Shown here one piece after another: positions 1-64,000 of a stretch of 64,000 bases of DNA. Source of the stretch: Escherichia coli (lineage in GTDB: Bacteria; Pseudomonadota; Gammaproteobacteria; Enterobacterales; Enterobacteriaceae); NCBI RefSeq assembly GCF_046105845.1, contig NZ_CP151004.1. One strand, written 5' to 3'. The notes below the pieces were generated by a model, which did not search any database, was not told the DNA's origin, and saw only the letters and a list, made by a program, of their open reading frames with translations. Each line of letters begins with the position of its first letter. Positions within the stretch are counted from its first letter, which is position 1. The position numbers were made by a program, and so were the translations under genes.

Positions 1-276
1 AAACAGGATTGCGCCGATCATCAGGCTCTTTTTGCGCCCGAGTTTAAAGGAGAGCCAGCCGCTGCCCACCGCACCGACTGCCGCACCGAACATCATGGAG
101 CTTACGACCCATTCTTGCGTGTGCGAAGTAATCTGGAATTCATCTGCAATAAACGGCAGTGCGCCAGCAATTACACCGATATCCAGGCCAAAGAGTAATC
201 CCGCCAGAGCGGCAAGGAAGCAGACGAAAAACGTCATTGCCTTGTTTGACCGCCCCTGTTTTTTAGCGTCAGGCAT
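1..276 (-). CDS. galP: Galactose:H+ symporter GalP, N-terminal 92 codons (gene continues beyond window start)
   Basis: Reverse-strand translation from ATG at 274-276 reads [32 protein letters not shown]..., the sugar-transporter N-terminus; in frame to position 1. Not in ORF track because it is truncated by the window edge. Confidence 0.9.
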
Positions 277-339
277 GATGCCCTCCAATATGGTTATTTT
301 TTATTGTGAATTAAGATAGGTGAGTACGACGTAAAAAGA

Positions 340-355
340 TGTGAAGCAAATCACA
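340..355. promoter_or_regulatory. CRP-binding site, perfect TGTGA-N6-TCACA core, upstream of galP
   Basis: Sequence tgtgaagcaaatcaca at 340-355, 64-79 nt upstream of the galP start codon. Confidence 0.55.
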
Positions 356-358
356 TCA

Positions 359-374
359 GTGTAATCGCTTACAC
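359..374. promoter_or_regulatory. GalR/GalS operator upstream of galP
   Basis: Sequence gtgtaatcgcttacac matches the 16-bp GalR/GalS operator consensus GTGnAAnCGnTTnCAC at every constrained position. Confidence 0.6.
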
Positions 375-622
375 TAACATTTATCTTGGTTATGATTTAA
401 GTGCATGAAAATAATTGAGTTATATCATCATAGATTAAACGCTGTTATCTGCAATTAAGACTTTACTGAAAAGAAATGTAACAACTGTGAAAGCTGAATA
501 ATAATATGAAAATATTACAAATATTTGGCTGGCGTGGTTGGTGTAATCGGTTTCAGTAGTGATGGTAATTTGCGGTAAAACGTGTTGAGGAAGAATGATG
601 TTATTGTGCGGGCGGTTTTTTT

Positions 623-645
623 GCCGGATGCGGCGTGAATGCCTG
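623..645. repeat. REP-like sequence (gccggatgcggcgtgaatgcc)
   Basis: Matches the first half of the REP consensus GCCGGATGCGGCGTGAACGCC; lies downstream of metK. Confidence 0.45.
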
Positions 646-660
646 TCCACCGCGGTGAGG

Positions 661-693
661 TAAAAGAAAAAGGCCAGCGCGAGGCTGGCCTTT
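661..693 (-). terminator. Intrinsic terminator of metK
   Basis: GC-rich hairpin ggccagc/gctggcc (672-690) followed on the minus strand by a T-run, immediately 3' of the metK stop. Confidence 0.7.
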
Positions 694-712
694 GAAAGCA
701 GGTGAAGAAAGA

Positions 713-1867
713 TTACTTCAGACCGGCAGCATCACGCAGCAGCTGCGCTTTGTCGGTTTTTTCCCACGGGAAATGTTCACGACCAAAGTGACCGTATGCT
801 GCGGTTTCTTTGTAGATCGGGTGCAGCAGATCCAGCATCTGAATCAGACCGTATGGGCGCAGGTCGAAGAATTCACGTACCAGCAGAGTCAGTTGTTCAG
901 AAGGCACTTTCTCAGTACCGAAAGTTTCTACCATGATGGAAGTCGGTTCAGCCACGCCGATTGCGTAGGAAACCTGAATTTCACAACGATCGGCCAGGCC
1001 AGCAGCAACGATGTTTTTCGCGACATAACGTGCTGCGTAGGCTGCGGAACGGTCCACTTTTGATGGATCTTTACCAGAGAATGCACCGCCACCGTGACGC
1101 GCCATGCCGCCGTAGGTATCAACGATAATTTTACGACCAGTCAGACCGCAGTCACCCATCGGGCCACCGATAACAAAACGACCGGTCGGGTTGATGAAGA
1201 ATTTGGTGGCAGAAGTCAGCCATTCAGCCGGCAGAATCGGCTTGATGATCTCTTCCATTACCGCTTCTTGCAGCGATTTCTGGTCGATTTCTTCAGAGTG
1301 CTGAGTGGAAAGCACGACAGCATCGATACCAACGATTTTGCCGTCGTCATACTGGAAAGTCACCTGGCTTTTCGCGTCCGGGCGCAGCCACGGCAGAGTG
1401 CCGTTTTTACGCACTTCAGCCTGACGCTGTACCAGACGGTGTGCATAGGTGATAGGCGCTGGCATCAGCACGTCGGTTTCATTGGTTGCGTAGCCAAACA
1501 TCAGACCCTGGTCACCCGCGCCCTGTTCCAGCGGATCGGCACGGTCAACGCCCTGGTTGATGTCAGGAGACTGTTTACCGATGGCGCTCAGAACCGCACA
1601 GGAGTTAGCGTCAAAGCCCATGTCGGAATGTACATAGCCAATTTCGCGAACGGTGTTACGGGTGATCTCTTCGATGTCTACCCAGGCGCTGGTGGTGATT
1701 TCGCCGCCAACTAAAACCATGCCGGTTTTTACGTAGGTTTCGCAAGCAACGCGTGCTTTCGGATCCTGTTCGAGGATCGCGTCTAAAACGGCATCAGAGA
1801 TTTGGTCAGCAATTTTGTCAGGATGCCCTTCAGAGACGGACTCGGACGTAAAAAGGTGTTTTGCCAT
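713..1867 (-). CDS. metK: S-adenosylmethionine synthetase
   Basis: ORF 713..1879; product recognised from [29 protein letters not shown]...; start trimmed to the Met giving 384 aa. Confidence 0.97.
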
Positions 1868-1907
1868 ATTTAATATCACCTAAAGAGAATTTGGTTAGCT
1901 CAAACTG

Positions 1908-2174
1908 TTGTGTGGATTTTCTGTGGTAGCGGATCCTACCACGACTCTGCAGGTTAAAAACACTGGCAGTCTGAGTGTTAATCGGTATGGATGGATTAAC
2001 ATCTGGATGGCTATTTTAGGTCAGTTCTTCACCCAATTTCCACTTTTTTTTGAATCGTGTCTCATTCTGTTAAAAACGTGGCTGGAAATTTTTCCTGACA
2101 ATGCTGGCATTCTGCGTATTTATCTTTTGCAATTTTCTGCCATTGTGGGGTATAAAACGCGGCGCGCGGCTTAA
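1908..2174 (+). CDS. Small hypothetical ORF in the metK-speA intergenic region (possibly yqgD-equivalent)
   Basis: ORF-track entry of 88 aa with no recognisable domain; position matches where small y-genes are annotated in K-12. Weak support. Confidence 0.25.
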
Positions 2175-2386
2175 ATAAAAAGCACACGACGTTTCTTTCG
2201 TGTTGCCACTTCCAGCCGGGTTGAAATCAGAGTTTTGGCTTGTGGGTTCGTCTTAACAGGCGGCCGTGGAGGTGATACGAAATAATGAACCGTTGTCTGC
2301 TGCTTAACCTGTCTCACCGTTCTGGTGAAGATTCGTTCCCCGCACTCTGCATCTCTGCTTTGCATACCTGCCGATGTTATACCCAT
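2171..2386 (-). CDS. Small hypothetical ORF (possibly yqgC-equivalent, 71 aa)
   Basis: ORF-track entry of 71 aa; length matches my recollection of yqgC but I cannot verify the sequence. Confidence 0.25.
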
Positions 2387-2521
2387 CTCGGCGCTTCTCA
2401 GGATTCAAGAGCTGGTTACAGTTACTGAGGACTGAACAAGGGCGCTCTTGTAAAAACAAGAGTTTTCTCGTGGTTTCGCCGAACTGTCACACTTACGTTC
2501 GGTTATGTGCTTAATAATGTT

Positions 2522-2653
2522 ATGAAAAAGAAACCGGTTGCGCAGTTGGAGCGTCAGCATTCACTGCTGGAAAATCCATGTGCTTATGGGTTGTTATCGC
2601 AGTTCCAGGCTGCGATAGTCGTTAACTGTTTTACACTTAATAAAATAATTTGA
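2522..2653 (+). CDS. yqgB: Small protein YqgB (43 aa), immediately upstream of speA
   Basis: ATG at 2522; translation [43 protein letters not shown]; stop TGA at 2651-2653 lies inside the speA ribosome-binding region. Confidence 0.7.
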
Positions 2654-2661
2654 GGTTCGCT

Positions 2662-4638
2662 ATGTCTGACGACATGTCTATGGGTTTGCCTTCGTCAGCG
2701 GGCGAACACGGTGTACTACGCTCCATGCAGGAGGTTGCAATGAGCTCCCAGGAAGCCAGCAAGATGCTGCGTACTTACAATATTGCCTGGTGGGGCAATA
2801 ACTACTATGACGTTAACGAGCTGGGCCACATTAGCGTGTGCCCGGACCCGGACGTCCCGGAAGCTCGCGTCGATCTCGCGCAGTTAGTGAAAACTCGTGA
2901 AGCACAGGGCCAGCGTCTGCCTGCACTGTTCTGTTTCCCACAGATCCTGCAGCATCGTTTGCGTTCTATTAACGCCGCGTTCAAACGTGCGCGGGAATCC
3001 TACGGCTATAACGGCGATTACTTCCTCGTTTATCCGATCAAAGTTAACCAGCACCGCCGCGTGATTGAGTCCCTGATTCATTCGGGCGAACCGCTAGGCC
3101 TGGAAGCCGGTTCCAAAGCGGAGTTGATGGCGGTGCTGGCACATGCTGGCATGACCCGTAGCGTCATCGTCTGCAACGGTTATAAGGACCGCGAATATAT
3201 CCGCCTGGCATTAATTGGCGAGAAGATGGGCCACAAGGTCTATCTGGTCATTGAGAAGATGTCAGAAATTGCCATTGTGCTGGATGAAGCAGAACGTCTG
3301 AATGTCGTTCCTCGTCTGGGCGTGCGTGCGCGTCTGGCTTCGCAGGGCTCCGGTAAATGGCAGTCCTCCGGCGGGGAAAAATCGAAGTTCGGCCTGGCGG
3401 CGACTCAGGTACTGCAACTGGTTGAAACCCTGCGTGAAGCCGGGCGTCTCGACAGCCTGCAACTGCTGCACTTCCACCTCGGTTCGCAGATGGCGAATAT
3501 TCGCGATATCGCGACAGGCGTTCGTGAATCCGCGCGTTTCTATGTTGAGCTGCACAAGCTGGGCGTCAATATTCAGTGCTTCGACGTCGGCGGTGGTCTG
3601 GGCGTGGACTATGAAGGCACCCGTTCGCAGTCCGACTGTTCGGTGAACTACGGCCTCAATGAATACGCCAACAACATCATCTGGGCGATTGGTGATGCGT
3701 GTGAAGAAAATGGTCTGCCACATCCGACAGTAATCACCGAGTCGGGTCGTGCGGTGACTGCACATCACACCGTGCTGGTGTCGAATATCATCGGCGTGGA
3801 ACGTAACGAATACACGGTGCCGACTGCGCCTGCAGAAGACGCACCGCGCGCCCTGCAAAGCATGTGGGAAACCTGGCAGGAGATGCACGAACCGGGAACT
3901 CGCCGTTCTCTGCGTGAGTGGTTGCATGACAGCCAGATGGATCTGCACGATATTCATATCGGCTACTCTTCCGGCACCTTTAGCCTGCAAGAACGCGCAT
4001 GGGCTGAGCAGCTTTATTTGAGCATGTGCCATGAAGTGCAAAAGCAGCTGGATCCGCAAAACCGTGCTCATCGTCCGATTATCGACGAGCTGCAGGAACG
4101 TATGGCGGACAAAATGTACGTCAACTTCTCGCTGTTCCAGTCGATGCCGGATGCGTGGGGGATCGACCAGTTGTTCCCGGTTCTGCCGCTGGAAGGGTTG
4201 GATCAAGTGCCGGAACGTCGCGCTGTGCTGCTGGATATTACCTGTGACTCTGACGGTGCTATCGACCACTATATTGATGGTGATGGTATTGCCACGACAA
4301 TGCCAATGCCGGAGTACGATCCAGAGAATCCGCCGATGCTCGGTTTCTTTATGGTCGGCGCATATCAGGAGATCCTCGGCAATATGCACAACCTGTTCGG
4401 TGATACCGAAGCGGTTGACGTGTTCGTGTTCCCTGACGGTAGCGTAGAAGTAGAACTGTCTGACGAAGGCGATACCGTGGCGGACATGCTGCAATATGTA
4501 CAGCTCGATCCGAAAACGCTGTTAACCCAGTTCCGCGATCAAGTGAAGAAAACCGATCTTGATGCTGAACTGCAACAACAGTTCCTTGAAGAGTTCGAGG
4601 CAGGTTTGTACGGTTATACCTATCTTGAAGATGAATAA
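2662..4638 (+). CDS. speA: Biosynthetic arginine decarboxylase
   Basis: ORF 2650..4638; sequence from [25 protein letters not shown]... recognised as SpeA; ATG at 2662 with a gagg SD gives 658 aa. Confidence 0.96.
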
Positions 4639-4654
4639 TTAAGATTATTCCGCT

Positions 4655-4697
4655 GGCGGGTCGATTTATTTACGTAAATCGGCCCGCTTTCTTTTTA
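4655..4697 (+). terminator. Putative intrinsic terminator after speA
   Basis: Imperfect hairpin gcgggtcgattta / taaatcggcccgc followed by tttcttttt. Confidence 0.55.
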
Positions 4698-4783
4698 TAT
4701 ATTCTTAAAAATAATTTAGCTGCTTTTCTTATTAAATAATCCCCCTACAATCGCTGCATTAATTAAATACAGAGGGAACGGTT

Positions 4784-5515
4784 ATGAAAAAAGGGAAAGT
4801 ACGTAGCGCGTTGATAGCATTAGCCGTGCTGCTGGCCGGTTGTTCCAGTAATGCGCAGTATAATAGCAGTGCATCGGGCAATGTCGGCACCGCCTGGGGT
4901 GGGGATGTGCACTCATCGGTTCAGGGCGTATCTGCTGAGCGAGCCTGGCGCGATCCGGCAGAGATGATCGTTATTAGTTATTCGACTAATGTTCCTTCCG
5001 GCTATGATCGCGTTTATAGCATTCGTATTAACGAACTGGAATATGCTATTCGCGATGGTAATTTTAATTCTCTACCTATTACGCGTGTTTATGATTCATC
5101 CAATAATGAACCACGCTATATTGTCCATGCCAGAGTCGGAATGAATTATCAATTATATGTCCGTAATTACAGTCGTAACACCAACTACGAGATCGTTGCT
5201 ACGGTTGATGGCCTGGATGTGCTGAACGGCAAGCAAGGTTCGCTGAATAACAACGGCTATATTGTGAATGCCGGAGATTCGTTAGCGATTAAAGGATTTC
5301 GCAAAGATAAACATACCGAAGCGGCTTTTCAGTTCGCCAACGTTGCTGATTCCTACGCAGCCAATTCGGCGCAAGGCGATGTGCGTAATACCGGGGTAAT
5401 CGGCTTTGCCGCCTTTGAATTACAAGGCTCGGCGCAAAACGCGATGCCGCCGTGCTCTGGACAAGCCTTTCCGGCAGATAACAATGGCTATGCGCCGCCA
5501 CCGTGTCGGAAATAG
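4784..5515 (+). CDS. Predicted lipoprotein of unknown function (243 aa)
   Basis: ATG at 4784 with SD gaggga 5 nt upstream; N-terminus MKKGKVRSALIALAVLLAG-C has a signal peptide and LAGC lipobox; Asn/Tyr/Ser-rich mature part; gene visibly AT-richer than speA/speB; own terminator downstream. Confidence 0.75.
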   Translation: MKKGKVRSALIALAVLLAGCSSNAQYNSSASGNVGTAWGGDVHSSVQGVSAERAWRDPAEMIVISYSTNVPSGYDRVYSIRINELEYAIRDGNFNSLPITRVYDSSNNEPRYIVHARVGMNYQLYVRNYSRNTNYEIVATVDGLDVLNGKQGSLNNNGYIVNAGDSLAIKGFRKDKHTEAAFQFANVADSYAANSAQGDVRNTGVIGFAAFELQGSAQNAMPPCSGQAFPADNNGYAPPPCRK

Positions 5516-5582
5516 CAACCTCGCTTGATGCCTCGTCCATTTAAGGCGATAATTAGCGCAAACTTGTGTTTCGCAAATCCAA

Positions 5583-5622
5583 CCCTTCCTCGTCGGGCCT
5601 AACGACGCGGAAGGGTTTTTTT
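5583..5622 (+). terminator. Intrinsic terminator after the lipoprotein gene
   Basis: Hairpin cccttcctcgtcg ... cgacgcggaaggg followed by a run of seven T. Confidence 0.65.
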
Positions 5623-5650
5623 ATATCGACTTTGTAATAGGAGTCCATCC

Positions 5651-6571
5651 ATGAGCACCTTAGGTCATCAATACGATAACTCACTGGTTTCCAACGCCTT
5701 TGGTTTTTTACGCCTGCCGATGAACTTCCAGCCGTATGACAGCGATGCAGACTGGGTGATTACTGGCGTGCCGTTCGATATGGCCACTTCTGGTCGTGCG
5801 GGTGGTCGTCACGGTCCGGCAGCTATTCGTCAGGTTTCGACGAATCTGGCCTGGGAACACAACCGCTTCCCGTGGAATTTCGACATGCGTGAGCGTCTGA
5901 ACGTGGTGGACTGCGGCGATCTGGTATATGCCTTCGGCGATGCCCGTGAGATGAGCGAAAAACTGCAGGCACACGCCGAGAAGCTGCTGGCTGCCGGTAA
6001 GCGTATGCTCTCCTTCGGTGGTGACCACTTTGTTACGTTGCCGCTGCTGCGTGCACATGCGAAGCATTTCGGCAAAATGGCGCTGGTACACTTTGATGCC
6101 CACACCGATACCTACGCTAACGGTTGTGAATTTGACCACGGCACCATGTTCTATACCGCGCCGAAAGAAGGTCTGATCGACCCGAATCATTCCGTGCAGA
6201 TTGGTATTCGTACTGAGTTCGATAAAGACAACGGCTTTACCGTGCTGGACGCCTGCCAGGTGAACGATCGCAGCGTGGATGACGTTATCGCTCAGGTGAA
6301 ACAGATTGTAGGTGATATGCCGGTTTACCTGACTTTTGATATCGACTGCCTGGATCCTGCTTTCGCGCCGGGAACTGGTACGCCGGTGATTGGCGGCCTG
6401 ACCTCCGATCGCGCCATTAAACTGGTACGCGGCCTGAAAGATCTCAACATCGTTGGGATGGACGTAGTGGAAGTGGCTCCGGCATACGATCAGTCGGAAA
6501 TCACCGCTCTGGCTGCGGCGACGCTGGCGCTGGAGATGCTGTATATCCAGGCGGCGAAAAAGGGCGAGTAA
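5651..6571 (+). CDS. speB: Agmatinase (agmatine ureohydrolase)
   Basis: 306-aa [26 protein letters not shown]... recognised as SpeB (arginase family). Confidence 0.96.
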
Positions 6572-6607
6572 GCGCCGGATAAGATGCGTTATGCGTCAAA
6601 TCCGGCG
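6572..6607. repeat. REP-like palindrome / bidirectional terminator between convergent speB and loiP
   Basis: gcgccggat...atccggcg inverted repeat in the 47-bp gap between the two stop codons. Confidence 0.5.
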
Positions 6608-6618
6608 TAATAAAATGC

Positions 6619-7377
6619 TTACTTAATTCCATCCGCGCTCATACGATCGCGAATATGCTGGGCGCGTTCGGCGGATGCAGGATGGTCGTCAAACATTGAG
6701 CTTTGGCGGCCTTCTTCCAGTTTCGCCAGTTTTTCAAAGCTGGTGGCAAGACCTGCCGGGCTGATGCCGCGTTGACGCAGAAGATCGTAAGAATAATCAT
6801 CGGCTTCTGCTTCCTGGCGCTGGGAGAATTGCGAATTAACTAATTTCTCGCCCAGATCACCGAGTTGTGATTGAGATAAACTGCCGACAATCCCGCCCGC
6901 AGAGGCCGCAGCTACTCGCACGGCATTTGTACCAAGTGCCACCTGCATCCCTTTTTTCACATGGCCTAACGCCACGTGCCCCATTTCGTGACCGATCACC
7001 GCTTCGACTTCGTTATCCGTCATCATATCCATCAGCCCGCTATAGACGCGGATACAGCCGTTAGCCATTGCAAAGGCGTTCACATCCTTCGCCATATACA
7101 CTTTGTAATTCACCGGCTGACCGTTGATATTGTTGCCTAGCGCATTGGCAATAGTTGTCAGACGTTTAGCGTATTCGCTATTGGCTGGCGCAATCGTCGC
7201 CTTGCTGTCCATCTCCTGACATGCCTGATCGCTCAGGGTTTTCACCTGCGCATCACTCAAACTGTAAGCCTGAAAAGCTTCCGCTCCTGATGAGAGCAGT
7301 CCGTTGGAGTCCATATTCTGGCAACCGGTCAGTACCGTTGCCACGCTCATTGCTACCAATAAGGCGCGAATTTTCAT
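6619..7377 (-). CDS. loiP: Outer-membrane metalloprotease LoiP (YggG), M48 family lipoprotein
   Basis: ORF 6619..7596 trimmed to MKIRALLVAMSVATVLTGC (lipobox) at 7377; HEMGH zinc-binding motif present; 252 aa. Confidence 0.93.
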   Translation of the reverse strand: MKIRALLVAMSVATVLTGCQNMDSNGLLSSGAEAFQAYSLSDAQVKTLSDQACQEMDSKATIAPANSEYAKRLTTIANALGNNINGQPVNYKVYMAKDVNAFAMANGCIRVYSGLMDMMTDNEVEAVIGHEMGHVALGHVKKGMQVALGTNAVRVAAASAGGIVGSLSQSQLGDLGEKLVNSQFSQRQEAEADDYSYDLLRQRGISPAGLATSFEKLAKLEEGRQSSMFDDHPASAERAQHIRDRMSADGIK

Positions 7378-7654
7378 GTTTTCTCTTCCGCACAAGGTCA
7401 GGATTATTCTAAAAATGCGCCGTTTGCAGGTGAATCGACGCTCAGTCTCAGTATAAGGAAAAGCGCAGCGGACGGGCGAGCAGATTGCGCAACATGCGAG
7501 CATGATCCAGAGATTTCTGAAGCGGCAAAAGGATGTTCCATGTACATGACGCGCGGCTTGCGGTAAATTGTTGGCAAATTTTCCGGCGTAGCCCAAAACG
7601 CGCTGTCGTCAAGTCGTTAAGGGCGTGCCCTTCATCATCCGATCTGGAGTCAAA

Positions 7655-9646
7655 ATGTCCTCACGTAAAGAGCTTGCCAATGCTATTCGTGCGCTGAGCA
7701 TGGACGCAGTACAGAAAGCCAAATCCGGTCACCCGGGTGCCCCTATGGGGATGGCTGACATTGCCGAAGTCCTGTGGCGTGATTTCCTGAAACACAACCC
7801 GCAGAATCCGTCCTGGGCTGACCGTGACCGCTTCGTGCTGTCCAACGGCCACGGCTCCATGCTGATCTACAGCCTGCTGCACCTCACCGGTTACGATCTG
7901 CCGATGGAAGAACTGAAAAACTTCCGTCAGCTGCATTCCAAAACGCCGGGCCACCCGGAAGTGGGCTACACCGCAGGTGTGGAAACCACTACTGGTCCGC
8001 TGGGTCAGGGTATTGCCAACGCAGTCGGTATGGCGATTGCAGAAAAAACGCTGGCGGCGCAGTTTAACCGTCCGGGCCACGACATTGTCGACCACTACAC
8101 CTACGCCTTCATGGGTGACGGCTGCATGATGGAAGGCATCTCCCACGAAGTTTGCTCTCTGGCGGGTACGCTGAAGCTGGGTAAACTGATTGCGTTCTAC
8201 GATGACAACGGTATCTCTATCGATGGTCACGTTGAAGGCTGGTTCACCGACGACACCGCAATGCGTTTCGAAGCTTACGGCTGGCACGTTATTCGCGGCA
8301 TCGACGGTCATGACGCGGCATCCATCAAACGCGCAGTAGAAGAAGCGCGCGCAGTGACTGACAAACCGTCCCTGCTGATGTGCAAAACCATTATCGGTTT
8401 CGGTTCACCGAACAAAGCCGGTACGCACGACTCCCACGGTGCGCCGCTGGGCGACGCTGAAATCGCCCTGACCCGCGAACAGCTGGGCTGGAAATATGCA
8501 CCGTTCGAAATCCCGTCTGAAATCTATGCTCAGTGGGATGCGAAAGAAGCAGGCCAGGCGAAAGAATCCGCATGGAACGAGAAATTCGCTGCTTACGCGA
8601 AAGCTTATCCGCAGGAAGCCGCTGAATTTACCCGCCGTATGAAAGGCGAAATGCCGTCTGACTTCGACGCCAAAGCGAAAGAGTTCATCGCTAAACTGCA
8701 GGCTAATCCGGCGAAAATCGCCAGCCGTAAAGCGTCTCAGAATGCGATTGAAGCGTTCGGTCCGCTGTTGCCGGAATTCCTCGGCGGCTCTGCTGACCTG
8801 GCACCGTCTAACCTGACCCTGTGGTCTGGTTCTAAAGCAATTAACGAAGATGCTGCGGGTAACTACATCCACTACGGTGTTCGCGAGTTCGGTATGACCG
8901 CGATTGCTAACGGTATCTCCCTGCACGGTGGTTTCCTGCCGTACACCTCCACCTTCCTGATGTTCGTGGAATACGCACGTAACGCCGTACGTATGGCTGC
9001 GCTGATGAAACAGCGTCAGGTGATGGTTTACACCCACGACTCCATCGGTCTGGGCGAAGATGGCCCGACTCACCAGCCGGTTGAGCAGGTCGCTTCACTG
9101 CGCGTGACCCCGAACATGTCCACATGGCGTCCGTGTGACCAGGTTGAATCCGCGGTCGCGTGGAAATACGGCGTTGAGCGTCAAGACGGCCCGACTGCGC
9201 TTATCCTCTCCCGTCAGAACCTGGCGCAGCAGGAGCGTACTGAAGAGCAGCTGGCAAACATCGCGCGCGGTGGTTATGTGCTGAAAGACTGTGCCGGTCA
9301 GCCGGAACTGATTTTCATCGCGACCGGTTCTGAAGTTGAACTGGCGGTTGCTGCCTACGAAAAACTGACTGCCGAAGGCGTGAAGGCGCGCGTGGTTTCC
9401 ATGCCGTCTACCGATGCATTCGACAAGCAGGATGCGGCTTACCGTGAATCCGTACTGCCGAAAGCGGTTACTGCACGCGTTGCGGTAGAAGCGGGTATTG
9501 CTGACTACTGGTACAAGTATGTTGGCCTGAACGGCGCTATCGTCGGCATGACCACCTTTGGTGAATCTGCTCCGGCAGAGCTGCTGTTTGAAGAGTTCGG
9601 TTTCACCGTTGATAACGTTGTTGCGAAAGCCAAAGCGCTGCTGTAA
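7655..9646 (+). CDS. tktA: Transketolase 1
   Basis: ORF 7625..9646 trimmed to [22 protein letters not shown]... at 7655; 663 aa. Confidence 0.97.
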
Positions 9647-9668
9647 TCGGTAAGATGCTTTGTGAGAA

Positions 9669-9692
9669 GGGCCGCGAAAGCGGCCCTTTTTT
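9669..9692 (+). terminator. Intrinsic terminator of tktA
   Basis: gggccgc gaaa gcggccc hairpin followed by tttttt. Confidence 0.8.
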
Positions 9693-10591
9693 ACTTGGTG
9701 GAGATAAACGGAACTGTGCTGCCGGGGATCATGGTATCGGGTAGCTTACCGTCCCAACGCTCTGCAGTGGTTAGGGCAACAAGTCCGGGATTATCCCGCA
9801 GAGCTTCACCGCGCAGGCGGATAGCTTCTGCTTCAGCCGCACTTTTTAAACGAATAGTTTCAGCCTCTGCCGCGCCTCTTACGCGAATAGTCTCAGCTTC
9901 TGCTTTGGCTGCCGCCAGTTTACTGTCTGCTTCAGCCTGGGCCTGAGTTACTGCTATTTGCGCCTGGATTTTCTCTGTTTCCAGATTTTGCTTACGTGTG
10001 GCAATGGCGACTTCTGCTTTCATTCGATCTTCAATCGATTTTTCATAAGCGTCAGAAAAATCAATATTTTCAATCTGGACACCATCAATCACCACCGGGC
10101 CAACAACGGCTTTACGCATTGCATTTTGCAGATCCTGAACCAGTTTTGTACGATCCTGTACCGCGCTGATGGCGGTATATTGGCCGAAAACGTTCTCCAG
10201 TTGAGTTGGCAGCTGGCGGACGATCAGACGCTCTTTTAAAGATTCAATGGTGTTGTAGGTTGTATAAACTGCGCCAGCTTCTGAAGGTTTAATGTGGAAG
10301 CTGACTGATACTGTCATTTGTGCCGGTTGCTGGTCGCGGCTGTAGGCCCTGATAAACCACAGCCTGATTACGCGTGGAAATTTTCTCCACGCTTTCCATA
10401 AAAGGGATCTTAAAACCCAGACCCGGCTCGGCAACTTTTACGATTTTTCCGTAGCGCAGCAAAATGCCGCGTTCACCTTCATTAACGGTGTAATACGAGA
10501 GAAATGGCAGCACAACCACGGCAAGCACGCCAATGACGATAGCAATAGATTTTTGTGGGCGAAATGAGGTTATTGAAACAGGTGCTTTCAT
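9691..10591 (-). pseudogene. SPFH/band-7 (stomatin/prohibitin/HflC-like) membrane protein gene with disrupted reading frame
   Basis: N-terminal part (ORF 10289..10627; real start likely MKAPVSITSF at 10591 with SD aaggaag) and C-terminal part (ORF 9691..10434) are offset by one frame; junction near 10342-10354. N-terminal TM helix; C-terminal AEAETIR coiled-coil repeats and ...ERWDGKLP motif. Confidence 0.6.
9815..9905. repeat. Three imperfect ~27-nt tandem repeats inside the SPFH coding sequence
   Basis: Units like gcggatagcttctgcttcagccgc / acgaatagtttcagcctctgccgcgcc / acgcgaatagtctcagcttctgc encode AEAETIR(V/L)... repeats on the minus strand. Confidence 0.6.
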
Positions 10592-10627
10592 ATGAATCTT
10601 CCTTGAGTAAAGTGGGGAATATGTCAC

Positions 10628-10967
10628 ATGAGGTGAGGAGAAAATAGCCGACAGGTGAGAATTCAGAATCTATAAAGGGGTATAGCGAAAAAACATTGCA
10701 TTAAAAAAGTATGTTTTCGGACATTCAATAAATAAATGGCGATATGCATCACAAATACAACAACAATCAAAATGTTGATTTTGTGACAAACATAACAAAT
10801 ACAAAATTGACTTTAAAAATATCAATTTCATGTTGTTGTTATTTAAAGTTTTATTATTTTTGTTCATGGGGTTTTTCTTCTCGCGTACCCAATTGCTTTC
10901 ATTAAACCGCACGAGTATTTTATTTTTACCGCCGGACGGTACCCTAAAAATAAAATAAGGATAATTT
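10628..10967. promoter_or_regulatory. Very AT-rich intergenic region carrying the divergent promoters of the SPFH gene and cmtBA
   Basis: About 340 bp with long A/T tracts and short repeats (caaatacaa twice); a partial CRP-like tgtgacaaacataaca motif. Confidence 0.4.
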
Positions 10968-11411
10968 ATGCGGCTTAGTGATTATTTTCCAGAGTCATCA
11001 ATCTCAGTTATACATTCAGCAAAAGATTGGCAGGAAGCTATTGATTTCTCGATGGCATCATTGCTGGATAAAAACTATATCAGCGAGAATTACATTCAGG
11101 CAATTAAAGATTCCACCATTAACAATGGCCCTTATTATATTCTCGCACCAGGTGTGGCAATGCCTCATGCGCGACCGGAATGTGGGGCGCTTAAAACCGG
11201 GATGTCTTTGACGTTACTTAAACAAGGCGTTTATTTTCCGGGGAATGACGAACCGATTAAATTACTCATCGGGCTTTCTGCTGCCGATGCCGATTCGCAC
11301 ATTGGCGCTATTCAGGCGTTAAGTGAATTACTAAGCGAAGAAGAAATACTCGAACAACTCTTAACAGCATCATCAGAAAAACAATTAGCGGACATTATCA
11401 GCCGCGGATAA
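10968..11411 (+). CDS. cmtB: PTS mannitol-type enzyme IIA component (cryptic)
   Basis: 147-aa ORF with PTS EIIA(Mtl/Fru) fold features (...APGVAMPHARPE...); AT-rich gene. Confidence 0.9.
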   Translation: MRLSDYFPESSISVIHSAKDWQEAIDFSMASLLDKNYISENYIQAIKDSTINNGPYYILAPGVAMPHARPECGALKTGMSLTLLKQGVYFPGNDEPIKLLIGLSAADADSHIGAIQALSELLSEEEILEQLLTASSEKQLADIISRG

Positions 11412-11438
11412 TTACTCTCTCCTCTACAGGATAATATT

Positions 11439-12827
11439 ATGGAAAACAAGTCTGCTCGTGCAAAGGTCCAAGCTTTTGGGGGTTTTTTGACGGCAATGGT
11501 CATCCCCAATATCGGTGCTTTTATTGCCTGGGGCTTTATAACTGCGTTATTTATTCCCACCGGTTGGCTGCCGAATGAACATTTCGCCAAAATTGTCGGC
11601 CCGATGATTACCTATTTATTGCCCGTGATGATTGGTTCTACTGGTGGTCATCTGATCGGCGGCAAACGCGGCGCGGTCATGGGCGGAATAGGTACTATTG
11701 GTGTGATCGTCGGCGCAGAGATCCCGATGTTCCTTGGCTCAATGATCATGGGACCGCTCGGTGGGCTGGTCATAAAATATGTCGATAAGGCACTGGAAAA
11801 ACGCATACCTGCCGGTTTTGAGATGGTTATCAATAACTTCTCATTAGGTATCGCGGGGATGCTCCTTTGTCTGCTGGGTTTTGAAGTGATCGGCCCTGCG
11901 GTGTTAATTGCCAATACTTTCGTCAAAGAGTGTATTGAGGCGCTGGTACATGCGGGTTATCTGCCTTTGCTGTCAGTCATCAATGAACCGGCGAAAGTGC
12001 TTTTCCTTAATAATGCGATCGATCAGGGCGTCTATTATCCGCTGGGAATGCAACAGGCATCAGTTAACGGCAAATCCATCTTCTTTATGGTGGCCTCTAA
12101 CCCAGGTCCGGGCCTGGGGCTGCTGCTGGCGTTTACCTTGTTTGGTAAAGGGATGAGTAAACGTTCTGCGCCAGGGGCGATGATTATTCACTTCCTCGGT
12201 GGGATCCACGAACTGTATTTCCCATATGTGCTGATGAAGCCGCTGACCATTATTGCCATGATTGCGGGCGGTATGTCTGGCACCTGGATGTTTAACTTAC
12301 TGGACGGTGGTCTGGTGGCTGGCCCAAGTCCGGGGTCTATCTTTGCTTACCTGGCACTGACGCCGAAAGGCTCGTTCCTGGCGACAATTGCCGGTGTTAC
12401 GGTAGGTACCCTGGTGTCCTTTGCTATCACTTCGCTGATACTGAAGATGGAAAAAACGGTGGAAACGGAGAGCGAAGATGAGTTTGCTCAGTCAGCCAAT
12501 GCGGTTAAGGCGATGAAACAAGAGGGTGCATTCTCGTTAAGCCGGGTTAAGCGTATCGCCTTTGTTTGCGATGCGGGGATGGGCTCCAGCGCGATGGGCG
12601 CAACCACCTTCCGTAAACGTCTGGAAAAAGCGGGGCTGGCAATTGAAGTAAAACATTACGCGATAGAAAACGTGCCTGCGGATGCGGATATCGTTGTTAC
12701 TCATGCCAGTCTGGAAGGGCGCGTGAAACGTGTGACGGATAAACCGCTGATACTGATTAATAACTATATTGGCGATCCAAAACTCGACACTTTATTTAAT
12801 CAATTAACCGCCGAACATAAAAACTGA
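11439..12827 (+). CDS. cmtA: PTS mannitol-type enzyme IICB component (cryptic)
   Basis: 462-aa polytopic membrane protein with C-terminal EIIB domain (CDAGMGSS). Confidence 0.92.
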   Translation: MENKSARAKVQAFGGFLTAMVIPNIGAFIAWGFITALFIPTGWLPNEHFAKIVGPMITYLLPVMIGSTGGHLIGGKRGAVMGGIGTIGVIVGAEIPMFLGSMIMGPLGGLVIKYVDKALEKRIPAGFEMVINNFSLGIAGMLLCLLGFEVIGPAVLIANTFVKECIEALVHAGYLPLLSVINEPAKVLFLNNAIDQGVYYPLGMQQASVNGKSIFFMVASNPGPGLGLLLAFTLFGKGMSKRSAPGAMIIHFLGGIHELYFPYVLMKPLTIIAMIAGGMSGTWMFNLLDGGLVAGPSPGSIFAYLALTPKGSFLATIAGVTVGTLVSFAITSLILKMEKTVETESEDEFAQSANAVKAMKQEGAFSLSRVKRIAFVCDAGMGSSAMGATTFRKRLEKAGLAIEVKHYAIENVPADADIVVTHASLEGRVKRVTDKPLILINNYIGDPKLDTLFNQLTAEHKN

Positions 12828-12841
12828 TTGCCGAGGTAAAA

Positions 12842-14119
12842 ATGAAAACCAAAGTTGCTGCTATTTATGGCAAGCGGGATGTCCGTCTGCGCGAATTTGA
12901 ACTGCCAGAAATTACCGATAATGAACTGTTAGTGAGTGTGATTTCTGACAGCGTCTGTTTATCGACCTGGAAAGCGGCGTTACTCGGTAGTGAACATAAA
13001 CGCGTACCCGACGATTTAGAAAATCATCCGGTCATTACCGGGCATGAATGTGCCGGGGTTATTGTTGAAGTGGGTAAAAATCTCACCGACAAATATAAAA
13101 AAGGCCAGCGTTTTGTATTGCAACCGGCGATGGGGTTACCAAGCGGATATTCAGCGGGCTACAGCTACGAATATTTTGGCGGTAACGCCACCTATATGAT
13201 TATTCCCGAAATCGCCATTAATTTGGGCTGCGTATTACCGTATCACGGCTCTTATTTTGCTGCGGCGTCGCTGGCAGAGCCTATGTGCTGCATTATTGGC
13301 GCTTATCATGCCAATTATCACACCACGCAATATGTTTATGAGCATCGCATGGGCGTTAAACCTGGCGGCAGTATTGCGCTGCTGGCATGTGCTGGTCCGA
13401 TGGGCATTGGCGCTATCGATTATGCTATTAACGGCGGCATACAACCGTCGCGGGTGGTGGTGGTCGATATCGACGACAAACGCCTGGCGCAGGTACAAAA
13501 GCTGCTGCCGGTGGAACTGGCGGCCAGTAAAGGCATTGAGCTGGTGTATATGAATACCAAAGGGATGAGCGATCCGGTCCAGACGCTGCGGGCGCTGACG
13601 GATGATGCCGGATTTGATGACGTATTTGTCTATGCAGCGGTGCCTTCAGTCGTCGAGATGGCTGATGAATTACTGGCGGAAGATGGCTGCCTGAACTTCT
13701 TTGCCGGGCCGACGGATAAAAACTTCAAAGTGCCGTTTAATTTCTACAACGTCCATTACAACAGCACGCATGTCGTCGGTACGTCCGGCGGTTCAACGGA
13801 CGACATGAAAGAGGCGATTGCGCTTAGCGCCACAGGGCAGTTGCAGCCGTCGTTTATGGTGACCCATATCGGTGGGCTGGATGCGGTGCCTGATACCGTG
13901 CTCAATCTGCCGGATATCCCCGGCGGTAAAAAACTCATTTATAACGGTGTGACCATGCCGCTCACTGCCATTGCCGATTTTGCCGAAAAAGGCAAAACCG
14001 ATCCGCTGTTTAAAGAGCTGGCGCGGCTGGTTGAGGAAACGCACGGCATCTGGAATGAGCAGGCCGAGAAATATCTGCTGGCGCAATTTGGCGTTGATAT
14101 CGGGGAGGCCGCGCAATGA
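12842..14119 (+). CDS. yggP: Zn-dependent polyol/alcohol dehydrogenase-like protein
   Basis: 425-aa ORF recognised as YggP (MDR superfamily). Confidence 0.88.
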   Translation: MKTKVAAIYGKRDVRLREFELPEITDNELLVSVISDSVCLSTWKAALLGSEHKRVPDDLENHPVITGHECAGVIVEVGKNLTDKYKKGQRFVLQPAMGLPSGYSAGYSYEYFGGNATYMIIPEIAINLGCVLPYHGSYFAAASLAEPMCCIIGAYHANYHTTQYVYEHRMGVKPGGSIALLACAGPMGIGAIDYAINGGIQPSRVVVVDIDDKRLAQVQKLLPVELAASKGIELVYMNTKGMSDPVQTLRALTDDAGFDDVFVYAAVPSVVEMADELLAEDGCLNFFAGPTDKNFKVPFNFYNVHYNSTHVVGTSGGSTDDMKEAIALSATGQLQPSFMVTHIGGLDAVPDTVLNLPDIPGGKKLIYNGVTMPLTAIADFAEKGKTDPLFKELARLVEETHGIWNEQAEKYLLAQFGVDIGEAAQ

Positions 14120-15081
14120 TGTCCCTGGCGTGGCCATTATTTCGCGTTACGGAACAGGCAGCGTTGGCTGCCTGGCCGCAAACCGGATGTGGCGACAAAA
14201 ATAAAATTGATGGCCTGGCGGTCACCGCGATGCGCCAGGCATTAAACGACGTCGCTTTTCGTGGGCGAGTGGTTATCGGCGAGGGAGAGATTGACCATGC
14301 GCCGATGCTGTGGATTGGCGAAGAGGTGGGCAAAGGCGATGGGCCAGAAGTCGATATCGCGGTTGATCCCATTGAAGGTACGCGGATGGTGGCGATGGGG
14401 CAGAGCAATGCGCTGGCGGTCATGGCTTTCGCCCCTCGAGATAGCCTGTTACACGCGCCCGATATGTATATGAAAAAACTGGTTGTTAATCGGCTGGCGG
14501 CGGGCGCGATTGATCTGTCCATGCCTCTGGCGGACAACTTGCGCAACGTGGCGAAAGCGTTAGGCAAACCGCTGGACAAGCTGCGTATGGTTACGCTGGA
14601 TAAACCGCGCCTGAGTGCCGCAATTGAGGAAGCAACACAGCTGGGCGTGAAGGTTTTTGCCCTGCCGGATGGCGATGTCGCCGCCAGCGTGCTGACCTGC
14701 TGGCAGGATAATCCTTACGATGTGATGTACACCATCGGCGGTGCGCCAGAAGGCGTGATTTCTGCCTGTGCCGTTAAAGCATTAGGCGGGGATATGCAGG
14801 CCGAGCTGATTGACTTTTGTCAGGCTAAAGGGGATTACACGGAAAATCGGCAGATTGCAGAGCAGGAGCGCAAGCGTTGCAAGGCAATGGGCGTTGACGT
14901 TAACCGTGTGTACTCGCTCGATGAACTGGTGAGGGGGAACGATATCCTCTTTAGTGCTACGGGCGTGACGGGCGGCGAGTTGGTGAACGGTATCCAACAG
15001 ACGGCGAATGGGGTGCGGACGCAGACATTACTGATCGGCGGCGCGGACCAAACGTGTAATATAATAGACTCCCTGCATTGA
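14116..15081 (+). CDS. yggF: Class II (GlpX-like) fructose-1,6-bisphosphatase
   Basis: 321-aa ORF with GlpX-family sequence; start overlaps the yggP stop (ATGA). Confidence 0.9.
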   Translation: MMSLAWPLFRVTEQAALAAWPQTGCGDKNKIDGLAVTAMRQALNDVAFRGRVVIGEGEIDHAPMLWIGEEVGKGDGPEVDIAVDPIEGTRMVAMGQSNALAVMAFAPRDSLLHAPDMYMKKLVVNRLAAGAIDLSMPLADNLRNVAKALGKPLDKLRMVTLDKPRLSAAIEEATQLGVKVFALPDGDVAASVLTCWQDNPYDVMYTIGGAPEGVISACAVKALGGDMQAELIDFCQAKGDYTENRQIAEQERKRCKAMGVDVNRVYSLDELVRGNDILFSATGVTGGELVNGIQQTANGVRTQTLLIGGADQTCNIIDSLH

Positions 15082-15102
15082 TGGTGATCTATCGGAAGAC
15101 CA

Positions 15103-15612
15103 ATGGCGACGCTGACAGAAGATGATGTGCTTGAGCAACTGGATGCACAGGACAATTTATTTTCATTTATGAAAACTGCGCATTCTATTTTGCTCCAGGG
15201 GATACGCCAGTTTCTGCCGTCGCTGTTTGTCGATAATGATGAAGAGATCGTCGAATATGCAGTGAAGCCGTTACTCGCCCAAAGCGGCCCGCTTGACGAT
15301 ATTGATGTTGCACTGCGTTTGATTTATGCGCTGGGAAAAATGGATAAATGGCTGTACGCCGATATCACCCATTTTTCCCAGTTCTGGCATTACCTGAACG
15401 AACAGGATGAAACGCCCGGATTTGCCGATGACATGACCTGGGATTTTATCAGCAACGTCAATAGCATAACCCGCAATGCGACTCTCTATGACGCGTTGAA
15501 AGCGATGAAGTTCGCCGATTTCGCCGTCTGGTCAGAGGCGCGTTTTAGCGGGATGGTCAAAACGGCGCTGACGCTGGCAGTAACGACAACCTTAAAGGAA
15601 TTAACGCCGTGA
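15103..15612 (+). CDS. yggD: MtlR-family protein YggD (reported as fumarase E)
   Basis: 169-aa ORF MATLTEDDVLEQLDAQDNLFSFMKTAHSILLQG... Confidence 0.88.
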   Translation: MATLTEDDVLEQLDAQDNLFSFMKTAHSILLQGIRQFLPSLFVDNDEEIVEYAVKPLLAQSGPLDDIDVALRLIYALGKMDKWLYADITHFSQFWHYLNEQDETPGFADDMTWDFISNVNSITRNATLYDALKAMKFADFAVWSEARFSGMVKTALTLAVTTTLKELTP

Positions 15613-16322
15613 AAATCGAACTGACGGTGAATGGACTAAAGGTACAGGCGCAGTACTCTGATGATGAAATTGAGAATGTTCATAAACCGCTACTGCGTAT
15701 GCTGGCGGCCTTACAGACGGTAAATCCGCAGCGGCGTACGGTGGTTTTTCTTTGCGCTCCGCCGGGGACGGGTAAATCTACCCTAACCACCTTCTGGGAA
15801 TATCTCGCGCAACAAGACCCGGAACTACCCGCTATTCAGACACTCCCGATGGATGGTTTTCACCATTACAATAGCTGGCTGGATGCGCATCAATTGCGCC
15901 CCTTCAAAGGCGCACCAGAGACATTTGACGTTGCGAAACTGGCGGAAAATCTGCGCCAGGTCGTGGAAGGGGATTGTACGTGGCCGCAGTACGATCGACA
16001 AAAGCATGATCCTGTTGAAGATGCGTTGCACGTTACCGCACCACTCGTCATCGTCGAAGGAAACTGGCTATTACTGGATGATGAAAAGTGGCAGGAGTTG
16101 GCATCTTTCTGCGATTTTTCTATTTTTATTCATGCACCTGCTCAAATTCTGCGGGAGCGCTTGATTAGTCGTAAAATTGCGGGAGGATTATCGCGGCAAG
16201 AAGCCGAAGCTTTTTATGCCCGAACCGATGGTCCCAATGTCGAGCGTGTGCTGGTGAATAGTCGTCAGGCCAATCTGATATTAGAGATGACCGAAGAAGG
16301 CAGATATCACTTCAAAAGCTGA
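15609..16322 (+). CDS. yggC: P-loop nucleoside/pantothenate-kinase-like protein
   Basis: 237-aa ORF with Walker A motif APPGTGKST; start overlaps the yggD stop. Confidence 0.88.
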   Translation: MKIELTVNGLKVQAQYSDDEIENVHKPLLRMLAALQTVNPQRRTVVFLCAPPGTGKSTLTTFWEYLAQQDPELPAIQTLPMDGFHHYNSWLDAHQLRPFKGAPETFDVAKLAENLRQVVEGDCTWPQYDRQKHDPVEDALHVTAPLVIVEGNWLLLDDEKWQELASFCDFSIFIHAPAQILRERLISRKIAGGLSRQEAEAFYARTDGPNVERVLVNSRQANLILEMTEEGRYHFKS

Positions 16323-16606
16323 CAATTTATTCCAGTTATTGCAGGGGGATTATTACGCCAGCCTGGAATAAAGCTCCCTACAAAAGGGGATAAAAGTGTG
16401 ATGTAAGTCAGATAAATGTCTTCTTCGGCTGGACAATCATTCCTTTTATTCCACGTTTCGCTTATCCTAGCTGAAGCGTTTCAGTCGATTAAATGTTCGA
16501 CAATTAACCAATCAGTCGCAGTTTGCGACAGGTAAGGTTTCCCCGAACGATTTGCTGGATTACTCTGTCAGGCAAATTTGCTCAGGGAAAACCTTGCAGG
16601 AGATCT

Positions 16607-17626
16607 ATGACCGTACGCGTAGCGATAAATGGCTTCGGTCGCATCGGGCGTAATGTGGTTCGTGCTTTGTATGAATCCGGACGTCGGGCGGAAATTACCG
16701 TGGTGGCAATCAACGAACTGGCGGATGCTGCGGGCATGGCGCATTTGTTGAAATATGACACCAGCCATGGCCGTTTTGCATGGGAAGTACGACAGGAACG
16801 CGATCAACTTTTTGTTGGTGATGACGCCATCCGCGTATTGCATGAACGTTCACTGCAATCGCTCCCCTGGCGTGAACTTGGCGTTGATGTAGTCCTCGAC
16901 TGCACCGGCGTATATGGCTCCCGCGAACATGGCGAAGCGCATATTGCCGCCGGGGCTAAAAAAGTGCTCTTTTCACATCCTGGCAGTAACGATCTCGATG
17001 CGACCGTTGTTTACGGCGTCAATCAGGATCAACTTCGTGCGGAACACCGCATCGTTTCTAACGCTTCCTGTACCACGAATTGCATAATTCCCGTCATCAA
17101 ATTGTTAGATGATGCGTACGGTATTGAGTCCGGCACTGTGACCACAATTCACTCCGCCATGCACGATCAACAGGTTATTGATGCATACCATCCTGACCTG
17201 CGTCGCACCCGGGCAGCCAGCCAGTCGATCATTCCGGTCGATACTAAACTGGCCGCCGGTATCACACGATTTTTTCCGCAATTTAACGATCGCTTTGAAG
17301 CGATTGCGGTACGTGTGCCAACCATAAATGTGACGGCAATCGATTTAAGCGTGACGGTGAAGAAACCTGTAAAAGCCAATGAAGTCAACCTGTTGCTGCA
17401 AAAAGCAGCACAAGGTGCATTTCATGGTATAGTTGACTATACGGAATTGCCGTTGGTCTCTGTAGATTTTAACCACGATCCGCACAGTGCCATTGTCGAT
17501 GGCACCCAAACCCGGGTCAGTGGCGCACACCTGATCAAAACGTTGGTCTGGTGCGATAACGAATGGGGCTTTGCTAACCGAATGCTCGACACGACGTTAG
17601 CTATGGCTACTGTTGCTTTCAGGTAA
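16607..17626 (+). CDS. epd: D-erythrose-4-phosphate dehydrogenase
   Basis: ORF 16523..17626 trimmed to [15 protein letters not shown] (NAD-binding motif) at 16607, SD gcaggag; 339 aa. Confidence 0.95.
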
Positions 17627-17675
17627 GACGCAAGCAGCGTCTGCAAAACTTTTAGAATCAACGAGAGGATTCACC

Positions 17676-18839
17676 ATGTCTGTAATTAAGATGACCGATC
17701 TGGATCTTGCTGGGAAACGTGTATTTATCCGTGCGGATCTGAACGTACCAGTAAAAGACGGGAAAGTAACCAGCGACGCGCGTATCCGTGCTTCTCTGCC
17801 GACCATCGAACTGGCCCTGAAACAAGGCGCAAAAGTGATGGTAACTTCCCACCTGGGTCGTCCTACCGAAGGCGAGTACAACGAAGAATTCTCTCTGCTG
17901 CCGGTTGTTAACTACCTGAAAGACAAACTGTCTAACCCGGTTCGTTTGGTTAAAGATTACCTCGACGGCGTTGACGTTGCTGAAGGTGAACTGGTTGTTC
18001 TGGAAAACGTTCGCTTCAACAAAGGCGAGAAGAAAGACGACGAAACTCTGTCCAAAAAATACGCTGCACTGTGTGACGTGTTCGTAATGGACGCATTCGG
18101 TACTGCTCACCGCGCGCAGGCTTCTACTCACGGTATCGGTAAATTTGCTGATGTTGCGTGCGCAGGCCCGCTGCTGGCAGCTGAACTGGACGCGCTGGGT
18201 AAAGCACTGAAAGAACCTGCTCGCCCGATGGTGGCTATCGTTGGTGGTTCTAAAGTATCTACCAAACTGACCGTTCTGGACTCCCTGTCTAAAATCGCTG
18301 ACCAGCTGATTGTTGGTGGTGGTATCGCTAACACCTTTATCGCGGCACAAGGCCACGATGTGGGTAAATCTCTGTACGAAGCTGACCTGGTTGACGAAGC
18401 TAAACGTCTGCTGACCACCTGCAACATCCCGGTTCCGTCTGATGTTCGCGTAGCAACCGAGTTCTCTGAAACTGCACCGGCTACCCTGAAATCTGTTAAC
18501 GATGTGAAAGCTGACGAGCAGATCCTGGATATCGGTGATGCTTCCGCTCAGGAACTGGCTGAAATCCTGAAGAATGCGAAAACCATTCTGTGGAACGGTC
18601 CGGTTGGCGTGTTCGAATTCCCGAACTTCCGCAAAGGTACTGAAATCGTGGCTAACGCTATCGCAGACAGCGAAGCGTTCTCCATCGCTGGCGGCGGCGA
18701 CACTCTGGCAGCAATCGACCTGTTCGGCATTGCTGACAAAATCTCCTACATCTCCACTGGCGGCGGCGCATTCCTCGAATTCGTGGAAGGTAAAGTACTG
18801 CCTGCAGTAGCGATGCTCGAAGAGCGCGCTAAGAAGTAA
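17676..18839 (+). CDS. pgk: Phosphoglycerate kinase
   Basis: ORF 17613..18839 trimmed to [25 protein letters not shown] at 17676; 387 aa. Confidence 0.97.
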
Positions 18840-18929
18840 AAAATCACAGGGCAGGGAAACCTGCCCTTGTTGCAGCGCGCTTTTAAAGCACGCACTTTTT
18901 CATACTCTAAATAATTCGAGTTGCAGGAA

Positions 18930-19030
18930 GGCGACAAGAGAGTGAATCCCATGAGCTTACATAAGTAAGTGACTGGGGTGAGCGAACGCAGACGCAGCAC
19001 ATGCAACTTGAAGTATGACGAGTATAAGGC
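18930..19030. repeat. ERIC/IRU intergenic repeat between pgk and fbaA
   Basis: 18963-18984 aagtaagtgactggggtgagcg equals the ERIC2 primer sequence; the preceding gtgaatcccatgagcttacat is the near-complement of ERIC1R. Outer boundaries approximate. Confidence 0.75.
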
Positions 19031-19052
19031 CCGACGATACAGGACAAGAGAC

Positions 19053-20132
19053 ATGTCTAAGATTTTTGATTTCGTAAAACCTGGCGTAATCACTGGTGAT
19101 GACGTACAGAAAGTTTTCCAGGTAGCAAAAGAAAACAACTTCGCACTGCCAGCAGTAAACTGCGTCGGTACTGACTCCATCAACGCCGTGCTGGAAACCG
19201 CTGCTAAAGTTAAAGCGCCGGTTATCGTTCAGTTCTCCAACGGTGGTGCTTCCTTTATCGCTGGTAAAGGCGTGAAATCTGACGTTCCGCAGGGTGCTGC
19301 TATCCTGGGCGCGATCTCTGGTGCGCATCACGTTCACCAGATGGCTGAACATTATGGTGTTCCGGTTATCCTGCACACCGACCACTGCGCGAAGAAACTG
19401 CTGCCGTGGATCGACGGTCTGCTGGACGCGGGTGAAAAACACTTCGCTGCTACCGGTAAGCCGCTGTTCTCTTCTCACATGATCGACCTGTCTGAAGAAT
19501 CTCTGCAAGAGAACATCGAAATCTGCTCTAAATACCTGGAGCGCATGTCCAAAATCGGCATGACTCTGGAAATCGAACTGGGTTGCACCGGTGGTGAAGA
19601 AGACGGCGTAGACAACAGCCACATGGACGCTTCTGCACTGTACACCCAGCCGGAAGACGTTGATTACGCATACACCGAGCTGAGCAAAATCAGCCCGCGT
19701 TTCACCATCGCAGCGTCCTTCGGTAACGTACACGGTGTTTACAAGCCGGGTAACGTGGTTCTGACTCCGACCATCCTGCGTGATTCTCAGGAATATGTTT
19801 CTAAGAAACACAACCTGCCGCACAACAGCCTGAACTTCGTATTCCACGGTGGTTCCGGTTCTACTGCTCAGGAAATCAAAGACTCCGTAAGCTACGGCGT
19901 AGTGAAAATGAACATCGATACCGATACCCAATGGGCAACCTGGGAAGGCGTTCTGAACTACTACAAAGCGAACGAAGCTTATCTGCAGGGTCAGCTGGGT
20001 AACCCGAAAGGCGAAGATCAGCCGAACAAGAAATACTACGATCCGCGCGTATGGCTGCGTGCCGGTCAGACTTCGATGATCGCTCGTCTGGAAAAAGCAT
20101 TCCAGGAACTGAACGCGATCGACGTTCTGTAA
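19053..20132 (+). CDS. fbaA: Fructose-bisphosphate aldolase class II
   Basis: ORF 18969..20132 trimmed to MSKIFDFVKPGVITGDDVQKVFQVAKENNFALPAVN at 19053; 359 aa. The ORF-track extension runs through the ERIC repeat. Confidence 0.97.
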   Translation: MSKIFDFVKPGVITGDDVQKVFQVAKENNFALPAVNCVGTDSINAVLETAAKVKAPVIVQFSNGGASFIAGKGVKSDVPQGAAILGAISGAHHVHQMAEHYGVPVILHTDHCAKKLLPWIDGLLDAGEKHFAATGKPLFSSHMIDLSEESLQENIEICSKYLERMSKIGMTLEIELGCTGGEEDGVDNSHMDASALYTQPEDVDYAYTELSKISPRFTIAASFGNVHGVYKPGNVVLTPTILRDSQEYVSKKHNLPHNSLNFVFHGGSGSTAQEIKDSVSYGVVKMNIDTDTQWATWEGVLNYYKANEAYLQGQLGNPKGEDQPNKKYYDPRVWLRAGQTSMIARLEKAFQELNAIDVL

Positions 20133-20154
20133 GTCATTCCTTTCTGCTTATCTC

Positions 20155-20180
20155 AAGGCCCGCTCTGCGGGTCTTTTTTT
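20155..20180 (+). terminator. Intrinsic terminator of fbaA
   Basis: aaggcccgc tct gcgggtc hairpin followed by ttttttt. Confidence 0.8.
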
Positions 20181-20322
20181 CGCCAAAAGCAAGGTGATAC
20201 AGATGAGAAATCTGTGATCTATTTGGCAAAATTATGCTTTATTGTTTACCCTTGTCAGACTGCCCGTCATAAGGCGGCGGAGTGTATTTCTCCATTTTGA
20301 GTCAGTTGAAAAGGAATATTGA

Positions 20323-21183
<861 letters not shown>

Positions 21184-21321
21184 TCAACGCTGAGGCCAGA
21201 TAATACTCTCTGGCCTCTCTCTTATTAGTTTTTCTGATTGCCAATTAATATTATCAATTTCCGCTAATAACAATCCCGCGATATAGTCTCTGCATCAGAT
21301 ACTTAATTCGGAATATCCAAC

Positions 21322-21957
21322 GTGTTTTCTTATTACTTTCAAGGCCTTGCTCTTGGGGCAGCTATGATTCTGCCGCTCGGCCCACAAAATGCTTTTGTGA
21401 TGAATCAGGGCATTCGTCGTCAGTACCACATTATGATTGCCTTACTTTGCGCTATCAGCGATTTGGTCCTGATTTGCGCCGGGATTTTTGGTGGCAGCGC
21501 GTTATTGATGCAGTCGCCGTGGTTGCTGGCGCTGGTCACCTGGGGCGGCGTAGCCTTCTTGCTGTGGTATGGTTTTGGCGCTTTTAAAACAGCGATGAGC
21601 AGTAATATTGAGTTAGCCAGTGCCGAAGTCCTGAAGCAAGGCAGATGGAAAATTATCGCCACCATGTTGGCAGTGACCTGGCTGAATCCGCATGTTTACC
21701 TGGATACTTTTGTTGTACTGGGCAGCCTTGGCGGGCAACTTGATGTGGAACCAAAACGTTGGTTTGCGCTCGGGACTATTAGCGCCTCTTTCCTGTGGTT
21801 CTTTGGTCTGGCTATTCTCGCAGCCTGGCTGGCACCGCGCCTGCGCACGGCAAAATCACAACGCATTATCAATCTGGTTGTGGGATGTGTTATGTGGTTT
21901 ATTGCCTTGCAGCTGGCGAGAGACGGTATTGCTCATGCACAAGCCTTGTTCAGTTAG
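21322..21957 (+). CDS. argO: Arginine exporter (LysE family)
   Basis: 211-aa ORF with GTG start; [30 protein letters not shown]... Confidence 0.94.
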
Positions 21958-22049
21958 GCGCTATCTGATGGAAAAATAAAACAGAGGCGCTAAGCTTGCC
22001 TCCAGAGGTCCTGAATTTTAGGCAAGTCAATTAACACGGAGAGACTAAC

Positions 22050-22790
22050 GTGAAGTTCAAAGTTATCGCCCTGGCGGCATTAATGGGTATTAGCGGGATG
22101 GCAGCGCAGGCTAACGAATTGCCGGATGGACCGCATATTGTCACCTCCGGTACGGCAAGCGTGGATGCGGTGCCAGACATTGCCACTCTTGCGATTGAAG
22201 TTAACGTGGCCGCGAAGGATGCCGCTACTGCCAAGAAACAGGCGGATGAGCGCGTCGCACAATACATTTCCTTCCTTGAACTCAATCAGATCGCGAAAAA
22301 AGATATCAGCTCAGCGAACTTACGCACCCAGCCAGATTATGATTATCAGGATGGTAAAAGTATCCTGAAAGGCTACCGCGCTGTGAGAACGGTGGAAGTC
22401 ACGCTCCGTCAGTTAGACAAACTGAATTCCTTGCTGGATGGCGCGCTGAAGGCGGGTCTTAACGAAATTCGTTCTGTGTCGCTGGGCGTGGCGCAGCCGG
22501 ATGCCTATAAAGACAAAGCGCGTAAGGCAGCGATTGATAACGCGATTCATCAGGCGCAGGAACTGGCGAACGGCTTTCATCGTAAACTAGGGCCGGTATA
22601 TAGCGTGCGCTACCATGTTTCCAACTATCAGCCCAGCCCAATGGTGCGGATGATGAAAGCCGATGCCGCGCCGGTGTCCGCCCAGGAAACTTACGAGCAG
22701 GCCGCTATTCAGTTTGATGATCAGGTCGATGTGGTCTTCCAGTTAGAACCTGTGGATCAACAACCCGCTAAAACACCTGCCGCACAATAA
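22050..22790 (+). CDS. yggE: Periplasmic DUF541/SIMPL-family oxidative-stress protein
   Basis: 246-aa ORF with signal peptide MKFKVIALAALMGISGMAAQA; GTG start. Confidence 0.93.
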   Translation: MKFKVIALAALMGISGMAAQANELPDGPHIVTSGTASVDAVPDIATLAIEVNVAAKDAATAKKQADERVAQYISFLELNQIAKKDISSANLRTQPDYDYQDGKSILKGYRAVRTVEVTLRQLDKLNSLLDGALKAGLNEIRSVSLGVAQPDAYKDKARKAAIDNAIHQAQELANGFHRKLGPVYSVRYHVSNYQPSPMVRMMKADAAPVSAQETYEQAAIQFDDQVDVVFQLEPVDQQPAKTPAAQ

Positions 22791-22956
22791 TACTTGTAGC
22801 CCGACGTATTGGTCGGGCTAATGCCTTTACCCGATATTGCCTCCTTTTTCTGTAATTTTCTGTAAAACCATGACGTAATCACCTATCTTTGCTCGCGGTT
22901 TCATCAAGGATAGGCTGACTGAAACGGTTAAGCGGACAAGGATGCGGGGAGCGGGG

Positions 22957-23853
22957 ATGGACATTTTTATTTCGAAAAAGATGCGCAATTTCATTTTATT
23001 AGCGCAAACCAATAATATTGCCCGGGCGGCAGAAAAAATCCATATGACGGCTTCGCCATTTGGCAAAAGCATTGCCGCGCTGGAAGAACAAATTGGCTAT
23101 ACGCTATTTACCCGCAAAGATAATAATATCAGCCTCAATAAAGCCGGACAGGAACTGTATCAAAAACTGTTCCCGGTTTATCAACGACTTTCTGCGATTG
23201 ATAATGAAATCCATAACTCAGGGCGTCGTTCACGAGAAATTGTGATTGGCATAGATAATACTTATCCGACAATTATTTTCGATCAGTTGATTAGTCTCGG
23301 AGATAAGTATGAAGGCGTGACCGCCCAGCCAGTTGAGTTCAGCGAAAACGGCGTTATCGATAATCTTTTTGACCGTCAGTTAGATTTTATTATCTCCCCA
23401 CAGCATGTATCTGCACGAGTTCAGGAACTGGAAAACCTGACTATCAGTGAACTACCACCGCTGCGATTGGGCTTTCTCGTTTCTCGCCGTTATGAAGAGC
23501 GACAAGAGCAAGAGCTGCTTCAGGAGCTACCCTGGCTACAAATGCGCTTTCAGAACCGGGCCAACTTCGAAGCAATGATTGATGCGAATATGCGACCTTG
23601 TGGGATCAATCCAACCATTATTTATCGTCCCTACAGTTTTATGGCCAAAATCAGCGCCGTGGAGCGCGGACATTTTCTGACGGTGATCCCGCATTTTGCC
23701 TGGCGACTGGTGAATCCGGCAACGCTGAAATATTTTGATGCGCCGCACAGGCCGATGTATATGCAGGAATATCTTTATTCAATCAGAAATCATCGTTATA
23801 CCGCCACGATGCTTCAGCATATTGCTGAAGATCGTGACGGGACGAGTCATTAA
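22957..23853 (+). CDS. ygfI: LysR-family transcriptional regulator
   Basis: ORF 22942..23853; N-terminal HTH (NIARAAEKIHMTASPFGKSIAALEEQIG); start at 22957 or 22942. Confidence 0.88.
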   Translation: MDIFISKKMRNFILLAQTNNIARAAEKIHMTASPFGKSIAALEEQIGYTLFTRKDNNISLNKAGQELYQKLFPVYQRLSAIDNEIHNSGRRSREIVIGIDNTYPTIIFDQLISLGDKYEGVTAQPVEFSENGVIDNLFDRQLDFIISPQHVSARVQELENLTISELPPLRLGFLVSRRYEERQEQELLQELPWLQMRFQNRANFEAMIDANMRPCGINPTIIYRPYSFMAKISAVERGHFLTVIPHFAWRLVNPATLKYFDAPHRPMYMQEYLYSIRNHRYTATMLQHIAEDRDGTSH

Positions 23854-25328
23854 CCCAGCATCGAGCCGGTTGCAATTAAATTACGGTGTAAATCGAAGAC
23901 GTGGCTAAGATCGTGGTGAATATGTCCGCCGGGCGCATTTTCCAGATAGCGATGCAGATAATCCCGATACATAGGATGTGCACAATTATCAATGATAGTG
24001 CGGGCGCGTTGAAGCGGGGAAAGACCACGCAGATCGGCGATGCCTTGTTCGGTGATGATCACTTTGACGCTGTGTTCGCTGTGATCAACATGGCTGCACA
24101 TTGGCACGACGGTTGAGATCTTGCCTTCTTTAGCAATCGACGGGGCCATAAAGATCGACAGATACGCGTTGCGTTCAAAATCACCGCTGCCACCGATGCC
24201 GTTCATCAGATCGACCCCGGCTACGTGCGTTGAGTTGGCATGCCCGTAAATATCAAACTCCAGGCCGACGTTCAGAGCGATGACGCCCAGACGACGGATG
24301 ATTTCCGGGTTATTGGAAATCTCCTGCGGACGCAACACAATGCGGCTGGCAAAGTAATCCATATTGTCGTAAATCTTGCGCAGGGAATCGGCCGAGATAG
24401 TCAGGCTGGAGGCGCTGGCCCCGCTGATTTTGCCCGTTTCCAGTAAATGCACCACCGATTCCTGTAGCACTTCCGAATACATCATGAACGGAGGAATTTC
24501 CGGGTTTTCCCCTAGTCGCGCCATGACTGCATTATTGATATTGCCCACGCCACTTTGCAGCGGCAGAAATTCCGGCGGAATACGCCCATGCGCCATTTCC
24601 TGCAACAAGAACGTGACCACGTTATCGGCAATCTGCTGGCACATGGGATTTTGCTTATCCAGCATATTACCGGCGTCGGGCAAGTTGGTTTCCACGACGG
24701 CGACAATCTTTTTCGGATCGATTTGCACATAGCGGGTACCGACGCGATCCATTGCATGGAAGATCGACACGCTATTGCGCCGCGGTGGCGCGCCAGGAAT
24801 CACAATATCTGCCAGTTCTGCAACGCGCGGATCGTGATAGTGATTGAGTTCAATGATCACTTTCTTCGCCCGCAGCAGCCAGGTCGGCGCATTACCGATC
24901 CCGCTGGTTAACCAGACTCGACCATCCGGTGCCAGTGCCGATGCTTCAATGACGGCAACATCAATTTCGCCGAAGAAACCGTAATTGACCATTTGCGCCA
25001 CTTCGCTCAAATGCAGGTCAACGAAACTCACCGCGCCCTGATTGATCTTTTTACGTAAACCGGACGATGTTTGATATGGCGCACGCCAGGAAACAGCATC
25101 GGCGTCAGAAAGTACATCGTCAGCGGCGGCGCTGATTGACGCCCCCGTCAGCAGGCGGATTTGATACGGCTTTTGGGCCTCATGCTGTTCGTTAGCTCTG
25201 CGGGCAATGGCGGTGGGAAGGGCTTTCGGCGAACCCGCCGGGGTAAAGCCGCTAAATGCCACCATGTCGTTATGCTGGATAATTTCTGCCGCTTCATCGG
25301 CGGTCATCCTTGTCCACTGAGTTTCCAT
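23850..25328 (-). CDS. scpC: Propionyl-CoA:succinate CoA transferase
   Basis: 492-aa ORF recognised as ScpC/YgfH; 3' end overlaps the ygfI stop by 4 nt (convergent). Confidence 0.94.
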   Translation of the reverse strand: METQWTRMTADEAAEIIQHNDMVAFSGFTPAGSPKALPTAIARRANEQHEAQKPYQIRLLTGASISAAADDVLSDADAVSWRAPYQTSSGLRKKINQGAVSFVDLHLSEVAQMVNYGFFGEIDVAVIEASALAPDGRVWLTSGIGNAPTWLLRAKKVIIELNHYHDPRVAELADIVIPGAPPRRNSVSIFHAMDRVGTRYVQIDPKKIVAVVETNLPDAGNMLDKQNPMCQQIADNVVTFLLQEMAHGRIPPEFLPLQSGVGNINNAVMARLGENPEIPPFMMYSEVLQESVVHLLETGKISGASASSLTISADSLRKIYDNMDYFASRIVLRPQEISNNPEIIRRLGVIALNVGLEFDIYGHANSTHVAGVDLMNGIGGSGDFERNAYLSIFMAPSIAKEGKISTVVPMCSHVDHSEHSVKVIITEQGIADLRGLSPLQRARTIIDNCAHPMYRDYLHRYLENAPGGHIHHDLSHVFDLHRNLIATGSMLG

Positions 25329-25351
25329 TTTTACTCCTTCGTTCGTAGGGA

Positions 25352-26137
25352 TTAATGACCAACGAAATTAGGTTTACGTTTTTCGAGGAAAGCGTTCATC
25401 CCTTCCTGGTAATCTTCGCTGTCATAAACCGCGCGGCGCATCCCCTGAATACGTTCAAATTCATCGGAGTTCATGGTGTGCGCTTCGCCCAGTACACGCA
25501 GCTCTTCTTTGATAACGGCAATGGCTAACGGCGCTTTCTCAGAGATGTGGTGCGCCATTTGTAAGGTGAAATCTTCCAGTTCTTCCACTTCCACAACATG
25601 GTTGAGGATGCCGACAGCCAGCGCGCGCTGGGCTGTGATTGGCGAAGCGGTAAAAATCAGCTCTTTGACAATGTGGAAGCCCGCGTCGCGGGTCAGGTTG
25701 TGAATGCCGACCAGGTTATACGGGACACCGAGGTTTACAGGTGTCATTGAGAAGGTTGAGGTACTGGCGGCGATAATCAGATCGGAACTCATGATCATTT
25801 CAAATGCGCCACCCCAAACACTACCTTCCACCATCGAAATGATCGGTTTCGGGAATTTTTGGATCATGCGGGTGATTTGACGCAATGGATCATCATAGGA
25901 GAGCGGATCGCGACCGCCAGACGGCAGTTCGTGAATATCGTGACCTGCGGAGAAGACTTTGGAACCACTCGGCGCGCGCAAAATGATACAGCGAATTTCC
26001 GGCCGGTTGAGATCGCTTAATGCCTGCATAAGATCATCAATAAAGACTTTACTTAAGGCATTAAGTTTGCGGCCATAGTTAAACTCAATGACCGCCACTT
26101 TGTTGATAGTGACAACGTTCACATACTGATAAGACAT
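25352..26137 (-). CDS. scpB: Methylmalonyl-CoA decarboxylase (crotonase fold)
   Basis: ORF 25352..26179 trimmed to MSYQYVNVVTINKVAVIEFNYGRKLNAL at 26137; 261 aa. Confidence 0.93.
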   Translation of the reverse strand: MSYQYVNVVTINKVAVIEFNYGRKLNALSKVFIDDLMQALSDLNRPEIRCIILRAPSGSKVFSAGHDIHELPSGGRDPLSYDDPLRQITRMIQKFPKPIISMVEGSVWGGAFEMIMSSDLIIAASTSTFSMTPVNLGVPYNLVGIHNLTRDAGFHIVKELIFTASPITAQRALAVGILNHVVEVEELEDFTLQMAHHISEKAPLAIAVIKEELRVLGEAHTMNSDEFERIQGMRRAVYDSEDYQEGMNAFLEKRKPNFVGH

Positions 26138-26147
26138 AAAAATTCCT

Positions 26148-27143
26148 TTAATCAAAATATTGCGTCTGGATAAATTCACTGAGCTGCCGCAGGCCGGTGC
26201 GCGGTGAGAGCGTATTGTTTTTGACCGCTAAAAGCGTCTGGCGGTAATAGCGATCGAAATCTTCATTCGCGAACAGGTGATTCAGTACTTCTTCTTCGGT
26301 TTGTTTACGCAGCCATTCCACCGATTGTTGTTGCCGCACTTGTTGCAAACGACCACTGGCAGTTAGCGCGGTTTTGAAGTCGATGATGGCGTGCCAGATC
26401 TCATCGATTCCACGTTTTTCCAGTGCGCTACAAGTCAGAACTCGTGGCTGCCATTCGTCGTATTTATGTCGCAGAATATGCAGGGCACTCTCGTACATAT
26501 GCCGGGCAATGGCGACATTGGTATGGTTATCGCCATCGTCTTTGTTGATAACGATCAGATCTGCCACTTCCATCAGCCCCTTTTTAATGCCCTGCAGATC
26601 ATCGCCACCACCGGCAATTTGCAACGAGATAAAACAGTCAACCATGCGGGCGACTTCCGTTTCCGACTGCCCGACGCCAACCGTTTCGACAATCACTACG
26701 TCATAACCCGCCGCTTCGCATAACAGCATTAATTCCCGCGCTCGCTGACTGGCACCGCCCAGATGGCCGGAGGATGGTACCGGGCGAATAAACGCCGCCT
26801 CGGCACGCGCCAGGTCATTCATGCGGGTTTTATCCCCGAGAATGCTACCGCCAGTGACCGGGCTACTGGGATCGACCGCAACAACCGCAACCTTTAGTCC
26901 CTCACGAATCAACAACATGCCAAAGGCTTCAAGAAAGGTACTTTTCCCCGCGCCGGGTGTGCCGGTAACGCCCAGTCGCAGGGCGTTACCACAGAACGGC
27001 ATAATGGCATCAAGCAGCTGCGTACTTAGCGCCTGATGACGCGGGTGACGGCTTTCTACCAGTGTCATGGCCTGGGCGAGCGTGGCACGCTCACCCTGAC
27101 GTAAGCGGCGAATACTTTCTGCCAGCGTGGCTTCATTAATCAT
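26148..27143 (-). CDS. argK: MeaB/ArgK-type GTPase (methylmalonyl-CoA mutase accessory protein)
   Basis: 331-aa ORF with P-loop [12 protein letters not shown]. Confidence 0.94.
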
Positions 27144-29280
27144 GATGCTGGCTTATCAGATTCAGTACGTCGCGCACGCTGTCGAGCATAGGCGTACCAG
27201 GACCATAAATCGCCGCCACGCCGCGCTCCTGCAGGAAGGCGTAATCCTGTGGCGGGATGACGCCACCCGCGACCACGCAGATATCTTCGCGTCCCCATTT
27301 TTTCAGCGCTTCGACCAGTTCCGGGATCAGCGTTTTATGACCGGCAGCCAGTGAAGATGCGCCCACTACGTGAACGTCGTTTTCTACTGCCAGGCGGGCG
27401 ATCTCTTCAGGTGTAGAGAACATCGGGCTTAAATCTACGTCGAAACCGAGATCGGAATAGGCGCTGGCGATCACTTTCGCGCCGCGATCGTGCCCATCCT
27501 GGCCCATTTTGGCGATCAGAATGCGCGGGCGACGACCATTGTCGGCAAGGAACTGCTCCGTTTGCGCAACAATGGCATCGAACTCGGAAGCCGATTTCTC
27601 AGACTGATGATAGCTTTGCGCAATCACGCCGGTAACACACTGGCTTGGCACCAGATAACGGTCAAATGCCGCTTCCAGCGCATCGGAAATTTCACCAAGC
27701 GTTGCGCGAACGCGAGCGGCATTAACAGCGGCAGCCAGCAGGTTTTCGTTATGCTGTGCGGCGTGAGTCAGGGCGTTCAACGTGGCGGTTACGGCGGCAT
27801 CATCACGGGTGGCGCGAATGCGTTCCAGTGAAGCAATCTGCTCGTTACGCACCATCACGTTGTCGATCTCAAGTACATCGGTTTCGTCTTCGTGATCCAG
27901 TTTGTACTTGTTGACACCAACGATGACACGCTTGCCCTGGTCGATCAGCGACTGTTCGCGCGCTGAGGCCTCTTCGATCATTCGTTTTGGCAGACCTGCT
28001 TCGATCGCTTTCGCCATACCACCGGCTTCGTCGATCTGTTGGATAATAGCTCTGGCTTGTTTGACGATTTGATCGGTCAGCGACTCAACGTAATAGGATC
28101 CGGCCAGTGGATCGACGGTGCGGCAGAGTTCTGATTCTTCCTGAATGATGATCTGGGTATTGCGGGCAATGCGTGCTGAGAAATCGGTAGGCAAACCAAG
28201 CGCTTCATCAAAGGCGTTGGTATGCAGTGACTGAGTACCGCCCAGCGTTGCAGCCAGTGCTTCAATGGTGGTGCGGATAACGTTGTTATACGGATCCTGT
28301 TCAGTCAGGCTCCAGCCTGAGGTCTGGCAGTGGGTACGCAGCGCCAGTGATTTCGGATCCTGTGCGCCAAATCCACTGACCGCTTCGCTCCATAAATAAC
28401 GTGCCGCACGCAACATGGCGACGTTCATAAACAGATCCATGCCAATGCCGAAGAAGAACGACAGGCGAGGAGCGAAGTCATCAATTTTCAGCCCGGCGGA
28501 GATTGCTGCTTTGATGTACTCAATCCCATCAGCGAGCGTAAATGCTACCTGCTGCACGCAGTTGGCACCCGCTTCACCCATATGGTAACCGCTGATACTG
28601 ATGGTATTAAATCGCGGCATGTTGCCGGAACACCAGGCGATGATGTCTGCGATAATACGCATTGACGGTTTTGGCGGGTAAATATAGGTGTTGCGGCAAA
28701 GATACTCTTTGAGGATATCGTTTTGAATGGTGCCGGTCAGTTTATCGGGTGTAACACCTTGCTCTTCTGCGGCGACAATATAAAACGCCAGTACTGGTAG
28801 TACTGCGCCATTCATGGTCATCGAAACCGACATTTTATCCAGCGGGATCTGGTCGAACAGGACTTTCATATCTTCCACGGTGTCGATAGCAACGCCCGCT
28901 TTGCCGACGTCGCCCGCCACGCGCGGGTTATCGGAGTCGTAGCCTCGGTGGGTGGCAAGGTCAAACGCAACGGAAAGACCTTTTTGCCCGGCGGCCAGGT
29001 TACGGCGATAAAAAGCGTTGGACTCTTTTGCTGTTGAAAAACCAGCATACTGACGGATGGTCCACGGTTGGGCGGTATACATAGTGGCACGCGGGCCACG
29101 AACGTAGGGAGGCAAACCAGGAAGGGTACCTGTCACCTCCAGATTATCGAGATCGGCTTCGGTATACAGCGGCTTGATGGCGATCCCTTCCGCGGTTTGC
29201 TGAACCAGCGAGTCGACAGTTTTCTCCCGACGGCTCAATTCCTTGTTGGCAAGCTGTTGCCACTCCTGCACCTTAGACAT
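27136..29280 (-). CDS. scpA: Methylmalonyl-CoA mutase (sleeping beauty mutase), B12-dependent
   Basis: ORF 27136..29301 trimmed to [15 protein letters not shown] at 29280; 714 aa; C-terminal B12-binding domain (DGHDRGAKV). Confidence 0.95.
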
Positions 29281-29483
29281 TATTTGCTCCGTAAAACGCA
29301 ATCAAAATGAGGGTATTTGCGCCTACGGTGAGCTTTTTACGTGGGTTTGTCGCCAGCAAAAAAAATGCATTCAGACGTCGTTTTTTGCCGCCTGAGATTT
29401 GTCTATTTTGTGATGTGATTCAAGGAATACAAAAAGAAGTGAGGATAACGCCTGATATGTGCTATCAGGCATTATTTGATGGA

Positions 29484-30377
29484 TTAATCCTGACGAAGGA
29501 CTTTGTGACCATAATCGAGCAACGCATCAGTGACTTTACGCATCATGCGGCTTTCAGGAGCAAAGCGGTGCCAGTAGAGCATCCGGCGTTGAAATAGCCC
29601 TGGCGTTAAGTCAATCAGTTCACCGCTGGCCAGTTCTTTCTCGATTTGCAGGTGCGGGATCATACAGCAGGTGGTGCCCTGGCGAGCAAGTTGCACGAAC
29701 GCTTCTGAAGAATTAACGATATGGCACGGTACGCTGCCTGGGGGCAGATCGAAGTTTTGCTGCAAAAAGGCCTGGTGCATATCGTCAAGATGGTCAAAGG
29801 CGACCACAGGTGCTTTCAATAATGCCGAACGCGTTACGCCGTTAGGGAAATATTTTTCGGCAAACGGTTTTGAGCTGACGAACAGATAGTCAAGCGCACC
29901 GAGCTTATCGACAAGACAACTCGGCAGCGCCTGATGTTGAATACTCACCGCGCCGACCACTTCGCCGCGGCGCAGACGTTCCTGAGTGCGGGTTTCATCT
30001 TCTACCTGCAAGTTGAGGCGGATAGGCGAATCAGCCAACACAGGAGCCAGCGCCGGAAGCAACCACGTCGCCAGACTGTCAGCGTTGACCGCCAGTGAAA
30101 GCAGCAGCGGAGTTGAACCGGTTTGTTCATCGCCCAGCCACTCTTCTTCCAGTAACTCCACCTGGCGCAGCAGTGCCAGCAGTTTTTGCCCTTGTTCTGT
30201 CGGGCGCGGTGGTACGGTACGCACCAACAGTGGCTGCCCGAACATATTTTCCAGTTGCTTAATGCGCTGTGAGACGGCTGATTGTGTAATGCACAGCTTT
30301 TGTGCCGCGCGCTCAAATCCTCGTTCACGTATCACCGCATCCAGTGCCTGTAATGTTCTGTAGTCCGGGCGTTTCAT
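29484..30377 (-). CDS. argP: LysR-family regulator ArgP (IciA)
   Basis: ORF 29484..30443 trimmed to [43 protein letters not shown] at 30377; 297 aa. Confidence 0.95.
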
Positions 30378-30416
30378 TGCTGTTGTCTGCTCCTGGTAAA
30401 TGCTTTTTCCTGCACT

Positions 30417-30749
30417 ATGACACAATTTTGTGTCAGGTTGCATATACCGAAGCCGTCGGCGGGTAACATTTGTATTCGTGGTAAAACGCGCAGCTTAAAA
30501 GATCAGGGATTTGCGCTAATGCATTTCGCTCAGCGAGTTCGCGCCCTGGTTGTGTTGAATGGCGTGGCGCTATTGCCTCAATTTGCCTGTAAACAGGGGC
30601 TTGCGAACGGTGAACTGGTGCGCCTGTTTGCACCGTGGAGCGGCATACCCAGATTGTTGTATGCCTTATTTGCGGGGCGAAAGGGGATGCCTGCCATTGC
30701 GCGATATTTTATGGATGAGTTAACCACGCGGCTTGCCAACGGGGTCTGA
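30417..30749 (+). pseudogene. yqfE: Remnant of a LysR-family regulator (C-terminal substrate-binding fragment; yqfE-like)
   Basis: Translation ...VVLNGVALLPQFACKQGLANGELVRLFAPWSGIPRLLYALFAGRKGMPAIARYFMDEL... resembles only the C-terminal end of LysR effector domains; no HTH, no credible start. Confidence 0.6.
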
Positions 30750-30804
30750 ATCGCTTTTTTTGTATATAATGCGTGTGAAATTTCATACCACAGGCGAAAC
30801 GATC

Positions 30805-31464
30805 ATGACGCAGGATGAATTGAAAAAAGCAGTAGGATGGGCGGCACTTCAGTATGTTCAGCCCGGCACCATTGTTGGTGTAGGTACAGGTTCCACCGCC
30901 GCACACTTTATTGACGCGCTCGGCACGATGAAAGGCCAGATTGAAGGGGCCGTTTCCAGTTCAGATGCTTCCACTGAAAAACTGAAAAGCCTCGGCATTC
31001 ACGTTTTTGATCTCAACGAAGTCGACAGCCTTGGCATCTACGTTGATGGCGCAGATGAAATCAACGGCCACATGCAAATGATCAAAGGCGGCGGCGCGGC
31101 GCTGACCCGTGAAAAAATCATTGCTTCGGTTGCGGAAAAATTTATCTGTATTGCCGACGCCTCCAAGCAGGTTGATATTCTGGGCAAATTCCCGCTGCCA
31201 GTAGAAGTTATCCCGATGGCACGTAGTGCAGTGGCGCGCCAGCTGGTGAAACTGGGCGGTCGTCCGGAATACCGCCAGGGCGTGGTGACCGATAACGGCA
31301 ACGTGATCCTCGACGTCCACGGCATGGAAATCCTTGACCCGATAGCGATGGAAAACGCCATAAATGCGATTCCTGGCGTGGTGACTGTTGGCTTGTTTGC
31401 TAACCGTGGCGCGGACGTTGCGCTGATTGGCACACCTGACGGTGTCAAAACCATTGTGAAATGA
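30805..31464 (+). CDS. rpiA: Ribose-5-phosphate isomerase A
   Basis: ORF 30733..31464 trimmed to [31 protein letters not shown] at 30805; 219 aa. Confidence 0.96.
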
Positions 31465-31719
31465 TCTGACGGGGGAACCTCCCCCGTTAAAAAAATTCTC
31501 TTCATTAAATTTGGTGACATGTGTCACGTTTTTACCTGGCTATTGTCGATTGCTCTAAATAAACCCTCTAAACCAGCATATTCATCCAAGAAATACCTTT
31601 GCGTGATATTTCCTCAACATTGCGACGCAAACGTTCATATTGCCGCAATATTATTTTTTGATATGTTGAAAGGCGGATGCAAATCCGCACACAACATTTC
31701 AAAAGACAGGATTGGGTAA

Positions 31720-32952
31720 ATGGCAAAGGTATCGCTGGAGAAAGACAAGATTAAGTTTCTGCTGGTAGAAGGCGTGCACCAAAAGGCGCTTGAAAGCCTT
31801 CGTGCAGCGGGTTACACCAACATCGAATTTCACAAAGGCGCGCTGGATGATGAACAATTAAAAGAATCCATCCGCGATGCCCACTTCATCGGCCTGCGAT
31901 CCCGTACCCATCTGACTGAAGACGTGATCAACGCCGCAGAAAAACTGGTCGCTATTGGCTGTTTCTGTATCGGAACAAACCAGGTTGATCTGGATGCGGC
32001 GGCAAAACGCGGGATCCCGGTATTTAACGCACCGTTCTCAAATACGCGCTCTGTTGCGGAGCTGGTGATTGGCGAACTGCTGCTGCTATTGCGCGGCGTG
32101 CCGGAAGCCAATGCTAAAGCGCACCGTGGCGTGTGGAACAAACTGGCGGCGGGTTCTTTTGAAGCGCGCGGCAAAAAGCTGGGTATCATCGGCTACGGTC
32201 ATATTGGTACGCAATTGGGCATTCTGGCTGAATCGCTGGGAATGTATGTTTACTTTTATGATATTGAAAACAAACTGCCGCTGGGCAACGCCACTCAGGT
32301 ACAGCATCTTTCTGACCTGCTGAATATGAGCGATGTGGTGAGTCTGCATGTACCAGAGAATCCGTCCACCAAAAATATGATGGGTGCGAAAGAGATTTCA
32401 CTAATGAAGCCCGGCTCGCTGCTGATTAATGCTTCGCGCGGTACTGTGGTGGATATTCCGGCGCTGTGTGACGCGCTGGCGAGCAAACATCTGGCGGGGG
32501 CGGCAATCGACGTATTCCCGACGGAACCGGCAACCAATAGCGATCCATTTACCTCTCCGCTGTGTGAATTCGACAACGTCCTTCTGACGCCACACATTGG
32601 CGGTTCGACTCAGGAAGCGCAGGAGAATATCGGCCTGGAAGTTGCGGGTAAATTGATCAAGTATTCTGACAATGGCTCAACGCTCTCTGCGGTGAACTTC
32701 CCGGAAGTCTCGCTGCCACTGCACGGTGGGCGTCGTCTGATGCACATCCACGAAAACCGTCCGGGCGTGCTAACTGCGCTGAACAAAATCTTCGCCGAGC
32801 AGGGCGTCAACATCGCCGCGCAATATCTGCAAACTTCCGCCCAGATGGGTTATGTGGTTATTGATATTGAAGCCGACGAAGACGTTGCCGAAAAAGCGCT
32901 GCAGGCAATGAAAGCTATTCCGGGTACCATTCGCGCCCGCCTGCTGTACTAA
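31720..32952 (+). CDS. serA: D-3-phosphoglycerate dehydrogenase
   Basis: 410-aa ORF MAKVSLEKDKIKFLLVEGVHQKALESL... with NAD-binding GIIGYGHIG and C-terminal ACT domain. Confidence 0.97.
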   Translation: MAKVSLEKDKIKFLLVEGVHQKALESLRAAGYTNIEFHKGALDDEQLKESIRDAHFIGLRSRTHLTEDVINAAEKLVAIGCFCIGTNQVDLDAAAKRGIPVFNAPFSNTRSVAELVIGELLLLLRGVPEANAKAHRGVWNKLAAGSFEARGKKLGIIGYGHIGTQLGILAESLGMYVYFYDIENKLPLGNATQVQHLSDLLNMSDVVSLHVPENPSTKNMMGAKEISLMKPGSLLINASRGTVVDIPALCDALASKHLAGAAIDVFPTEPATNSDPFTSPLCEFDNVLLTPHIGGSTQEAQENIGLEVAGKLIKYSDNGSTLSAVNFPEVSLPLHGGRRLMHIHENRPGVLTALNKIFAEQGVNIAAQYLQTSAQMGYVVIDIEADEDVAEKALQAMKAIPGTIRARLLY

Positions 32953-32971
32953 TTCCCCTTCTCTGAAAATC

Positions 32972-33004
32972 AACGGGCAGGTCACTGACTTGCCCGTTTT
33001 TTTA
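32972..33004 (+). terminator. Intrinsic terminator of serA
   Basis: acgggcaggtcactgacttgcccg hairpin followed by ttttttt. Confidence 0.85.
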
Positions 33005-33149
33005 TCGCTTCTCCCGCGCATGTCGCTGCCATTTGTAGTGCGCTGCAATTGCCTTTGCGAGTCTGCTCGAAGAAATAAATCAAAGTCAGATCAATGCGTT
33101 GTGTTTATTTAATGGGGATTTACGATGGCAGGGCAGCATGGGGCTGTAA

Positions 33150-33291
33150 CGGTAAAGCCCTCACCGAAGCGAGGGCTTGAAGGAGAAGGGTTATGATGCG
33201 ACTTGTCATCATACTGATTGTACTGTTACTCATAAGTTTCCCAGCTTATTAACAGTCAGTCTCAGGGGAGGAGTCATCCTCCCTTACCCTT
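33150..33291 (-). ncRNA. sibC: SibC antisense sRNA (antitoxin to ibsC); boundaries approximate
   Basis: Opposite strand of ibsC; putative sigma70 promoter (TTGACA, 17-nt spacer, TAATTT) at 33299-33327 and a minus-strand GC hairpin (33165-33188) with T-rich tail at the other end. Confidence 0.6.
33193..33252 (+). CDS. ibsC: Type I toxin IbsC (19-aa hydrophobic peptide)
   Basis: SD aggagaaggg then ATGATG...; translation MMRLVIILIVLLLISFPAY, one residue different from the IbsC sequence I recall; not in ORF track because it is too short. Confidence 0.85.
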   Translation: MMRLVIILIVLLLISFPAY

Positions 33292-33298
33292 ACTCACT

Positions 33299-33327
33299 AA
33301 ATTAGGTTAAAGAATCAACGATGTCAA
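33299..33327 (-). promoter_or_regulatory. Putative sigma70 promoter of sibC
   Basis: Minus-strand TTGACA (33322-33327) with 17-nt spacer to TAATTT (33299-33304). Confidence 0.45.
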
Positions 33328-33352
33328 TCAGGGCGATGCAGGTGTGTCGCCC

Positions 33353-33901
33353 TCACCACTCCCAGACTTTCGACGGTGTAACCACCGCAGGAAGTGGGAT
33401 ATCCCACTCTTCAACGGGGAGTTTTTCCACCAACTGACAATCATGCGCATAACCCACCGGTTGCATTTTATAGTGCTGCCAGTTTTGTAAGGTTCGATCA
33501 TAAAAACCACCGCCCATTCCCAGGCGCTGACCGTACTCATCAAAGGCGACCAGCGGTGTGATCAACACGTCTAATCGGGAAAGGGGTAGCACGTCACGCA
33601 CATCCAGTTTTGGCTCATGGATCTTCAACCTGTTCATCACCAGTTCGCTTTGCGGATGGTAATTCAGGAACAGCAAATTACCGGCACTAAAGGGATGCAA
33701 AACTGGAAGATATACGCGCTTACCGGCGCGCCAGAGTTGTTCTATGAGTGGCTGGGTGTCGAGTTCGCCATCAAAAGAGAGGAATACAGCGACCGTATGC
33801 GCCATCACCACTGGGGGATAAGTCATCATCCGGGTAGCAGCTTGTTGACCCATTTCCTGCTGTTGTTCCGGCGTTAACGCACGACGACGTTGCCGAATCA
33901 T
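33353..33901 (-). CDS. ygfA: 5-formyltetrahydrofolate cyclo-ligase
   Basis: ORF 33353..34099 trimmed to MIRQRRRALTPEQQQ... at 33901 (182 aa). The ORF-track 248-aa version runs through ssrS; an alternative start MTQLPEL at 33955 cannot be excluded. Confidence 0.88.
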   Translation of the reverse strand: MIRQRRRALTPEQQQEMGQQAATRMMTYPPVVMAHTVAVFLSFDGELDTQPLIEQLWRAGKRVYLPVLHPFSAGNLLFLNYHPQSELVMNRLKIHEPKLDVRDVLPLSRLDVLITPLVAFDEYGQRLGMGGGFYDRTLQNWQHYKMQPVGYAHDCQLVEKLPVEEWDIPLPAVVTPSKVWEW

Positions 33902-33973
33902 TTTGCGGATTTCTTGTCGGGATAATGTCAGTGGGAGTTCTGGTAGTTGCGTCATGGCTGGTGCCAGATAAGA

Positions 33974-34159
33974 AGGGAATCTCCGAGATGCCGCCGCAGG
34001 CTGTAACCCTTGAACCCTTGGTTCAAGGTGAATGTGTCGTCGCAGTTTTAAGGCTTCTCGGACGGACCGAGCATGCTCACCAACCGCGGAGCGCCACATT
34101 CTTGTGGTATGAAATATCGGCTCAGGGGACTGGCCCGCTTGCGAACATCTCAGAGAAAT
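33974..34159 (-). ncRNA. ssrS: 6S RNA (RNA polymerase sigma70-holoenzyme regulator)
   Basis: Minus-strand sequence AUUUCUCUGAGAUGUUCGCAAGCGGGCCAGUCCCCUGAGCCGAUAUUUCAUACC...GGAGAUUCCCU matches the E. coli 6S RNA as I recall it; located between zapA and ygfA. Exact 3' end uncertain by a few nt. Confidence 0.93.
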
Positions 34160-34200
34160 TTTGTCTTCACGGTTACTCTACCACAGTAAACCGAAAAGTG

Positions 34201-34596
<396 letters not shown>

Positions 34597-34697
34597 CTAT
34601 AGCTACCCTGATGAGAAGAGACAAGCCCTTTTCTGGTCCACCAGGGCCCAAAGTGGTAGCATATCATGAATATTCCTCCCTTTGACGACGAATGCTT

Positions 34698-35276
34698 ATG
34701 TCTATACAGAACGAAATGCCTGGTTACAACGAAATGAACCAGTATCTGAACCAACAAGGGACGGGTCTGACCCCAGCTGAGATGCATGGTTTAATCAGCG
34801 GGATGATATGTGGCGGTAACGATGACAGCTCATGGCTGCCGCTACTTCACGACCTGACGAACGAAGGCATGGCTTTCGGTCATGAGCTGGCACAGGCACT
34901 GCGTAAAATGCACTCTGCCACCAGCGATGCCCTCCAGGATGACGGCTTCCTTTTTCAGCTTTATCTGCCTGATGGCGATGATGTCAGCGTTTTCGATCGG
35001 GCTGATGCGCTGGCAGGTTGGGTCAATCACTTCCTGCTTGGTCTTGGCGTTACGCAACCGAAGCTGGACAAAGTGACCGGCGAAACCGGTGAAGCCATCG
35101 ACGATCTGCGTAACATCGCGCAGTTGGGCTACGACGAAGACGAAGATCAGGAAGAGCTTGAAATGTCGCTTGAAGAGATCATCGAATACGTTCGTGTTGC
35201 CGCGCTGTTATGCCACGACACCTTTACTCATCCGCAACCGACCGCGCCAGAAGTACAAAAACCGACTCTACACTAA
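34698..35276 (+). CDS. ygfB: UPF0149-family protein YgfB
   Basis: ORF 34692..35276 ([20 protein letters not shown]...); start at 34698 or 34692. Confidence 0.9.
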
Positions 35277-35301
35277 AAACAAAAAACGTAAGGAGAGTGT
35301 T

Positions 35302-36627
35302 ATGAGTGAGATATCCCGGCAAGAGTTTCAGCGTCGCCGTCAGGCCCTGGTGGAGCAAATGCAACCCGGCAGCGCCGCGCTGATTTTTGCTGCACCAGAA
35401 GTAACACGTAGCGCCGACAGCGAATACCCCTATCGTCAGAACAGTGACTTCTGGTACTTCACCGGCTTTAACGAACCGGAAGCGGTGCTGGTGCTGATTA
35501 AAAGCGATGACACTCATAACCACAGCGTTTTGTTTAACCGCGTTCGCGACCTGACGGCAGAGATCTGGTTTGGTCGTCGCTTAGGCCAGGATGCCGCGCC
35601 AGAGAAACTGGGCGTTGACCGCGCACTGGCATTCAGCGAAATCAATCAGCAACTTTATCAACTGCTTAATGGTCTGGATGTGGTTTATCACGCTCAGGGC
35701 GAATATACCTATGCTGATGAAATCGTGAACAGCGCGCTGGAAAAGCTGCGTAAAGGCTCGCGACAGAATCTCACTGCCCCGGCTACGATGATCGACTGGC
35801 GTCCCATTGTTCATGAAATGCGCCTGTTCAAATCGCCGGAAGAGATTGCCGTACTTCGCCGCGCGGGAGAAATCACCGCCCTGGCGCATACCCGGGCGAT
35901 GGAAAAATGCCGTCCGGGAATGTTCGAGTACCATCTGGAAGGCGAAATTCACCACGAATTTAACCGCCACGGTGCGCGTTATCCGTCCTACAACACCATC
36001 GTCGGCAGCGGTGAAAACGGCTGCATTCTGCATTACACCGAAAACGAGTGTGAACTGCGTGACGGTGACCTGGTGTTGATTGATGCGGGTTGCGAATACA
36101 AAGGTTACGCTGGCGATATTACCCGCACCTTCCCGGTCAACGGCAAATTCACTCAGGCCCAGCGTGAAATCTACGACATTGTGCTGGAGTCTCTTGAAAC
36201 CAGCCTGCGCCTGTATCGTCCGGGAACTTCCATGCAGGAAGTCACTGGTGAAGTGGTGCGCATCATGGTTAGCGGCCTGGTAAAACTCGGCATCCTGAAA
36301 GGTGATGTTGATGAACTGATCGCTCAGAACGCCCATCGTCCTTTCTTTATGCATGGCCTTAGCCACTGGTTAGGACTGGATGTCCATGACGTTGGCGTTT
36401 ATGGTCAGGATCGCTCGCGCATTCTGGAACCTGGCATGGTACTGACCGTAGAGCCAGGTCTGTATATCGCGCCGGATGCAGATGTGCCAGAACAATATCG
36501 CGGTATCGGCATTCGTATTGAAGACGACATTGTGATTACCGAAACCGGCAACGAAAACCTCACCGCCAGCGTGGTGAAAAAGCCGGAAGAAATCGAAGCG
36601 TTGATGGCAGCTGCGAGAAAGCAATGA
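35302..36627 (+). CDS. pepP: Xaa-Pro aminopeptidase (aminopeptidase P II)
   Basis: ORF 35089..36627 trimmed to MSEISRQEFQRRRQALVEQMQPGSAALIFAAPE at 35302 with SD aaggagag; 441 aa. Confidence 0.96.
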   Translation: MSEISRQEFQRRRQALVEQMQPGSAALIFAAPEVTRSADSEYPYRQNSDFWYFTGFNEPEAVLVLIKSDDTHNHSVLFNRVRDLTAEIWFGRRLGQDAAPEKLGVDRALAFSEINQQLYQLLNGLDVVYHAQGEYTYADEIVNSALEKLRKGSRQNLTAPATMIDWRPIVHEMRLFKSPEEIAVLRRAGEITALAHTRAMEKCRPGMFEYHLEGEIHHEFNRHGARYPSYNTIVGSGENGCILHYTENECELRDGDLVLIDAGCEYKGYAGDITRTFPVNGKFTQAQREIYDIVLESLETSLRLYRPGTSMQEVTGEVVRIMVSGLVKLGILKGDVDELIAQNAHRPFFMHGLSHWLGLDVHDVGVYGQDRSRILEPGMVLTVEPGLYIAPDADVPEQYRGIGIRIEDDIVITETGNENLTASVVKKPEEIEALMAAARKQ

Positions 36628-37802
36628 GCGTAATCATCGTCGGTGGCGGCATGGCGGGCGCGACGCTGGCGCTGGCTATTTCCCGGTTAAGTCACGGGGC
36701 GCTGCCGGTACATTTGATTGAAGCGACAGCGCCAGAGTCACATGCTCATCCGGGCTTTGATGGACGAGCTATTGCGCTGGCGGCGGGCACTTGTCAGCAA
36801 CTGGCGCGCATCGGCGTCTGGCAATCTTTGGCTGATTGCGCAACCGCCATCACCAGCGTGCATGTCAGCGATCGTGGTCATGCCGGATTCGTCACTCTCA
36901 CCGCAGAAGATTACCAACTGGCGGCGCTGGGGCAGGTTGTCGAATTGCATAATGTCGGGCAACGGCTGTTTGCATTGCTGCGCAAAGCACCTGGCGTAAC
37001 GCTGCATTGCCCTGATCGCGTGGCTAACGTTGCCCGTACTCAGAGTCACGTTGAAGTGACGCTGGAGAGTGGCGAGACGCTGACGGGCTGCGTGCTGGTA
37101 GCCGCTGATGGCACCCATTCAGCGTTAGCCACTGTGTGCGGCGTTGACTGGCAGCAGGAGCCTTACGAACAACTGGCAGTGATTGCCAACGTTGCGACTT
37201 CCGTTGCGCATGAAGGGCGCGCTTTTGAACGCTTTACGCAACATGGCCCGCTGGCGATGTTGCCGATGTCTGACGGACGCTGTTCGCTGGTCTGGTGTCA
37301 TCCACTGGAACGGCGCGAAGAGGTGCTGTCGTGGAGCGACGAGAAGTTTTGCCGTGAACTCCAGTCGGCCTTTGGTTGGCGACTTGGGAAAATTACCCAC
37401 GCTGGTAAACGCAGTGCTTACCCGCTGGCGTTAACCCGCGCCGCCAGACCTGTTACCCATCGTACCGTGCTGGTGGGCAATGCGGCGCAAACTCTGCACC
37501 CGATTGCCGGGCAAGGATTTAATCTCGGTATGCGGGATGTCATGAGCCTTGCGGAAACCCTGACTCAGGCGCAGGAGCGCGGAGAAGACATAGGTGATTA
37601 CGGCGTATTGTGCCGTTATCAGCAGCGTCGACAGAGCGATCGCGAAGCAACCATCGGTGTCACGGACAGCCTTGTACATCTTTTTGCCAACCATTGGACG
37701 CCGCTGGTTGTCGGGCGCAACATCGGGCTGATGACGATGGAATTATTTACCCCGGCACGCGATGTGCTGGCGCAGCGCACCCTCGGTTGGGTGGCGCGTT
37801 GA
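36624..37802 (+). CDS. ubiH: 2-octaprenyl-6-methoxyphenol hydroxylase (FAD monooxygenase)
   Basis: 392-aa ORF MSVIIVGGGMAGATLALAI...; start overlaps the pepP stop. Confidence 0.95.
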   Translation: MSVIIVGGGMAGATLALAISRLSHGALPVHLIEATAPESHAHPGFDGRAIALAAGTCQQLARIGVWQSLADCATAITSVHVSDRGHAGFVTLTAEDYQLAALGQVVELHNVGQRLFALLRKAPGVTLHCPDRVANVARTQSHVEVTLESGETLTGCVLVAADGTHSALATVCGVDWQQEPYEQLAVIANVATSVAHEGRAFERFTQHGPLAMLPMSDGRCSLVWCHPLERREEVLSWSDEKFCRELQSAFGWRLGKITHAGKRSAYPLALTRAARPVTHRTVLVGNAAQTLHPIAGQGFNLGMRDVMSLAETLTQAQERGEDIGDYGVLCRYQQRRQSDREATIGVTDSLVHLFANHWTPLVVGRNIGLMTMELFTPARDVLAQRTLGWVAR

Positions 37803-37824
37803 AGGCGGTTTTAAGGAATAAACA

Positions 37825-39027
37825 ATGCAAAGTGTTGATGTAGCCATTGTTGGCGGCGGCATGGTGGGGCTGGCGGTTGCCTGTGGCTTACAGGGGAGCG
37901 GCTTACGCGTTGCCGTACTGGAGCAGCGCGTACCGGAACCTCTGGCGGCGAATGCACCACCACAACTGCGCGTTTCGGCTATCAATGCCGCCAGCGAAAA
38001 ATTACTCACCCGTCTTGGCGTCTGGCAGGACATTCTCTCTCGTAGGGCCAGCTGTTATCACGGTATGGAAGTGTGGGACAAAGACAGCTTTGGTCACATT
38101 TCGTTTGACGATCAAAGCATGGGCTATAGCCATCTTGGGCATATCGTTGAAAATTCAGTGATTCACTACGCGCTGTGGAACAAAGCGCATCAGTCGTCAG
38201 ATATCACTCTGTTAGCCCCCGCAGAATTACAGCAGGTCGCCTGGGGAGAAAATGAAACCTTCCTGACGCTGAAAGACGGCAGTATGTTAACGGCGCGTCT
38301 GGTGATTGGCGCGGACGGCGCTAATTCCTGGTTGCGCAACAAAGCCGATATTCCGCTGACCTTCTGGGATTATCAGCATCACGCGCTGGTAGCGACCATT
38401 CGCACTGAAGAACCGCATGATGCGGTGGCGCGGCAGGTTTTCCATGGCGAAGGCATTCTGGCCTTTTTACCGCTTAGCGATCCGCATCTTTGCTCGATTG
38501 TCTGGTCACTGTCGCCAGAGGAAGCGCAGCGGATGCAGCAGGCAGGTGAAGACGAATTTAATCGCGCGTTAAATATCGCTTTTGATAATCGCCTGGGCTT
38601 ATGCAAGGTTGAGAGCGAGCGTCAGGTGTTCCCGCTGACGGGGCGTTATGCCCGCCAGTTTGCCGCACACCGTCTGGCGTTGGTGGGCGACGCCGCGCAT
38701 ACTATTCACCCGCTCGCGGGGCAGGGCGTTAATCTCGGCTTTATGGATGCCGCAGAGCTGATTGCCGAACTGAAACGGTTGCATCGTCAGGGTAAAGACA
38801 TCGGGCAGTACATTTACCTGCGTCGCTATGAGCGTAGCCGTAAGCACAGTGCGGCGCTGATGCTGGCTGGTATGCAGGGATTTCGCGATCTGTTTTCCGG
38901 TACCAATCCGGCGAAAAAACTGCTGCGTGATATTGGTCTGAAACTGGCCGACACGCTTCCTGGCGTTAAACCACAACTTATCCGCCAGGCAATGGGATTA
39001 AACGATTTGCCTGAATGGCTGCGTTAA
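37825..39027 (+). CDS. ubiI: 2-octaprenylphenol hydroxylase (VisC/UbiI, FAD monooxygenase)
   Basis: 400-aa ORF MQSVDVAIVGGGMVGLAVACGLQGSGLRVAVLEQ... Confidence 0.95.
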   Translation: MQSVDVAIVGGGMVGLAVACGLQGSGLRVAVLEQRVPEPLAANAPPQLRVSAINAASEKLLTRLGVWQDILSRRASCYHGMEVWDKDSFGHISFDDQSMGYSHLGHIVENSVIHYALWNKAHQSSDITLLAPAELQQVAWGENETFLTLKDGSMLTARLVIGADGANSWLRNKADIPLTFWDYQHHALVATIRTEEPHDAVARQVFHGEGILAFLPLSDPHLCSIVWSLSPEEAQRMQQAGEDEFNRALNIAFDNRLGLCKVESERQVFPLTGRYARQFAAHRLALVGDAAHTIHPLAGQGVNLGFMDAAELIAELKRLHRQGKDIGQYIYLRRYERSRKHSAALMLAGMQGFRDLFSGTNPAKKLLRDIGLKLADTLPGVKPQLIRQAMGLNDLPEWLR

Positions 39028-39474
39028 AAATTTCTCATCTGTTGTTTATTTGATACCCATCACACTTTCATCTCCCGGTTTTTTCGCCGGGAGATTTTCC
39101 TCATTTGAAATAAACTAATTTCACCTCCGTTTTCGCATTATATTTTCTAATGTCATGATTTTTTGATTTAGTGTTTTTTGACAATTTTTTAGTTCTTAAT
39201 ATTGCATTAATCAAATTAACTTTCTCATCTGTTTATCTTTATATAGAGATTTGTTCATTTTTTGGTTTTTTATTCTGTTGTGATTTTGGCGTTTTTTAAC
39301 CATAAGCTAATGTGATGATCAATTTTACCTTATGGTTAACAGTCTGTTTCGGTGGTAAGTTCAGGCAAAAGAGAACGATTGCGTTGGGGACCGGGAGTGG
39401 CTCCGATGCTGGGTTTCGTGGTGATAATTTCGCCATGGAAAAGTTGTCAGCCCCGCTTATTCAATGAGGACAAG
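39028..39474. promoter_or_regulatory. Long AT-rich regulatory region upstream of the gcvTHP operon
   Basis: 447-bp non-coding stretch with multiple A/T tracts; the gcv operon is known to be controlled by GcvA/GcvR, Lrp, PurR and CRP. Individual sites not mapped here. Confidence 0.5.
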
Positions 39475-40569
39475 ATGGCACAACAGACTCCTTTGTACGA
39501 ACAACATACGCTTTGCGGCGCTCGCATGGTGGATTTCCACGGCTGGATGATGCCGCTGCATTACGGTTCGCAAATCGACGAACATCATGCGGTACGTACC
39601 GATGCCGGAATGTTTGATGTGTCACATATGACCATCGTCGATCTTCGCGGCAGCCGCACTCGGGAGTTTCTGCGTTATCTGCTGGCGAACGATGTGGCGA
39701 AACTCACCAAAAGCGGCAAAGCCCTTTACTCGGGGATGTTGAATGCCTCTGGCGGTGTGATAGATGACCTCATCGTCTACTACTTTACTGAAGATTTCTT
39801 CCGCCTCGTTGTTAACTCCGCCACCCGCGAAAAAGACCTCTCCTGGATTACCCAACACGCTGAACCTTTCGGCATCGAAATTACCGTTCGTGATGACCTT
39901 TCCATGATCGCCGTACAAGGGCCGAATGCGCAGGCAAAAGCTGCCACACTGTTTAATGACGCCCAGCGTCAGGCGGTGGAAGGGATGAAACCGTTCTTTG
40001 GCGTGCAGGCGGGCGATCTGTTTATTGCCACCACTGGTTATACCGGTGAAGCGGGCTATGAAATTGCGCTGCCCAATGAAAAAGCGGCCGATTTCTGGCG
40101 TGCGCTGGTGGAAGCGGGCGTTAAGCCATGCGGCCTGGGCGCGCGTGACACGCTGCGTCTGGAAGCGGGTATGAATCTTTATAGTCAGGAGATGGACGAA
40201 ACCATCTCTCCTTTAGCCGCCAATATGGGCTGGACTATCGCCTGGGAACCGGCAGATCGTGACTTCATCGGTCGTGAAGCCCTGGAAGTGCAGCGTGAGC
40301 ATGGCACAGAAAAACTGGTTGGTCTGGTGATGACCGAAAAAGGCGTGCTGCGTAATGAACTGCCGGTACGTTTTACCGATGCGCAGGGCAACCAGCATGA
40401 AGGCATTATCACCAGCGGGACTTTCTCCCCGACGCTGGGTTACAGCATTGCGCTGGCGCGCGTGCCGGAAGGTATTGGTGAAACAGCGATTGTGCAAATT
40501 CGCAACCGTGAAATGCCGGTTAAAGTGACGAAACCTGTTTTTGTGCGTAACGGTAAAGCCGTCGCGTGA
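39475..40569 (+). CDS. gcvT: Glycine cleavage system T protein (aminomethyltransferase)
   Basis: ORF 39352..40569 trimmed to [39 protein letters not shown] at 39475 with SD tgagga; 364 aa. Confidence 0.96.
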
Positions 40570-40592
40570 TTTACTTTTTTGGAGATTGATTG

Positions 40593-40982
40593 ATGAGCAA
40601 CGTACCAGCAGAACTCAAATACAGCAAAGAACACGAATGGCTGCGTAAAGAAGCCGACGGCACTTACACCGTTGGTATCACCGAACATGCCCAGGAGCTG
40701 TTAGGCGATATGGTGTTTGTTGACCTGCCGGAAGTGGGCGCAACGGTTAGCGCGGGCGATGACTGCGCGGTTGCCGAATCAGTAAAAGCGGCGTCAGACA
40801 TTTATGCGCCAGTAAGCGGTGAAATCGTGGCGGTAAACGACGCACTGAGCGATTCCCCGGAACTGGTGAACAGCGAACCGTATGCAGGCGGCTGGATCTT
40901 TAAAATCAAAGCCAGCGATGAAAGCGAACTGGAATCACTGCTGGATGCGACCGCATACGAAGCATTGTTAGAAGACGAGTAA
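40593..40982 (+). CDS. gcvH: Glycine cleavage system H protein (lipoyl carrier)
   Basis: 129-aa protein [34 protein letters not shown]... Confidence 0.96.
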
Positions 40983-40990
40983 CGGCTTTA

Positions 40991-41065
40991 TTCCTCTTCT
41001 GCGGGAGAGGATCAGGGTGAGGAACTTTTACGCCTCACCCTCACTCTCTTCGCAAGGAGAGAGGT
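40991..41065. repeat. GC-rich palindromic intergenic element between gcvH and gcvP
   Basis: cctcttctgcgggagagg...gggtgagg...cctcaccc...ctctcttcgcaaggagagagg; nested inverted repeats sharing motifs with the element at 44054-44156. Confidence 0.5.
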
Positions 41066-41100
41066 TCACAATTCACTGCACGTTTCAGGAACCATCGCTC

Positions 41101-43974
41101 ATGACACAGACGTTAAGCCAGCTTGAAAACAGCGGCGCTTTTATTGAACGCCATATCGGACCGGACGCCGCGCAACAGCAAGAAATGCTGAATGCCGTTG
41201 GCGCACAATCGTTAAACGCGCTGACCGGCCAGATTGTGCCGAAAGATATTCAGCTTGCGACCCCGCCGCAGGTTGGCGCACCGGCGACCGAATACGCCGC
41301 GCTGGCGGAACTCAAGGCTATTGCCAGTCGCAATAAACGCTTCACGTCTTACATCGGCATGGGTTACACCGCCGTGCAGCTACCGCCGGTTATTCTGCGT
41401 AACATGCTGGAAAATCCGGGCTGGTATACCGCGTATACTCCGTATCAACCTGAAGTCTCCCAGGGCCGCCTTGAAGCACTGCTCAACTTCCAGCAGGTAA
41501 CGTTGGATTTAACCGGGCTGGATATGGCCTCTGCTTCTCTTCTGGACGAAGCCACCGCTGCCGCCGAAGCAATGGCGATGGCTAAACGCGTCAGCAAACT
41601 GAAAAATGCCAACCGCTTCTTCGTGGCTTCCGATGTGCATCCGCAAACGCTGGATGTGGTCCGTACTCGTGCCGAAACCTTTGGTTTTGAAGTGATTGTC
41701 GATGACGCGCAAAAAGTGCTCGACCATCAGGACGTCTTCGGCGTGCTGTTTCAGCAGGTCGGCACTACCGGTGAAATTCATGACTACACTGCGCTTATCA
41801 GCGAACTGAAATCACGCAAAATTGTGGTCAGCGTCGCCGCCGATATTATGGCGCTGGTGCTGTTAACTGCGCCGGGTAAACAGGGCGCGGATATTGTCTT
41901 TGGTTCGGCGCAACGCTTTGGCGTACCGATGGGCTACGGTGGCCCACATGCGGCATTCTTTGCGGCGAAAGATGAATACAAACGCTCAATGCCGGGCCGT
42001 ATTATCGGTGTATCGAAAGATGCAGCTGGCAATACCGCTCTGCGCATGGCGATGCAGACTCGCGAGCAACATATTCGCCGTGAGAAAGCGAACTCCAACA
42101 TTTGTACTTCCCAGGTACTGCTGGCAAACATCGCCAGCCTGTATGCCGTTTATCACGGCCCGGTTGGCCTGAAACGTATCGCTAACCGCATCCACCGTCT
42201 GACCGATATCCTGGCGGCGGGCCTGCAACAAAAAGGTCTGAAGCTGCGTCATGCGCACTATTTCGACACCTTGTGTGTGGAAGTGGCCGACAAAGCGGGC
42301 GTACTGACGCGTGCCGAAGCGGCTGAAATCAACCTGCGTAGCGATATCCTGAACGCGGTTGGGATCACCCTTGATGAAACCACCACGCGTGAAAACGTGA
42401 TGCAGCTTTTCAGCGTGCTGCTGGGCGATAACCACGGGCTGGAGATCGACACGCTGGATAAAGACGTGGCTCACGACAGCCGCTCTATTCAGCCTGCGAT
42501 GCTGCGCGACGACGAAATCCTCACCCATCCGGTGTTTAATCGCTACCACAGCGAAACCGAAATGATGCGCTATATGCACTCGCTGGAGCGTAAAGATCTG
42601 GCGCTGAATCAGGCGATGATCCCGCTGGGTTCCTGCACCATGAAACTGAACGCCGCCGCCGAGATGATCCCAATCACCTGGCCGGAATTTGCTGAACTGC
42701 ACCCGTTCTGCCCGCCAGAACAGGCCGAAGGTTATCAGCAGATGATTGCGCAGCTGGCTGACTGGCTGGTGAAACTGACCGGTTACGACGCCGTTTGTAT
42801 GCAGCCGAACTCTGGCGCACAGGGCGAATACGCGGGCCTGCTGGCGATTCGTCATTATCATGAAAGCCGCAACGAAGGGCATCGTGATATCTGCCTGATC
42901 CCGGCATCTGCCCACGGCACTAACCCCGCTTCCGCGCATATGGCGGGGATGCAGGTGGTGGTTGTGGCGTGTGATAAAAACGGCAATATCGATTTGACTG
43001 ATCTGCGCGCGAAAGCGGAACAGGCGGGCGATAACCTCTCCTGTATCATGGTGACCTATCCTTCCACCCACGGCGTGTATGAAGAAACGATCCGTGAGGT
43101 GTGTGAAGTCGTGCATCAGTTCGGTGGTCAGGTTTACCTTGATGGCGCGAACATGAACGCTCAGGTTGGCATCACCTCGCCGGGCTTTATTGGTGCGGAC
43201 GTCTCGCACCTTAACCTGCATAAAACTTTCTGCATTCCGCACGGTGGTGGTGGTCCGGGTATGGGACCGATCGGCGTGAAAGCGCATCTGGCACCGTTTG
43301 TACCGGGTCATAGCGTGGTGCAAATCGAAGGCATGTTAACCCGTCAGGGCGCGGTTTCTGCGGCACCGTTCGGTAGCGCATCTATTCTGCCAATCAGCTG
43401 GATGTACATCCGCATGATGGGCGCAGAAGGGCTGAAAAAAGCAAGCCAGGTGGCAATTCTTAACGCCAACTATATTGCCAGCCGCCTGCAGGATGCTTTC
43501 CCGGTGCTGTATACCGGTCGCGACGGTCGCGTGGCGCACGAATGTATTCTTGATATTCGTCCGCTGAAAGAAGAAACCGGCATCAGCGAACTGGATATTG
43601 CCAAGCGTCTGATCGACTACGGTTTCCACGCGCCGACCATGTCATTCCCGGTGGCGGGTACGCTGATGGTTGAACCGACCGAATCCGAAAGCAAAGTGGA
43701 ACTGGATCGCTTTATCGACGCGATGCTGGCTATCCGCGCAGAAATTGACCAGGTGAAAGCCGGTGTCTGGCCGCTGGAAGATAACCCGCTGGTGAACGCG
43801 CCACACATTCAGAGCGAACTGGTCGCCGAGTGGGCGCATCCGTACAGCCGCGAAGTTGCAGTATTCCCGGCAGGCGTGGCAGACAAATACTGGCCAACAG
43901 TGAAACGTCTGGATGATGTTTACGGCGACCGTAACCTGTTCTGCTCCTGCGTACCGATTAGCGAATACCAGTAA
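41101..43974 (+). CDS. gcvP: Glycine dehydrogenase (decarboxylating), glycine cleavage system P protein
   Basis: ORF 41017..43974 trimmed to [22 protein letters not shown] at 41101; 957 aa. Confidence 0.97.
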
Positions 43975-43996
43975 TTTACTGATTCGACTATCTTCT

Positions 43997-44018
43997 AAAG
44001 GCGCTTCGGCGCCTTTTT
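43997..44018 (+). terminator. Intrinsic terminator of gcvP
   Basis: aaaggcgc ttcg gcgccttttt: perfect 8-bp GC stem, tetraloop, T-run. Confidence 0.88.
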
Positions 44019-44053
44019 AGTCAGATGACAAAGTACAAAAGTGCTCAGACAGT

Positions 44054-44156
44054 CCCCTCGCCCCTTTGGGGAGAGGGTTAGGGTGAGGGGAACAGGCCGG
44101 CACTGGCGCGAATATTTACCCTCACCCCGGCCCTCTCCCTGAAAGGGCGAGGGGGA
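44054..44156. repeat. GC-rich imperfect palindromic repeat element (boxC-like; family assignment uncertain)
   Basis: cccctcgcccctttggggagagggttagggtgagggg ... ccctcaccccggccctctccctgaaagggcgaggggg: the two halves are near reverse complements around a ~28-nt centre. Confidence 0.6.
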
Positions 44157-44240
44157 AAAGCGTGCCAACATTGAAGATTGAGCCAGTTTGTTAGCAATCT
44201 AAAAGATACGTCAACGAATTAATTTTTCCAGGAAAAACAA

Positions 44241-44984
44241 TTGGCTATAGCACTTGTGACCGGTGGCAGTCGCGGCATCGGGCGGGCAACTGCATTACTG
44301 TTGGCGCAAGAAGGGTATACGGTGGCGGTTAATTATCAGCAAAACCTCCACGCGGCGCAGGAAGTGGTGAACTTAATCACGCAAGCCGGTGGCAAGGCAT
44401 TCGTGCTCCAGGCGGATATCAGCGACGAAAATCAGGTCGTCGAGATGTTTACCGCAATCGATCTGCACGATGAACCGCTAGCTGCACTGGTCAATAACGC
44501 CGGGATCTTGTTTACCCAGTGCACCGTAGAAAACCTTACCGCAGAGCGAATCAACCGGGTACTTTCCACCAATGTGACGGGACATTTTCTCTGTTGCCGC
44601 GAGGCGGTAAAACGCATGGCGCTGAAAAATGGCGGTAATGGCGGTGCTATCGTCAACGTCTCTTCAGTGGCCTCACGGCTGGGATCTCCGGGGGAATACG
44701 TTGATTATGCGGCATCGAAAGGGGCGATTGATACGTTAACCACAGGGCTGTCGCTGGAAGTCGCTGCGCAAGGAATTCGCGTTAATGGCGTGCGGCCCGG
44801 TTTTATCTATACCGGAATGCACGCCAGCGGTGGCGAACCTGGACGCGTTGATCGCGTTAAGTCGAACATCCCCATGCAGCGCGGTGGGCAGGCGGAAGAG
44901 GTCGCGCAGGCCATCGTCTGGCTGTTAAGTGATAAAGCCTCTTATGTCACGGGAAGTTTTATCGATTTGGCGGGCGGAAAATAA
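44241..44984 (+). CDS. ygfF: Short-chain dehydrogenase/reductase
   Basis: 247-aa ORF with SDR Rossmann motif TGGSRGIGRA and catalytic Y-x3-K. Confidence 0.92.
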   Translation: MAIALVTGGSRGIGRATALLLAQEGYTVAVNYQQNLHAAQEVVNLITQAGGKAFVLQADISDENQVVEMFTAIDLHDEPLAALVNNAGILFTQCTVENLTAERINRVLSTNVTGHFLCCREAVKRMALKNGGNGGAIVNVSSVASRLGSPGEYVDYAASKGAIDTLTTGLSLEVAAQGIRVNGVRPGFIYTGMHASGGEPGRVDRVKSNIPMQRGGQAEEVAQAIVWLLSDKASYVTGSFIDLAGGK

Positions 44985-45045
44985 GATGGGAAAGTTATCT
45001 GACCGGATGCAACACAATTGGCGTTGCATCCGGCACATCAGATAA

Positions 45046-46506
<1,461 letters not shown>

Positions 46507-46523
46507 TTACAGGAAATAGTACC

Positions 46524-46835
46524 ATGCAGCCAAACGACATCACTTTTTTTCAACGTTTCCAGGATGACATTCTGGCTGGGCGTAAAACCATCACCATCCG
46601 CGACGAGTCTGAATCGCACTTCAAAACGGGTGATGTGCTTCGTGTCGGGCGTTTTGAAGATGACGGTTATTTTTGCACGATTGAAGTCACCGCAACCTCA
46701 ACCGTAACGCTGGATACACTGACGGAAAAACATGCAGAGCAGGAAAATATGACCCTGCCTGAACTGAAAAAGGTCATTGCCGACATCTATCCCGGCCAGA
46801 CACAGTTTTATGTGATTGAATTTAAATGCCTTTAA
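46524..46835 (+). CDS. yqfB: ASCH-domain protein YqfB
   Basis: 103-aa [33 protein letters not shown]... Confidence 0.9.
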
Positions 46836-46995
46836 ATTGAACTTACGCCTGTTAGTTGAAATTTTGCATTTAATTTCATGATTTTTAGGAGATTAGTCCC
46901 AAATCAGAATTTATTTTAGCTAACAGGTGTTCACTGGAACTATTCTCAGTTACGCTGGAGAGGTATACATGTGCGTGTACGTTTCTCCGGAGTAA

Positions 46996-47658
<663 letters not shown>

Positions 47659-47695
47659 TGGGTGTGCCTTTGTAGGCCTGAAAAGACACACCCTT

Positions 47696-47726
47696 GTCGC
47701 ATCAGGCGATAAATGCATGATGCGAC
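47696..47726. repeat. REP-like palindrome between convergent yqfA and ygfZ
   Basis: gtcgcatcaggcg...tgatgcgac; contains the REP motif GCCTGATGCG on the complement. Confidence 0.5.
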
Positions 47727-47734
47727 ACAGAGAT

Positions 47735-48715
47735 TTACTCTTCGAGTGAATACGGCAGCGGCTCGATACGCAATGTATTCGCATCGTCACGCACGCGGAA
47801 GATGCTGTCCGGTTCCATATCGTTATTCATGACAACCTGTACCACGACCTGACCATCTTCCAGTTTTACCGCAGCCAGCACGGTTCCGGTACGACGCCAG
47901 TTCTCGCCCATTTTCAGCTCTAAGTCTTCACCGGCTTCCGGCAGTCGGCTGGCGCTACCCGTCAGCAACCAGAGCGCGCGTTTGTTGGCACCACGGAATT
48001 TAGCTCGCGCCACCATCTCTTGTCCGGTATAGCAGCCTTTTTTAAAGCTAATGCCGCCCAGCGCCTGGAGGTTGGTCGCCTGTGGGATAAACTGCCCGCT
48101 GTTGGCGGCATCAATCACCGGGAAACCCGCTTCAATGTTTAATGCCAGCCACTGTTGGCTATTGTTCAGTTCCGCTTCACCGCGCAGTTTATCGGTCAGC
48201 ATATTGGCAGTGGCTTCATCGGTTACGATCAGGAAACGTTCTGCCGGGTGTTCAAACCATAGCAAAGCGGTCGCGCCTTCTTTAACTACCTGTTTTTCTT
48301 TCGAAGGCAGTTCACTAAAGAGATTTGCCAGCGCGGCGCGCGCCTGAAAACCGGCAACACCAAGCAGCACACGCTCGTCGTCTGGCGCGATGGTCACTTT
48401 AGAGAACACCGCATATTTTTTCAGTTCAGTCAGCTGCGGTTCACGCACGCTGCGCCGTTCAATCCATGCAAAGCCATCGCCGTCGCGGAACAGACGTAAA
48501 TTGCTCCACATTTTACCTTTGGCGTCGCAATGGGCGGCGAGCAGGTGCTGATCTTCAGTCATCTGGCTGACATCTGCTGTCACCTGGCCTTGCATATATT
48601 TTTCGCTGTCCGCGCCAGTAATAGTGGCAAGCGCCCAGTCATCAAGCGTCATCAGCGTCAGCGGTAAACGGGCAGAAGCCGTAGGCTGACGGGGAGGAAA
48701 AGGTGTAAAAGCCAT
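47735..48715 (-). CDS. ygfZ: Folate-binding Fe-S cluster repair protein YgfZ
   Basis: 326-aa [52 protein letters not shown]... Confidence 0.94.
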
Positions 48716-48945
48716 AATAGAGTCCTGAGTTGCTTAACGGCGTATTAATAACTAATGGTAAAAGAGCTATGAGGCAATGCAAGTGCTTTCACTACGCGAT
48801 CTGTGCCTTCTGCGAGGCGACTTCCAAAAAAATGAAGCCCTTGAATTGTTGTGAATTAATTTCGCGATCGTGATGGTGTTTACTGATATTCCCGTAAAAG
48901 AAGTCGAAAAACACGTTACAATAGCGGGGTACTGGATTTTCGTGA

Positions 48946-49612
<667 letters not shown>

Positions 49613-49651
49613 AGATGACGGCAAAGCATATGCGCTAAGCCGTCAGTGACA

Positions 49652-50173
49652 TCAGGCGTAATGCTCTGCCATTTCGTTGAGGATTTGCTCGCACCAGTTC
49701 TGAATACGCTCGTCGCTAAGGTCATACTGATTGGTTTCGTCCAGCGCCAGGCCCACGAACAGTTGCCCGTCAGCTATCACCGGTTTCGGGCTGGTAAACT
49801 CATATCCTTCCGTTGGCCAGTAGCCGACGAACTTCACGCCTTTGGTCGAGAGCTTGTCATGCAGCATACCGAGCGCATCGAGGAACCACTCGCCGTATCC
49901 CAGTTGATCGCCAAGCCCATACAGCGCAACAATTTTACCTTCGAGGTTCAGGTCGTCGAGCTGATCCCAGATGGCTTCCCAGTCTTCCTGGATTTCACCA
50001 AAATCCCAGGTCGGGATACCCAGAATGAGCACATCGTACTGCTCCATTAATTTCGGGGAGTCGTCCTTGAGGTTATGTAAGGTCACCAGTTCTGGGCCGA
50101 TAATATCGCGGATTTTTTCTGCCGCCATTTCGGTGTAACAGGTGCTGGAACCGTAAAAAAGACCCATATTCAT
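49652..50173 (-). CDS. fldB: Flavodoxin 2
   Basis: 173-aa [26 protein letters not shown]... Confidence 0.95.
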
Positions 50174-50284
50174 AACGTAAGCTTCTCGATTCTGCTGTGG
50201 CTTTTGTGGCTAGTGTATCAGAATCGCTTTAGTCACGGCACAATAAGGCATAATGGATCAAATGAGTGACCATAAGGGGCGCAA

Positions 50285-51181
50285 GTGAAACAGGATCTGG
50301 CACGCATCGAGCAGTTTCTTGATGCTCTGTGGCTGGAAAAAAATCTGGCTGAAAATACGTTGAACGCTTACCGTCGCGATCTGTCAATGATGGTGGAGTG
50401 GTTGCATCACCGCGGGTTGACGCTGGCGACGGCGCAAAGTGACGATTTGCAGGCATTACTGGCAGAAAGGCTGGAGGGCGGGTATAAAGCCACCAGCTCA
50501 GCGCGTTTGCTGAGTGCAGTGCGCCGATTGTTCCAGTATCTTTATCGCGAAAAGTTTCGTGAAGACGATCCCAGTGCGCATCTCGCTTCACCGAAATTGC
50601 CACAGCGTTTGCCAAAAGATTTAAGCGAAGCGCAGGTCGAACGTTTATTACAGGCACCATTAATTGATCAGCCACTGGAGCTACGCGATAAAGCCATGCT
50701 TGAAGTGTTGTATGCTACAGGGCTGCGTGTCTCTGAACTGGTCGGGCTGACAATGAGTGATATCAGTCTGCGTCAGGGCGTAGTGCGGGTCATTGGTAAA
50801 GGCAACAAAGAGCGCCTGGTGCCGTTAGGTGAAGAGGCGGTTTACTGGCTGGAAACGTATCTCGAGCATGGGCGACCTTGGTTGTTGAACGGTGTCTCTA
50901 TTGATGTGTTGTTCCCCAGCCAGCGTGCGCAGCAGATGACGCGACAGACCTTCTGGCACCGCATTAAACATTATGCCGTGCTGGCGGGTATCGACAGCGA
51001 AAAGCTGTCACCGCATGTGTTGCGTCACGCTTTTGCCACTCATTTATTAAATCATGGTGCGGATTTACGCGTGGTGCAGATGCTACTGGGCCACAGCGAT
51101 CTCTCCACCACGCAAATTTATACGCATGTCGCTACCGAGCGTCTGCGGCAACTTCATCAACAGCATCACCCGCGGGCGTGA
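50285..51181 (+). CDS. xerD: Site-specific tyrosine recombinase XerD
   Basis: 298-aa ORF with GTG start; catalytic RHxxR...Y residues (LRHAFATHLL, IYTHV). Confidence 0.96.
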   Translation: MKQDLARIEQFLDALWLEKNLAENTLNAYRRDLSMMVEWLHHRGLTLATAQSDDLQALLAERLEGGYKATSSARLLSAVRRLFQYLYREKFREDDPSAHLASPKLPQRLPKDLSEAQVERLLQAPLIDQPLELRDKAMLEVLYATGLRVSELVGLTMSDISLRQGVVRVIGKGNKERLVPLGEEAVYWLETYLEHGRPWLLNGVSIDVLFPSQRAQQMTRQTFWHRIKHYAVLAGIDSEKLSPHVLRHAFATHLLNHGADLRVVQMLLGHSDLSTTQIYTHVATERLRQLHQQHHPRA

Positions 51182-51205
51182 TGTCTGAAAAGAACGGGAA
51201 GATTT

Positions 51206-51916
51206 ATGAAGAAAGGTTTTATGTTGTTTACTTTGTTAGCGGCGTTTTCAGGCTTTGCTCAGGCTGATGACGCGGCAATTCAACAAACGTTAGCCAAAAT
51301 GGGCATCAAAAGCAGCGATATTCAGCCTGCGCCCGTAGCGGGCATGAAGACAGTTCTGACTAACAGCGGTGTGTTGTACATCACCGATGATGGTAAACAT
51401 ATCATTCAGGGGCCAATGTATGACGTTAGTGGCACGGCTCCGGTCAATGTCACCAATAAGATGCTGTTAAAGCAGTTGAATGCGCTTGAAAAAGAGATGA
51501 TCGTTTATAAAGCGCCGCAGGAAAAACACGTCATCACCGTGTTTACTGATATTACCTGTGGTTACTGCCACAAACTGCATGAGCAAATGGCAGACTATAA
51601 CGCGCTGGGGATCACCGTGCGTTATCTTGCTTTCCCGCGCCAGGGGCTGGATAGCGATGCAGAGAAAGAAATGAAAGCTATCTGGTGTGCGAAAGATAAA
51701 AACAAAGCGTTTGATGATGTGATGGCAGGTAAAAGCGTCGCACCAGCCAGCTGCGACGTGGATATTGCCGACCATTACGCACTTGGCGTCCAGCTTGGCG
51801 TTAGCGGTACTCCGGCAGTTGTGCTGAGCAATGGCACACTTGTTCCGGGTTACCAGCCGCCGAAAGAGATGAAAGAATTCCTCGACGAACACCAAAAAAT
51901 GACCAGCGGTAAATAA
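51206..51916 (+). CDS. dsbC: Periplasmic disulfide isomerase DsbC
   Basis: 236-aa ORF with signal peptide and CGYC active site. Confidence 0.96.
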   Translation: MKKGFMLFTLLAAFSGFAQADDAAIQQTLAKMGIKSSDIQPAPVAGMKTVLTNSGVLYITDDGKHIIQGPMYDVSGTAPVNVTNKMLLKQLNALEKEMIVYKAPQEKHVITVFTDITCGYCHKLHEQMADYNALGITVRYLAFPRQGLDSDAEKEMKAIWCAKDKNKAFDDVMAGKSVAPASCDVDIADHYALGVQLGVSGTPAVVLSNGTLVPGYQPPKEMKEFLDEHQKMTSGK

Positions 51917-51921
51917 TTCGC

Positions 51922-53655
51922 GTGAAACAACAGATACAACTTCGTCGCCGTGAAGTCGATGAAACGGCCGACTTGCCCGCTGAATTGCCTCCCTTGCTGC
52001 GCCGTTTATATGCCAGCCGGGGTGTGCGTAGCGCGCAGGAACTGGAACGCAGTGTTAAAGGCATGCTGCCCTGGCAGCAACTGAGCGGCGTCGAAAAGGC
52101 CGTTGAGATCCTTTACAACGCTTTTCGCGAAGGAACGCGGATTATTGTGGTCGGTGATTTCGACGCCGACGGTGCCACCAGCACGGCTCTAAGCGTGCTG
52201 GCGATGCGCTCGCTTGGTTGCAGCAATATCGACTACCTGGTTCCAAACCGTTTCGAAGACGGTTACGGCTTAAGCCCGGAAGTGGTCGATCAGGCCCATG
52301 CCCGTGGCGCGCAGTTAATTGTTACCGTGGATAACGGTATTTCCTCCCATGTGGGGGTTGAACACGCTCGTTCGTTGGGCATTCCGGTTATTGTTACCGA
52401 TCACCATTTGCCGGGCGACACATTACCCGCAGCGGAAGCGATCATTAACCCTAACTTGCGCGACTGTAATTTCCCGTCGAAATCACTGGCAGGCGTGGGT
52501 GTGGCGTTTTATCTGATGCTGGCGCTGCGCACCTTTTTGCGCGATCAGGGCTGGTTTGATGAGCGCGGCATCGCAATTCCTAATCTGGCAGAACTGCTGG
52601 ATCTGGTAGCGTTGGGGACAGTGGCGGACGTCGTGCCGCTGGACGCTAATAATCGCATTCTGACCTGGCAGGGGATGAGTCGCATCCGTGCCGGAAAGTG
52701 CCGTCCAGGGATTAAAGCGCTGCTGGAAGTGGCAAACCGTGATGCACAAAAACTCGCCGCCAGCGATTTAGGTTTTGCGCTGGGGCCACGTCTCAATGCT
52801 GCCGGGCGACTGGACGATATGTCCGTCGGTGTGGCGCTGTTGCTGTGCGACAACATCGGCGAAGCGCGCGTGCTGGCAAATGAACTCGATGCGCTAAACC
52901 AGACGCGAAAAGAGATCGAACAAGGAATGCAAGTTGAAGCCCTGACCCTGTGCGAGAAACTGGAGCGCAGCCGTGACACGCTACCCGGCGGGCTGGCAAT
53001 GTATCACCCCGAATGGCATCAGGGCGTTGTCGGCATTCTGGCTTCGCGCATCAAAGAGCGTTTTCACCGTCCGGTTATCGCGTTTGCGCCAGCAGGTGAC
53101 GGTACGCTGAAAGGTTCCGGTCGCTCCATTCAGGGGCTGCATATGCGTGATGCGCTGGAGCGATTAGACACACTCTACCCCGGCATGATGCTCAAGTTTG
53201 GCGGTCATGCGATGGCGGCGGGTTTGTCGCTGGAAGAGGATAAATTCGAACTCTTTCAACAACGGTTTGGCGAACTGGTTACTGAGTGGCTGGACCCTTC
53301 GCTATTGCAAGGCGAAGTGGTGTCAGACGGTCCGTTAAGTCCAGCCGAAATGACCATGGAAGTGGCGCAGCTGCTGCGCGATGCTGGCCCGTGGGGGCAG
53401 ATGTTCCCGGAGCCGCTGTTTGACGGTCATTTCCGCCTTCTGCAACAACGACTGGTAGGCGAACGCCATTTGAAGGTCATGGTTGAACCGGTCGGCGGCG
53501 GCCCGCTGCTGGACGGCATTGCCTTTAACGTTGATACCGCCCTTTGGCCGGATAACGGCGTGCGCGAAGTGCAACTGGCTTATAAGCTTGATATCAACGA
53601 GTTTCGCGGCAATCGCAGCCTGCAAATTATCATCGACAATATCTGGCCAATTTAG
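51922..53655 (+). CDS. recJ: Single-stranded-DNA-specific 5'-3' exonuclease RecJ
   Basis: 577-aa ORF with GTG start; DHH motifs (DFDADGATS, DHH). Confidence 0.96.
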   Translation: MKQQIQLRRREVDETADLPAELPPLLRRLYASRGVRSAQELERSVKGMLPWQQLSGVEKAVEILYNAFREGTRIIVVGDFDADGATSTALSVLAMRSLGCSNIDYLVPNRFEDGYGLSPEVVDQAHARGAQLIVTVDNGISSHVGVEHARSLGIPVIVTDHHLPGDTLPAAEAIINPNLRDCNFPSKSLAGVGVAFYLMLALRTFLRDQGWFDERGIAIPNLAELLDLVALGTVADVVPLDANNRILTWQGMSRIRAGKCRPGIKALLEVANRDAQKLAASDLGFALGPRLNAAGRLDDMSVGVALLLCDNIGEARVLANELDALNQTRKEIEQGMQVEALTLCEKLERSRDTLPGGLAMYHPEWHQGVVGILASRIKERFHRPVIAFAPAGDGTLKGSGRSIQGLHMRDALERLDTLYPGMMLKFGGHAMAAGLSLEEDKFELFQQRFGELVTEWLDPSLLQGEVVSDGPLSPAEMTMEVAQLLRDAGPWGQMFPEPLFDGHFRLLQQRLVGERHLKVMVEPVGGGPLLDGIAFNVDTALWPDNGVREVQLAYKLDINEFRGNRSLQIIIDNIWPI

Positions 53656-53745
53656 CGTCATCTTCTCTATAAAAAAGAGCGTGGATTGGGTACAATCCCG
53701 CTCTTATCACCGCATTTTGACTAGCTCAAGAAAAGAAATCAGACC

Positions 53746-54844
53746 ATGTTTGAAATTAATCCGGTAAATAATCGCATTCAGGACCTCACGGAACGCTCCG
53801 ACGTTCTTAGGGGGTATCTTTGACTATGACGCCAAGAAAGAGCGTCTGGAAGAAGTAAACGCCGAGCTGGAACAGCCGGATGTCTGGAACGAACCCGAAC
53901 GCGCACAGGCGCTGGGTAAAGAGCGTTCCTCCCTCGAAGCCGTTGTCGACACCCTTGACCAAATGAAACAGGGGCTGGAAGATGTTTCTGGTCTGCTGGA
54001 ACTGGCTGTAGAAGCTGACGACGAAGAAACCTTTAACGAAGCCGTTGCTGAACTCGACGCTCTGGAAGAAAAACTGGCGCAGCTTGAGTTCCGCCGTATG
54101 TTCTCTGGCGAATATGACAGCGCCGACTGCTACCTCGATATTCAGGCGGGGTCTGGTGGTACGGAAGCACAGGACTGGGCGAGCATGCTTGAGCGTATGT
54201 ATCTGCGCTGGGCAGAATCGCGTGGTTTCAAAACTGAAATCATCGAAGAGTCGGAAGGTGAAGTGGCGGGTATTAAATCCGTGACGATCAAAATCTCCGG
54301 CGATTACGCTTACGGCTGGCTGCGTACAGAAACTGGCGTTCACCGCCTGGTGCGTAAGAGCCCGTTTGACTCCGGCGGTCGTCGCCACACGTCGTTCAGC
54401 TCCGCGTTTGTTTACCCGGAAGTTGATGACGATATTGATATCGAAATCAACCCGGCGGATCTGCGCATCGACGTTTATCGCGCGTCCGGCGCGGGCGGTC
54501 AGCACGTTAACCGTACCGAATCTGCGGTGCGTATTACCCACATCCCGACCGGGATCGTGACCCAGTGCCAGAACGACCGTTCCCAGCACAAGAACAAAGA
54601 CCAGGCCATGAAGCAGATGAAAGCGAAGCTTTATGAACTGGAGATGCAGAAGAAAAATGCCGAGAAACAGGCGATGGAAGATAATAAATCTGATATCGGC
54701 TGGGGCAGCCAGATTCGTTCTTATGTCCTTGATGACTCCCGCATTAAAGATCTGCGTACCGGGGTAGAAACCCGCAACACGCAGGCCGTGCTGGACGGCA
54801 GCCTGGATCAATTTATCGAAGCAAGTTTGAAAGCAGGGTTATGA
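53746..54844 (+). CDS. prfB: Peptide chain release factor 2, expressed through a programmed +1 frameshift
   Basis: Frame 0: ATG 53746 to codon 25 CUU (53818-53820) then in-frame UGA (53821-53823), giving [25 protein letters not shown]; +1 frame from GAC at 53822 continues [22 protein letters not shown]... to 54844 (ORF track 53963..54844). Total 365 aa; GGQ motif present. Confidence 0.95.
53806..53824 (+). promoter_or_regulatory. prfB autoregulatory frameshift site (internal SD + CUU UGA C)
   Basis: cttagggggtatctttgac: SD-like AGGGGG three nt upstream of the slippery CUU-UGA-C. Confidence 0.9.
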
Positions 54845-54853
54845 GGAACCAAC

Positions 54854-56371
54854 ATGTCTGAACAACACGCACAGGGCGCTGACGCGGTAGTCGATCTTAA
54901 CAATGAACTGAAAACGCGTCGTGAGAAGCTGGCGAACCTGCGCGAGCAGGGGATTGCCTTCCCGAACGATTTCCGTCGCGATCATACCTCTGACCAATTG
55001 CACGCAGAATTCGACGGTAAAGAGAACGAAGAACTGGAAGCGCTGAACATCGAAGTTGCCGTTGCTGGCCGCATGATGACCCGTCGTATTATGGGTAAAG
55101 CGTCTTTCGTTACCCTGCAGGACGTGGGGGGCCGCATTCAGCTGTACGTTGCCCGTGACGATCTGCCGGAAGGCATTTACAACGAGCAGTTCAAAAAATG
55201 GGACCTCGGCGACATCCTCGGCGCGAAAGGTAAACTGTTCAAAACCAAAACTGGCGAACTGTCTATCCACTGCACCGAGCTGCGTCTGCTGACCAAAGCA
55301 CTGCGTCCGCTGCCGGACAAATTCCACGGCTTGCAGGATCAGGAAGCGCGCTATCGTCAGCGTTATTTGGATCTCATCTCTAACGATGAATCCCGCAACA
55401 CCTTTAAAGTGCGCTCGCAGATCCTCTCTGGTATTCGCCAGTTCATGGTGAACCGCGGCTTTATGGAAGTTGAAACGCCGATGATGCAGGTGATCCCAGG
55501 CGGTGCCGCTGCGCGTCCGTTTATCACCCACCATAATGCGCTGGATCTCGACATGTACCTGCGTATCGCGCCGGAACTGTACCTCAAGCGTCTGGTGGTC
55601 GGTGGCTTCGAGCGTGTATTCGAAATCAACCGTAACTTCCGTAACGAAGGTATCTCCGTACGTCATAACCCAGAGTTCACCATGATGGAACTCTATATGG
55701 CTTACGCGGATTACAAAGATCTGATCGAGCTGACCGAATCGCTGTTCCGTACTCTGGCACAGGATATTCTCGGTAAGACGGAAGTGACCTACGGCGACGT
55801 GACGCTGGACTTCGGTAAACCGTTCGAAAAACTGACCATGCGTGAAGCGATCAAGAAATATCGCCCGGAAACCGACATGGCAGATCTGGACAACTTCGAC
55901 TCTGCGAAAGCGATTGCTGAATCTATCGGTATCCACGTTGAGAAGAGCTGGGGTCTGGGCCGTATCGTTACCGAGATCTTCGAAGAAGTGGCAGAAGCAC
56001 ATCTGATTCAGCCGACCTTCATTACTGAATATCCGGCAGAAGTTTCTCCGCTGGCGCGTCGTAACGACGTTAACCCGGAAATCACAGACCGCTTTGAGTT
56101 CTTCATTGGTGGTCGTGAAATCGGTAACGGCTTTAGCGAGCTGAATGACGCGGAAGATCAGGCGCAGCGCTTCCTGGATCAGGTTGCCGCGAAAGACGCA
56201 GGCGACGACGAAGCGATGTTCTACGACGAAGATTATGTCACCGCACTGGAACATGGCTTACCGCCGACAGCAGGTCTGGGAATTGGTATCGACCGTATGG
56301 TAATGCTGTTCACCAACAGCCATACCATCCGCGACGTTATTCTGTTCCCGGCGATGCGTCCGGTGAAATAA
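54854..56371 (+). CDS. lysS: Lysyl-tRNA synthetase, constitutive
   Basis: 505-aa [36 protein letters not shown]...; class II aaRS motifs. Confidence 0.97.
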
Positions 56372-56389
56372 GCATTACGTTATGCTCAC

Positions 56390-56415
56390 AACCCCGGCAA
56401 ATGTCGGGGTTTTTT
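56390..56415 (+). terminator. Terminator between convergent lysS and idi
   Basis: aaccccggcaaatgtcggggtttttt hairpin plus T-run; overlaps the idi stop codon. Confidence 0.7.
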
Positions 56416-56962
56416 AATTGTGCTGCGCGAAAGCAGACAACAATTTTCTTGCTTCACTATTGGCTGCCTGCATCACCATCCACGGACTGAACGCCCACGG
56501 TGTGGCATCAATACCGTGTAATACATCTGCTAAATCACACCATTGATAATCCATCACTTCATCATCGTTGATCTGTAATGCACTGGTCGTGCGTGCGGCA
56601 AATACCGGACACACTTCATTTTCCACAATGCCATTCGGATCGGTGGCGCGATAGCGAAAGTCAGGATAGATAGATTCAGGAGGCGTAATTTCCACGCCAA
56701 GCTCATAACGGCAACGGCGGATCACCGCGTCTTCGTTGCTTTCGCCCAGTTGTGGGTGCCCACAAACCGAGTTAGTCCACACGCCCGGCCACGCTTTTTT
56801 GCTAAGGGCGCGGCGAGTAACTAATAATTGCCCTTTGGCATTAAACAGCCAACTGGAGAACGCGAGATGTAAGAGAGTGTCTGCCGTGTGTGCGGCATAC
56901 TTTTCCAGCGTACCCGTGGGAACTCCCTGTGCATTCAATAAAATGACGTGTTCCGTTTGCAT
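56414..56962 (-). CDS. idi: Isopentenyl-diphosphate delta-isomerase (type 1, Nudix fold)
   Basis: 182-aa [44 protein letters not shown]... Confidence 0.95.
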
Positions 56963-57211
56963 AATTTCTCACATGTAATTCTGATCACTCATCATTATAG
57001 ATAATTGAAGAGTGAAATGATTAACCAAGTGAGCGTTTATCGACAACCGCCCGTTTTGAGCGGATGCCGACAGGTAAAAACCATTTAAAAAAGTAGCATC
57101 ATATATTTGAAGCGACTTTCAATGGCCATTGCAACACAGTCAGAAATGACAGGAATAGAGAGAGTAAAAAGCAACAACAGACTGAATATAGCGCGCATTA
57201 AAAGATTCATA

Positions 57212-58660
57212 TTATTCTCCATGCTCATTTTTCTTCAGCTTGCGCATCAGAAGCCACATACGTACTGTCCTGACTTTTAAATCTTTATCAGAGACGGATT
57301 CCTTCACCAGATCAGCATGATGCTGATAGCCATTAAAGAAGACGTTCAGCACAACGGCGCTAAGGGTTGCGAGCATAATGCCGCTATGCAGCAACGGTTG
57401 CAGTACGGCCGGTAACTTAGAAAAGAAATCGTGAGAGAGCGTCGGAGTCATGCCAACGCCGAGACTGATCGCCACAATATAGAGGTTGTAACGGTTAGTG
57501 GTGTAGTTACAGCGCGACAGAATTCGAATCCCTGTCGCCAGTACCATGCCGAACATCACCAGCCCAGCACCGCCCAGCACAAATTGCGGAATGGAGGCGA
57601 CCAGCACCGCCATTTTTGGCACCATGCCAAACAGGATTAATATAATTCCCGAAGAAATACACACCCAGCGGCTATGAACGCGCGTCACGCTAACCAGGCC
57701 AACGTTTTGTGAAAATGACGTGTGGGGGAAGCTGTTAAACGTTCCGCCTATCATTGTCCCTATGCCATCGACACGCAGCCCGCGAATAATATCGTGTGAA
57801 GAGAGTTTACGACCGACTATTTCACCCAGTGCCAGGAACATCCCCATCGACTCGATAAACACGATGATTAACACGGCAGTCATGGTCAGAATGGAAACGG
57901 GATCGAAAATCGGCATACCAAATGACATCGGCGTGACAATCGCAAACCATGAAGCATCATGTAGCCCGGATAAATTGACTTCATTCATCATCCACGAAAG
58001 TAAAAAGCCAAATACAATCCCCAGTAATACGGCGACGTTGGACATAAATCCTTTCGCATAGCGAGTAATGAGCAAGATAAAAATTAAGACGGCAAAGGAG
58101 ATCCCCAAATAAACGGGATTACCATATTGCGGATTCCCTTTACCTCCGGCGGCCCAGTCAATACCCACCTGAATGATGCTAAGTCCGATAGAAGTAATAA
58201 CCACACCGGTAACCAGTGGCGGGAATAAAGGCATCAAGCGACCGATAAGTGGCGCTAATAATGTGGTGATAAAACCCGCGGCGATAGTGGCACCAAATAT
58301 CCCCAGCAGGCCGATATCCGGGTTCATCCCAATGGCTATCATTGGTGTTACAGCGGCGAAGGTCACCGACATAATCACCGGCAGGCGGATCCCCATAAAG
58401 CGGCCGATACCGATACATTGCAATAATGTGACGATCCCGCAGCAAAAGAGATCCGAGCTAATGAGCATCGCAATAGCTTCTTTTGAGAGGCCCAGTCGGT
58501 CACCAATCATAAGTGGAACAGCGACTGCACCTGCGTACATGACAAGGACGTGTTGCAGACCGAGTATGATCAGCTTTCCTGGTGATAATATGCGGTCAAC
58601 CTCATCAGTTGGGCGGTCTTGCCCTGAAGATGAGGAAAGTTGGGAATCTATGGCGCTCAT
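57212..58660 (-). CDS. uacT: Nucleobase:cation symporter (NCS2) uric acid/xanthine permease
   Basis: ORF 57212..58789 trimmed to MSAIDSQLSSSSGQDRPTDEVDRILSPGKLIILGLQHVLVMYAGAV at 58660 with SD aaggag; 482 aa. Confidence 0.92.
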   Translation of the reverse strand: MSAIDSQLSSSSGQDRPTDEVDRILSPGKLIILGLQHVLVMYAGAVAVPLMIGDRLGLSKEAIAMLISSDLFCCGIVTLLQCIGIGRFMGIRLPVIMSVTFAAVTPMIAIGMNPDIGLLGIFGATIAAGFITTLLAPLIGRLMPLFPPLVTGVVITSIGLSIIQVGIDWAAGGKGNPQYGNPVYLGISFAVLIFILLITRYAKGFMSNVAVLLGIVFGFLLSWMMNEVNLSGLHDASWFAIVTPMSFGMPIFDPVSILTMTAVLIIVFIESMGMFLALGEIVGRKLSSHDIIRGLRVDGIGTMIGGTFNSFPHTSFSQNVGLVSVTRVHSRWVCISSGIILILFGMVPKMAVLVASIPQFVLGGAGLVMFGMVLATGIRILSRCNYTTNRYNLYIVAISLGVGMTPTLSHDFFSKLPAVLQPLLHSGIMLATLSAVVLNVFFNGYQHHADLVKESVSDKDLKVRTVRMWLLMRKLKKNEHGE

Positions 58661-59095
58661 CAGTGTTTCTCCTTTCGCCCGCCAGAGTAAAAAGCAACCG
58701 TTTACGTTAATGAAACTGTCTAAACACATGCTCGTGGAGTGCCAGTTTTTGCGAGGAAGGGGAGTTAGAGACAGGAATTGCGGAGGCAATCACATAATCG
58801 TGGTTAAACCACGAAAATGAGAAGAGAACCTGACAATGGAATTATCTGTAATTTTCTCATATTGATATTTCATTAATCATTCTGGCATGTCGCACTCTCG
58901 CTTTTAATCGTTTTTATCTGGATAGCGCTCTTTTGGTCGGCAATGTTGAAATAATGAAAGCGGCACAGATTGAGGGGCAATAATTTGAACTCAGTCGCAA
59001 AATTATAATTAAAACGGTCATGCTACCTAATATATGCCCGTTTATTGCATCGCGAAATTTGAGAAGACATAACTCATTAAATGAAAGGGATGCAA

Positions 59096-61015
59096 ATGAA
59101 TAAGTTTATCGCTGCTGAAGCTGCGGAATGTATAGGCTGTCATGCTTGTGAAATTGCCTGTGCGGTGGCACATAATCAAGAAAACTGGCCGCTGAGTCAC
59201 AGTGACTTTCGACCGCGTATCCACGTTGTAGGGAAAGGCCAGGCTGCGAATCCGGTGGCCTGCCATCACTGCAACAATGCTCCTTGCGTTACGGTTTGTC
59301 CGGTTAATGCTCTGACTTTCCAGCCCGATAGCGTACAACTGGACGAGCAAAAATGTATTGGTTGTAAAAGATGCGCAATCGCTTGCCCCTTTGGCGTCGT
59401 TGAGATGGTCGATACGATTGCGCAGAAATGCGACCTTTGTAACCAGCGCAGTTCCGGCACGCAAGCCTGTATTGAAGTCTGCCCAACACAGGCGTTACGG
59501 CTGATGGACGATAAAGTGTTGCAGCAGATAAAGGTGGCCCGCCAGCGCAAAACGGCAGCAGGAAAAGCGTCATCAGACGCTCAGCCATCTCGCAGTGCAG
59601 CGTTGCTCCCCGTTAACTCGCGTAAAGGCGCAGATAAAATTTCAGCGAGTGAACGGAAAACCCACTTTGGCGAAATCTATTGCGGGTTGGATCCACAACA
59701 AGCGACTTATGAGAGTGACCGCTGTGTTTATTGTGCCGAAAAAGCTAACTGCAACTGGCATTGCCCGCTGCATAACGCTATTCCGGATTACATCCGTCTG
59801 GTGCAGGAAGGAAAGATTATTGAAGCGGCAGAACTTTGCCACCAGACCAGTTCCTTACCAGAAATTTGCGGCAGAGTTTGCCCACAGGACCGTCTTTGTG
59901 AAGGCGCATGTACTTTGAAAGATCACTCTGGCGCAGTCACTATCGGTAATCTGGAACGCTACATCACCGATACCGCGCTGGCGATGGGCTGGCGTCCCGA
60001 TGTCAGCAAAGTTGTTCCCCGTAGCGAAAAAGTGGCGGTGATTGGCGCTGGGCCAGCAGGGTTAGGGTGTGCTGATATTCTGGCGCGCGCAGGAGTTCAG
60101 GTTGATGTCTTTGATCGCCATCCAGAAATTGGCGGTATGCTGACTTTTGGCATTCCTCCTTTCAAACTCGATAAAACGGTATTAAGCCAGCGGCGAGAGA
60201 TATTCACCGCAATGGGAATCGACTTTCATCTCAACTGTGAAATTGGCCGCGATATTACCTTTAGCGATTTAACTTCTGAATATGATGCAGTTTTCATCGG
60301 CGTGGGGACTTACGGGATGATGCGAGCAGATCTGCCGCATGAAGATGCGCCCGGTGTCATTCAGGCTCTACCGTTCCTGACTGCCCATACCCGCCAGCTC
60401 ATGGGATTGCCGGAGTCTGAAGAGTATCCGCTGACGGACGTGGAAGGTAAGCGAGTCGTGGTATTGGGCGGTGGCGATACGACAATGGATTGTTTGCGGA
60501 CTTCCATCCGCCTCAATGCCGCCAGCGTGACCTGCGCGTATCGTCGTGATGAAGTCAGTATGCCGGGCTCGCGCAAAGAGGTGGTTAATGCGCGCGAGGA
60601 AGGTGTCGAGTTTCAGTTCAATGTTCAACCGCAATATATCGCTTGTGACGAAGATGGGCGTTTAACTGCGGTGGGCCTGATTCGTACCGCCATGGGTGAG
60701 CCGGGGCCGGATGGTCGCCGTCGTCCTCGTCCGGTAGCGGGTTCAGAGTTTGAATTGCCCGCCGATGTTCTCATTATGGCCTTTGGTTTCCAGGCGCATG
60801 CCATGCCGTGGTTGCAGGGCAGCGGAATTAAACTCGATAAATGGGGCCTGATTCAAACCGGCGACGTTGGGTATTTACCTACCCAGACGCATCTGAAAAA
60901 AGTCTTTGCTGGTGGTGATGCAGTTCATGGCGCGGATCTGGTTGTCACTGCAATGGCCGCAGGAAGGCAGGCGGCGCGCGATATGTTAACTCTGTTTGAT
61001 ACGAAGGCATCGTGA
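59096..61015 (+). CDS. ygfT: Fused 4Fe-4S ferredoxin / FAD-NAD(P) oxidoreductase (glutamate synthase small-subunit-like)
   Basis: ORF 59081..61015 trimmed to [26 protein letters not shown] at 59096; Cys clusters N-terminally, [11 protein letters not shown] dinucleotide motif; 639 aa. Confidence 0.92.
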
Positions 61016-61503
61016 TGAAATCGTTAATTATCGTTAATCCGGCTGACTGTATTGGCTGCCGTACTTGTGAAGTAGCCTGTGTGGTCGCTCACCCTTCAGA
61101 ACAGGAGTTGAATGCCGATGTCTTTTTACCCCGGCTGAAGGTACAGCGACTGGACAGCATCAGTGCGCCGGTGATGTGCCATCAGTGTGAAAACGCCCCT
61201 TGTGTTGGCGCTTGCCCCGTGGGGGCGCTGACGATGGGCGAGCAGGTGGTGCAGACCAATTCTGCCCGTTGTATTGGCTGTCAGAGTTGCGTCAGTGCGT
61301 GCCCGTTTGGAATGATCACCATTCAGTCGTTGCCGGGGGATACCCGGCAACAAATCGTGAAATGCGATCTCTGTGAACAGCGGGAAGAGGGGCCAGCCTG
61401 CGTTGAATCTTGCCCGACACAGGCGCTGCAGTTGCTTACTGAAAGAGAACTCAGGCGAGTCCGCCAGCAGCGTATTGTTGCCAGCGGTGAGAATCCTCTG
61501 TGA
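61015..61503 (+). CDS. ygfS: 4Fe-4S ferredoxin-like protein
   Basis: ORF 61012..61503; ATG at 61015 overlaps the ygfT TGA; four CxxCxxCxxxCP-type clusters. Confidence 0.9.
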
Positions 61504-61538
61504 AAGAAATCTCCGCGCTGAAAGGCGCGGAGAATCTA

Positions 61539-62906
61539 TTAGATTGCCCAACCACCCGCGTAAAATGCGACCAGTGCGGCAGTAATGATCACCGTACCAA
61601 TATTCAACTTTTGCCATTCGCGAGCAAAGACACGGCCTACGACCAGTGTCACAAAGCCCAGCATAATACCGGTAACGATATTACAAGTCAGAACGATGAA
61701 CACGGCACACACCAGGCCAGCCATTGCGTCAATAAAATCGTTGAAATCCAGCTTCGAGACGTTACTTAACATCAGCAAACCCACGTACATCAGAGCGGGT
61801 GCAGTGGCGTAACCAGGGATCAAAAATGACAGCGGTGATAAGAACAGAATCAGCAGGAATAACGCCCCCACTACGGTTGCGGTCAACCCTGTTTTACCCC
61901 CGGCGGCGGTTCCTGCCGCTGATTCGATATAAACCGCTGCGGGCGCTGCGCCCACCAGGCCGGAGAATATTGAACTTACTGAGTCACTGGTCAGGGCTTT
62001 GCCGCCGTTGATGATCTGGTTGTCTTTATCCAACAAATTCGCCTGACCGGCGACGGCACGGATGGTGCCAGTGGCGTCGAACACTGCGGTCATCACCAAT
62101 GCCAGTACACTCGGAAGTACAGTTGGCTGGAGTGCGCCCATAATATCGAGGCTGAAAATCAGAGACTTACCATCTTCGCCAGTCAGGCTTGGCATCGCCA
62201 CCAGACCGTGGTACTTCACCGCTGGGTCAAAGATTAAGCCGATGATCGAAATTGCGATAATTACCAACAAGATCCCGCCTGGTACGCGGCACTTTTCCAG
62301 ACCGAAGATGACCGCCAGGCCCAGTAAGCTCATCATCACCGGGAAGGAGGTAAACGCACCGAGCGCCACCGGCAAGCCTTCAATCGGGTTTTTGATAACC
62401 ATTCCCACACCGTTAGCAGCAATCAGCAGCAGAAACAGGCCGATACCGATACCAGTACCGTGAGCGATACCCATCGGCAAATTACGTAAGATCCAGGTAC
62501 GCACACCGGTTACGGAAATGGCGGTGAAGATGACGCCCATCAGAAAGACCGCGCCCAGTGCGACAGGAACGCTAATTTGTTGCCCGAGTACCAGACTGAA
62601 TGCGGTAAACGCCGTCAAGGAAATCGCGCAACCAATCGCCATTGGCAAATTGGCCCACAACCCCATCAGCAACGAGCCGAAGCCCGCGACCAGACAGGTG
62701 GCAACAAACACAGCTGCGGGAGGAAAACCTGCTTTGCCCAGCATTCCCGGAACGACGATAACGGAATAAACCATGGCCAGAAAGGTCGTTAAGCCAGCCA
62801 GTACTTCCTGACGAACGGTACTGCCACGAGCGGTAATTTTAAAATAATTATCCAGCGCGCCCTGTGGCTTTGGTGCGTCCGGTGTTTGTAGGATGTCTCC
62901 AGACAT
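61539..62906 (-). CDS. ghxQ: Guanine/hypoxanthine permease (AzgA-like NCS2)
   Basis: 455-aa [51 protein letters not shown]... Confidence 0.92.
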
Positions 62907-62941
62907 AATGATGTCCTCACGAGGATGTTAAAGTTTTATTA

Positions 62942-64000
62942 TTAGTTGCGTTCGTACACCAGACGACCATCAACGTAGGTGCGGTAGATCGAACGGTCAT
63001 CGCCCAACGTCATCATCACGAACAATTTGTCGACTAAAGAAACAGAGTTGTCATAGCGCAGCTGCTGTAGCGGAGTGGCGGTGGGTTCCATCACCACGAA
63101 ATCAGCCTCTTTGCCAGGTAAAAAGTTGCCAATCAAATCGTCAAGGCCCAGAGATTTCGCTCCGCCGAGCGTGGCCAGGTAAAACGCTTCATATGCCGAG
63201 AGGCGATAGCCTTGTAATTGCAATACTTTGTAGGCTTCGTTCAGCGTTTGCAGCATGTTGAAAGTGGTTCCGGCACCGATATCCGTTCCCATGCCCACTT
63301 TAACTTTCTTCTGCCATGCTTTTTTCAAGTTGAATAAGCCGCTGCCGAGGTAAAGGTTGGAGGTCGGACAGAAAGCAATGCTGGATTTGGTTTCGCTGAG
63401 ACGATCCCACTCTTTTTCTTCGAGATGGACGCAGTGAGCAAAGACACAGTTTTTACCGGTCAGGCCGTACTGATGGTAAACATCCAGATAACCATCATGG
63501 TCAGGATAAAGCGATTTCACCCAGGCAATTTCATCTTTGTTTTCACAGAGATGGGTATGTACCCACGTATCCGGATATTCTTCTTTCAGGCGTTGCGCCA
63601 TCGCCATCTGTTCAGGAGATGAGGTAGGGGCGAAGCGTGGCGTAATCGCATACAACAGACGACCATTTTTGTGCCAGCGTTCGATCAGTTCTTTGCTTTG
63701 GTGATAGCTGCTTTCGGCAGTGTCTAGCAGATAATCCGGTGCGTTGCGGTCCATCATCACCTTACCGGCAATCATACGCATATTGATATGACTGGCGGCT
63801 TCAAACAGCGCATCAACGGATTGCGGATGAACAGTGCCAAACACCAGAGCCGTGGTGGTTCCGTTACGTAAAAGCTGCTTGATGAAGAACGCCGACATTT
63901 CGCGGGCGTACTCTAAATCCTCATAACGACGTTCAGTAGGGAAGGTGTGTTTATTCAACCACTCCAGCAATTGTTCACCATAGGCCCCCACCATTTCACT
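62942..64000 (-). CDS. guaD: Guanine deaminase, C-terminal part (N-terminus beyond window end)
   Basis: Minus-strand frame open to the window edge; amidohydrolase-fold sequence ending ...YRTYVDGRLVYERN; the ORF-track Met at 63994 is internal. Confidence 0.88.
   Translation of the reverse strand, partial: SEMVGAYGEQLLEWLNKHTFPTERRYEDLEYAREMSAFFIKQLLRNGTTTALVFGTVHPQSVDALFEAASHINMRMIAGKVMMDRNAPDYLLDTAESSYHQSKELIERWHKNGRLLYAITPRFAPTSSPEQMAMAQRLKEEYPDTWVHTHLCENKDEIAWVKSLYPDHDGYLDVYHQYGLTGKNCVFAHCVHLEEKEWDRLSETKSSIAFCPTSNLYLGSGLFNLKKAWQKKVKVGMGTDIGAGTTFNMLQTLNEAYKVLQLQGYRLSAYEAFYLATLGGAKSLGLDDLIGNFLPGKEADFVVMEPTATPLQQLRYDNSVSLVDKLFVMMTLGDDRSIYRTYVDGRLVYERN

Follow-up and report, generated by a model that had tools for sequence, protein, structure and literature searches.

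Positions 340–374 of the window, the whole 64-kb stretch of the Escherichia coli chromosome that was analysed, carry two adjoining motifs, which are the characterised cAMP-CRP activator site and the main GalR/GalS repressor operator of galP, both already known and curated. Taken together, the region is very probably the control region that subjects galP to AND-gate control by cAMP and D-galactose, with CRP in a class II position and GalR blocking the activation. The first-pass annotation, a tool-free reading of the raw sequence, had correctly recognised this textbook regulatory module, and no new biology is involved. The modest addition made here is that the GalR–CRP–(-10) register is held constant to the base pair throughout the Enterobacteriaceae and at three gal-regulon promoters, while a few genera are rewired. 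Glucose uptake in PTS-deficient production strains is usually achieved through changes in galR, galS, nagC and the galP promoter.

Locus and Correspondence to K-12

The motifs fall in the metK–galP intergenic region. The first 720 bases of the window match 5,425 of the 5,426 complete E. coli genomes, with the best match (99.6%) in a B2-like E. coli, and RefSeq annotations of metK and galP lie under this match in the 5,425 genomes. The metK gene (713–1879, minus strand) is co-oriented with galP and located upstream of it; the A of the galP ATG is at position 276 on the minus strand, and the first 92 codons of galP are contained in the window. On its upstream side, the galP control region is bounded by the metK intrinsic terminator, and the sequence GGAGGG, which includes the Shine-Dalgarno element, is kept in orthologous galP loci. 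The coordinates of all features are collected in Table 1.

Table 1. Features of the metK–galP intergenic region and its flanks, in window coordinates
Feature	Position	Strand	Basis
galP 5' part (galactose:H+ symporter)	1..276	-	translation, RefSeq annotation, K-12 b2943 identity over the aligned start
Shine-Dalgarno GGAGG	282..286	-	read from the sequence; 5 nt upstream of the galP ATG
NagC operator cttaattcacaataaaaaataac	293..315	-	exact match to the galP NagC site in PMC3098098; overlaps the -10 element and the start
PgalP transcription start (predicted)	305	-	derived from curated operator positions, within about 1 nt
-10 hexamer TATCTT	313..318	-	-13 to -8 from the start; TAnnnT conserved in orthologues
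cAMP-CRP site, core TGTGA-N6-TCACA	340..355		exact core match, PWM, ChIP-seq listing, SELEX target
Proximal GalR/GalS operator	359..374		0 mismatches; centre 366.5 = -61.5; OI(galP) in PMC5110547, BS2 in PMC9189660
Distal GalR/GalS operator GTGTAATCGGTTTCAG	541..556		2 mismatches; centre 548.5 = -243.5; OE(galP) / BS1
metK intrinsic terminator	669..693	-	10-bp stem, 6 G-C pairs, T run; directly after the metK stop codon

The K-12 RefSeq record contains CDS only and no regulatory features. The window and K-12 MG1655 are identical in alignment from the galP ATG to about -115 and align without indels up to about position 647, with window position x corresponding to K-12 position 3,088,560 - x. 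The two sequences represent the same locus, and the GalR operator, CRP site and NagC site are identical to the published K-12 sequences. Compared with the K-12 galP promoter, this strain carries a few substitutions upstream of -115 and a 13-bp indel in a REP-like element near the metK terminator, both of which leave the sites untouched. The REP-like element (gccggatgcggcgtgaa...) is found at about 621–660, with the metK terminator on one side and the galP control region on the other, and its 13 extra bases relative to K-12 are in the cctcaccgcggtg region. An Rfam match over the REP/terminator region, obtained at a permissive threshold with a Brucella sRNA model, scored 19.8 bits versus a gathering score of 229 and was rejected as noise.

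Sequence Properties of the CRP and GalR Sites

On the + strand, TGTGAAGCAAATCACA and GTGTAATCGCTTACAC are separated by a gap of 3 nt, i.e., tca at 356–358, and lie 64–79 nt and 83–98 nt, respectively, upstream of the galP ATG. The 64 kb contain no other exact match to either consensus, and each of the two is also the top PWM match, where the CRP matrix was derived from 106 published ChIP-seq site sequences excluding galP and the GalR matrix from 8 published operators excluding the proximal galP operator. The 35-nt composite pattern, with 3 mismatches allowed, gave no match in 100 shuffles.

With both strands considered, TGTGA-N6-TCACA has a single match in the window, compared with 0.09 expected from dinucleotide shuffles, and the site scores 16.4 bits, the highest in the window. 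Among the 107 ChIP-seq CRP site sequences it ranks 14th; a perfect 10-position core is present in 8 of these sites and a core with one mismatch in 39, while the flanks and N6 spacer of the galP site deviate from the extended 22-bp consensus. On the gene strand, the site reads TGTGATTTGCTTCACA, which is the MEME-predicted sequence of a high-confidence galP CRP ChIP-seq peak in ETEC H10407 (PMC4287617), and genomic SELEX also recovered galP as one of the known CRP targets (PMC3105977). The next-best matches to the CRP matrix in the window are TTTGATACCCATCACA at 39049–39064 (15.7 bits), TGTGACAAACATAACA at 10782–10797 (14.3 bits) and GGCGATATGCATCACA at 10738–10753 (13.0 bits).

For GalR, the dyad test GTGNAANC.GNTTNCAC with a central CG gave 0 mismatches in the proximal and 2 in the distal operator. 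The pattern GTGTAANCGNTTACAC, with up to 2 mismatches, matched twice in the window versus 0.08 expected, and none of 100 shuffles contained two matches. All 14 constrained positions of the proximal operator agree with the consensus, and the two operators take the first two ranks in the window with the GalR matrix (20.8 bits for the proximal and 17.9 bits for the distal one). They correspond to K-12 positions 3088186–3088201 and 3088004–3088019, respectively, which are the coordinates and sequences of the published galP operators (PMC5110547). Across the genome, no other site exceeds the proximal operator in GalR matrix score (25.15, with the next at 16.04) or in GalR ChIP-chip ratio (115.4, with galE at 78.1) (PMC5110547), and of the GalR sites measured it has the highest affinity (PMC9189660).

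These results bear out most of what the first-pass annotation had proposed. The 3-nt spacing and the location 60–100 nt upstream of the galP ATG are confirmed by the coordinates (64–98 nt), and the sites themselves are upheld by both the matrix scans, in which each ranks first in the window, and the published record, as the operator is the published galP operator (PMC5110547) and the CRP sequence is a ChIP-seq site (PMC4287617). The catabolite and galactose control ascribed to galP likewise agrees with its published cAMP-CRP dependence and GalR inhibition (PMC4073488). The description of both sites as perfect consensus matches holds for the 10 core positions of CRP and the 14 constrained positions of GalR, but not for the CRP flanks and N6 spacer when the 22-bp consensus is applied. 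Similarly, the wording "unusually strong" is fully justified for GalR by its top genomic score and ChIP-chip ratio, whereas it suits the CRP site only moderately, given its rank of 14 among 107 and the 8 perfect cores in that set. The second GalR operator at 541–556, the NagC operator and the class II geometry common to galE P1 were absent from that annotation.

Core Promoter and Transcription Start

The curated positions of the galP operators are -61.5 and -243.5 (PMC9189660), and since the operator centres at 366.5 and 548.5 agree on the same origin, the start of PgalP is placed at 305. The CRP centre, at 347.5, would accordingly lie at -42.5, overlapping the -35 region. The start and the CRP position both rest on the operator positions quoted in PMC9189660 together with the conservation analysis, from which we infer a class II geometry for CRP at galP. 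The -10 hexamer begins 21 nt past the CRP core, and its T, A and final T are the most conserved bases of the stretch. A sigma-70 consensus scan detected no -35/-10 pair on the gene strand, which is expected of an activator-dependent promoter and fits the silence of PgalP in the absence of its activator: PgalP is inactive without cAMP-CRP (PMC4073488). A PgalP reporter has also been described as being under the control of cAMP, galactose and GalS (PMC2516365).

Repression of galP by NagC has been documented (PMC3098098, PMC4288165 and PMC5401889, which cite El Qaidi 2009). Two sigma-70-like pairs on the + strand, at 368–396 and 478–505 (9/12 matches each), face the metK terminator rather than galP; the former overlaps the GalR operator. 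Both are probably noise, given that chance alone would yield about 0.9 such pairs in a stretch this AT-rich.

Conservation across Enterobacteriaceae

A species survey with full-length K-12 GalP as the query and one genome per species retrieved 80 galP loci from about 30 enterobacterial genera, with a GalP identity of 89–100% and usable upstream sequence in 79. A proximal operator (up to 2 mismatches, about 100 nt before the ATG) was present in 74 of the 79 loci and was perfect in 55. In all 74, the CRP core began exactly 19 nt downstream of the operator start (36 perfect cores, 35 with one mismatch and 3 with two); the surveyed species are phylogenetically related, and these counts are not independent events. 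An operator-like site 181–185 bp upstream of the proximal operator was detected in 70 of 73 orthologous loci, where the estimated chance of a site with up to 3 mismatches in the interval searched is about 0.004 per locus. Furthermore, TAnnnT occupies the position +56 from the operator start (56–61 nt after it) in 73 of 74 orthologous promoters.

In the operator-anchored alignment, the information content averages 1.91 bits per position for the constrained GalR positions and 1.80 for the CRP half-sites, versus 0.45 for the 3-nt gap, 0.51 for the CRP N6 spacer and 0.52 for the 40 nt upstream of the operator. The interspersed positions are poorly conserved, which shows that the species have diverged far enough for the conservation test to be meaningful. 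Judged from the alignment, this pattern is that of selection on protein contacts and not of general sequence conservation.

The CRP core shows some variation among lineages. At three loci of Raoultella and Klebsiella pneumoniae, the core at the conserved offset reads CGTGA-N6-TCACG, a symmetric change of both outermost bases, and in many other genera it carries a single change (CGTGA...TCACA).

A few lineages lack the arrangement. In Silvania confinis, Leclercia sp. 29361 and Silvania hatchlandensis, the 330 nt preceding galP contain neither the proximal GalR operator nor the CRP site; metK keeps its upstream position, and the sole operator-like site lies about 138 nt before the ATG, just past the metK terminator. 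The galP promoter thus appears to have been rewired in the Silvania/Leclercia lineage. In Enterobacter sp. ENT03 and kpr-6, the GalR operator GTGTAAGCGATTACAT comes directly after a consensus TTGACA and thus lies in the promoter spacer, about 77 nt from the ATG; no CRP site is found about 60–100 nt upstream of galP. This organization suggests a CRP-independent promoter of galP that would be occluded by its operator in these two genomes.

Related Promoters of the gal Regulon

A close counterpart of the galP arrangement is galE P1 of K-12, in which the operator OE (GTGTAAACGATTCCAC) is followed by 3 nt, the CRP core, 21 nt, TATGGT, 6 nt and the start, in a register identical to that of galP. The same proteins act at both promoters, with OE at -60.5 and CRP at -41.5 in galE P1. 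However, the two differ in several respects. Unlike its galP equivalent, the CRP site of galE possesses a single good half-site (TTTAT...TCACA); a second, CRP-independent promoter, P2, overlaps it; and the NagC operator is an additional element of galP. The partner operator of galE, OI, is located downstream (+53.5), and the loop encloses the promoters, whereas the galP partner operator is upstream (-243.5) and leaves the promoter outside any loop. Both galP operators are positioned upstream of the start rather than flanking the promoter as in the galE-type repressosome; therefore, a galE-type loop enclosing the promoter cannot form. What galP has in common with the galE arrangement is its proximal half alone.

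The K-12 mglB–galS region contains two further composites, at record positions 2240600–2240633 and 2241745–2241779. At mglB, a perfect CRP core, TGTGAGTGATTTCACA, follows the GalR operator after 2 nt, and at galS, TGTGACTCGATTCACG follows the operator after 3 nt. The operator-to-CRP offset of galS is thus 19 bp, as in galP, and that of mglB is 18 bp; contrary to the proximal operator of galP, the galS and mglB operators each have 2 mismatches to the consensus. GalS rather than GalR has been reported as the best binder of the galS site (PMC9189660). Based on these comparisons, the galP pair reads as one instance of a recurring GalR–CRP composite. The site named OE(galS) in PMC5110547 (2240618–2240633) is located upstream of mglB and overlaps the last codons of galS (CDS 2240628–2241668).

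Proposed Mechanism and Alternative Explanations

Published ChIP data place both CRP and GalR on these very sequences in vivo. GalR inhibits CRP-mediated activation at PgalP, where cAMP and galactose are both required, thereby constituting an AND gate (PMC4073488). GalS, which is itself activated by CRP, generates an incoherent feed-forward loop in which galP activity peaks at intermediate cAMP (PMC2516365). In the proposed mechanism, cAMP-CRP bound at 340–355, about 42 bp upstream of the start, would replace the missing -35 element and would recruit and activate RNA polymerase (class II activation). At 359–374 (-61.5), 1.5 to 2 helical turns upstream of CRP, GalR would bind, as would GalS though less strongly, and the two would block CRP-dependent activation, with D-galactose releasing the repressors. 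Extra repression would be contributed by the weaker operator 182 bp further upstream (541–556) and by the NagC operator over the -10/+1 region (293–315).

At class II promoters, the C-terminal domain of the polymerase alpha subunit reportedly docks just upstream of CRP, at about -62. GalR at -61.5 would occupy this docking position upstream of the class II CRP dimer, and repression would then be an anti-activation through contact or competition with the polymerase and not through displacement of CRP. Anti-activation through the polymerase is regarded as the most likely route because GalR sits at the position of the alpha C-terminal domain and because the spacing at galE P1 is identical; at galE P1, GalR is said to exert its effect via RNA polymerase, and CRP can be present on the DNA at the same time.

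The leading alternative is simple competition, in which bound GalR would sterically keep cAMP-CRP off the DNA, or vice versa, and the promoter would be silent for want of its activator. We consider it improbable, although the 3-nt gap is smaller than the CRP contact of about 22–28 bp requires, so that the footprints must touch, and a partial overlap of repressor and activator sites has been described at mglB, where the gap is 2 nt (PMC2516365). Mere overlap, however, would tolerate a variable spacing, whereas no deviation from the offset occurs in any of the 74 species; moreover, the same 19-bp offset is found at galE P1, where GalR reportedly works via the polymerase with CRP possibly bound. 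Going beyond anti-activation as such, the fixed 19-bp offset supports an arrangement that may be stereospecific. Since this offset recurs in all 74 species, at galE P1 and at galS, it is conceivable, and we suggest it only tentatively, that GalR and the CRP–polymerase complex form a stereospecific ternary anti-activation complex, in which the geometry is under selection and from which a few lineages have escaped, and not a generic roadblock. By comparison, functionless chance matches in AT-rich intergenic DNA have a negligible probability. Weak CRP-like sites are indeed generally frequent, with other PWM matches of 12–16 bits in the window, but only 0.09 CRP and 0.08 GalR matches are expected per window, and the explanation is ruled out by the shuffle controls (0 of 100 for the composite), the published ChIP data for CRP and GalR, and the site-specific conservation in 74 species.

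A separate question is whether the CRP palindrome has a second function on the gene strand. When extended by one pair and followed by TTTTT (338–357, - strand), it was flagged as terminator-like, with a 7-bp stem, 3 G-C pairs and 5 T. That the CRP palindrome also serves as an intrinsic terminator, halting metK read-through just before the galP promoter, is very unlikely. The flag is on the gene strand, the predicted fold has an energy of -9.3 kcal/mol (z = -3.1), the T run after the CRP site is moderately conserved, and metK is co-oriented upstream. However, a stem of 7 pairs with only 3 G-C is short, metK owns a strong terminator at 669–693, any palindromic protein site folds as a hairpin, and the T run partly matches the flank of the extended CRP consensus. 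The hairpin may be a by-product of the CRP palindrome or a weak stop to metK read-through.

Returning to GalR as a proposed anti-activator at PgalP, titration of GalR or GalS led to an apparent activation of the native PgalP reporter (PMC9189660). Hence, GalR bound at -61.5 may in some conditions do more than repress, by analogy with GalR at OE, which stimulates galE P2.

Follow-up and report, generated by a model that had tools for sequence, protein, structure and literature searches.

A small upstream open reading frame, yqgB, ending in the speA translation-initiation region of Escherichia coli and relatives: a candidate for translational coupling

The stretch of Escherichia coli DNA analysed here (the window; 64,000 nucleotides of contig NZ_CP151004.1; all features described below lie on the + strand of the window) carries yqgB (2522–2653; 43 codons, ATG at 2522), the second of two small open reading frames in the leader of speA, whose 658-residue product matches biosynthetic arginine decarboxylase. 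In enteric bacteria, speA is the entry of the arginine route to putrescine, and older literature describes feedback control of the synthesis of its product by polyamines and cAMP. The yqgB reading frame is supported by annotation and by the protein families PF11036 and NF033844, and translation of the window together with annotation confirmed what a preliminary description had given, namely 43 codons ending at TGA 2651–2653 and a speA ATG at 2662. Both genes have the same positions in the RefSeq annotation of an E. coli segment of identical sequence; they are on one strand and separated by 8 nt (2654–2661). The annotated speA start codon (2662–2664), which opens the long 658-aa isoform, coincides with an initiation peak in INRI-seq and Ribo-RET (PMC9825163).

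The sole Shine-Dalgarno (SD)-like element before this ATG is GAGG(U) at 2652–2656, located 5 nt 5' of the ATG and inside a block, TTGAGGTTCGC, that is near-invariant over 64 distinct sequences. The preliminary placement of the yqgB stop between SD and ATG was wrong, as the TGA overlaps the 5' half of the SD (U-GA-GGU), covers its first two bases and stands at −11 relative to the speA ATG (register A). A second TGA lies within ATGTCTGA at 2667–2669, at +5 counted from the speA ATG; yqgB does not use it in E. coli, and it serves as the stop of the upstream ORF (uORF) in 26 of 60 relatives. Further downstream, an in-frame alternative start has been reported 26 codons into speA (PMC9825163); this internal initiation region (2720–2745) comprises the SD AGGAGGU at 2729–2735 and ATG 2740 (Met27), and forms a small hairpin with the SD in its loop. 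The long SpeA isoform is reported to be envelope-targeted, and the short isoform from Met27 to be cytoplasmic.

The upstream part of the roughly 500-nt leader (2164–2521, with its 5' end at 2164 as in Adams et al.) contains the other small ORF, yqgG (2285–2428), which is preceded by a strong and invariant SD, GGAGGUGAU, at 2268–2276 and followed, about 16 nt after its stop, by a covarying terminator-like hairpin (2444–2463) plus a U tract and by hairpin 0 (2478–2503). In E. coli, yqgG lies in the same reading frame as yqgB; this relation is not conserved and is regarded as coincidence. A promoter scan returned only a weak internal match at 2622–2649, a conserved TACAAT/AATAAT at 2513–2518 lacks a −35 element, and no terminator was found between yqgB and speA. 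Rho-dependent termination in the speA 5' UTR has been demonstrated by reporter fusions and northern blots (PMC7815308), and a Rho-associated Term-seq 3' end (K-12 coordinate 3085854; PMC7815308 supplement) maps to position 2719, 57 nt into speA. The yqgB-speA pair was flagged on account of a 3' end situated under 200 nt downstream of the uORF, and was listed by Adams et al. (2021; PMC7815308) as an uncharacterised candidate uORF pair with a Rho-terminated leader.

Taken as a single instance, the spacing of the yqgB stop and the speA start is no more than chance, because in co-directional gene pairs the start most often lies −8 to +10 nt from the preceding stop (PMC10666635); experiments and genome statistics have tied the same interval to termination-reinitiation (PMC10666635). 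Comparison with relatives was based on one genome scan, whose best 80 of 584 relatives cover Enterobacteriaceae and Erwiniaceae (about 78 enteric species) and include the 60 Enterobacteriaceae loci that have the yqgB start. Within these best 80 of 584 relatives, all 60 Enterobacteriaceae loci have a uORF that ends within the initiation region of speA, either at the −11 TGA on the SD with +8 nt spacing (register A; 34/60) or at the +5 TGA in ATGTCTGA, with a −8 overlap ending in speA codons 2–3 (register B; 26/60), and it is in the speA frame in 0/60, insertions of 21–128 nt notwithstanding; in 17 of the 18 Erwiniaceae loci of this set, the +5 frame runs for 39 or more codons without a stop and ends at the +5 TGA. 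Registers switch within Phytobacter, Silvania, Citrobacter youngae and Enterobacter. Moreover, the yqgB ATG is invariant in the aligned loci, the frame stays open to the speA initiation region even where 21, 51 or about 128 nt have been inserted, and further variants of 70, 91 and 111 aa all end in EVRYV. The earlier suggestion that this geometry would permit coupling or occlusion at speA is therefore supported by the ending of the uORF in all 60 loci, while conservation of the overlap holds only in its broader form, the exact stop-in-SD arrangement being confined to 34 of them.

The stops themselves require caution. The −11 TGA is also present in 24/26 register-B loci and the +5 TGA in 34/34 register-A loci; both triplets are thus near-invariant whichever is used, and are therefore no evidence of selection for termination at these positions. 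Termination in the speA initiation region is accordingly a by-product of any open upstream frame, which counts against coupling. Readthrough of the yqgB UGA would end at the ATGA of Met27 in only 41 of 67 distinct sequences. What exceeds chance is the conservation of the uORF ending together with the open frame.

Frame 0 of yqgB has zero stops in 50–58 distinct sequences, whereas stops are polymorphic at 19 codon columns of the remaining two frames (Fisher p = 2.7e-4 versus frame 0), the yqgB columns yielding at least 18 independent out-of-frame stops. Entropy at codon positions 1, 2 and 3 is 0.60, 0.65 and 0.60, without codon periodicity; variable codons change radically (codon 10, for example, reads E/V/G/F/A/Q), and the C-terminus varies in sequence and length (LNKII, LVNKI, LNTKS, LVINN, ...EVRYV). 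The GLL and AIVVNCF residues of YqgB are invariant, and they fall in the arms of hairpins 1 and 2 described below, where synonymous positions are invariant too. Selection thus appears to keep the yqgB frame open rather than its peptide, so that translation itself would be selected, and an open frame without peptide conservation therefore matches the prediction for a cis-acting coupling ORF. Also counting for coupling, synonymous sites in speA codons 1–54 are unusually conserved (p = 0.004), yet the protein is at its most variable at the N-terminus. An arrest peptide, marked by a conserved C-terminus under amino-acid selection, was considered for yqgB and ruled out by its variable C-terminus, the missing codon periodicity and a non-arrest overexpression signature; this conserved-peptide feature is found instead in yqgG, whose C-terminal peptide is under amino-acid-level selection and whose QDSRAG persists although four synonymous codons are used for its Arg.

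At the level of RNA, hairpin 3 (2655–2707; −21.2 kcal/mol) is predicted to enclose the speA AUG and the last G of the SD, pairing GUUCGC 2655–2660 with GCGAAC 2702–2707 and CUGACGA 2666–2672 with UCGUCAG 2692–2698 around a variable loop (2673–2691). It is present in the minimum free energy (MFE) structure of the whole leader and in the RNAalifold consensus of the alignment, is the MFE fold in 54 of 61 distinct sequences, and is paired in 97% of cells over 41 sequences. Its z-score is modest (−1.66), which counts against coupling, and across the 41 sequences no compensatory double changes were found, only one-sided wobble-compatible ones. Furthermore, its conservation has other possible causes, because the arms also hold the ribosome-binding site (RBS), the first speA codons and the conserved SSAGE codons. 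Inside yqgB, hairpin 2 (2589–2627, codons 23–36; −12.6 kcal/mol, z = −2.7) combines a conserved lower stem with a covarying upper stem, in which three pairs are changed on both sides in 3, 18 and 11 sequences, and hairpin 1 (2555–2569; CAGCA/UGCUG, at the Q-H/R-x-L-L codons) is 94.6% paired, with A-U to G-U changes that alter the amino acid and keep the pair.

An inhibitory structure at the downstream start, as translational coupling would call for, is accordingly predicted at speA: the SD has a predicted unpaired probability of 0.06–0.07, and opening the start (−20 to +13) is predicted to cost 10.6 kcal/mol. A ribosome on the yqgB stop in register A is predicted to remove this barrier only in part, with about 6 kcal/mol paid and about 6 left, and such thermodynamic relief by a terminating ribosome would lend coupling weak support. 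Several other pairings did not hold up, including the long-range ACUGU/ACGGU of the E. coli MFE and UACAC/GUGUA (seen by eye), which are absent from the consensus and broken in the Cedecea/Buttiauxella group, and the anti-SD pairing CUUAA/UUGAG of the E. coli MFE, which is not conserved in the same group. An Rfam search over 1880–2900 (E ≤ 5) returned nothing real, only one spurious SNORD46 match (E = 1.7); this conserved, structured leader with two uORFs is thus described by no RNA family in that search. What is new here, on the comparative and predictive evidence given, is the two-register conservation, the apparent open-frame selection without peptide conservation, and the conserved hairpin predicted at the speA start.

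The reading preferred here, which we would put at about even odds of being correct, is positive translational coupling of the long SpeA isoform by yqgB, through RNA unfolding and termination-reinitiation. In a conserved and highly structured leader ordered as yqgG, terminator-like hairpin, yqgB and speA, yqgB would be a cis-acting translated ORF whose translation matters and whose peptide does not. Its ribosomes would reach the speA initiation region, stopping on the SD (+8, E. coli) or 8 nt into speA; on arrival they would melt the hairpin at 2655–2707 that pairs the SD end and encloses the AUG, and initiation at ATG 2662 would follow, either by that ribosome or by a fresh 30S subunit. Continuous ribosome cover from yqgB into speA would likely also limit Rho-dependent premature termination as a secondary effect, and the short isoform, initiated at Met27 from a strong SD of its own, would not depend on yqgB. 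We infer the dependence of speA initiation on yqgB translation, its positive sign and its isoform specificity.

Several further observations count for coupling: the E. coli +8 spacing and the −8 overlap of relatives both fall inside the −8 to +10 interval; Rho termination acts in the leader, with the published 3' end at 2719 lying 12 nt 3' of hairpin 3; and deletion of yqgB in Salmonella lowers speA and speB mRNA as well as arginine decarboxylase (Adv Sci 2026). This deletion also removes leader RNA structure, and the effect of translation is therefore not isolated. The reinitiation half of the model is uncertain because coupling in E. coli is reported not to depend critically on ribosome recycling (PMC7538156). 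In addition, ribosome flux through yqgB may be low, which counts against coupling, because the E. coli gene has no SD and its start, seen in vitro by INRI-seq, was not seen in vivo by Ribo-RET (PMC9825163); the yqgB start itself is predicted to be open (1.9 kcal/mol).

It is unlikely, in our assessment, that yqgB acts in the opposite direction by occlusion, with ribosomes ending (slowly) at its UGA blocking the speA SD and AUG, so that yqgB would damp or gate speA, perhaps via a signal that alters the speed of UGA termination. The geometry would allow this, since a ribosome with UGA 2651–2653 in its A site covers both SD and AUG, and a downstream ribosome cannot initiate before the terminating ribosome leaves (review PMC12548453). 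All 60 uORFs, moreover, end in UGA, in UGAG or UGAC contexts, and RBS occlusion by closely spaced upstream sites has been reported in S. meliloti (PMC13285730). However, the unconserved C-terminus and the lack of peptide-level selection make a programmed termination arrest unlikely, overexpression of YqgB gave a heat-shock (aggregation) signature and not the cold-shock signature of arrest (PMC11890864), the Salmonella deletion lowered rather than raised arginine decarboxylase, and the speA start is predicted to be structurally closed already without yqgB.

Similarly improbable is a mainly trans-acting YqgB protein, with an acid-stress or virulence-promoting role as annotated, for which the stop/SD overlap would be compact packing with generic, non-regulatory coupling. 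The acid-stress annotation reportedly originates with Hobbs et al. 2010. Curated families back the annotation, with full-length matches to Pfam PF11036 (E = 4e-33, 113.3 bits, cut-off 24) and NCBIfam NF033844 (E = 6e-26, 90.1 bits, cut-off 35); tagged YqgB is listed among validated small proteins (PMC7815308, citing Hemm 2008); and a 2026 paper describes deletion phenotypes and binding of ranitidine to YqgB by surface plasmon resonance (SPR) (Adv Sci 2026). The invariant GLL and AIVVNCF would also suit a functional protein, but they sit on the arms of hairpins 1 and 2 with synonymous positions fixed as well, codon position 3 varies no more than positions 1 and 2, changes at variable codons are radical, and the ORF accommodates as many as 48 additional codons and a variable C-terminus. 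The family is, in these searches, narrow: an exhaustive search of 1.84 billion representatives gave only 14 YqgB matches at E ≤ 0.001, the family occupies roughly a dozen clusters at 50% identity, and the matches of a word-indexed search were limited to Escherichia/Shigella YqgB. Finally, arginine or polyamines rescue the Salmonella deletion phenotypes, and the main text of that report mentions no complementation (Adv Sci 2026).

Anti-polarity, in which yqgB ribosomes would keep upstream-loaded Rho off RNA polymerase before speA translation begins, speA initiation being independent of yqgB, is quite unlikely as a full account. It would fit the Rho termination and the 3' end within 200 nt of the uORF (PMC7815308), the drop of speA and speB mRNA in Salmonella, and the ribosome-free gap of only 8 nt between the two genes. 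The sole C-rich, G-poor (rut-like) stretch, by contrast, lies at 2275–2404 inside yqgG, the yqgB region having more G than C, and anti-polarity needs neither the precise reach of the uORF to the speA start nor hairpin 3; it is, however, compatible with the coupling reading and not exclusive of it. Least credible, and in our view very improbable, is that hairpins and protein- or sRNA-binding blocks are conserved as RNA only, with the frame incidentally open and not functionally translated in vivo, since block-wise, nucleotide-level conservation without codon periodicity, hairpins 1 and 2 that account for the conserved codons, the missing SD and undetected in vivo start in E. coli (PMC9825163) and a leader matched by no Rfam family (1880–2900) are set against a frame free of stops in 50–58 distinct sequences beside at least 18 independent out-of-frame stops, open through insertions and with an invariant ATG, and against initiation in vitro (PMC9825163) and a tagged protein (as reported in PMC7815308).

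Cis-acting coupling, as preferred here, becomes the default hypothesis for yqgB because selection appears to maintain translation of yqgB as far as the speA start and not the peptide. The literature view of yqgB is split between a candidate uORF (Adams et al. 2021) and a protein and drug target (Adv Sci 2026), and the deletion phenotypes may merely reflect lost speA expression. The more interesting part of the leader may be yqgG with its covarying terminator-like hairpin. As a speculative extension, which we regard as unlikely at this stage, the speA leader would be a two-uORF sensor-and-relay, in which yqgG, with its strong SD, selected C-terminal peptide, rut-like C-rich body and terminator-like hairpin, senses a metabolite (polyamine, arginine or agmatine) and decides on transcription continuation, and yqgB relays ribosomes into a structurally locked speA start, so that SpeA abundance and the ratio of long to short isoform would both be set by the leader. 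Such a device, if true, would supply the missing mechanism for the long-known polyamine feedback repression of arginine decarboxylase synthesis.

Among known systems, yqgB-speA resembles classic coupled pairs such as rpmI-rplT, atpH-atpA and phage coat-lysis in that stop and start lie in the −8 to +10 nt interval (+8 in E. coli; −8 in relatives, where they overlap as ATGNNTGA), an inhibitory structure (here predicted) surrounds the downstream RBS, and the SD lies in or adjoins the end of the upstream ORF. Unlike those pairs, yqgB is a 43-codon leader ORF without a conserved product and not a subunit gene, and speA has a second in-frame start 26 codons in, so that only one isoform would be coupled. 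With the arrest-peptide uORFs governing Rho termination of polyamine and amino-acid genes (speFL-speF, mdtU-mdtJI, tnaC-tnaA), it shares a small ORF in the leader, here that of a polyamine-pathway gene, and Rho-dependent premature termination in the leader; Adams et al. (PMC7815308) name yqgB beside mdtU among their candidates. It departs from the SpeFL/TnaC/MdtU type in having no peptide-level conservation, a variable C-terminus and no arrest-like overexpression signature (PMC11890864), and in that the rut-like stretch is not beside its stop; yqgG fits this class better than yqgB.

Occlusion in S. meliloti (PMC13285730) offers a further parallel, as a ribosome on an upstream element physically covers the main RBS. 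In that case the occluder is a site of initiation, no more than a few nt upstream of the main RBS, whereas the element in yqgB is a termination site 140 nt past the uORF start, and the Salmonella deletion data point to activation and not to repression. With respect to the YqgB family itself, of which the E. coli sequence is a full-length member under both models, the names given to PF11036 ("virulence promoting factor") and NF033844 ("acid stress response protein YqgB") imply a protein function, whereas the comparative pattern described here argues for an ORF kept for its translation in cis, not for its product.

The end of yqgB falls directly on the speA initiation region: within the RefSeq gene order metK (opposite strand), yqgD, yqgG, yqgB, speA, the 43-residue YqgB, which matches Pfam PF11036 and NCBIfam NF033844 over its full length, is the translation of 2522-2653, and eight nucleotides lie between its stop (TGA, 2651-2653) and the speA start codon (ATG, 2662). 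The preliminary description recognised this geometry and located it correctly, but placed the stop between the speA Shine-Dalgarno sequence (SD) and the ATG; it instead overlaps the 5' bases of the SD (GAGGU, 2652-2656), sharing the first two (U-GA-GGU). An 881-nt query around the site is matched at 95% identity or more in 5,425 of 5,426 complete E. coli genomes, and at 99% or more in 5,420. The yqgB ORF, its position and its suspected role as an upstream ORF (uORF) are not new, having already been published; no published analysis of the stop/ribosome-binding-site geometry or its conservation was found in the accessible literature.

A genome-collection scan with the first 246 SpeA residues as query provided 80 species-level loci from Enterobacteriaceae and Erwiniaceae, the best 80 of 584 relatives, with adequate upstream sequence in 78. 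Among these best 80, 60 loci retain the yqgB start motif ATGAAnnnGAAACC, and in every one of them the ORF reaches the speA initiation region: the TGA lies at -11 from the speA ATG, over the SD as in E. coli, in 34, and at +5, inside ATGTCTGA, in 26 (48-aa product ending in ...EVRYV), with no third register, a uORF-speA fusion, in any of the 60. In the first register the stop is spaced +8 from the start; in the second the two frames overlap in the classical -8 manner (ATGNNTGA). Either distance falls within the range from -8 to +10 nt that experiments, and statistics on 2.66 million gene pairs, tie to termination-reinitiation (PMC10666635). The earlier suggestion that this geometry would allow coupling or occlusion, for which conservation in relatives had been proposed as a check, is thereby supported.

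Indels of 1-2 nt have switched the register inside Phytobacter, Silvania, Citrobacter youngae and Enterobacter, and five loci (L026, L043, L021, L042, L035) carry uORF insertions of 21, 51 or ~128 nt, through every one of which the frame stays open, with the stop still at -11 or +5 (products of 55, 60, 90 and 91 aa). The ~128-nt form, MITE-like with ends TATACCC...GGGTATAC, occurs in two Enterobacter lineages (L026:1233-1508, L043:1236-1508), the 51- and 21-nt forms in other loci; independent variants in the protein library (P0020, P0026 and P0029; 70, 91 and 111 aa) also finish in EVRYV. The Erwiniaceae have lost the yqgB ATG, but in 17 of their 18 loci from the same best 80 of 584 relatives the +5 frame runs open over 39-115 codons, often from a conserved GTG (-145) that GGAG precedes by 8 nt. 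In Erwinia sp. OLFS4 (L079:1476-1508) the uORF body is deleted, so that TACAATGATAT adjoins the SD, and the remaining 8-codon ORF (ATGATATTAGAGGTGAATGATGTCTGA) still stops at the +5 TGA. Both TGAs are near-invariant whichever is used (-11 TGA in 24 of 26 +5-register loci, +5 TGA in all 34 -11-register loci) and are under other constraints too, namely the SD, Ser-Asp codons and a stem; it is thus the frame being open up to the initiation region that is informative, not the stops.

Positive translational coupling from yqgB to speA is the best-supported reading, to which we assign roughly even odds. Ribosomes on yqgB would unwind a hairpin at the speA start (hairpin 3, 2655-2707) and terminate at, or slightly within, the initiation region, after which ATG 2662 would be used by the same ribosome or by a fresh 30S subunit. 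Such coupling would explain the need for the frame to reach the initiation region, the tolerance of a spacing of +8 as well as -8, the free variation of the peptide and the lower arginine decarboxylase on yqgB deletion. Terminating ribosomes might instead occlude the speA start, which the same geometry would allow; this we regard as unlikely. In Salmonella, deletion of yqgB lowers speA and speB mRNA, arginine decarboxylase and spermidine, and its phenotype is rescued by arginine or polyamines (PMC13159126, 2026).

The authors of that study view YqgB itself as the protein target, and their main text mentions neither complementation nor polarity. Across 50 distinct sequences and the first 37 codons, however, yqgB entropy does not differ between the three codon positions (0.60/0.65/0.60), conserved codons keep their synonymous sites too, and variable codons undergo radical changes. 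No frame 0 stop occurs in this set, as against polymorphic stops in 10 codon columns of frame 1 and 9 of frame 2 (Fisher p = 2.7e-4 vs frame 0), and an alternative frame is closed in 114 of 116 comparisons. From these patterns yqgB translation appears to be selected in cis, and not its peptide, in contrast to yqgG, whose C-terminal QDSRAG is kept despite synonymous changes (Arg as AGG, AGA, CGG or CGA). A trans-acting YqgB protein is accordingly improbable. In an arrest-peptide screen, YqgB was grouped with heat-shock inducers, not arrest-like ORFs.

The conserved yqgB codons fall on hairpin 1 (2555-2569), where A-U to G-U changes are tolerated with His to Arg, and hairpin 2 (2589-2627), whose upper stem covaries (both partners have changed in three of its pairs, in 3, 18 and 11 sequences); a leader acting through RNA only, its yqgB frame open incidentally, would fit this placement but not the stop-free frame, and is very unlikely. 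Hairpin 3 pairs GUUCGC (2655-2660) with GCGAAC (2702-2707) and, within, CUGACGA (2666-2672) with UCGUCAG (2692-2698), holding the speA AUG in an internal loop below a variable apical loop. Its predicted energy in E. coli is -21.2 kcal/mol (z = -1.66; 11 of 200 shuffles fold equally well); it lies within the minimum-free-energy (MFE) structure of the leader as a whole (607 nt, z = -3.0) and the RNAalifold consensus, with 97% paired cells over 41 sequences, and 54 of 61 distinct sequences have it as their MFE (mean -19.4 kcal/mol). Its changes are one-sided and mostly wobble-compatible, with no compensatory double changes, so it is not proven by covariation. In support of hairpin 3, synonymous sites are far more conserved in speA codons 1-54 than further on (entropy 0.47 vs 0.99 at degenerate codons of conserved residues; p = 0.004), and the first 18 SpeA residues are the least conserved of the protein.

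By partition-function estimates, the speA SD is unpaired with probability 0.06-0.07, and opening -20..+13 costs 10.6 kcal/mol, of which a ribosome on the yqgB stop pays ~6; the yqgB start core opens for only 1.9 kcal/mol, a low cost that may account for initiation there without an SD. An invariant block, AACTGTTTTACACTT (2624-2638), separates hairpin 2 from the AT-rich yqgB tail, and in most genera the similar TGTTTTACA directly precedes the yqgB ATG; neither a pairing partner nor a known motif was found for the block. At the yqgB start, a two-codon mini-ORF (ATG TTA TGA, 2517-2525) overlaps the ATG in ATGA fashion, ATG-NTA-TGA being kept in most genera; the same bases contain a -10-like TACAAT/AATAAT (2513-2518) with no -35, and conservation extends to an in-frame GTG (2507), with GGAG 8-9 nt before it in Cedecea, Buttiauxella and Erwiniaceae.

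INRI-seq detected the yqgB start in vitro, the start not being detectable in vivo by Ribo-RET; the same paper cites as known an in-frame internal speA start 26 codons in that gives a shorter cytoplasmic isoform (PMC9825163). This internal start (Met27, ATG 2740) has its own strong SD (AGGAGGU, 2729-2735), drawn in the loop of a small hairpin (2720-2745), and coupling would for that reason be limited to the long isoform. Readthrough of the yqgB UGA to the TGA of the Met27 ATGA (2740-2743) was considered; the frame is open in E. coli, but of 67 distinct sequences just 41 show this, probably a coincidence.

The whole ~500-nt region from 2164 is conserved across genera, with no Rfam match to the speA leader. 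Its earlier ORF, yqgG (2285-2428), has an invariant strong SD (GGAGGUGAU / GGAGGTGAT, 2268-2276), a C-rich, G-poor body (2275-2404) and a C-terminal motif, beginning T/S, whose amino acids are kept while their codons vary synonymously; yqgG shares the yqgB reading frame in E. coli, not elsewhere. The yqgG stop is followed after about 16 nt by a terminator-like hairpin (2444-2463, then UUUUCU), with changes on both sides of 7 of 8 pairs in at least one sequence, and between this and the yqgB start lies hairpin 0 (2478-2503, GCCGAAC...GUUCGGU), in which 4 of 7 pairs covary (e.g., CCGGAC/GUCCGG in Trabulsiella, CUGAAC/GUUCAG in Kluyvera). The yqgG ORF, for which no characterisation was found in the accessible literature, looks like a regulatory leader peptide, an attenuator ahead of the yqgB relay; this arrangement is the most interesting lead, though outside the yqgB/speA overlap proper, and interest in yqgB-speA would rise if the two-uORF leader were a polyamine-responsive control of speA.

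The speA 5' UTR is known to undergo Rho-dependent premature termination, and the dominant 3' end was mapped to a point 57 nt inside speA (Adams et al. 2021, PMC7815308); the 5' UTR construct of that study maps to 2164-2661, and published Term-seq 3' ends fall at 2719, which is that dominant end, and at 2278. The position of the former, 12 nt downstream of hairpin 3, is consistent with a stable structure there in vivo. Given this termination, a secondary anti-polarity role of yqgB translation is plausible, although the rut-like C-rich stretch (2275-2404) lies within yqgG, not yqgB. Altogether, the evidence supports yqgB-speA as an uncharacterised case of a known class, uORF-to-main-ORF translational coupling, and, of the two coupling models distinguished in a current review (PMC12548453), the proposed mechanism would merge both.

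Follow-up and report, generated by a model that had tools for sequence, protein, structure and literature searches.

The gap between speA and speB in the window (the whole stretch of Escherichia coli DNA that was analyzed, 64,000 nucleotides) is occupied by a genuine gene. The explanation of the locus that we consider probable is that an ancestral, vertically inherited gene for an outer membrane lipoprotein was lost in K-12; the part of it that concerns function, a binding module, is held with low confidence. The features of the locus are listed in Table 1.

Table 1. Coordinates of features in and around the speA-speB gap (positions in the window)
Feature	Position	Strand	Description	Basis
speA, left flank	2662-4638	+	biosynthetic arginine decarboxylase; 99.8% aa identity to K-12 SpeA	tblastn; speA in RefSeq loci
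Polymorphic E. coli segment	4639-5573		935 bp, swapped for an unrelated 60 bp in K-12-type genomes	pairwise alignment
Intrinsic terminator of speA	4655-4697 (hairpin 4655-4688)	+	15-bp stem, 4-nt loop, U-run	terminator scan
Candidate -10 of lipoprotein gene	4746-4751	+	TACAAT, preceded by C (CTACAAT); no good -35
Shine-Dalgarno of lipoprotein gene	4772-4777	+	GAGGGA, 6 nt 5' of the ATG	read from sequence
Lipoprotein gene	4784-5515	+	243 codons plus stop, ATG start	ORF list
Signal peptide and lipobox	4784-4843	+	aa 1-19 and LAGC (aa 17-20); Cys20 is the first mature residue, predicted to be lipidated
Conserved all-beta globular domain	4880-5428	+	aa 33-215	AlphaFold2 model
C-terminal tail	5453-5512	+	aa 224-243, C-x2-Q-A-F-P-A-D-x2-G-Y-A-P-P-P-C-R-K; family-wide FP...YAxPP motif between Cys224 and Cys241
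Promoter-like site, likely for speB	5525-5553	+	TTGATG-17-GATAAT	promoter scan
Putative terminator of lipoprotein gene	5581-5624 (hairpin 5581-5617)	+	hairpin and U7, within the speB leader	fold
Shine-Dalgarno of speB	5639-5643	+	AGGAG
speB, right flank	5651-6571	+	agmatinase; 100% aa identity to K-12 SpeB	speB in RefSeq loci

From the end of the speA stop codon to the speB ATG the gap measures 1012 bp, and the gene within it is, as a first-pass annotation had described, a complete and self-contained unit with its own Shine-Dalgarno sequence and with a hairpin and U-run on either side. RefSeq labels the gene in matching loci as a hypothetical protein, a lipoprotein or a membrane protein. The AT-richness that had been pointed out relative to the flanks was borne out by calculation: GC is 48.6% (GC3 46%) compared to 54.5% (62%) for speA and 55.0% (62%) for speB. 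A search of Rfam over positions 1800-7700 at E≤1 returned no RNA family. Truncated alleles of the gene exist (for example P0025, 174 aa with 448 member sequences) and many strains have lost it, which might suggest a spurious ORF or a pseudogene in decay. We give this reading practically no weight. It is already contradicted by a dN/dS of about 0.1 (0.09-0.14 in comparisons with other Escherichia and with other genera), by the length and start codon, which are kept across genera, by homologues that number in the thousands and by a confident structure model.

Among 5426 complete E. coli genomes, about two thirds (3550) have the full region and so keep the gene, while about one third (1867), including K-12, BL21 and HS, carry the K-12-type allele. 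Pairwise alignment to K-12 stops at the speA stop codon and restarts at 5574 with exact junctions; the segment between takes in the spacer before the ORF, the ORF itself and the 58 bp that follow it. In J53, a K-12 strain, speA and speB are separated by 137 bp with no annotated gene between them, and the spacing in MG1655 is also 137 bp (PMC8674398). The statement in the first-pass annotation that K-12 has no gene at this position was therefore correct and its reading of the gene as accessory in E. coli held: the gene is present neither in K-12 nor in essentially all E. coli, and it matched no characterized family.

The K-12-type allele occurs as one copy per genome in the 1867 genomes, and 1791 of these copies are at least 99% identical. 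Its 60-bp filler still supplies a promoter (TTGAAT-17-GATAAT) before speB, and the short allele carries two synonymous states at the end of speA that are missing from six Escherichia alleles compared. Because identity between the filler and the corresponding spacer of the long allele is no more than about 48%, the loss was not a simple deletion. Deletion between two TTTTTATAT repeats, one after each terminator, was considered and rejected, as it could not yield the K-12 sequence. Local alignment of the filler with the 935-bp segment did not rise above chance. Gapped global alignment with the upstream spacer gave z = 4.0 (none of 2000 shuffles was as good), whereas multiple alignment set the filler opposite the downstream spacer instead, with the same promoter layout; neither placement is regarded as proof of descent. 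A 21-mer from the filler, used to scan metagenomes, recovered 17 contigs, all from E. coli, among which no donor was identified, and a search for the filler elsewhere in E. coli genomes did not find it.

The order speA-homologue-speB was recovered by tblastn in the cryptic Escherichia clades, E. whittamii, three species of Citrobacter, Kluyvera, Klebsiella (two loci), Intestinirhabdus, Phytobacter, Kosakonia, Entomohabitans and an Enterobacter sp. For E. albertii, whose contig is cut at the gene, the homologue-speB side is kept, and for Salmonella the speA-homologue side. In comparisons with two other Escherichia, dS of the lipoprotein gene (0.31-0.34) was close to that of speA (0.27-0.33), and within E. 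coli the 935-bp segment diverges by 2.35%, compared to 2.5% for speA and 3.5% for speB. GC3 of the gene lies 13-28 points under that of its flanks in Escherichia, Kluyvera, Klebsiella and Phytobacter; the Enterobacter sp., unlike the other genera, has an offset of only 3-6 points. Since the low GC recurs in most genera, it cannot be used to date a recent transfer. The junctions at 4639 and 5573 were not found to be flanked by direct or inverted repeats, no tRNA lies within 12 kb of the locus, and the junctions carry no mobility genes, the neighbors being speA and speB.

These results bear on the proposal in the first-pass annotation that the gene is a horizontally acquired insertion and that the adjacency of speA and speB in K-12 represents the ancestral empty site. 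A GC content well below the roughly 55% of the flanks and the 1867 genomes without the gene fit such an origin, as does a copy, 63% identical, that one Citrobacter isolate (L021/L022) carries at another locus and that indicates some lateral movement of family members. Nevertheless, the proposal did not survive the comparison and we consider it very improbable. Among the marks of a horizontally acquired islet, deviant composition was present, but the gene is not missing from the site in sister species and mobility signatures were not found at the borders. The same gene order is shared by about ten other genera and by all non-coli Escherichia sampled, dS is near that of speA in both Escherichia comparisons, low GC3 is common to most genera and so is a long-standing property of the gene, and target-site duplications, inverted repeats, tRNA and mobility genes are absent. 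The empty allele, moreover, is a single near-invariant sequence with synonymous states at the end of speA that the six other alleles do not have. An insertion is thus already contradicted. Judged from the shared gene order, the dS near that of speA, the recurrent low GC3 and the lack of mobility marks, the K-12-type allele is the derived state and the polymorphism reflects loss in the K-12 lineage, not gain. On this account the gene would already have been in the speA-speB spacer before the compared Enterobacteriaceae genera split, and would have been inherited vertically from then on.

Signals for separate transcription flank the gene. The speA terminator folded at -23.4 kcal/mol (z -5.4), a value equaled by none of 200 shuffles, and its structure is kept in 14 enterobacterial sequences with compensatory changes at 8 of 14 pairs. 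The downstream hairpin with its U7 folded at -24.4 kcal/mol (z -5.2). Its sequence is near-invariant across genera and identical in K-12, where it would terminate speA. The TACAAT hexamer was assigned by eye as the putative -10 element of the lipoprotein gene; a scan for sigma-70 consensus promoters did not call CTACAAT at this position, and a TAnnnT hexamer occupies one alignment column, about 30-35 nt 5' of the start codon, in 16 of 16 enterobacterial spacers. The promoter-like site in front of speB overlaps the 3' untranslated region of the lipoprotein gene. In nine aligned sequences it takes the almost invariant form CTTGA-N17-GCGATAAT, the exceptions being Klebsiella (CTTGC) and K-12 (GTGATAAT), and in an alignment of 17 sequences the -35 part deviates (CTGGA) in Phytobacter and Kosakonia. 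This site is likely the speB promoter. We propose that the lipoprotein gene forms its own transcription unit with the speA terminator upstream, that it would be driven by a weak promoter consisting of just a -10 element (CTACAAT) and followed by the Shine-Dalgarno sequence, and that the same hairpin that stands before speB would end its transcript.

The position of the gene, kept between speA and speB across the Enterobacteriaceae, would be explained if the protein were tied to polyamine metabolism as an envelope sensor, a binder or an exporter accessory for agmatine or putrescine. We regard such a tie as improbable. With respect to operon membership, the signals seen in the sequence are a strong conserved terminator, which would insulate the gene from speA, and the conserved promoter-like site that would give speB a promoter of its own. 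Non-enteric homologues never adjoin spe genes; they lie in the his operon in Comamonadaceae, next to metJ in Providencia and at unrelated sites in other taxa. Finally, the third of E. coli without the gene includes prototrophic K-12. The protein would not be an enzyme of polyamine metabolism, and it is expected to be dispensable in the laboratory since a third of genomes do not have the gene and truncated alleles exist.

The signal peptide and LAGC lipobox reported in the first-pass annotation are present. The signal peptide, MKKGKVRSALIALAVLLAG, is followed by C and consists of a basic n-region and a hydrophobic h-region (MKKGKVR-SALIALAVLLA), with an equivalent region across the alignment. 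Cys20 is unchanged in 54 of 54 aligned homologues and a strict lipobox pattern was matched by 211 of 239 family members; six of the 28 misses were inspected, of which five were near-lipobox variants and one was without its N-terminus. The residue at +2 is Ser in the window protein. Among the 211 members with a lipobox, Ser (81), Ala (52), Gly (25), Thr (23) and Gln (12) account for 193, and Asp does not occur. Sorting of lipoproteins by Lol according to the +2 residue, with Asp as the avoidance signal, is established for Enterobacteriaceae. With Ser at this position and not Asp, the protein is predicted to be carried to the outer membrane by Lol. By analogy with established lipoprotein biology, Sec would export the protein, and Lgt, LspA and Lnt would lipidate Cys20 and cleave the precursor. 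The mature part is rich in Asn (10.8%), Ser (9.9%) and Tyr (6.3%) and has Cys at 224 and 241, in agreement with the composition and the C-terminal Cys described earlier.

Judged by similarity searches, the lipoprotein is a member of a large uncharacterized family of about 4200 clusters at 50% identity drawn from several phyla. We found 290 homologues at E≤1e-3, and 4193 representative clusters (50% identity) matched at E≤1e-3 and 3257 at E≤1e-10. In Pfam there was no match at E≤10 for the window protein and none at E≤0.001 for any member of a 54-sequence alignment. Matches in NCBIfam were confined to the signal peptide and lipobox stretch and fell far under the curated cut-offs; PADLOC gave no match, and PHROGs gave matches at E>0.02 only. 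The PDB, searched by sequence and by fold, gave no match, only weak solved-structure neighbors of the all-beta model. The earlier statement that the product has no recognizable domain thus stands. The protein has changed faster than its neighbor, since SpeA is 94-98% identical between genera in which the lipoprotein is 53-74% identical. When neighboring genes were clustered in 90 loci, with ORF calling that is crude in high-GC loci, only the enterobacterial spe and Comamonadaceae his contexts recurred, and no conserved partner gene was found outside these two clades. In Variovorax a Rap1a-family gene (PF18602, E 1e-4) comes after the homologue. Only Variovorax and Xenophilus have this neighbor; in Comamonas and Acidovorax a toxin-antitoxin pair occupies the same hisD-hisC gap, which may for that reason be an insertion-tolerant spot.

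The AlphaFold2 model has a mean pLDDT of 82.5, with values reaching about 90 or higher for the greater part of residues 31-215, and contains 14 strands; the C-terminal tail is modeled with low confidence (pLDDT 41-63). Invariant residues of the domain include W38, R53, Y66, Y122, N128, E136, D142, Y159, R173 and Y191, and D145 is near-invariant. Of 239 full-length family members, 197 have the FP...YAxPP motif at the very C-terminal end, the pair Cys224/Cys241 is conserved in the enterobacterial clade, and the terminal residue of the family varies (K, R, Y, N or Q). In the architecture that we envisage, the all-beta domain of about 185 residues would be held by a short linker, about 11 residues long here and 9 to 147 in relatives, and followed by the conserved tail, and in enterics a Cys224-Cys241 disulfide would staple the FP...YAPPP tail.

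Several known systems resemble the protein in part. Lol-sorted outer membrane lipoproteins of Enterobacteriaceae such as LpoB, MliC, PliG and YcfL are generally known to combine a signal peptide and lipobox having a residue other than Asp at +2 with a disordered linker and a single compact domain, and to be monocistronic and non-essential, all of which recalls what is predicted for the window protein; it differs in lacking detectable sequence similarity to them, in its larger domain and in its own FP...YAPPP tail. Lpp, whose C-terminal ...YRK is generally known to be linked to peptidoglycan, is an outer membrane lipoprotein, as the window protein is predicted to be, and CRK, YRK or YRR endings are common in the family. 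Attachment to peptidoglycan by a C-terminal ...RK in the manner of Lpp was nonetheless rejected: the terminal Lys is not conserved (PRY, YRR and YGN endings occur) and the fold is all-beta, whereas Lpp is a coiled coil. The NCBIfam match to Lpp covered the signal peptide only and scored 13 bits against a cut-off of 108. The MATH/TRAF peptide-binding fold is, like the model, an antiparallel beta-sandwich, with USP7, SPOP and TRAF among the best solved-structure matches. Fungal DUF7918, an uncharacterized Pfam domain, gave no match to the window protein at E≤10 and occurs in proteins that are not lipoproteins; a literature search found no paper that mentions this domain.

Our best guess, held with low confidence, is that the domain is a periplasm-facing ligand-binding module tethered to the outer membrane. 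The ligand would be a universal component of the envelope or an enzyme that targets the envelope, and the most likely target may be either an incoming hydrolase, which the domain would neutralize, or a ligand related to peptidoglycan. The Rap1a-family neighbor in Variovorax is a hint of a protective role. Rap1a/Tai4 immunity proteins and lysozyme-inhibitor lipoproteins are, as predicted here for the window protein, small periplasmic accessory proteins of patchy distribution, and an evolutionary rate above that of the housekeeping neighbors is a further trait in common; in Variovorax the homologue is paired with a Rap1a-family gene. In contrast, there is no match to any of them in sequence or fold and no adjacent effector gene, none having been seen near the enterobacterial locus. 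If instead the domain were an enzyme, such as a hydrolase of peptidoglycan or of another envelope component, the conservation over several phyla of acidic and polar residues (E136, D142, R173, Y122, Y159, Y191 and the near-invariant D145) would be accounted for, as conservation that strong suggests one precise site. We think an enzyme unlikely because the domain has no conserved His or Cys, its solved-structure neighbors are non-enzymatic sandwiches (MATH/TRAF, Ig and ZP), and no hydrolase family was matched by sequence.

A broader reading, which we put forward as speculative, is that the domain founds a widespread unnamed lipoprotein family with a fold that has no solved relative and with one conserved job in the envelope. 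The family might on this reading span Proteobacteria, Verrucomicrobiota and long high-GC members taken as Myxococcota. The job could conceivably be the neutralization of incoming peptidoglycan-degrading toxins or, as a no less doubtful alternative, docking onto a universal envelope component through the invariant acidic and aromatic site and the FP...YAPPP tail. If the broader reading is true, the absence of the gene from K-12 would explain why classical E. coli genetics has not revealed its function.

In kind, the gene is unremarkable: it encodes a non-essential, predicted outer membrane lipoprotein with no pointer to a new mechanism. The locus illustrates that K-12 can mislead: its loss from the reference strain is all that makes a gene ancestral to the Enterobacteriaceae look inserted. 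Thousands of clusters make up the family that the protein represents, for which Pfam has no model, no structure has been solved and we could find no paper. For a family so large and unmodeled, a structure and a deletion phenotype in a carrier strain would annotate very many hypothetical lipoproteins at once.

Features of the speA-speB region are collected in the table, and the first-pass annotation of the gene lying in this gap was accurate: the ORF, its Shine-Dalgarno sequence, both hairpins and the AT-richness were all borne out. The mechanical ORF call starts speA at TTG 2650; the RefSeq-length protein (658 aa) starts at ATG 2662. The lipoprotein begins MKKGKVRSALIALAVLLAGC, and its mature part contains 10.8% Asn, 9.9% Ser and 6.3% Tyr, with Cys residues at 224 and 241. 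The GC content (GC3) of the gene is 48.6% (46%) compared to 54.5% (62%) for speA and 55.0% (62%) for speB.

Features of the speA-speB region (window positions unless a locus is named; L001 is the K-12 speA-speB locus)
Feature	Position	Strand	Basis or remark
speA	ATG 2662, end 4638	+	left flank
speA terminator, 15-bp hairpin and U-run	4655-4697, just 3' of speA stop	+	terminator scan; -23.4 kcal/mol, z -5.4
Shine-Dalgarno GAGGGA	6 nt 5' of lipoprotein ATG	+	read from sequence
Lipoprotein gene	4784..5515	+	243-aa ORF from ORF listing, between speA and speB
Promoter-like pair 5' of speB, CTTGA-N17-GCGATAAT	within 5525-5650; K-12 L001:2950-3077	+	near-invariant across genera, present in K-12
Second hairpin and U7	5581-5624	+	-24.4 kcal/mol, z -5.2
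speB	5651-6571	+	right flank
60-bp filler of the short allele	L001:2941-3000		K-12 speA-speB spacer

Megablast found the complete 4639-5650 region in 3550 of 5426 complete E. coli genomes, where the gene is labeled hypothetical protein, lipoprotein or membrane protein. In genomes lacking the complete region, the match to this query was limited to its last 77 bp. The distance from speA to speB is 137 bp in K-12 J53, which has no gene between the two, and likewise 137 bp in MG1655 (PMC8674398); the K-12 gene order given in the first-pass annotation was correct. Aligned pairwise with K-12, the sequence matches precisely up to the speA stop (4638) and again from 5574 onward, the intervening 935 bp being exchanged for 60 unrelated bp. 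This 60-bp filler is present as one copy per genome in exactly 1867 genomes, K-12, BL21 and HS among them (1791 copies are at least 99% identical), and in none of the other complete E. coli genomes. Between them, the long region and the filler cover 5417 of the 5426 genomes; therefore, the locus has two sharply defined alleles, and the lipoprotein gene is missing from one third of E. coli genomes. In keeping with a dispensable gene, a C-terminally shortened form (family member P0025, 174 aa, representing 448 member sequences) is also common in E. coli, and short Shigella dysenteriae fragments are present in AFDB. In at least one genome the 4639-5650 region is split between two places (megablast match H20), possibly by an IS insertion near 5082.

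The low GC content had been taken as a sign of horizontal acquisition, a reading that comparison across genera reverses. SpeA, the lipoprotein, SpeB, LoiP and MetK served as tblastn queries against loci taken from a genome collection and from exact-protein look-ups. The order speA-lipoprotein-speB was found in cryptic Escherichia clades, E. whittamii, three Citrobacter species, Kluyvera georgiana, two Klebsiella loci, Intestinirhabdus, Phytobacter, Kosakonia, Entomohabitans and an Enterobacter sp. In E. albertii the gene adjoins speB and the contig ends inside it. Salmonella keeps the speA-lipoprotein adjacency, with other genes inserted 3' of the lipoprotein gene. These genes (L003/L004, 5886-10732), which encode a GntR-family regulator and mannitol-dehydrogenase-like, zinc-ADH-like and Ldh_2-like proteins, lie where speB would be; therefore, an island has separated the lipoprotein gene from speB. 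The dS values relative to two other Escherichia are 0.31-0.34 for the lipoprotein gene and 0.27-0.33 for speA, and differences within E. coli amount to 2.35% for the 935-bp segment, 2.5% for speA and 3.5% for speB. The gene is weakly codon-biased and has a dN/dS of 0.09-0.14. Its GC3 is 13-28 points below that of its flanks in Escherichia, Kluyvera, Klebsiella and Phytobacter, only the Enterobacter sp. showing a small offset, and thus the low GC is an old property rather than the mark of a recent arrival. No flanking repeats were found at 4639 or 5573, and no tRNA near the gene. The shared gene order, speA-like dS, shared low GC3 and lack of repeats or tRNA point to an ancestral gene that is absent from K-12 through loss. 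A 63%-identical copy lies outside the spe locus in Citrobacter sp. 18056 (L021/L022, 6001-6729); the same contig content occurs in a co-assembled record labeled 'Chryseobacterium', suggesting contamination or mislabeling of that assembly.

The short allele did not arise by clean deletion. Aligned locally, the filler and the 935 bp match no better than chance. Gapped global alignment of the filler with the upstream spacer gave z = 4.0. In the multiple alignment the filler falls opposite the beginning of the downstream spacer and retains TTGAAT-17-GATAAT at an unchanged distance to the shared hairpin; identity to the downstream spacer is only ~48%, E. coli long alleles being no closer than other genera. 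Two synonymous states in the final 20 nt of K-12 speA, ACT and GAG, are absent from the six Escherichia long alleles compared. Both occur in Salmonella, Klebsiella and two Citrobacter, and one of the two in the Enterobacter sp., which hints that a short foreign tract may have replaced the region. Metagenomes scanned for a filler 21-mer yielded E. coli contigs only and no source outside the species.

The speA terminator is maintained by compensatory changes (8 of 14 pairs in 14 sequences). A TAnnnT hexamer lies ~30-35 nt 5' of the lipoprotein ATG in all 16 aligned spacers and reads CTACAAT in Escherichia and Salmonella. There is no good -35 for this gene and a sigma-70 scan calls no promoter at CTACAAT. 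A C directly 5' of the -10 and an absent -35 are typical of RpoS-dependent promoters, and we infer that CTACAAT is a putative promoter of this type. Ahead of speB, the strong hairpin with U7 lies ~27 nt 3' of the promoter-like pair. In contrast to the speA terminator, which varies freely through compensatory change, this hairpin is near-invariant in sequence and not in structure alone, in both stem and loop (GGCCTAA), across Escherichia, Klebsiella, Citrobacter, Kluyvera and Enterobacter. Judged from sequence, this arrangement of promoter and then terminator suggests that the speB leader is regulated; the segment (5525-5650) matches no Rfam family. In C. gillenii a ~140-bp extra segment, which we take to resemble the ERIC/IRU enterobacterial intergenic repeat, separates the promoter-like site from the hairpin in the lipoprotein-speB spacer (L016, ~2720-2860), and Intestinirhabdus (L024) has an extra segment of similar size.

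The lipoprotein family is very large and unnamed. A word-indexed search yielded 290 homologues, with identities of 74% in Salmonella, 61-72% in Citrobacter and Klebsiella, and 36-43% in Variovorax, Acidovorax, Paracoccus, Neisseria, Kingella, Providencia, Proteus, Gilliamella, Pseudomonas and Burkholderia. When 1.84 billion representatives were searched with a profile, 4193 clusters matched at E<=1e-3, of which 3257 reached E<=1e-10. Foldseek against AFDB50 added members from Verrucomicrobiota, all labels being lipoprotein or uncharacterised. As first noted, the protein has no recognized domain: Pfam returned none even at E<=10 (nor for 54 aligned members at E<=0.001), NCBIfam gave weak matches confined to the signal/lipobox stretch, and PDB sequence searches gave no match. 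In the 54-member alignment an invariant lipobox Cys is followed by a variable linker (9-147 residues across the family, median 29) and a conserved domain with the motifs GTxWGE, YEIVATVDGLDVLNG, GFRK, YAAN and NxGVIGxAxF; FP...YAxPP forms the extreme C-terminus in 197 of 239 members. Asp at +2 was seen in no member examined, and the product is probably an uncharacterised outer-membrane lipoprotein. In P0266 and P0271, two members from the representative search, the domain is circularly permuted: the N-terminal GTxYGE beta-hairpin has been relocated to the C-terminus, immediately ahead of FP...YAPPP, which suggests that the two ends of the domain lie together in the fold. An AlphaFold2 model based on the 54 aligned sequences (mean pLDDT 82.5, pTM 0.78) places 14 strands within residues 33-213, with a low-confidence tail, and predicts a beta-sandwich without an informative solved relative. 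DUF7918, an uncharacterised fungal domain in Pfam, is mentioned in none of the papers searched.

Outside the enteric bacteria, no gene accompanies the homologue consistently from one taxon to the next. Comamonadaceae carry the homologue within the his operon, where it directly follows hisD and shares the hisD-hisC gap with accessory genes (L007-L009, 6840-7187; L065, 6764-7482; L069, 8584-9452). Translated ORFs in this gap were read as an RHH antitoxin-PIN toxin pair in Comamonas and Acidovorax and, in Acidovorax, also as a GntR-aminotransferase-type protein. The gap therefore appears to tolerate the arrival of accessory genes, as an insertion hot spot within the operon would. In Variovorax and Xenophilus the homologue is followed by a gene for a 115-aa secreted protein matching Rap1a immunity proteins (PF18602, E 1e-4); this adjacency hints only weakly at a protective function in the periplasm. 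We tentatively infer that the lipoprotein is a periplasm-facing binding or neutralizing module. The gene is ordinary in kind, and its interest is moderate, mainly as a way into a large unannotated family.

Follow-up and report, generated by a model that had tools for sequence, protein, structure and literature searches.

The AT-rich region upstream of cmtB in Escherichia coli: a conserved pair of CRP-like sites 44 bp apart as a putative platform for an MtlR-family protein

Promoters regulated by CytR are marked by tandem CRP sites, and in the known examples these lie about 50-53 bp apart with the CytR octamers between them. Expression of the PTS operon bgl requires activating mutations. The mtl repressor MtlR has no DNA-binding domain; it docks on CRP dimers bound in pairs, at spacings of 43-46 bp only and with an optimum at 44-45 bp (Lee et al. 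2026, PMC13421365). The mtl operator was called the sole one with a CRP spacing of 43-46 bp, and neither cmt nor YggD is mentioned in that paper (Lee et al. 2026, PMC13421365).

The region compared here with these systems lies upstream of cmtB in a stretch of 64,000 nucleotides of Escherichia coli DNA (contig NZ_CP151004.1), referred to below as the window. The operon that it would regulate was delimited from open reading frames and domain matches:

10968..16322, + strand: operon cmtBA-yggPFDC
10968-11411, + strand: cmtB, EIIA
11439-12827, + strand: cmtA, EIIC-IIB
12842-14119, + strand: yggP
14116-15081, + strand: yggF
15103..15612, + strand: yggD, MtlR family, full-length at 169 aa (Pfam PF05068, E = 6e-53)
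15609-16322, + strand: yggC

Like mtlADR, cmt is a PTS operon of the mannitol EII family, paralogous to mtl and with its own MtlR-family gene, and its adjacent CRP sites are also found 43-45 bp apart over unconserved spacers, with CRP-dependent activation. It differs from mtlADR in having two CRP sites (three in Yersinia) instead of five and 31% instead of 42.5% G+C, and the positions of its CRP sites relative to the promoter are probably different. The explanation that we favour for this control region, with a probability of roughly 0.6, is that it is a conserved promoter-operator in which a pair of CRP sites 44 bp apart serves as a putative platform for a protein of the MtlR family. The core of the region would be this site pair over a spacer of free sequence, made up as follows:

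10738..10753, unstranded: CRP-like site 1, GGCGATATGCATCACA, 12.9 bits by position-weight matrix (PWM), centre 222 bp upstream of the cmtB ATG
10754..10781, unstranded: 28-bp spacer between the CRP-like sites, of invariant length across genera
10782..10797, unstranded: CRP-like site 2, TGTGACAAACATAACA, 14.1 bits by PWM, centre 178 bp upstream of the ATG

The matrix was built from 99 ChIP-seq sites, the median score of these training sites being 12.8 bits, and sites 1 and 2 rank 4th and 3rd among its matches in the 64-kb window. They are the sole pair in the window with at least 10 bits each and a distance of 20-120 bp; at a cut-off of 8 bits one further pair is found, 95 bp apart. When the intergenic region is shuffled, 12 bits are attained in 1.25% of trials. 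The short internal repeats pointed out in the first-pass annotation are real and non-random, and they are the half-sites of these two CRP-like sites: a 14-nt direct repeat (CATCACAAATACAA / CATAACAAATACAA) at a 44-bp spacing, combined with a TCACA...TGTGA inverted repeat. Nearly all loci have CRP-like sites at 222 and 178 bp upstream of the ATG. The K-12-type sites occupy the same positions in the locus and differ from those of the window at 6 of 16 positions each, and site 2 has decayed to 4.0 bits in the allele of the E. coli type strain and is weak in a few genera. A match to the IHF core (AATCAAAATGTTG, 10765-10777) was also noticed by eye and rejected; since other alleles lack it in the alignment it is best regarded as a chance occurrence in AT-rich DNA.

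In the window the centres of the two sites lie exactly 44 bp from each other. The distance between the best distal and the best proximal site is also 44 bp in 41 of 43 distinct upstream regions and without exception in the 35 where both sites reach at least 7 bits, the null probability of this spacing being 0.02 per locus; the compared loci are homologous and the 41 cases are therefore not 41 independent events. The 28-bp spacer shows an identity of 0.43 to other genera, and across genera it has neither insertions nor deletions. Loci outside this sample, which were reached through YggD and lie in unrelated genomic contexts, gave spacings of 44 bp (Providencia and Buttiauxella), 45 bp (Serratia and Budviciaceae) and both 44 and 45 bp (Yersinia). 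As a positive control, the same CRP matrix returned spacings of 43, 44, 73 and 44 bp for the mtl operator, as published. To judge from these alignments, the 44-bp spacing appears to have persisted for as long as Enterobacterales have carried the operon, with the sequence of the spacer apparently free to drift.

Control of cmtB by CRP has already been published, and the second CRP-like site was unreported before. Site 1 is positionally homologous to the K-12-type sequence CGTGTTGTAGATCACA, which has been assigned to CRP by ChIP-seq and genomic SELEX; the predicted site 2 is absent from the published ChIP-seq and SELEX tables for cmt, in which site 1 alone is reported. The literature shows for the K-12-type allele that cAMP-CRP binds the cmt region and activates transcription: there is a CRP ChIP-seq peak (FAT 16) as well as a CRP SELEX peak, the activity of the cmt promoter is lower in a crp mutant, and a GFP fusion is under CRP control.

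CytR has to be considered as the second protein because nucleosides induce PcmtA. Among 198 carbon sources they were the strongest inducers of a PcmtA-GFP fusion (uridine, then inosine, guanosine, cytidine and adenosine), with an induction of about 6-fold by uridine for the K-12-type allele, and the authors of that study propose no regulator for this effect. The tandem CRP sites would then form a nucleoprotein promoter of the CytR type, and the release of CytR by nucleosides would explain the induction by uridine and cytidine. The cmt region does resemble the CytR-CRP promoters deoP2, cdd, udp and nupG in offering tandem CRP sites as a platform for a second protein and in its nucleoside-responsive expression. 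Moreover, TGCAA / TTGC-like motifs are conserved (GCAA upstream of site 1 and TTGC downstream of site 2), and TTTGCAAT is present inside site 2 of many Citrobacter loci. Nevertheless these conserved GCAA and TTGC motifs fall outside the CRP pair, the cmt spacing is 44 bp and not about 50-53 bp, and a comparison by eye with the CytR motif found neither a conserved motif in the 28-bp spacer nor conserved CytR octamers between the sites. In addition, nucleosides are also simply carbon sources that raise cAMP. A CytR-type promoter is for us quite improbable, and the platform for an MtlR-family protein is preferred.

The operon itself offers a candidate for such a protein. The order of the six genes is identical in Yersinia and Providencia, and is found in Serratia, Budviciaceae and Buttiauxella too, with one gene not called in each. 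In YggD, R147 and L158 align with R167 and L178 of MtlR, whose equivalents are thus kept, and these two columns are invariant in MtlR and 14 diverse YggD orthologues, in which 28 columns are invariant in all. According to Lee et al. 2026 (PMC13421365), mutating R167 or L178 of MtlR abolishes its docking on CRP-DNA, and the C-terminal helices of enterobacterial MtlR enclose an angle of about 138 degrees. CmtA is an EII with a IIB domain (PTS_IIB), which may be available to sequester such a regulator. YggD differs from MtlR in an N terminus that is shorter by 26 residues and in its annotation as fumarase E (fumE in the K-12 RefSeq annotation), an activity that has been reported for it, and YggD may therefore be an enzyme and not a regulator.

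The 44-bp geometry may be the docking platform for YggD, for MtlR or for both, and repression would be relieved, by analogy with mtl, when the IIB domain of CmtA sequesters the regulator. It is a more tentative proposal, to which we give somewhat less than an even chance, that cmt is a second natural target of CRP-anchored repression and that YggD, alone or with MtlR, is a repressor lacking a DNA-binding domain that reads the 44-bp geometry of the two CRP dimers ahead of cmtB and is released by CmtA IIB. If this were true it could explain why the cmt operon looks cryptic despite a promoter that is a strong CRP target, and the published claim that no E. coli operator other than mtl has such a geometry would be overturned. 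Confirmation would also give YggD a regulatory function, and would turn the geometry-reading, CRP-anchored mode of repression from a single case into a small operator family. Moreover, the cmt operator bears on the recent observation that expression of cmtA affects aminoglycoside uptake.

Promoters were sought by a position-weight scan over all orthologues, and between the CRP pair and cmtB the following elements were recognised:

10807..10834, + strand: distal promoter-like element, TTGACT-16-CATGTT, 7.5 bits in the position-weight scan
10893..10928, + strand: proximal promoter-like element, -35 TTGCTT (10893-10898), 17-bp spacer, -10 TATTTT (10916-10921)
10916..10957, unstranded: perfect 13-nt inverted repeat, TATTTTATTTTTA / TAAAAATAAAATA, with a 16-nt centre
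10957..10970, + strand: Shine-Dalgarno sequence AAGGA (10957-10961) and cmtB start codon (10968-10970)

A scan with a threshold returned nothing within the intergenic region, which is owing to the threshold, and the supplement text of the Cappable-seq and SMRT-Cappable-seq studies contains no match for cmtB or for the K-12 coordinates. In the distal element TTG (10807-10809) and A10830 are conserved family-wide and a good -35 is found in Escherichia only; a start near 10841 would bring site 2 to about -51 and site 1 to about -95. The proximal arrangement TTG(C/A)TT-17-TATTTT is the sole sigma-70-like one whose position is constant in nearly all loci. It is also kept in Serratia, Providencia and Budviciaceae, and shows 100% identity between E. 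coli alleles that share only 41% elsewhere. With its predicted start near A10928 the CRP sites would lie near -138 and -182, and neither of the two starts would give textbook CRP positions. In the favoured explanation the CRP pair would be followed on its 3' side by this one invariant sigma-70-like promoter (TTGCTT-17-TATTTT, 10893-10921) and then by a short A-rich leader.

The 80 bp before cmtB are conserved, and this might also reflect a function as RNA, either through an AU-rich leader hairpin at 10916-10957 or through a long-range helix occluding the ribosome binding site and the start codon; a variant would be a leader peptide or an antisense small RNA, such as MtlS at mtlA in Vibrio cholerae. 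The inverted repeat, with arms at 10916-10928 and 10945-10957, does exceed chance, the longest in 300 shuffles being 11, and in the minimum-free-energy fold 10898-10910 pairs with the start-codon region 10969-10981. The combined structure has 78% of its cells paired, against at most 54% in slid controls, and its covariation score was reached by 2 of 500 shuffles, with weak support for the long-range helix. However, Rfam gave no match at E <= 1 in 9000-12000, RNAalifold gave no consensus structure, and pair counting found no compensatory (two-sided) changes in the AU stem. The fold z-scores are just -0.9 and -1.4, and the loop sequences compared with shuffles have a mean z of -0.23, with 15 of 27 above 0. 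The left arm of the repeat coincides with the proximal -10 and the start site, and the right arm extends into the Shine-Dalgarno sequence. Where the right arm is truncated or missing, as in the Lelliottia group and Providencia, the left arm still does not vary, which agrees better with a -10 element than with a stem; with transcription starting near 10928 the left arm would moreover not be transcribed. As for a leader peptide, several genera have an open + strand reading frame that stops 10 nt short of the ATG, but neither the start nor the sequence of this upstream ORF (42 aa) is conserved, and many genera lack it. The RNA reading is hence most improbable to us, and on the folds, the RNAalifold result, the pair counts and the shuffles a hairpin or riboswitch-like leader was rejected in favour of a -10 element followed by a leader. 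The small RNA or regulatory peptide that had been left open in the first-pass annotation finds no support, Rfam, folding and ORF conservation all being negative.

The AT-rich island between divergent genes is found where it had been described, its G+C content being 31% against 51.5% for the window (30.6% for 10628-10967). Its left border, formerly placed at 10628, has to be moved to 10592: the ATG of the SPFH gene has its A at 10591, and the GTG at 10627 merely lengthens the mechanical SPFH ORF. The intergenic region between the SPFH pseudogene (- strand) and cmtB (+ strand) thus spans 10592-10967, with 376 bp and 31.4% G+C. Its SPFH side comprises:

9691..10591, - strand: SPFH / Band 7 (prohibitin family) gene, here a pseudogene (alignments, domain match)
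10592..10712, - strand: SPFH-proximal part, with the SPFH 5' region and Shine-Dalgarno sequence (alignments)
10670..10912, - strand: previously called 80-aa ORF, spurious (ORF listing)
10713..10737, unstranded: start of the ancestral cmtB upstream region (alignments)

Only 0.23% of all 340-bp windows have an equally low G+C content, and only three such islands occur in the 64 kb. The other two, upstream of galP and in the gcvT-ubiI intergenic region, are the only comparable ones elsewhere in the window. The flanking gene sets had also been considered AT-rich, which applies to cmtB (42.6%) but not to the SPFH gene (48.6%), cmtA (49.9%) or tkt (56.4%). The long A/T tracts are present as described, with 15 runs of at least four A or T and seven runs of A and T only that measure 9-14 nt. 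The 10-11 bp AA/TT periodicity of phased A-tracts is absent from the 43 orthologous regions, so that there is no sign of intrinsic curvature.

The SPFH gene is confined to Escherichia, being present in 1816 of 5426 E. coli genomes, and in the window it is frameshifted by an 8-bp deletion after 10346. No sigma-70-like element is positionally conserved on the minus strand of the orthologous loci scanned for an SPFH promoter. The stretch 10592-10712 is confined to SPFH-carrying Escherichia loci, and its identity to other genera (0.31) is at the random level; in loci without SPFH the tkt terminator is found there. By comparison of the loci, the SPFH gene is an insertion specific to Escherichia, placed between tkt and the control region of cmtB. 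The suspicion that the 80-aa ORF is spurious was justified: it is intact just in the window and in the near-identical VCSW5, is broken in the remaining four SPFH-positive Escherichia loci and has no match in Pfam. Beyond this part, the conserved block GTTTTCGGACATTCAAT in 10713-10737 holds the family-wide GCAA motif, for which the window has TCAA (10726-10729).

The island had been read as horizontally acquired DNA. The synteny of tkt and cmtBA is nevertheless kept, together with an AT-rich upstream region of 302-347 bp and 29-39% G+C, in at least ten genera of Enterobacteriaceae, including Escherichia, Citrobacter, Salmonella, Raoultella, Lelliottia, Silvania, Superficieibacter, Huaxiibacter and Enterobacter, and recent acquisition is therefore limited to the SPFH gene with its 48.6% G+C. 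Where the operon sits in other genomic contexts the upstream region has 27-34% G+C, and it stays at about 27-39% while the tkt of the host has 55-62%. The low G+C content is a property of the regulatory DNA itself. The island would accordingly be best described as the old, vertically conserved promoter-operator region of cmtBA-yggPFDC, on whose far side the SPFH gene has inserted. Low intergenic G+C alone does not count as evidence for a foreign origin, and this calls for caution in genome scans.

It could still be argued that the island is xenogeneic AT-rich DNA acquired horizontally and mainly silenced by H-NS, which would keep cmtBA cryptic. The contrast in base composition with the window agrees with this, and cmtB has 40-45% G+C in every host examined. 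The cmtBA-yggPFDC transcription unit is also flagged as bound by H-NS in one or more of K-12, SE11 and SE15, at an unspecified position (Higashi et al. 2016). In addition, the intergenic alleles of E. coli are hypervariable, forming classes with 94-100% identity, with about 80% and with none alignable save for the last 78 bp, which fits the thesis that H-NS-bound DNA diversifies faster (Higashi et al. 2016). Outside Enterobacteriaceae the operon lies in different contexts, once beside a transposase, which makes an ancient transfer of the whole unit likely. The syntenic and AT-rich region of at least ten genera argues against this reading, and so do the constancy of its AT-richness (27-39% G+C) whatever the composition of the host, the functional motifs conserved in position inside it and the lack of A-tract phasing. 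Moreover, in K-12 the promoter works and depends on CRP, and deleting cmtA gives a tobramycin phenotype. Mainly H-NS-mediated silencing is thus unlikely in our judgement. The H-NS-silenced appearance proposed in the first-pass annotation holds in so far as occupancy by H-NS is plausible from the flag on the unit, full-text literature searches for cmtA or cmtB with H-NS having given nothing beyond Higashi et al. 2016; the silence itself is contradicted by the K-12 reporter data. The description of cmtBA as cryptic conflicts with what has been published on the K-12-type allele, with its CRP ChIP-seq and SELEX peaks, crp-dependent reporter, uridine induction and ΔcmtA phenotype. In the favoured explanation H-NS probably coats the AT-rich DNA too, as a secondary layer of control. 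The cmt operon resembles bgl in having the AT-rich regulatory region of a PTS operon that was regarded as cryptic for a long time, CRP being involved, and cmt carries the H-NS-bound flag. It is unlike bgl in that PcmtA activity can be measured in wild-type K-12, where it is inducible and depends on CRP, and in that no gene for a PRD-type antiterminator was identified among the six genes of the operon.

A metagenome pattern scan yielded at least 120 stretches, 12 of which encode cmtB, and added little diversity. The three AT-rich islands of the window are all CRP-bound control regions, each with a top-scoring CRP site. Unlike cmt, the islands upstream of galP and between gcvT and ubiI have one strong CRP site each and no 44-bp pair, these sites being at 340-355 (the published galP site) and at 39049-39064.

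The AT-rich DNA upstream of cmtB is a conserved CRP-dependent control region of cmtBA-yggPFDC, and its most distinctive feature is a tandem arrangement of two CRP-like sites whose 44-bp geometry matches the docking requirement newly described for MtlR-family repressors. The window is an E. coli-type chromosome segment and the features in and around this island are the following.

7655-9646, plus strand: tkt
9691-10591, minus strand: SPFH/Band 7 (prohibitin family) gene
10738-10753: CRP-like site 1, GGCGATATGCATCACA, 12.9 bits by weight matrix
10782-10797: CRP-like site 2, TGTGACAAACATAACA, 14.1 bits by weight matrix
10807-10834: distal promoter candidate, TTGACT-16-CATGTT
10893-10898 (-35) and 10916-10921 (-10): proximal promoter-like element, predicted start near A10928
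10968-11411: cmtB
11439-12827: cmtA
after cmtA, in order: yggP, yggF, yggD (15103-15612) and yggC

The SPFH gene starts at an ATG with its A at 10591 (the GTG at 10627 is the start in the mechanical ORF list), so that the true intergenic region covers 10592-10967 (376 bp). Its G+C content is 31.4% (30.6% over 10628-10967, the span in the first-pass annotation) against 51.5% for the whole window, and only 0.23% of all 340-bp windows in the 64 kb are equally low, which bears out the description of this DNA as an AT-rich island. The flanking genes had been called AT-rich too, but they are less so than claimed, with 48.6% G+C in the SPFH gene, 42.6% in cmtB, 49.9% in cmtA and 56.4% in tkt. Three islands of such low G+C exist in the window. 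The other two, at 177-671 and 38904-39498, each contain a top-scoring CRP site: TGTGAAGCAAATCACA at 340-355 is the published galP CRP site read on the opposite strand, and TTTGATACCCATCACA at 39049-39064 lies in the putative gcvT-ubiI intergenic region, as located from a related strain's annotation.

The low G+C had been taken as a sign of horizontally acquired DNA. A CmtB scan with one genome per species gave 32 loci, and cmtBA comes immediately after tkt in Citrobacter, Salmonella arizonae and diarizonae, Raoultella, Lelliottia, Silvania, Superficieibacter, Huaxiibacter and Enterobacter. The tkt-cmtB intergenic region of the genera without the SPFH gene measures 302-347 bp and has 29-39% G+C, next to a tkt of 55-62%. 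In five further lineages the cmt operon is found in unrelated genomic contexts with an upstream region still of 27-34% G+C. Low G+C is thus a property that goes with the control region and no mark of recent import; only the SPFH gene is Escherichia-specific, being limited to E. albertii, E. whittamii, the cryptic clades and 1816 of 5426 complete E. coli genomes. By alignment, the ancestral cmtB upstream region corresponds to about 10713-10967, and the DNA from 10592 to about 10712 arrived with the SPFH gene in place of the ancestral tkt terminator. K-12-type strains have kept this enterobacterial terminator in place of the SPFH gene. Yersinia and Providencia have all six genes in this order, with one gene uncalled in each of Serratia, Budviciaceae and Buttiauxella, and transfer of the whole unit between families in ancient times is likely, a claim distinct from that of recent import.

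Within E. coli the region is hypervariable. SPFH-positive strains carry intergenic alleles 94-100% identical to the window and others, among them the type strain, an allele about 80% identical, whereas K-12-type alleles match the window only across the last 78 bp (100% there). Over the 90 bp at 10798-10887 the window is 41% identical to the K-12 type, and 40% identical to other genera, against 98-100% identity to the K-12 type at 10888-10967. Moreover, the CmtB of the window has 98% identity to that of the K-12 type and only 88% to that of another SPFH-positive E. coli. The identity break and the CmtB identities therefore indicate a mosaic locus, with an apparent recombination junction at about 10886-10890. 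The SPFH gene is itself a pseudogene in the window, since 8 bp (CCTGTAAT in strain VCSW5) are missing after 10346 and the frame is split into ORFs of 112 and 247 aa; VCSW5 and MEI003 have the intact gene (302 aa). The gene is a presence/absence polymorphism in E. coli (region 9647-10712 in the window), some positive strains have about 175-570 bp of additional DNA between tkt and the SPFH gene, and in one ETEC strain an IS1 lies under the SPFH match.

The two CRP-like sites were scored with a weight matrix built from 99 CRP sites of an ETEC H10407 ChIP-seq study (median training site 12.8 bits). Sites 1 and 2 are the 4th and 3rd best CRP matches in the 64 kb, and shuffling the intergenic region yields a score of 12 bits in 1.25% of trials. 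The short internal repeats noted in the first-pass annotation are real, as the direct and inverted repeats given by the repeat finder correspond to the half-sites of sites 1 and 2. In the K-12-type allele the positional homologue of site 1 is CGTGTTGTAGATCACA, to which published work attributes both a strong CRP ChIP-seq peak (its FAT of 16 ranks among the top values in the table) and a CRP peak in genomic SELEX; the published ChIP-seq and SELEX tables hold one site only at cmtB. The activity of a cmtB promoter fusion falls in a crp mutant, a PcmtA-GFP fusion is CRP-controlled with about 6-fold induction by uridine, and in two K-12 backgrounds the tobramycin MIC is higher in ΔcmtA. Together these data describe an active, CRP-dependent promoter region and not a silent one. 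Higashi et al. (2016) do list the cmtBA-yggPFDC transcription unit as H-NS-bound, and H-NS binding is plausible as an extra layer of control; the view of the island as H-NS-silenced foreign DNA captures at best a minor side of it.

The site centres are fixed at 222 and 178 bp upstream of the cmtB ATG in nearly all loci. In 41 of 43 distinct upstream regions a distance of exactly 44 bp separates the best distal from the best proximal site, as it does in all 35 in which both reach at least 7 bits; the chance of this spacing in shuffled sequences is 0.02 per locus. The 28-bp spacer has no indels in any lineage, although its sequence identity to the window is just 0.43. In the 64-kb window sites 1 and 2 are the sole CRP-like pair of at least 10 bits within 20-120 bp, and at 8 bits there is one additional pair, 95 bp apart. 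The sites TGTGATGTGATTCAAG (29409-29424) and TGTGACCATAATCGAG (29504-29519), 95 bp apart, match a pair on the Shimada 2011 SELEX row naming yqfF, argP and scpA-argK-scpBC. In an out-of-sample test, with loci retrieved through YggD homologues instead of CmtB, the strongest site pairs were spaced by 44 bp in Providencia and Buttiauxella, by 45 bp in Serratia and Budviciaceae, and by 44 and 45 bp among the three sites of Yersinia. As a positive control the matrix recovered the five mtl operator sites with spacings of 43, 44, 73 and 44. One exception is the type-strain allele (ATCC 11775, about 80% identity), where site 1 is retained and site 2 has degenerated to TGTAGTTTACTTAACA (4.0 bits) with the 44-bp distance unchanged; given this decay, cmt regulation may vary among E. 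coli lineages.

A third CRP-like site is present in some lineages. The three sites in a row of Yersinia intermedia, at 44 and 45 bp, resemble CRP1-3 of the mtl operator, and a weaker site lies 42 bp upstream of site 1 in Lelliottia, Enterobacter, Huaxiibacter, Superficieibacter and Budviciaceae. Conserved GCAA (10726-10729, TCAA in the window) and TTGC (10807-10810) motifs flank the pair almost symmetrically, about 18-19 bp outward from each site centre. GTTGCTTTTT, the consensus that other genera show downstream of site 2, is also present in the E. coli mtlA operator between CRP3 and CRP4.

MtlR has no DNA-binding domain and represses mtlADR by forming a bridge between two CRP dimers on the DNA, for which adjacent sites must be 43-46 bp apart (optimum 44-45) with any spacer sequence (Lee et al. 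2026, PMC13421365). Docking is abolished by R167E and L178A (PMC13421365). YggD is a full-length member of the Pfam MtlR family (E = 6e-53) with a solved structure (3C8G), and R167 and L178 (YggD R147 and L158) are invariant in MtlR and 14 diverse YggD orthologues, where only 28 columns are invariant. CmtA provides a IIB domain. From the 44-bp geometry, the docking residues of YggD and this IIB domain we infer that the island would hold a second operator of the MtlR type. Lee et al. found the 43-46 bp spacing in the mtl operator alone among 331 CRP-regulated units, and cmt and YggD go unmentioned there (PMC13421365); a survey from listed CRP sites would have missed the second cmtB site. CRP control was already known. 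New, and open to direct testing, are the second site, the conserved spacing and the connection with YggD. In K-12 RefSeq yggD is named fumE (fumarase E), and in other genera it is annotated as 'MltR family transcriptional regulator'.

The built-in promoter scan found no promoter in the intergenic region. A position-weight scan of all orthologues gave one sigma-70-like arrangement, TTG(C/A)TT-17 bp-TATTTT, whose position is constant in almost all loci. This proximal element is also found in Serratia, Providencia and Budviciaceae. The distal candidate outscores it in the window and has a good -35 in Escherichia alone. From the predicted starts, the CRP sites would lie near -138/-182 if the proximal promoter is used and near -51/-95 if the distal one is. 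Compared with 10798-10915 of the window, the stretch between the CRP pair and the proximal promoter is 11 bp shorter in Superficieibacter and 12 bp shorter in Providencia, a shift of only about one helical turn which hints at a face-of-helix constraint.

A perfect 13-nt inverted repeat (10916-10928/10945-10957) is beyond chance. It is probably not an RNA hairpin: fold z-scores are weak, RNAalifold gives no consensus structure, the AU stem has no compensatory change and the loop sequences fold no better than shuffles (mean z -0.23). Its left arm is invariant even where the right arm is shortened or missing, as would suit a -10 element and a start site with an A-rich leader after them. A possible long-range helix between 10898-10910 and the cmtB start-codon region has weak support. 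An intact copy of the 80-aa ORF, suspected from the start to be spurious, occurs only in the window and in VCSW5; the frame is disrupted in the remaining four SPFH-positive Escherichia loci, and the ORF has no Pfam match. A 42-aa upstream ORF was rejected as an open frame across conserved AT-rich DNA with a start that is not conserved. Rfam gave no family matches, and among the E. coli records listed no small RNA or other feature is annotated in the cmtB intergenic region. On the minus strand a promoter-like element of 6.1 bits is present at 10964-10936 (-35 TTATCC, 17 bp, -10 TACCGT), its -35 being the complement of the cmtB Shine-Dalgarno region; an RNA from it, antisense to the cmtB leader, would recall MtlS at mtlA of Vibrio cholerae.

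Follow-up and report, generated by a model that had tools for sequence, protein, structure and literature searches.

The closest described counterpart of the gene block analysed here is the cmtBA-yggPFDC locus of Escherichia coli K-12, located between tktA and epd-pgk-fbaA. Among catabolic operons, mtlADR (encoding the IICBA protein MtlA, the mannitol-1-phosphate 5-dehydrogenase MtlD, and MtlR) resembles it in its mannitol-subfamily EIIC, IIB and IIA components, its MtlR-family protein and its catabolite control. However, the cmt cluster encodes a separate IIA, a Zn-dependent paralog of SorE instead of an MtlD-family enzyme, and an extra P-loop kinase and class II fructose-1,6-bisphosphatase (FBPase); MtlD yields fructose-6-phosphate directly, and neither kinase nor FBPase is needed in the mtl route. 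The sor operons of Klebsiella (sorCDFBAME) and lactobacilli share with the cmt cluster the homology between YggP and SorE and the linkage to a PTS, but their PTS belongs to the mannose family, and they have a second dehydrogenase, of the SDR type, and no kinase or bisphosphatase. The fruBKA and galactitol/tagatose pathways have in common with the proposed route that the PTS product is phosphorylated a second time, giving a ketose-1,6-bisphosphate for a class II aldolase; in contrast to fruBKA, the cmt kinase is of the P-loop PRK/PanK type and not of the PfkB family, and a dehydrogenase step comes first. In glpFKX, a class II FBPase is likewise encoded inside a carbon-source operon, an arrangement that is sensible for a pathway whose entry point is the bisphosphate level or lower, whereas transporter and chemistry differ from those of the cmt cluster.

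The 64,000-nucleotide stretch of E. coli DNA analysed here (the window) contains a block of six intact open reading frames on the plus strand, spanning exactly positions 10968-16322: cmtB, cmtA, yggP, yggF, yggD (fumE) and yggC. Genes, order, lengths and flanks are all as in K-12; the cluster is the K-12-type cmtBA-yggPFDC locus, its genes are already known, and the RefSeq annotation of E. coli gives the same six. Compared with K-12, the window has its own allele and, between tktA and cmtB, a frameshifted prohibitin-family gene (a pseudogene). A sequence-only reading had placed the six-gene block correctly, in coordinates as well as gene calls, with all frames co-directional, and its functional labels are borne out by profile matches and the RefSeq annotation. 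Its description of the first two genes as markedly AT-rich holds for cmtB (GC 42.6%, GC3 37.8%), which is preceded by a spacer (10628-10967) with a GC content of 30.6%, but not for cmtA, whose GC content of 49.9% (GC3 54%) is near the window mean of 51.5%. From cmtB to yggC, the intergenic gaps are 27, 14, -4, 21 and -4 bp, with an ATGA overlap at yggP/yggF and a GTGA overlap at yggD/yggC.

Purifying selection acts on each of the six genes, with dN/dS values of 0.02-0.19 against orthologs from Escherichia, Salmonella, Citrobacter, Klebsiella and Buttiauxella. Of 5426 complete E. coli genomes, 5425 contain a match to the cluster, the best of these matches reaching 98.5% identity over 7 kb; relative to the GTDB representative of E. 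coli, dS is 0.14-0.45 and CmtB is 88% identical. The historical name 'cryptic', the lack of a known phenotype and the flanking prohibitin-family pseudogene could be taken as signs of a decaying, non-functional remnant. This is hardly credible: it is largely refuted already by the dN/dS values, and it is at odds with six full-length intact frames, phosphorelay and Walker motifs that are present, invariant putative zinc ligands in YggP, the match in nearly every complete E. coli genome and the reported induction of cmtB in bovine gut contents.

Comparative genomics strengthened the earlier suggestion of a single sugar-alcohol phosphate pathway, for which no substrate had been named, in that the order is shared widely and the core is linked in three lineages. 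The identical six-gene order is found in 42 of 80 species-level loci, some of them with unrelated flanking genes, and the cluster occupies unrelated chromosomal sites in Hafnia, Yersinia, Providencia, Limnobaculum and Serratia. Throughout these 80 loci from Enterobacterales, Vibrionaceae and Bacillota, the genes for IIA, IICB, YggP and YggC are adjacent wherever the locus is complete, and YggF, PHP phosphatase, PPi-phosphofructokinase, class II aldolase, transketolase and transaldolase are accessory genes that vary with lineage. In Bacillota, the gene order is IIA-YggC-IICB-YggP, in which we take the succession of IIA, kinase and IICB to mirror fruB-fruK-fruA. Several Bacillota loci comprise just the four core genes and a PRD regulator amid unrelated flanks, which implies that the product of YggP and YggC should suit housekeeping enzymes.

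CmtB (10968..11411, plus strand; 147 aa) is a PTS EIIA of the mannitol/fructose type that matches the mannitol-type IIA model with 321 bits (cut-off 192) and carries His67 in the motif AMPHA. CmtA (11439..12827, plus strand; 462 aa), an EIICB of the mannitol subfamily, exceeds by small margins both the cut-off of NF011663 for mannitol-type IICB (591.8 versus 589 bits) and the trusted cut-off of TIGR00851 for mannitol-specific EIIC (480.4 versus 468.4 bits), and its IIB domain has Cys377 in the motif CDAGMGSS. From what is known of MtlA, we take the motifs around His67 and Cys377 to be the phosphorelay active sites. CmtA is also approximately 51% identical to a canonical Rahnella MtlA, which is encoded just downstream of the cmt-type cluster there. 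On the basis of these matches, CmtA and CmtB are assigned to the mannitol subfamily of the PTS fructose-mannitol family, an assignment that covers the subfamily and not the substrate. Growth on mannitol was reported to be no different for a Salmonella serovar with the cluster, and our literature search found no paper that names a substrate of CmtAB or of the cluster.

YggP (12842..14119, plus strand; 425 aa) is a Zn-dependent medium-chain dehydrogenase with the Pfam domains ADH_N and ADH_zinc_N. Its identity to SorE, the L-sorbose-1-phosphate reductase of a canonical Klebsiella sor operon, amounts to 45% in an alignment of 417 positions (E = 2e-131) that spans approximately 98% of YggP and takes in the C-terminal extension by which it exceeds ordinary MDR enzymes, whereas alcohol and sorbitol dehydrogenases of the ordinary type match with E = 1e-10 or weaker. 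The identity of YggP is 41.5% to a protein that belongs to the sor-type cluster of a Lactiplantibacillus plasmid and is annotated simply as a zinc-binding dehydrogenase. The sole characterised relative of YggP is SorE, which acts in the reductive direction on ketose-1-phosphate. Across 16 homologs, the most distant sharing 65% identity, the glycine-rich loop GPMGIG does not vary, and neither do Cys39, His68, Glu69 and Glu146; these four residues are presumably the zinc ligands, judging from polyol dehydrogenases. At two loci (L067 and L085), a second YggP paralog adjoins a gene for a FruK-like 1-phosphofructokinase and an aldolase gene. The label 'L-sorbose 1-phosphate reductase', given to orthologs of YggP by several sources, and the full-length paralogy to a reductase of the sor operon would fit a sorbose-like reductive route in which a ketose imported by CmtAB arrives as ketose-1-phosphate, is reduced by YggP to a polyol phosphate and is converted further by host dehydrogenases such as MtlD or SrlD. 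We regard such a route as quite improbable, given that CmtA scores above the trusted cut-off for mannitol-specific EIIC while the sor operons compared use a mannose-family PTS, that the cluster has no conserved second dehydrogenase while an SDR enzyme is present in both sor operons, and that the always-linked YggC and the associations with bisphosphatase, aldolase and PPi-phosphofructokinase would be left unexplained. We favour an oxidation of polyol phosphate by YggP instead.

YggC (15609..16322, plus strand; 237 aa), whose GTG start overlaps the yggD stop, is a P-loop kinase of the PRK/uridine kinase/pantothenate kinase superfamily with the Walker A motif APPGTGKST at residues 50-58 and a match of 507 bits to NF006742 (cut-off 402). 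Among solved structures, it is closest to the structural-genomics entry PDB 3C8U (E = 1e-21), followed by pantothenate kinases at approximately 1e-10. Some members of its family form a single polypeptide with a PfkB sugar kinase or with a Cof-type sugar phosphatase, and remoter homologs have unrelated gene neighbourhoods. A SEED-based study predicted YggC to be a 'sugar/polyol kinase' and listed the test as in progress (PMC3223725). The Sinorhizobium relative FrcK was found not to be the fructokinase; its role was described as unclear and possibly transport-related, and the frcK mutant showed approximately half the fructose uptake and a deregulated mannitol transport.

The neighbouring YggD (15103..15612, plus strand; 169 aa) is an all-helical protein of the MtlR family that matches the MtlR Pfam model PF05068 with 179.6 bits and NF007455 with 335 bits (cut-off 167). 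Its closest solved structure is PDB 3C8G (E = 8e-110), and weaker matches were obtained to the MtlR structures 6KCR (3e-12) and 3BRJ (1e-8). The annotated name FumE goes back, by the account in PMC8464067, to an in vitro metabolomics screen. YggD matched solely MtlR-family models and showed no homology to fumarases of either class (I or II). Its constant place in a PTS cluster and its replacement with PRD-type regulators in Bacillota speak against fumarase as its main role.

YggC might alternatively be a regulatory kinase that governs transport or transcription in concert with YggD or the PTS proteins, leaving the PTS and YggP, with or without YggF, as the pathway. The frcK phenotype, the yggD/yggC overlap, the adjacency of these genes kept in Enterobacterales and Vibrionaceae, and the finding that ChIP-exo revealed no YggD binding sites (PMC8464067) are in line with this, to which we assign a small but real chance. 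It is countered by the Bacillota loci, where YggC occurs without YggD and between the IIA and IICB genes, by the small-molecule specificity of the pantothenate kinases, which are the closest solved relatives besides 3C8U, by the fusions to sugar kinase and sugar phosphatase, and by the FruK-type kinase beside the second YggP paralog.

YggF (14116..15081, plus strand; 321 aa), whose start overlaps the yggP stop, is a class II (GlpX-type) FBPase that matches the GlpX equivalog TIGR00330 over its full length (586 bits, cut-off 259) and the Pfam model FBPase_glpX with 405 bits, and has the motif DPIEGT at residue 84. PMC8719807 and PMC10733421 cite Brown et al. 2009 for FBPase activity of the E. 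coli protein; YggF is reportedly less efficient than Fbp and is said to affect fermentative growth on glycerol. The enzymes that occupy the slot between bisphosphate and monophosphate are unrelated from lineage to lineage: Enterobacterales have YggF (although the Rahnella and Budvicia loci lack it), 16 of 18 Vibrionaceae loci have a YcdX-like PHP phosphatase, and three Bacillota loci have a PPi-phosphofructokinase. In Hespellia (L085), the gene for a class II aldolase overlaps the yggP stop, and aldolase genes are close by at L067 and L047.

With about an even chance of being right, we propose that the six genes form one catabolite-controlled operon for a mannitol-like, manno-configured polyol, whose degradation would run via a ketose-1-phosphate and not along the classical MtlD route. 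The pathway logic is put forward as a testable inference and not as demonstrated function, in which (i) CmtB (IIA) and CmtA (IICB) would import the polyol and phosphorylate its terminal carbon, as family membership and intact phosphorelay residues suggest; (ii) YggP, as a SorE paralog, would oxidise the carbon beside the phosphate, yielding a ketose-1-phosphate; (iii) YggC would place a second phosphate on the far end, a role suggested by the gene neighbourhoods and by analogy with what FruK does in the fruBKA pathway, to give fructose-1,6-bisphosphate from a hexitol or sedoheptulose-1,7-bisphosphate from a heptitol; (iv) the bisphosphate would be cleaved by a class II aldolase, or YggF may remove the 1-phosphate to give the 6- or 7-monophosphate; and (v) YggD would fill the regulator slot, where it probably contacts proteins and does not bind DNA, which may also be how its relative MtlR works.

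Expression of the proposed operon would be cAMP-CRP-dependent, as published for E. coli and as suggested by conserved tandem CRP-like boxes. The distal box GGCGATATGCATCACA (10738..10753, plus strand) has two mismatches to TGTGA-N6-TCACA and lies 230 bp 5' of the cmtB ATG; the proximal box TGTGACAAACATAACA (10782..10797, plus strand) has one mismatch and lies 186 bp 5' of it. Of 53 Enterobacterales loci, 32 have such a pair, spaced by 43-45 bp, and the shuffled controls yielded none; the position of the boxes is kept but the flanking sequence is not. CRP binding (by SELEX) and crp-dependent activity have been described for the E. coli cmtB promoter, and CRP binding was also detected close to yggF (PMC3105977). 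The best-conserved part of the upstream region, in an alignment of 21 Enterobacteriaceae, is a leader block (10890..10967, plus strand) with a candidate weak promoter, a short hairpin (10927-10941) and the Shine-Dalgarno sequence AAGGA. The candidate -35 and -10 elements, TTGCTT (10893-10898) and TATTTT (10916-10921), are separated by a 17-nt spacer; a consensus promoter scan did not flag them, and we infer their promoter role. More speculatively, the AT-rich upstream region may silence the operon in the laboratory.

Gene packing and conservation suggest that the six genes are co-transcribed. In older operon tables, cmtBA and yggDC are entered as two distinct units, and ChIP-seq mapped a sigma-54 site inside yggP of K-12 (PMC4591121). 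Together with the CRP binding near yggF, the effect of YggF on fermentative glycerol growth and the annotation of YggD as fumarase E, this could mean that the genes are mere neighbours with their own promoters, namely a redundant, silent mannitol PTS (cmtBA), a spare gluconeogenic FBPase (yggF), a minor fumarase (yggD) and the unrelated yggP and yggC. We judge this fairly improbable, considering that different genera and chromosomal sites retain the gene order and its tight packing, that the core genes stay together in three distant lineages, and that the start/stop overlaps at yggP/yggF and yggD/yggC fit translational coupling. Within a single operon, the CRP binding near yggF and the sigma-54 site could represent internal promoters; the corresponding sigma-54-like site of the window, CTGGCGGCAGTATTGCG (13362..13378, plus strand), differs from the mapped K-12 site at two positions.

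The six genes cmtB-cmtA-yggP-yggF-yggD-yggC are an already known, ordinary E. coli locus, and nothing in the window itself is new. Open reading frames, curated profile models and the RefSeq annotation agree on the coordinates and gene names given in the sequence-only reading: on the plus strand, cmtB (10968-11411, 147 aa) encodes a mannitol-type PTS IIA, cmtA (11439-12827, 462 aa) a mannitol-subfamily IICB, yggP (12842-14119, 425 aa) a zinc-dependent medium-chain dehydrogenase, yggF (14116-15081, 321 aa) a GlpX-type class II fructose-1,6-bisphosphatase, yggD (15103-15612, 169 aa) an MtlR-family protein and yggC (15609-16322, 237 aa) a YggC-type P-loop kinase. RefSeq lists the same six genes for E. 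coli, with yggD entered as 'fumE, fumarase E'. From cmtB to yggC the intergenic gaps are 27, 14, -4, 21 and -4 bp, with start/stop overlaps at yggP/yggF (ATGA) and yggD/yggC (GTGA); tktA lies upstream and epd-pgk downstream. A 7-kb query was matched in 5425 of 5426 complete E. coli genomes, the highest identity being 98.5%. The first two genes had been described as markedly AT-rich, which holds for cmtB (42.6% GC, GC3 37.8%) but not for cmtA (49.9% versus a window mean of 51.5%); the spacer upstream of cmtB has a GC content of 30.6%.

All six reading frames are full length, and the phosphorelay residue His67 of CmtB, the IIB cysteine Cys377 of CmtA and the Walker A motif of YggC are all present. 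In the alignment of YggP homologs, Cys39, His68, Glu69 and Glu146, presumably the zinc ligands, do not vary across the family. In pairwise comparisons of the window with orthologs from Escherichia, Salmonella, Citrobacter, Klebsiella and Buttiauxella, dN/dS lies between 0.02 and 0.19 for every gene. The cmt genes received the name 'cryptic mannitol' early in the 1990s; given the full-length frames, intact motifs and low dN/dS, 'cryptic' means unexpressed or not understood rather than decaying. Induction of cmtB has been reported in bovine gut contents and insect infection, and some serovars of Salmonella enterica carry the cluster as an accessory island. All six genes are there, are undamaged and evolve under purifying selection, which places them with the better-conserved genes of E. 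coli that lack an assignment.

Scanning the YggP homolog alignment against one genome per species yielded 80 loci, onto which the six proteins were mapped and whose neighbouring reading frames were all clustered. Every complete locus of this set, across Enterobacterales, Vibrionaceae and Bacillota, has the genes for IIA, IICB, YggP and YggC side by side. The full six-gene order recurs in 42 of the 80 loci (Enterobacterales); many genera of this order carry the cluster between tkt and epd-pgk-fba, and it occupies unrelated chromosomal sites in Hafnia (menF/menD interval), Yersinia, Providencia, Limnobaculum and Serratia, while the clusters of Rahnella and Budvicia are without yggF. Vibrionaceae share the order cmtB-cmtA-yggP-yggD-yggC, followed in 16 of 18 loci by a gene for a YcdX-like PHP-domain phosphatase, and yggF is absent. 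The Bacillota arrangement is IIA-yggC-IICB-yggP, with a PRD-type regulator instead of YggD and unrelated flanks in several species; a PPi-dependent phosphofructokinase (PPi-PFK) gene lies upstream of the cluster in three Bacillota loci. The identical order, the linkage of the core in three distant lineages and the unrelated sites support well the earlier idea that these genes serve one pathway.

The reaction of YggP can be approached through SorE, the enzyme that reduces L-sorbose-1-phosphate. A search of plasmid proteins found YggP-like genes annotated as sorE, and the Klebsiella sorE match sits in a canonical sor operon (regulator, SDR dehydrogenase, mannose-family PTS and sorE) that borders metH-iclR. 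YggP and Klebsiella SorE are 45% identical over 417 positions, about 98% of the YggP length (E = 2e-131); judging from this alignment, YggP is a SorE paralog. SorE reduces L-sorbose-1-phosphate to D-glucitol-6-phosphate and thus acts on the carbon adjoining the phosphorylated C1; counted from the phosphate, the C2-C4 configuration of its product is, on paper, that of D-mannitol-1-phosphate. By our own stereochemical reasoning from this configuration and the mannitol-type PTS, YggP would be expected to act on a manno-configured polyol-1-phosphate, the product being a fructo-configured ketose-1-phosphate. Cofactor preference gave no clue to reaction direction: Asp209 of YggP, the residue that ends the second Rossmann strand, has an Asp counterpart in SorE and so does not discriminate.

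We propose a pathway in which (i) YggP would carry out this oxidation of the polyol-1-phosphate; (ii) YggC would add a second phosphate, as FruK does on fructose-1-phosphate; (iii) the resulting ketose bisphosphate could be cleaved by a housekeeping aldolase; and (iv) YggD would fill the regulator slot. To the sequence of SorE-type oxidation and YggC phosphorylation leading to a bisphosphate we give about an even chance. The universally linked kinase would be explained by the position of ketose-1-phosphates outside central metabolism. The YggC step is further supported by the occurrence of the four-gene core alone in some Bacillota, by the Bacillota order IIA-yggC-IICB, which mirrors fruB-fruK-fruA, and by the genuine FruK-type kinase that accompanies a second YggP paralog, as two loci (L067 and Hespellia L085) have this paralog beside a FruK-like 1-phosphofructokinase. 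Aldolase genes occur in the same two loci: L085 has a gene for a class II aldolase of the FBP type that overlaps the stop of yggP, and in L067 a tagatose-bisphosphate-type aldolase is encoded close to the cluster. Three lineages use unrelated enzymes (YggF, the PHP phosphatase and PPi-PFK) in the slot between bisphosphate and monophosphate, as would be expected if the pathway hub were a ketose bisphosphate.

Fusion proteins, each known from single contigs, point the same way. Two metagenomic YggC-type kinases, P0212 and P0237 (L088; 571 and 568 aa), have an N-terminal PfkB sugar kinase, a third, P0136 (L089; 533 aa), has a C-terminal Cof-type HAD sugar phosphatase, and the PfkB-YggC fusion is encoded close to genes for a lyxose-isomerase-family protein and an FGGY kinase. 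The YggC family is broader than the cmt cluster; the distant homologs P0152, P0172 and P0214 lie in gene contexts that are either uninformative or of a housekeeping kind. Should YggC be a ketose-1-phosphate kinase, it would represent a non-homologous replacement of FruK-type enzymes and provide a function for a widespread kinase family that includes FrcK of Sinorhizobium and a plant homolog. In a SEED-based study, YggC is entered as a predicted 'sugar/polyol kinase' whose test was in progress (PMC3223725), and FrcK was found not to be the fructokinase, its role being unclear (PMC10433430). The local order of tkt, FBPase, PRK-family kinase, GAPDH-like gene, pgk and fba is similar to that of cbb operons; we regard this likeness to the Calvin cycle as coincidence, given that YggC matches PanK and Udk models and not phosphoribulokinase.

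In line with the earlier description of the substrate as unknown, our search of the literature, most subscription journals being outside its reach, gave no paper assigning a substrate to the cmt cluster. The most economical reading is a hexitol, mannitol or an epimer, which would be metabolised via fructose-1-phosphate and then FBP. However, this reading does not explain why transketolase, sometimes transaldolase, adjoins the cluster in at least five arrangements from three lineages. Transketolase is a neighbour in Enterobacteriaceae and in Rahnella laticis L047, where an fba-tkt pair directly follows yggC; tal-tkt lies upstream in four Vibrionaceae loci (Vibrio L060, L062, L070 and L080), a transketolase gene starts 16 bp past the PHP gene in V. 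mediterranei L075, and ptsI-ptsH-tktN-tktC lies directly 3' of yggP in Anaerotalea L081. This repeated linkage would be accounted for by a PTS pathway for a C7 polyol (for example volemitol) or a related C7 sugar. In such a route, heptitol-1-phosphate would be oxidised by YggP to sedoheptulose-1-phosphate and phosphorylated by YggC to sedoheptulose-1,7-bisphosphate, which would yield either sedoheptulose-7-phosphate, with YggF acting as SBPase, or DHAP and erythrose-4-phosphate through a class II aldolase. GlpX-type phosphatases, PPi-PFK and class II aldolases act on sedoheptulose as well as fructose phosphates, so that all accessory enzyme types found would be covered. The searchable literature gave no precedent for a bacterial heptitol PTS or a sedoheptulose-1-phosphate kinase, and we consider the C7 pathway improbable. 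D-Arabitol, metabolised via xylulose-1-phosphate and xylulose-1,5-bisphosphate, fits both the stereochemistry and the transketolase link; we place this pentitol below the C6 and C7 candidates on account of the four-gene core standing alone in several Bacillota and of aldolases that are of the FBP or tagatose-bisphosphate type. The comparative pattern narrows the 'unknown substrate' to a short list of assays, the candidate activities being SorE-type polyol-phosphate 2-dehydrogenase, P-loop ketose-phosphate kinase and bisphosphatase, and the value of the analysis lies in this concrete, cheap assay set for a conserved cluster.

For YggF, two reports describe FBPase activity and slightly impaired fermentative growth on glycerol upon deletion (PMC8719807, PMC10733421). 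For YggD, a further study gives no ChIP-exo peaks and calls the protein 'verified as fumarase E' (PMC8464067); a literature search for the primary source of 'fumarase E' found none. YggD has the MtlR fold (PDB 3C8G, 6KCR, 3BRJ), and this fold, its position in the regulator slot, the swap for a PRD-type protein in Bacillota and the lack of in vivo DNA binding lead us to doubt the fumarase assignment, which may at most reflect an in vitro side activity. The comparative pattern thus questions a label now spreading in RefSeq annotation.

Binding and activation of the cmtB promoter by cAMP-CRP, as well as binding near yggF, have been described using genomic SELEX and lacZ fusions (PMC3105977). Two CRP-like boxes, 44 bp apart, are found at 10738-10753 and 10782-10797; 32 of 53 Enterobacterales loci have a pair with that spacing, which did not arise in any of 20 shuffles per locus, and in most Vibrionaceae loci one CRP-like box lies upstream of the ATG, at a distance of about 90-95 bp. 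Upstream conservation is highest in the final ~75 bp before cmtB, a leader containing a short hairpin and, possibly, a weak promoter-like pair (TTGCTT, 17 nt, TATTTT). Promoter and terminator consensus scans of 10400-16700 gave six matches of each kind, no more than in shuffled sequence, and hence no operon verdict either way. The scan showed no intrinsic terminator between yggC and epd, so that read-through into epd-pgk-fbaA would be possible. The yggC-epd spacer, upstream of epd-pgk-fbaA, also holds a CRP-like box at 16397-16412 (TGTGATGTAAGTCAGA, 1 mismatch). Within yggP, a sigma-54 ChIP-seq site has been reported for E. coli K-12 (PMC4591121), and the sigma-54-like site at 13362-13378, facing yggF, matches it at 15 of 17 positions.

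Between tktA and cmtB, a prohibitin/SPFH-family gene (9691-10627, minus strand) is a pseudogene here: relative to the intact 909-nt gene of E. coli VCSW5, an 8-bp deletion (GGATTACA) near 10348, between short direct repeats, leaves two overlapping ORFs. The cluster proteins of VCSW5 are 98-100% identical to those of the window. Allelic divergence within E. coli is nevertheless deep: measured against L009, the GTDB E. coli representative, dS is 0.14-0.45 and CmtB and YggC are 88% and 93% identical, a divergence about as large as that between the window and E. albertii. In comparisons with L009, L012 and L001, divergence is much greater at the cluster ends (cmtB, yggC) than in the middle, a pattern suggestive of recombination with other Escherichia lineages. 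Of the 5425 matching E. coli genomes, just 3593 cover 80% or more of the 7-kb query, so part of the queried region is variable.

In Rahnella spp. (L050-L054, about 12950-16800), a canonical mtlA-mtlD-mtlR operon has a five-gene cmt-type cluster without yggF ~1.4 kb upstream; a score of 713 bits confirmed MtlD, and both mannitol-type systems are thus neighbours in this genus. The yggC-epd gap holds a minus-strand gene block in loci L010-L012, L014, L016-L019, L022, L023, L027, L033, L037 and L049, whose hosts include E. albertii, Salmonella arizonae/diarizonae, several Citrobacter and other genera. It includes two ABC-ATPase-like genes and genes for small membrane proteins and one small soluble protein, and its recurrence makes the tkt-epd interval look like a repeated insertion site. 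A record titled Chryseobacterium sp. 18061 (L038) carries an Enterobacteriaceae-type locus (tkt side, cmt cluster, epd-pgk-fba) with a YggP 88% identical to that of the window; this assembly is probably mislabelled or contaminated.
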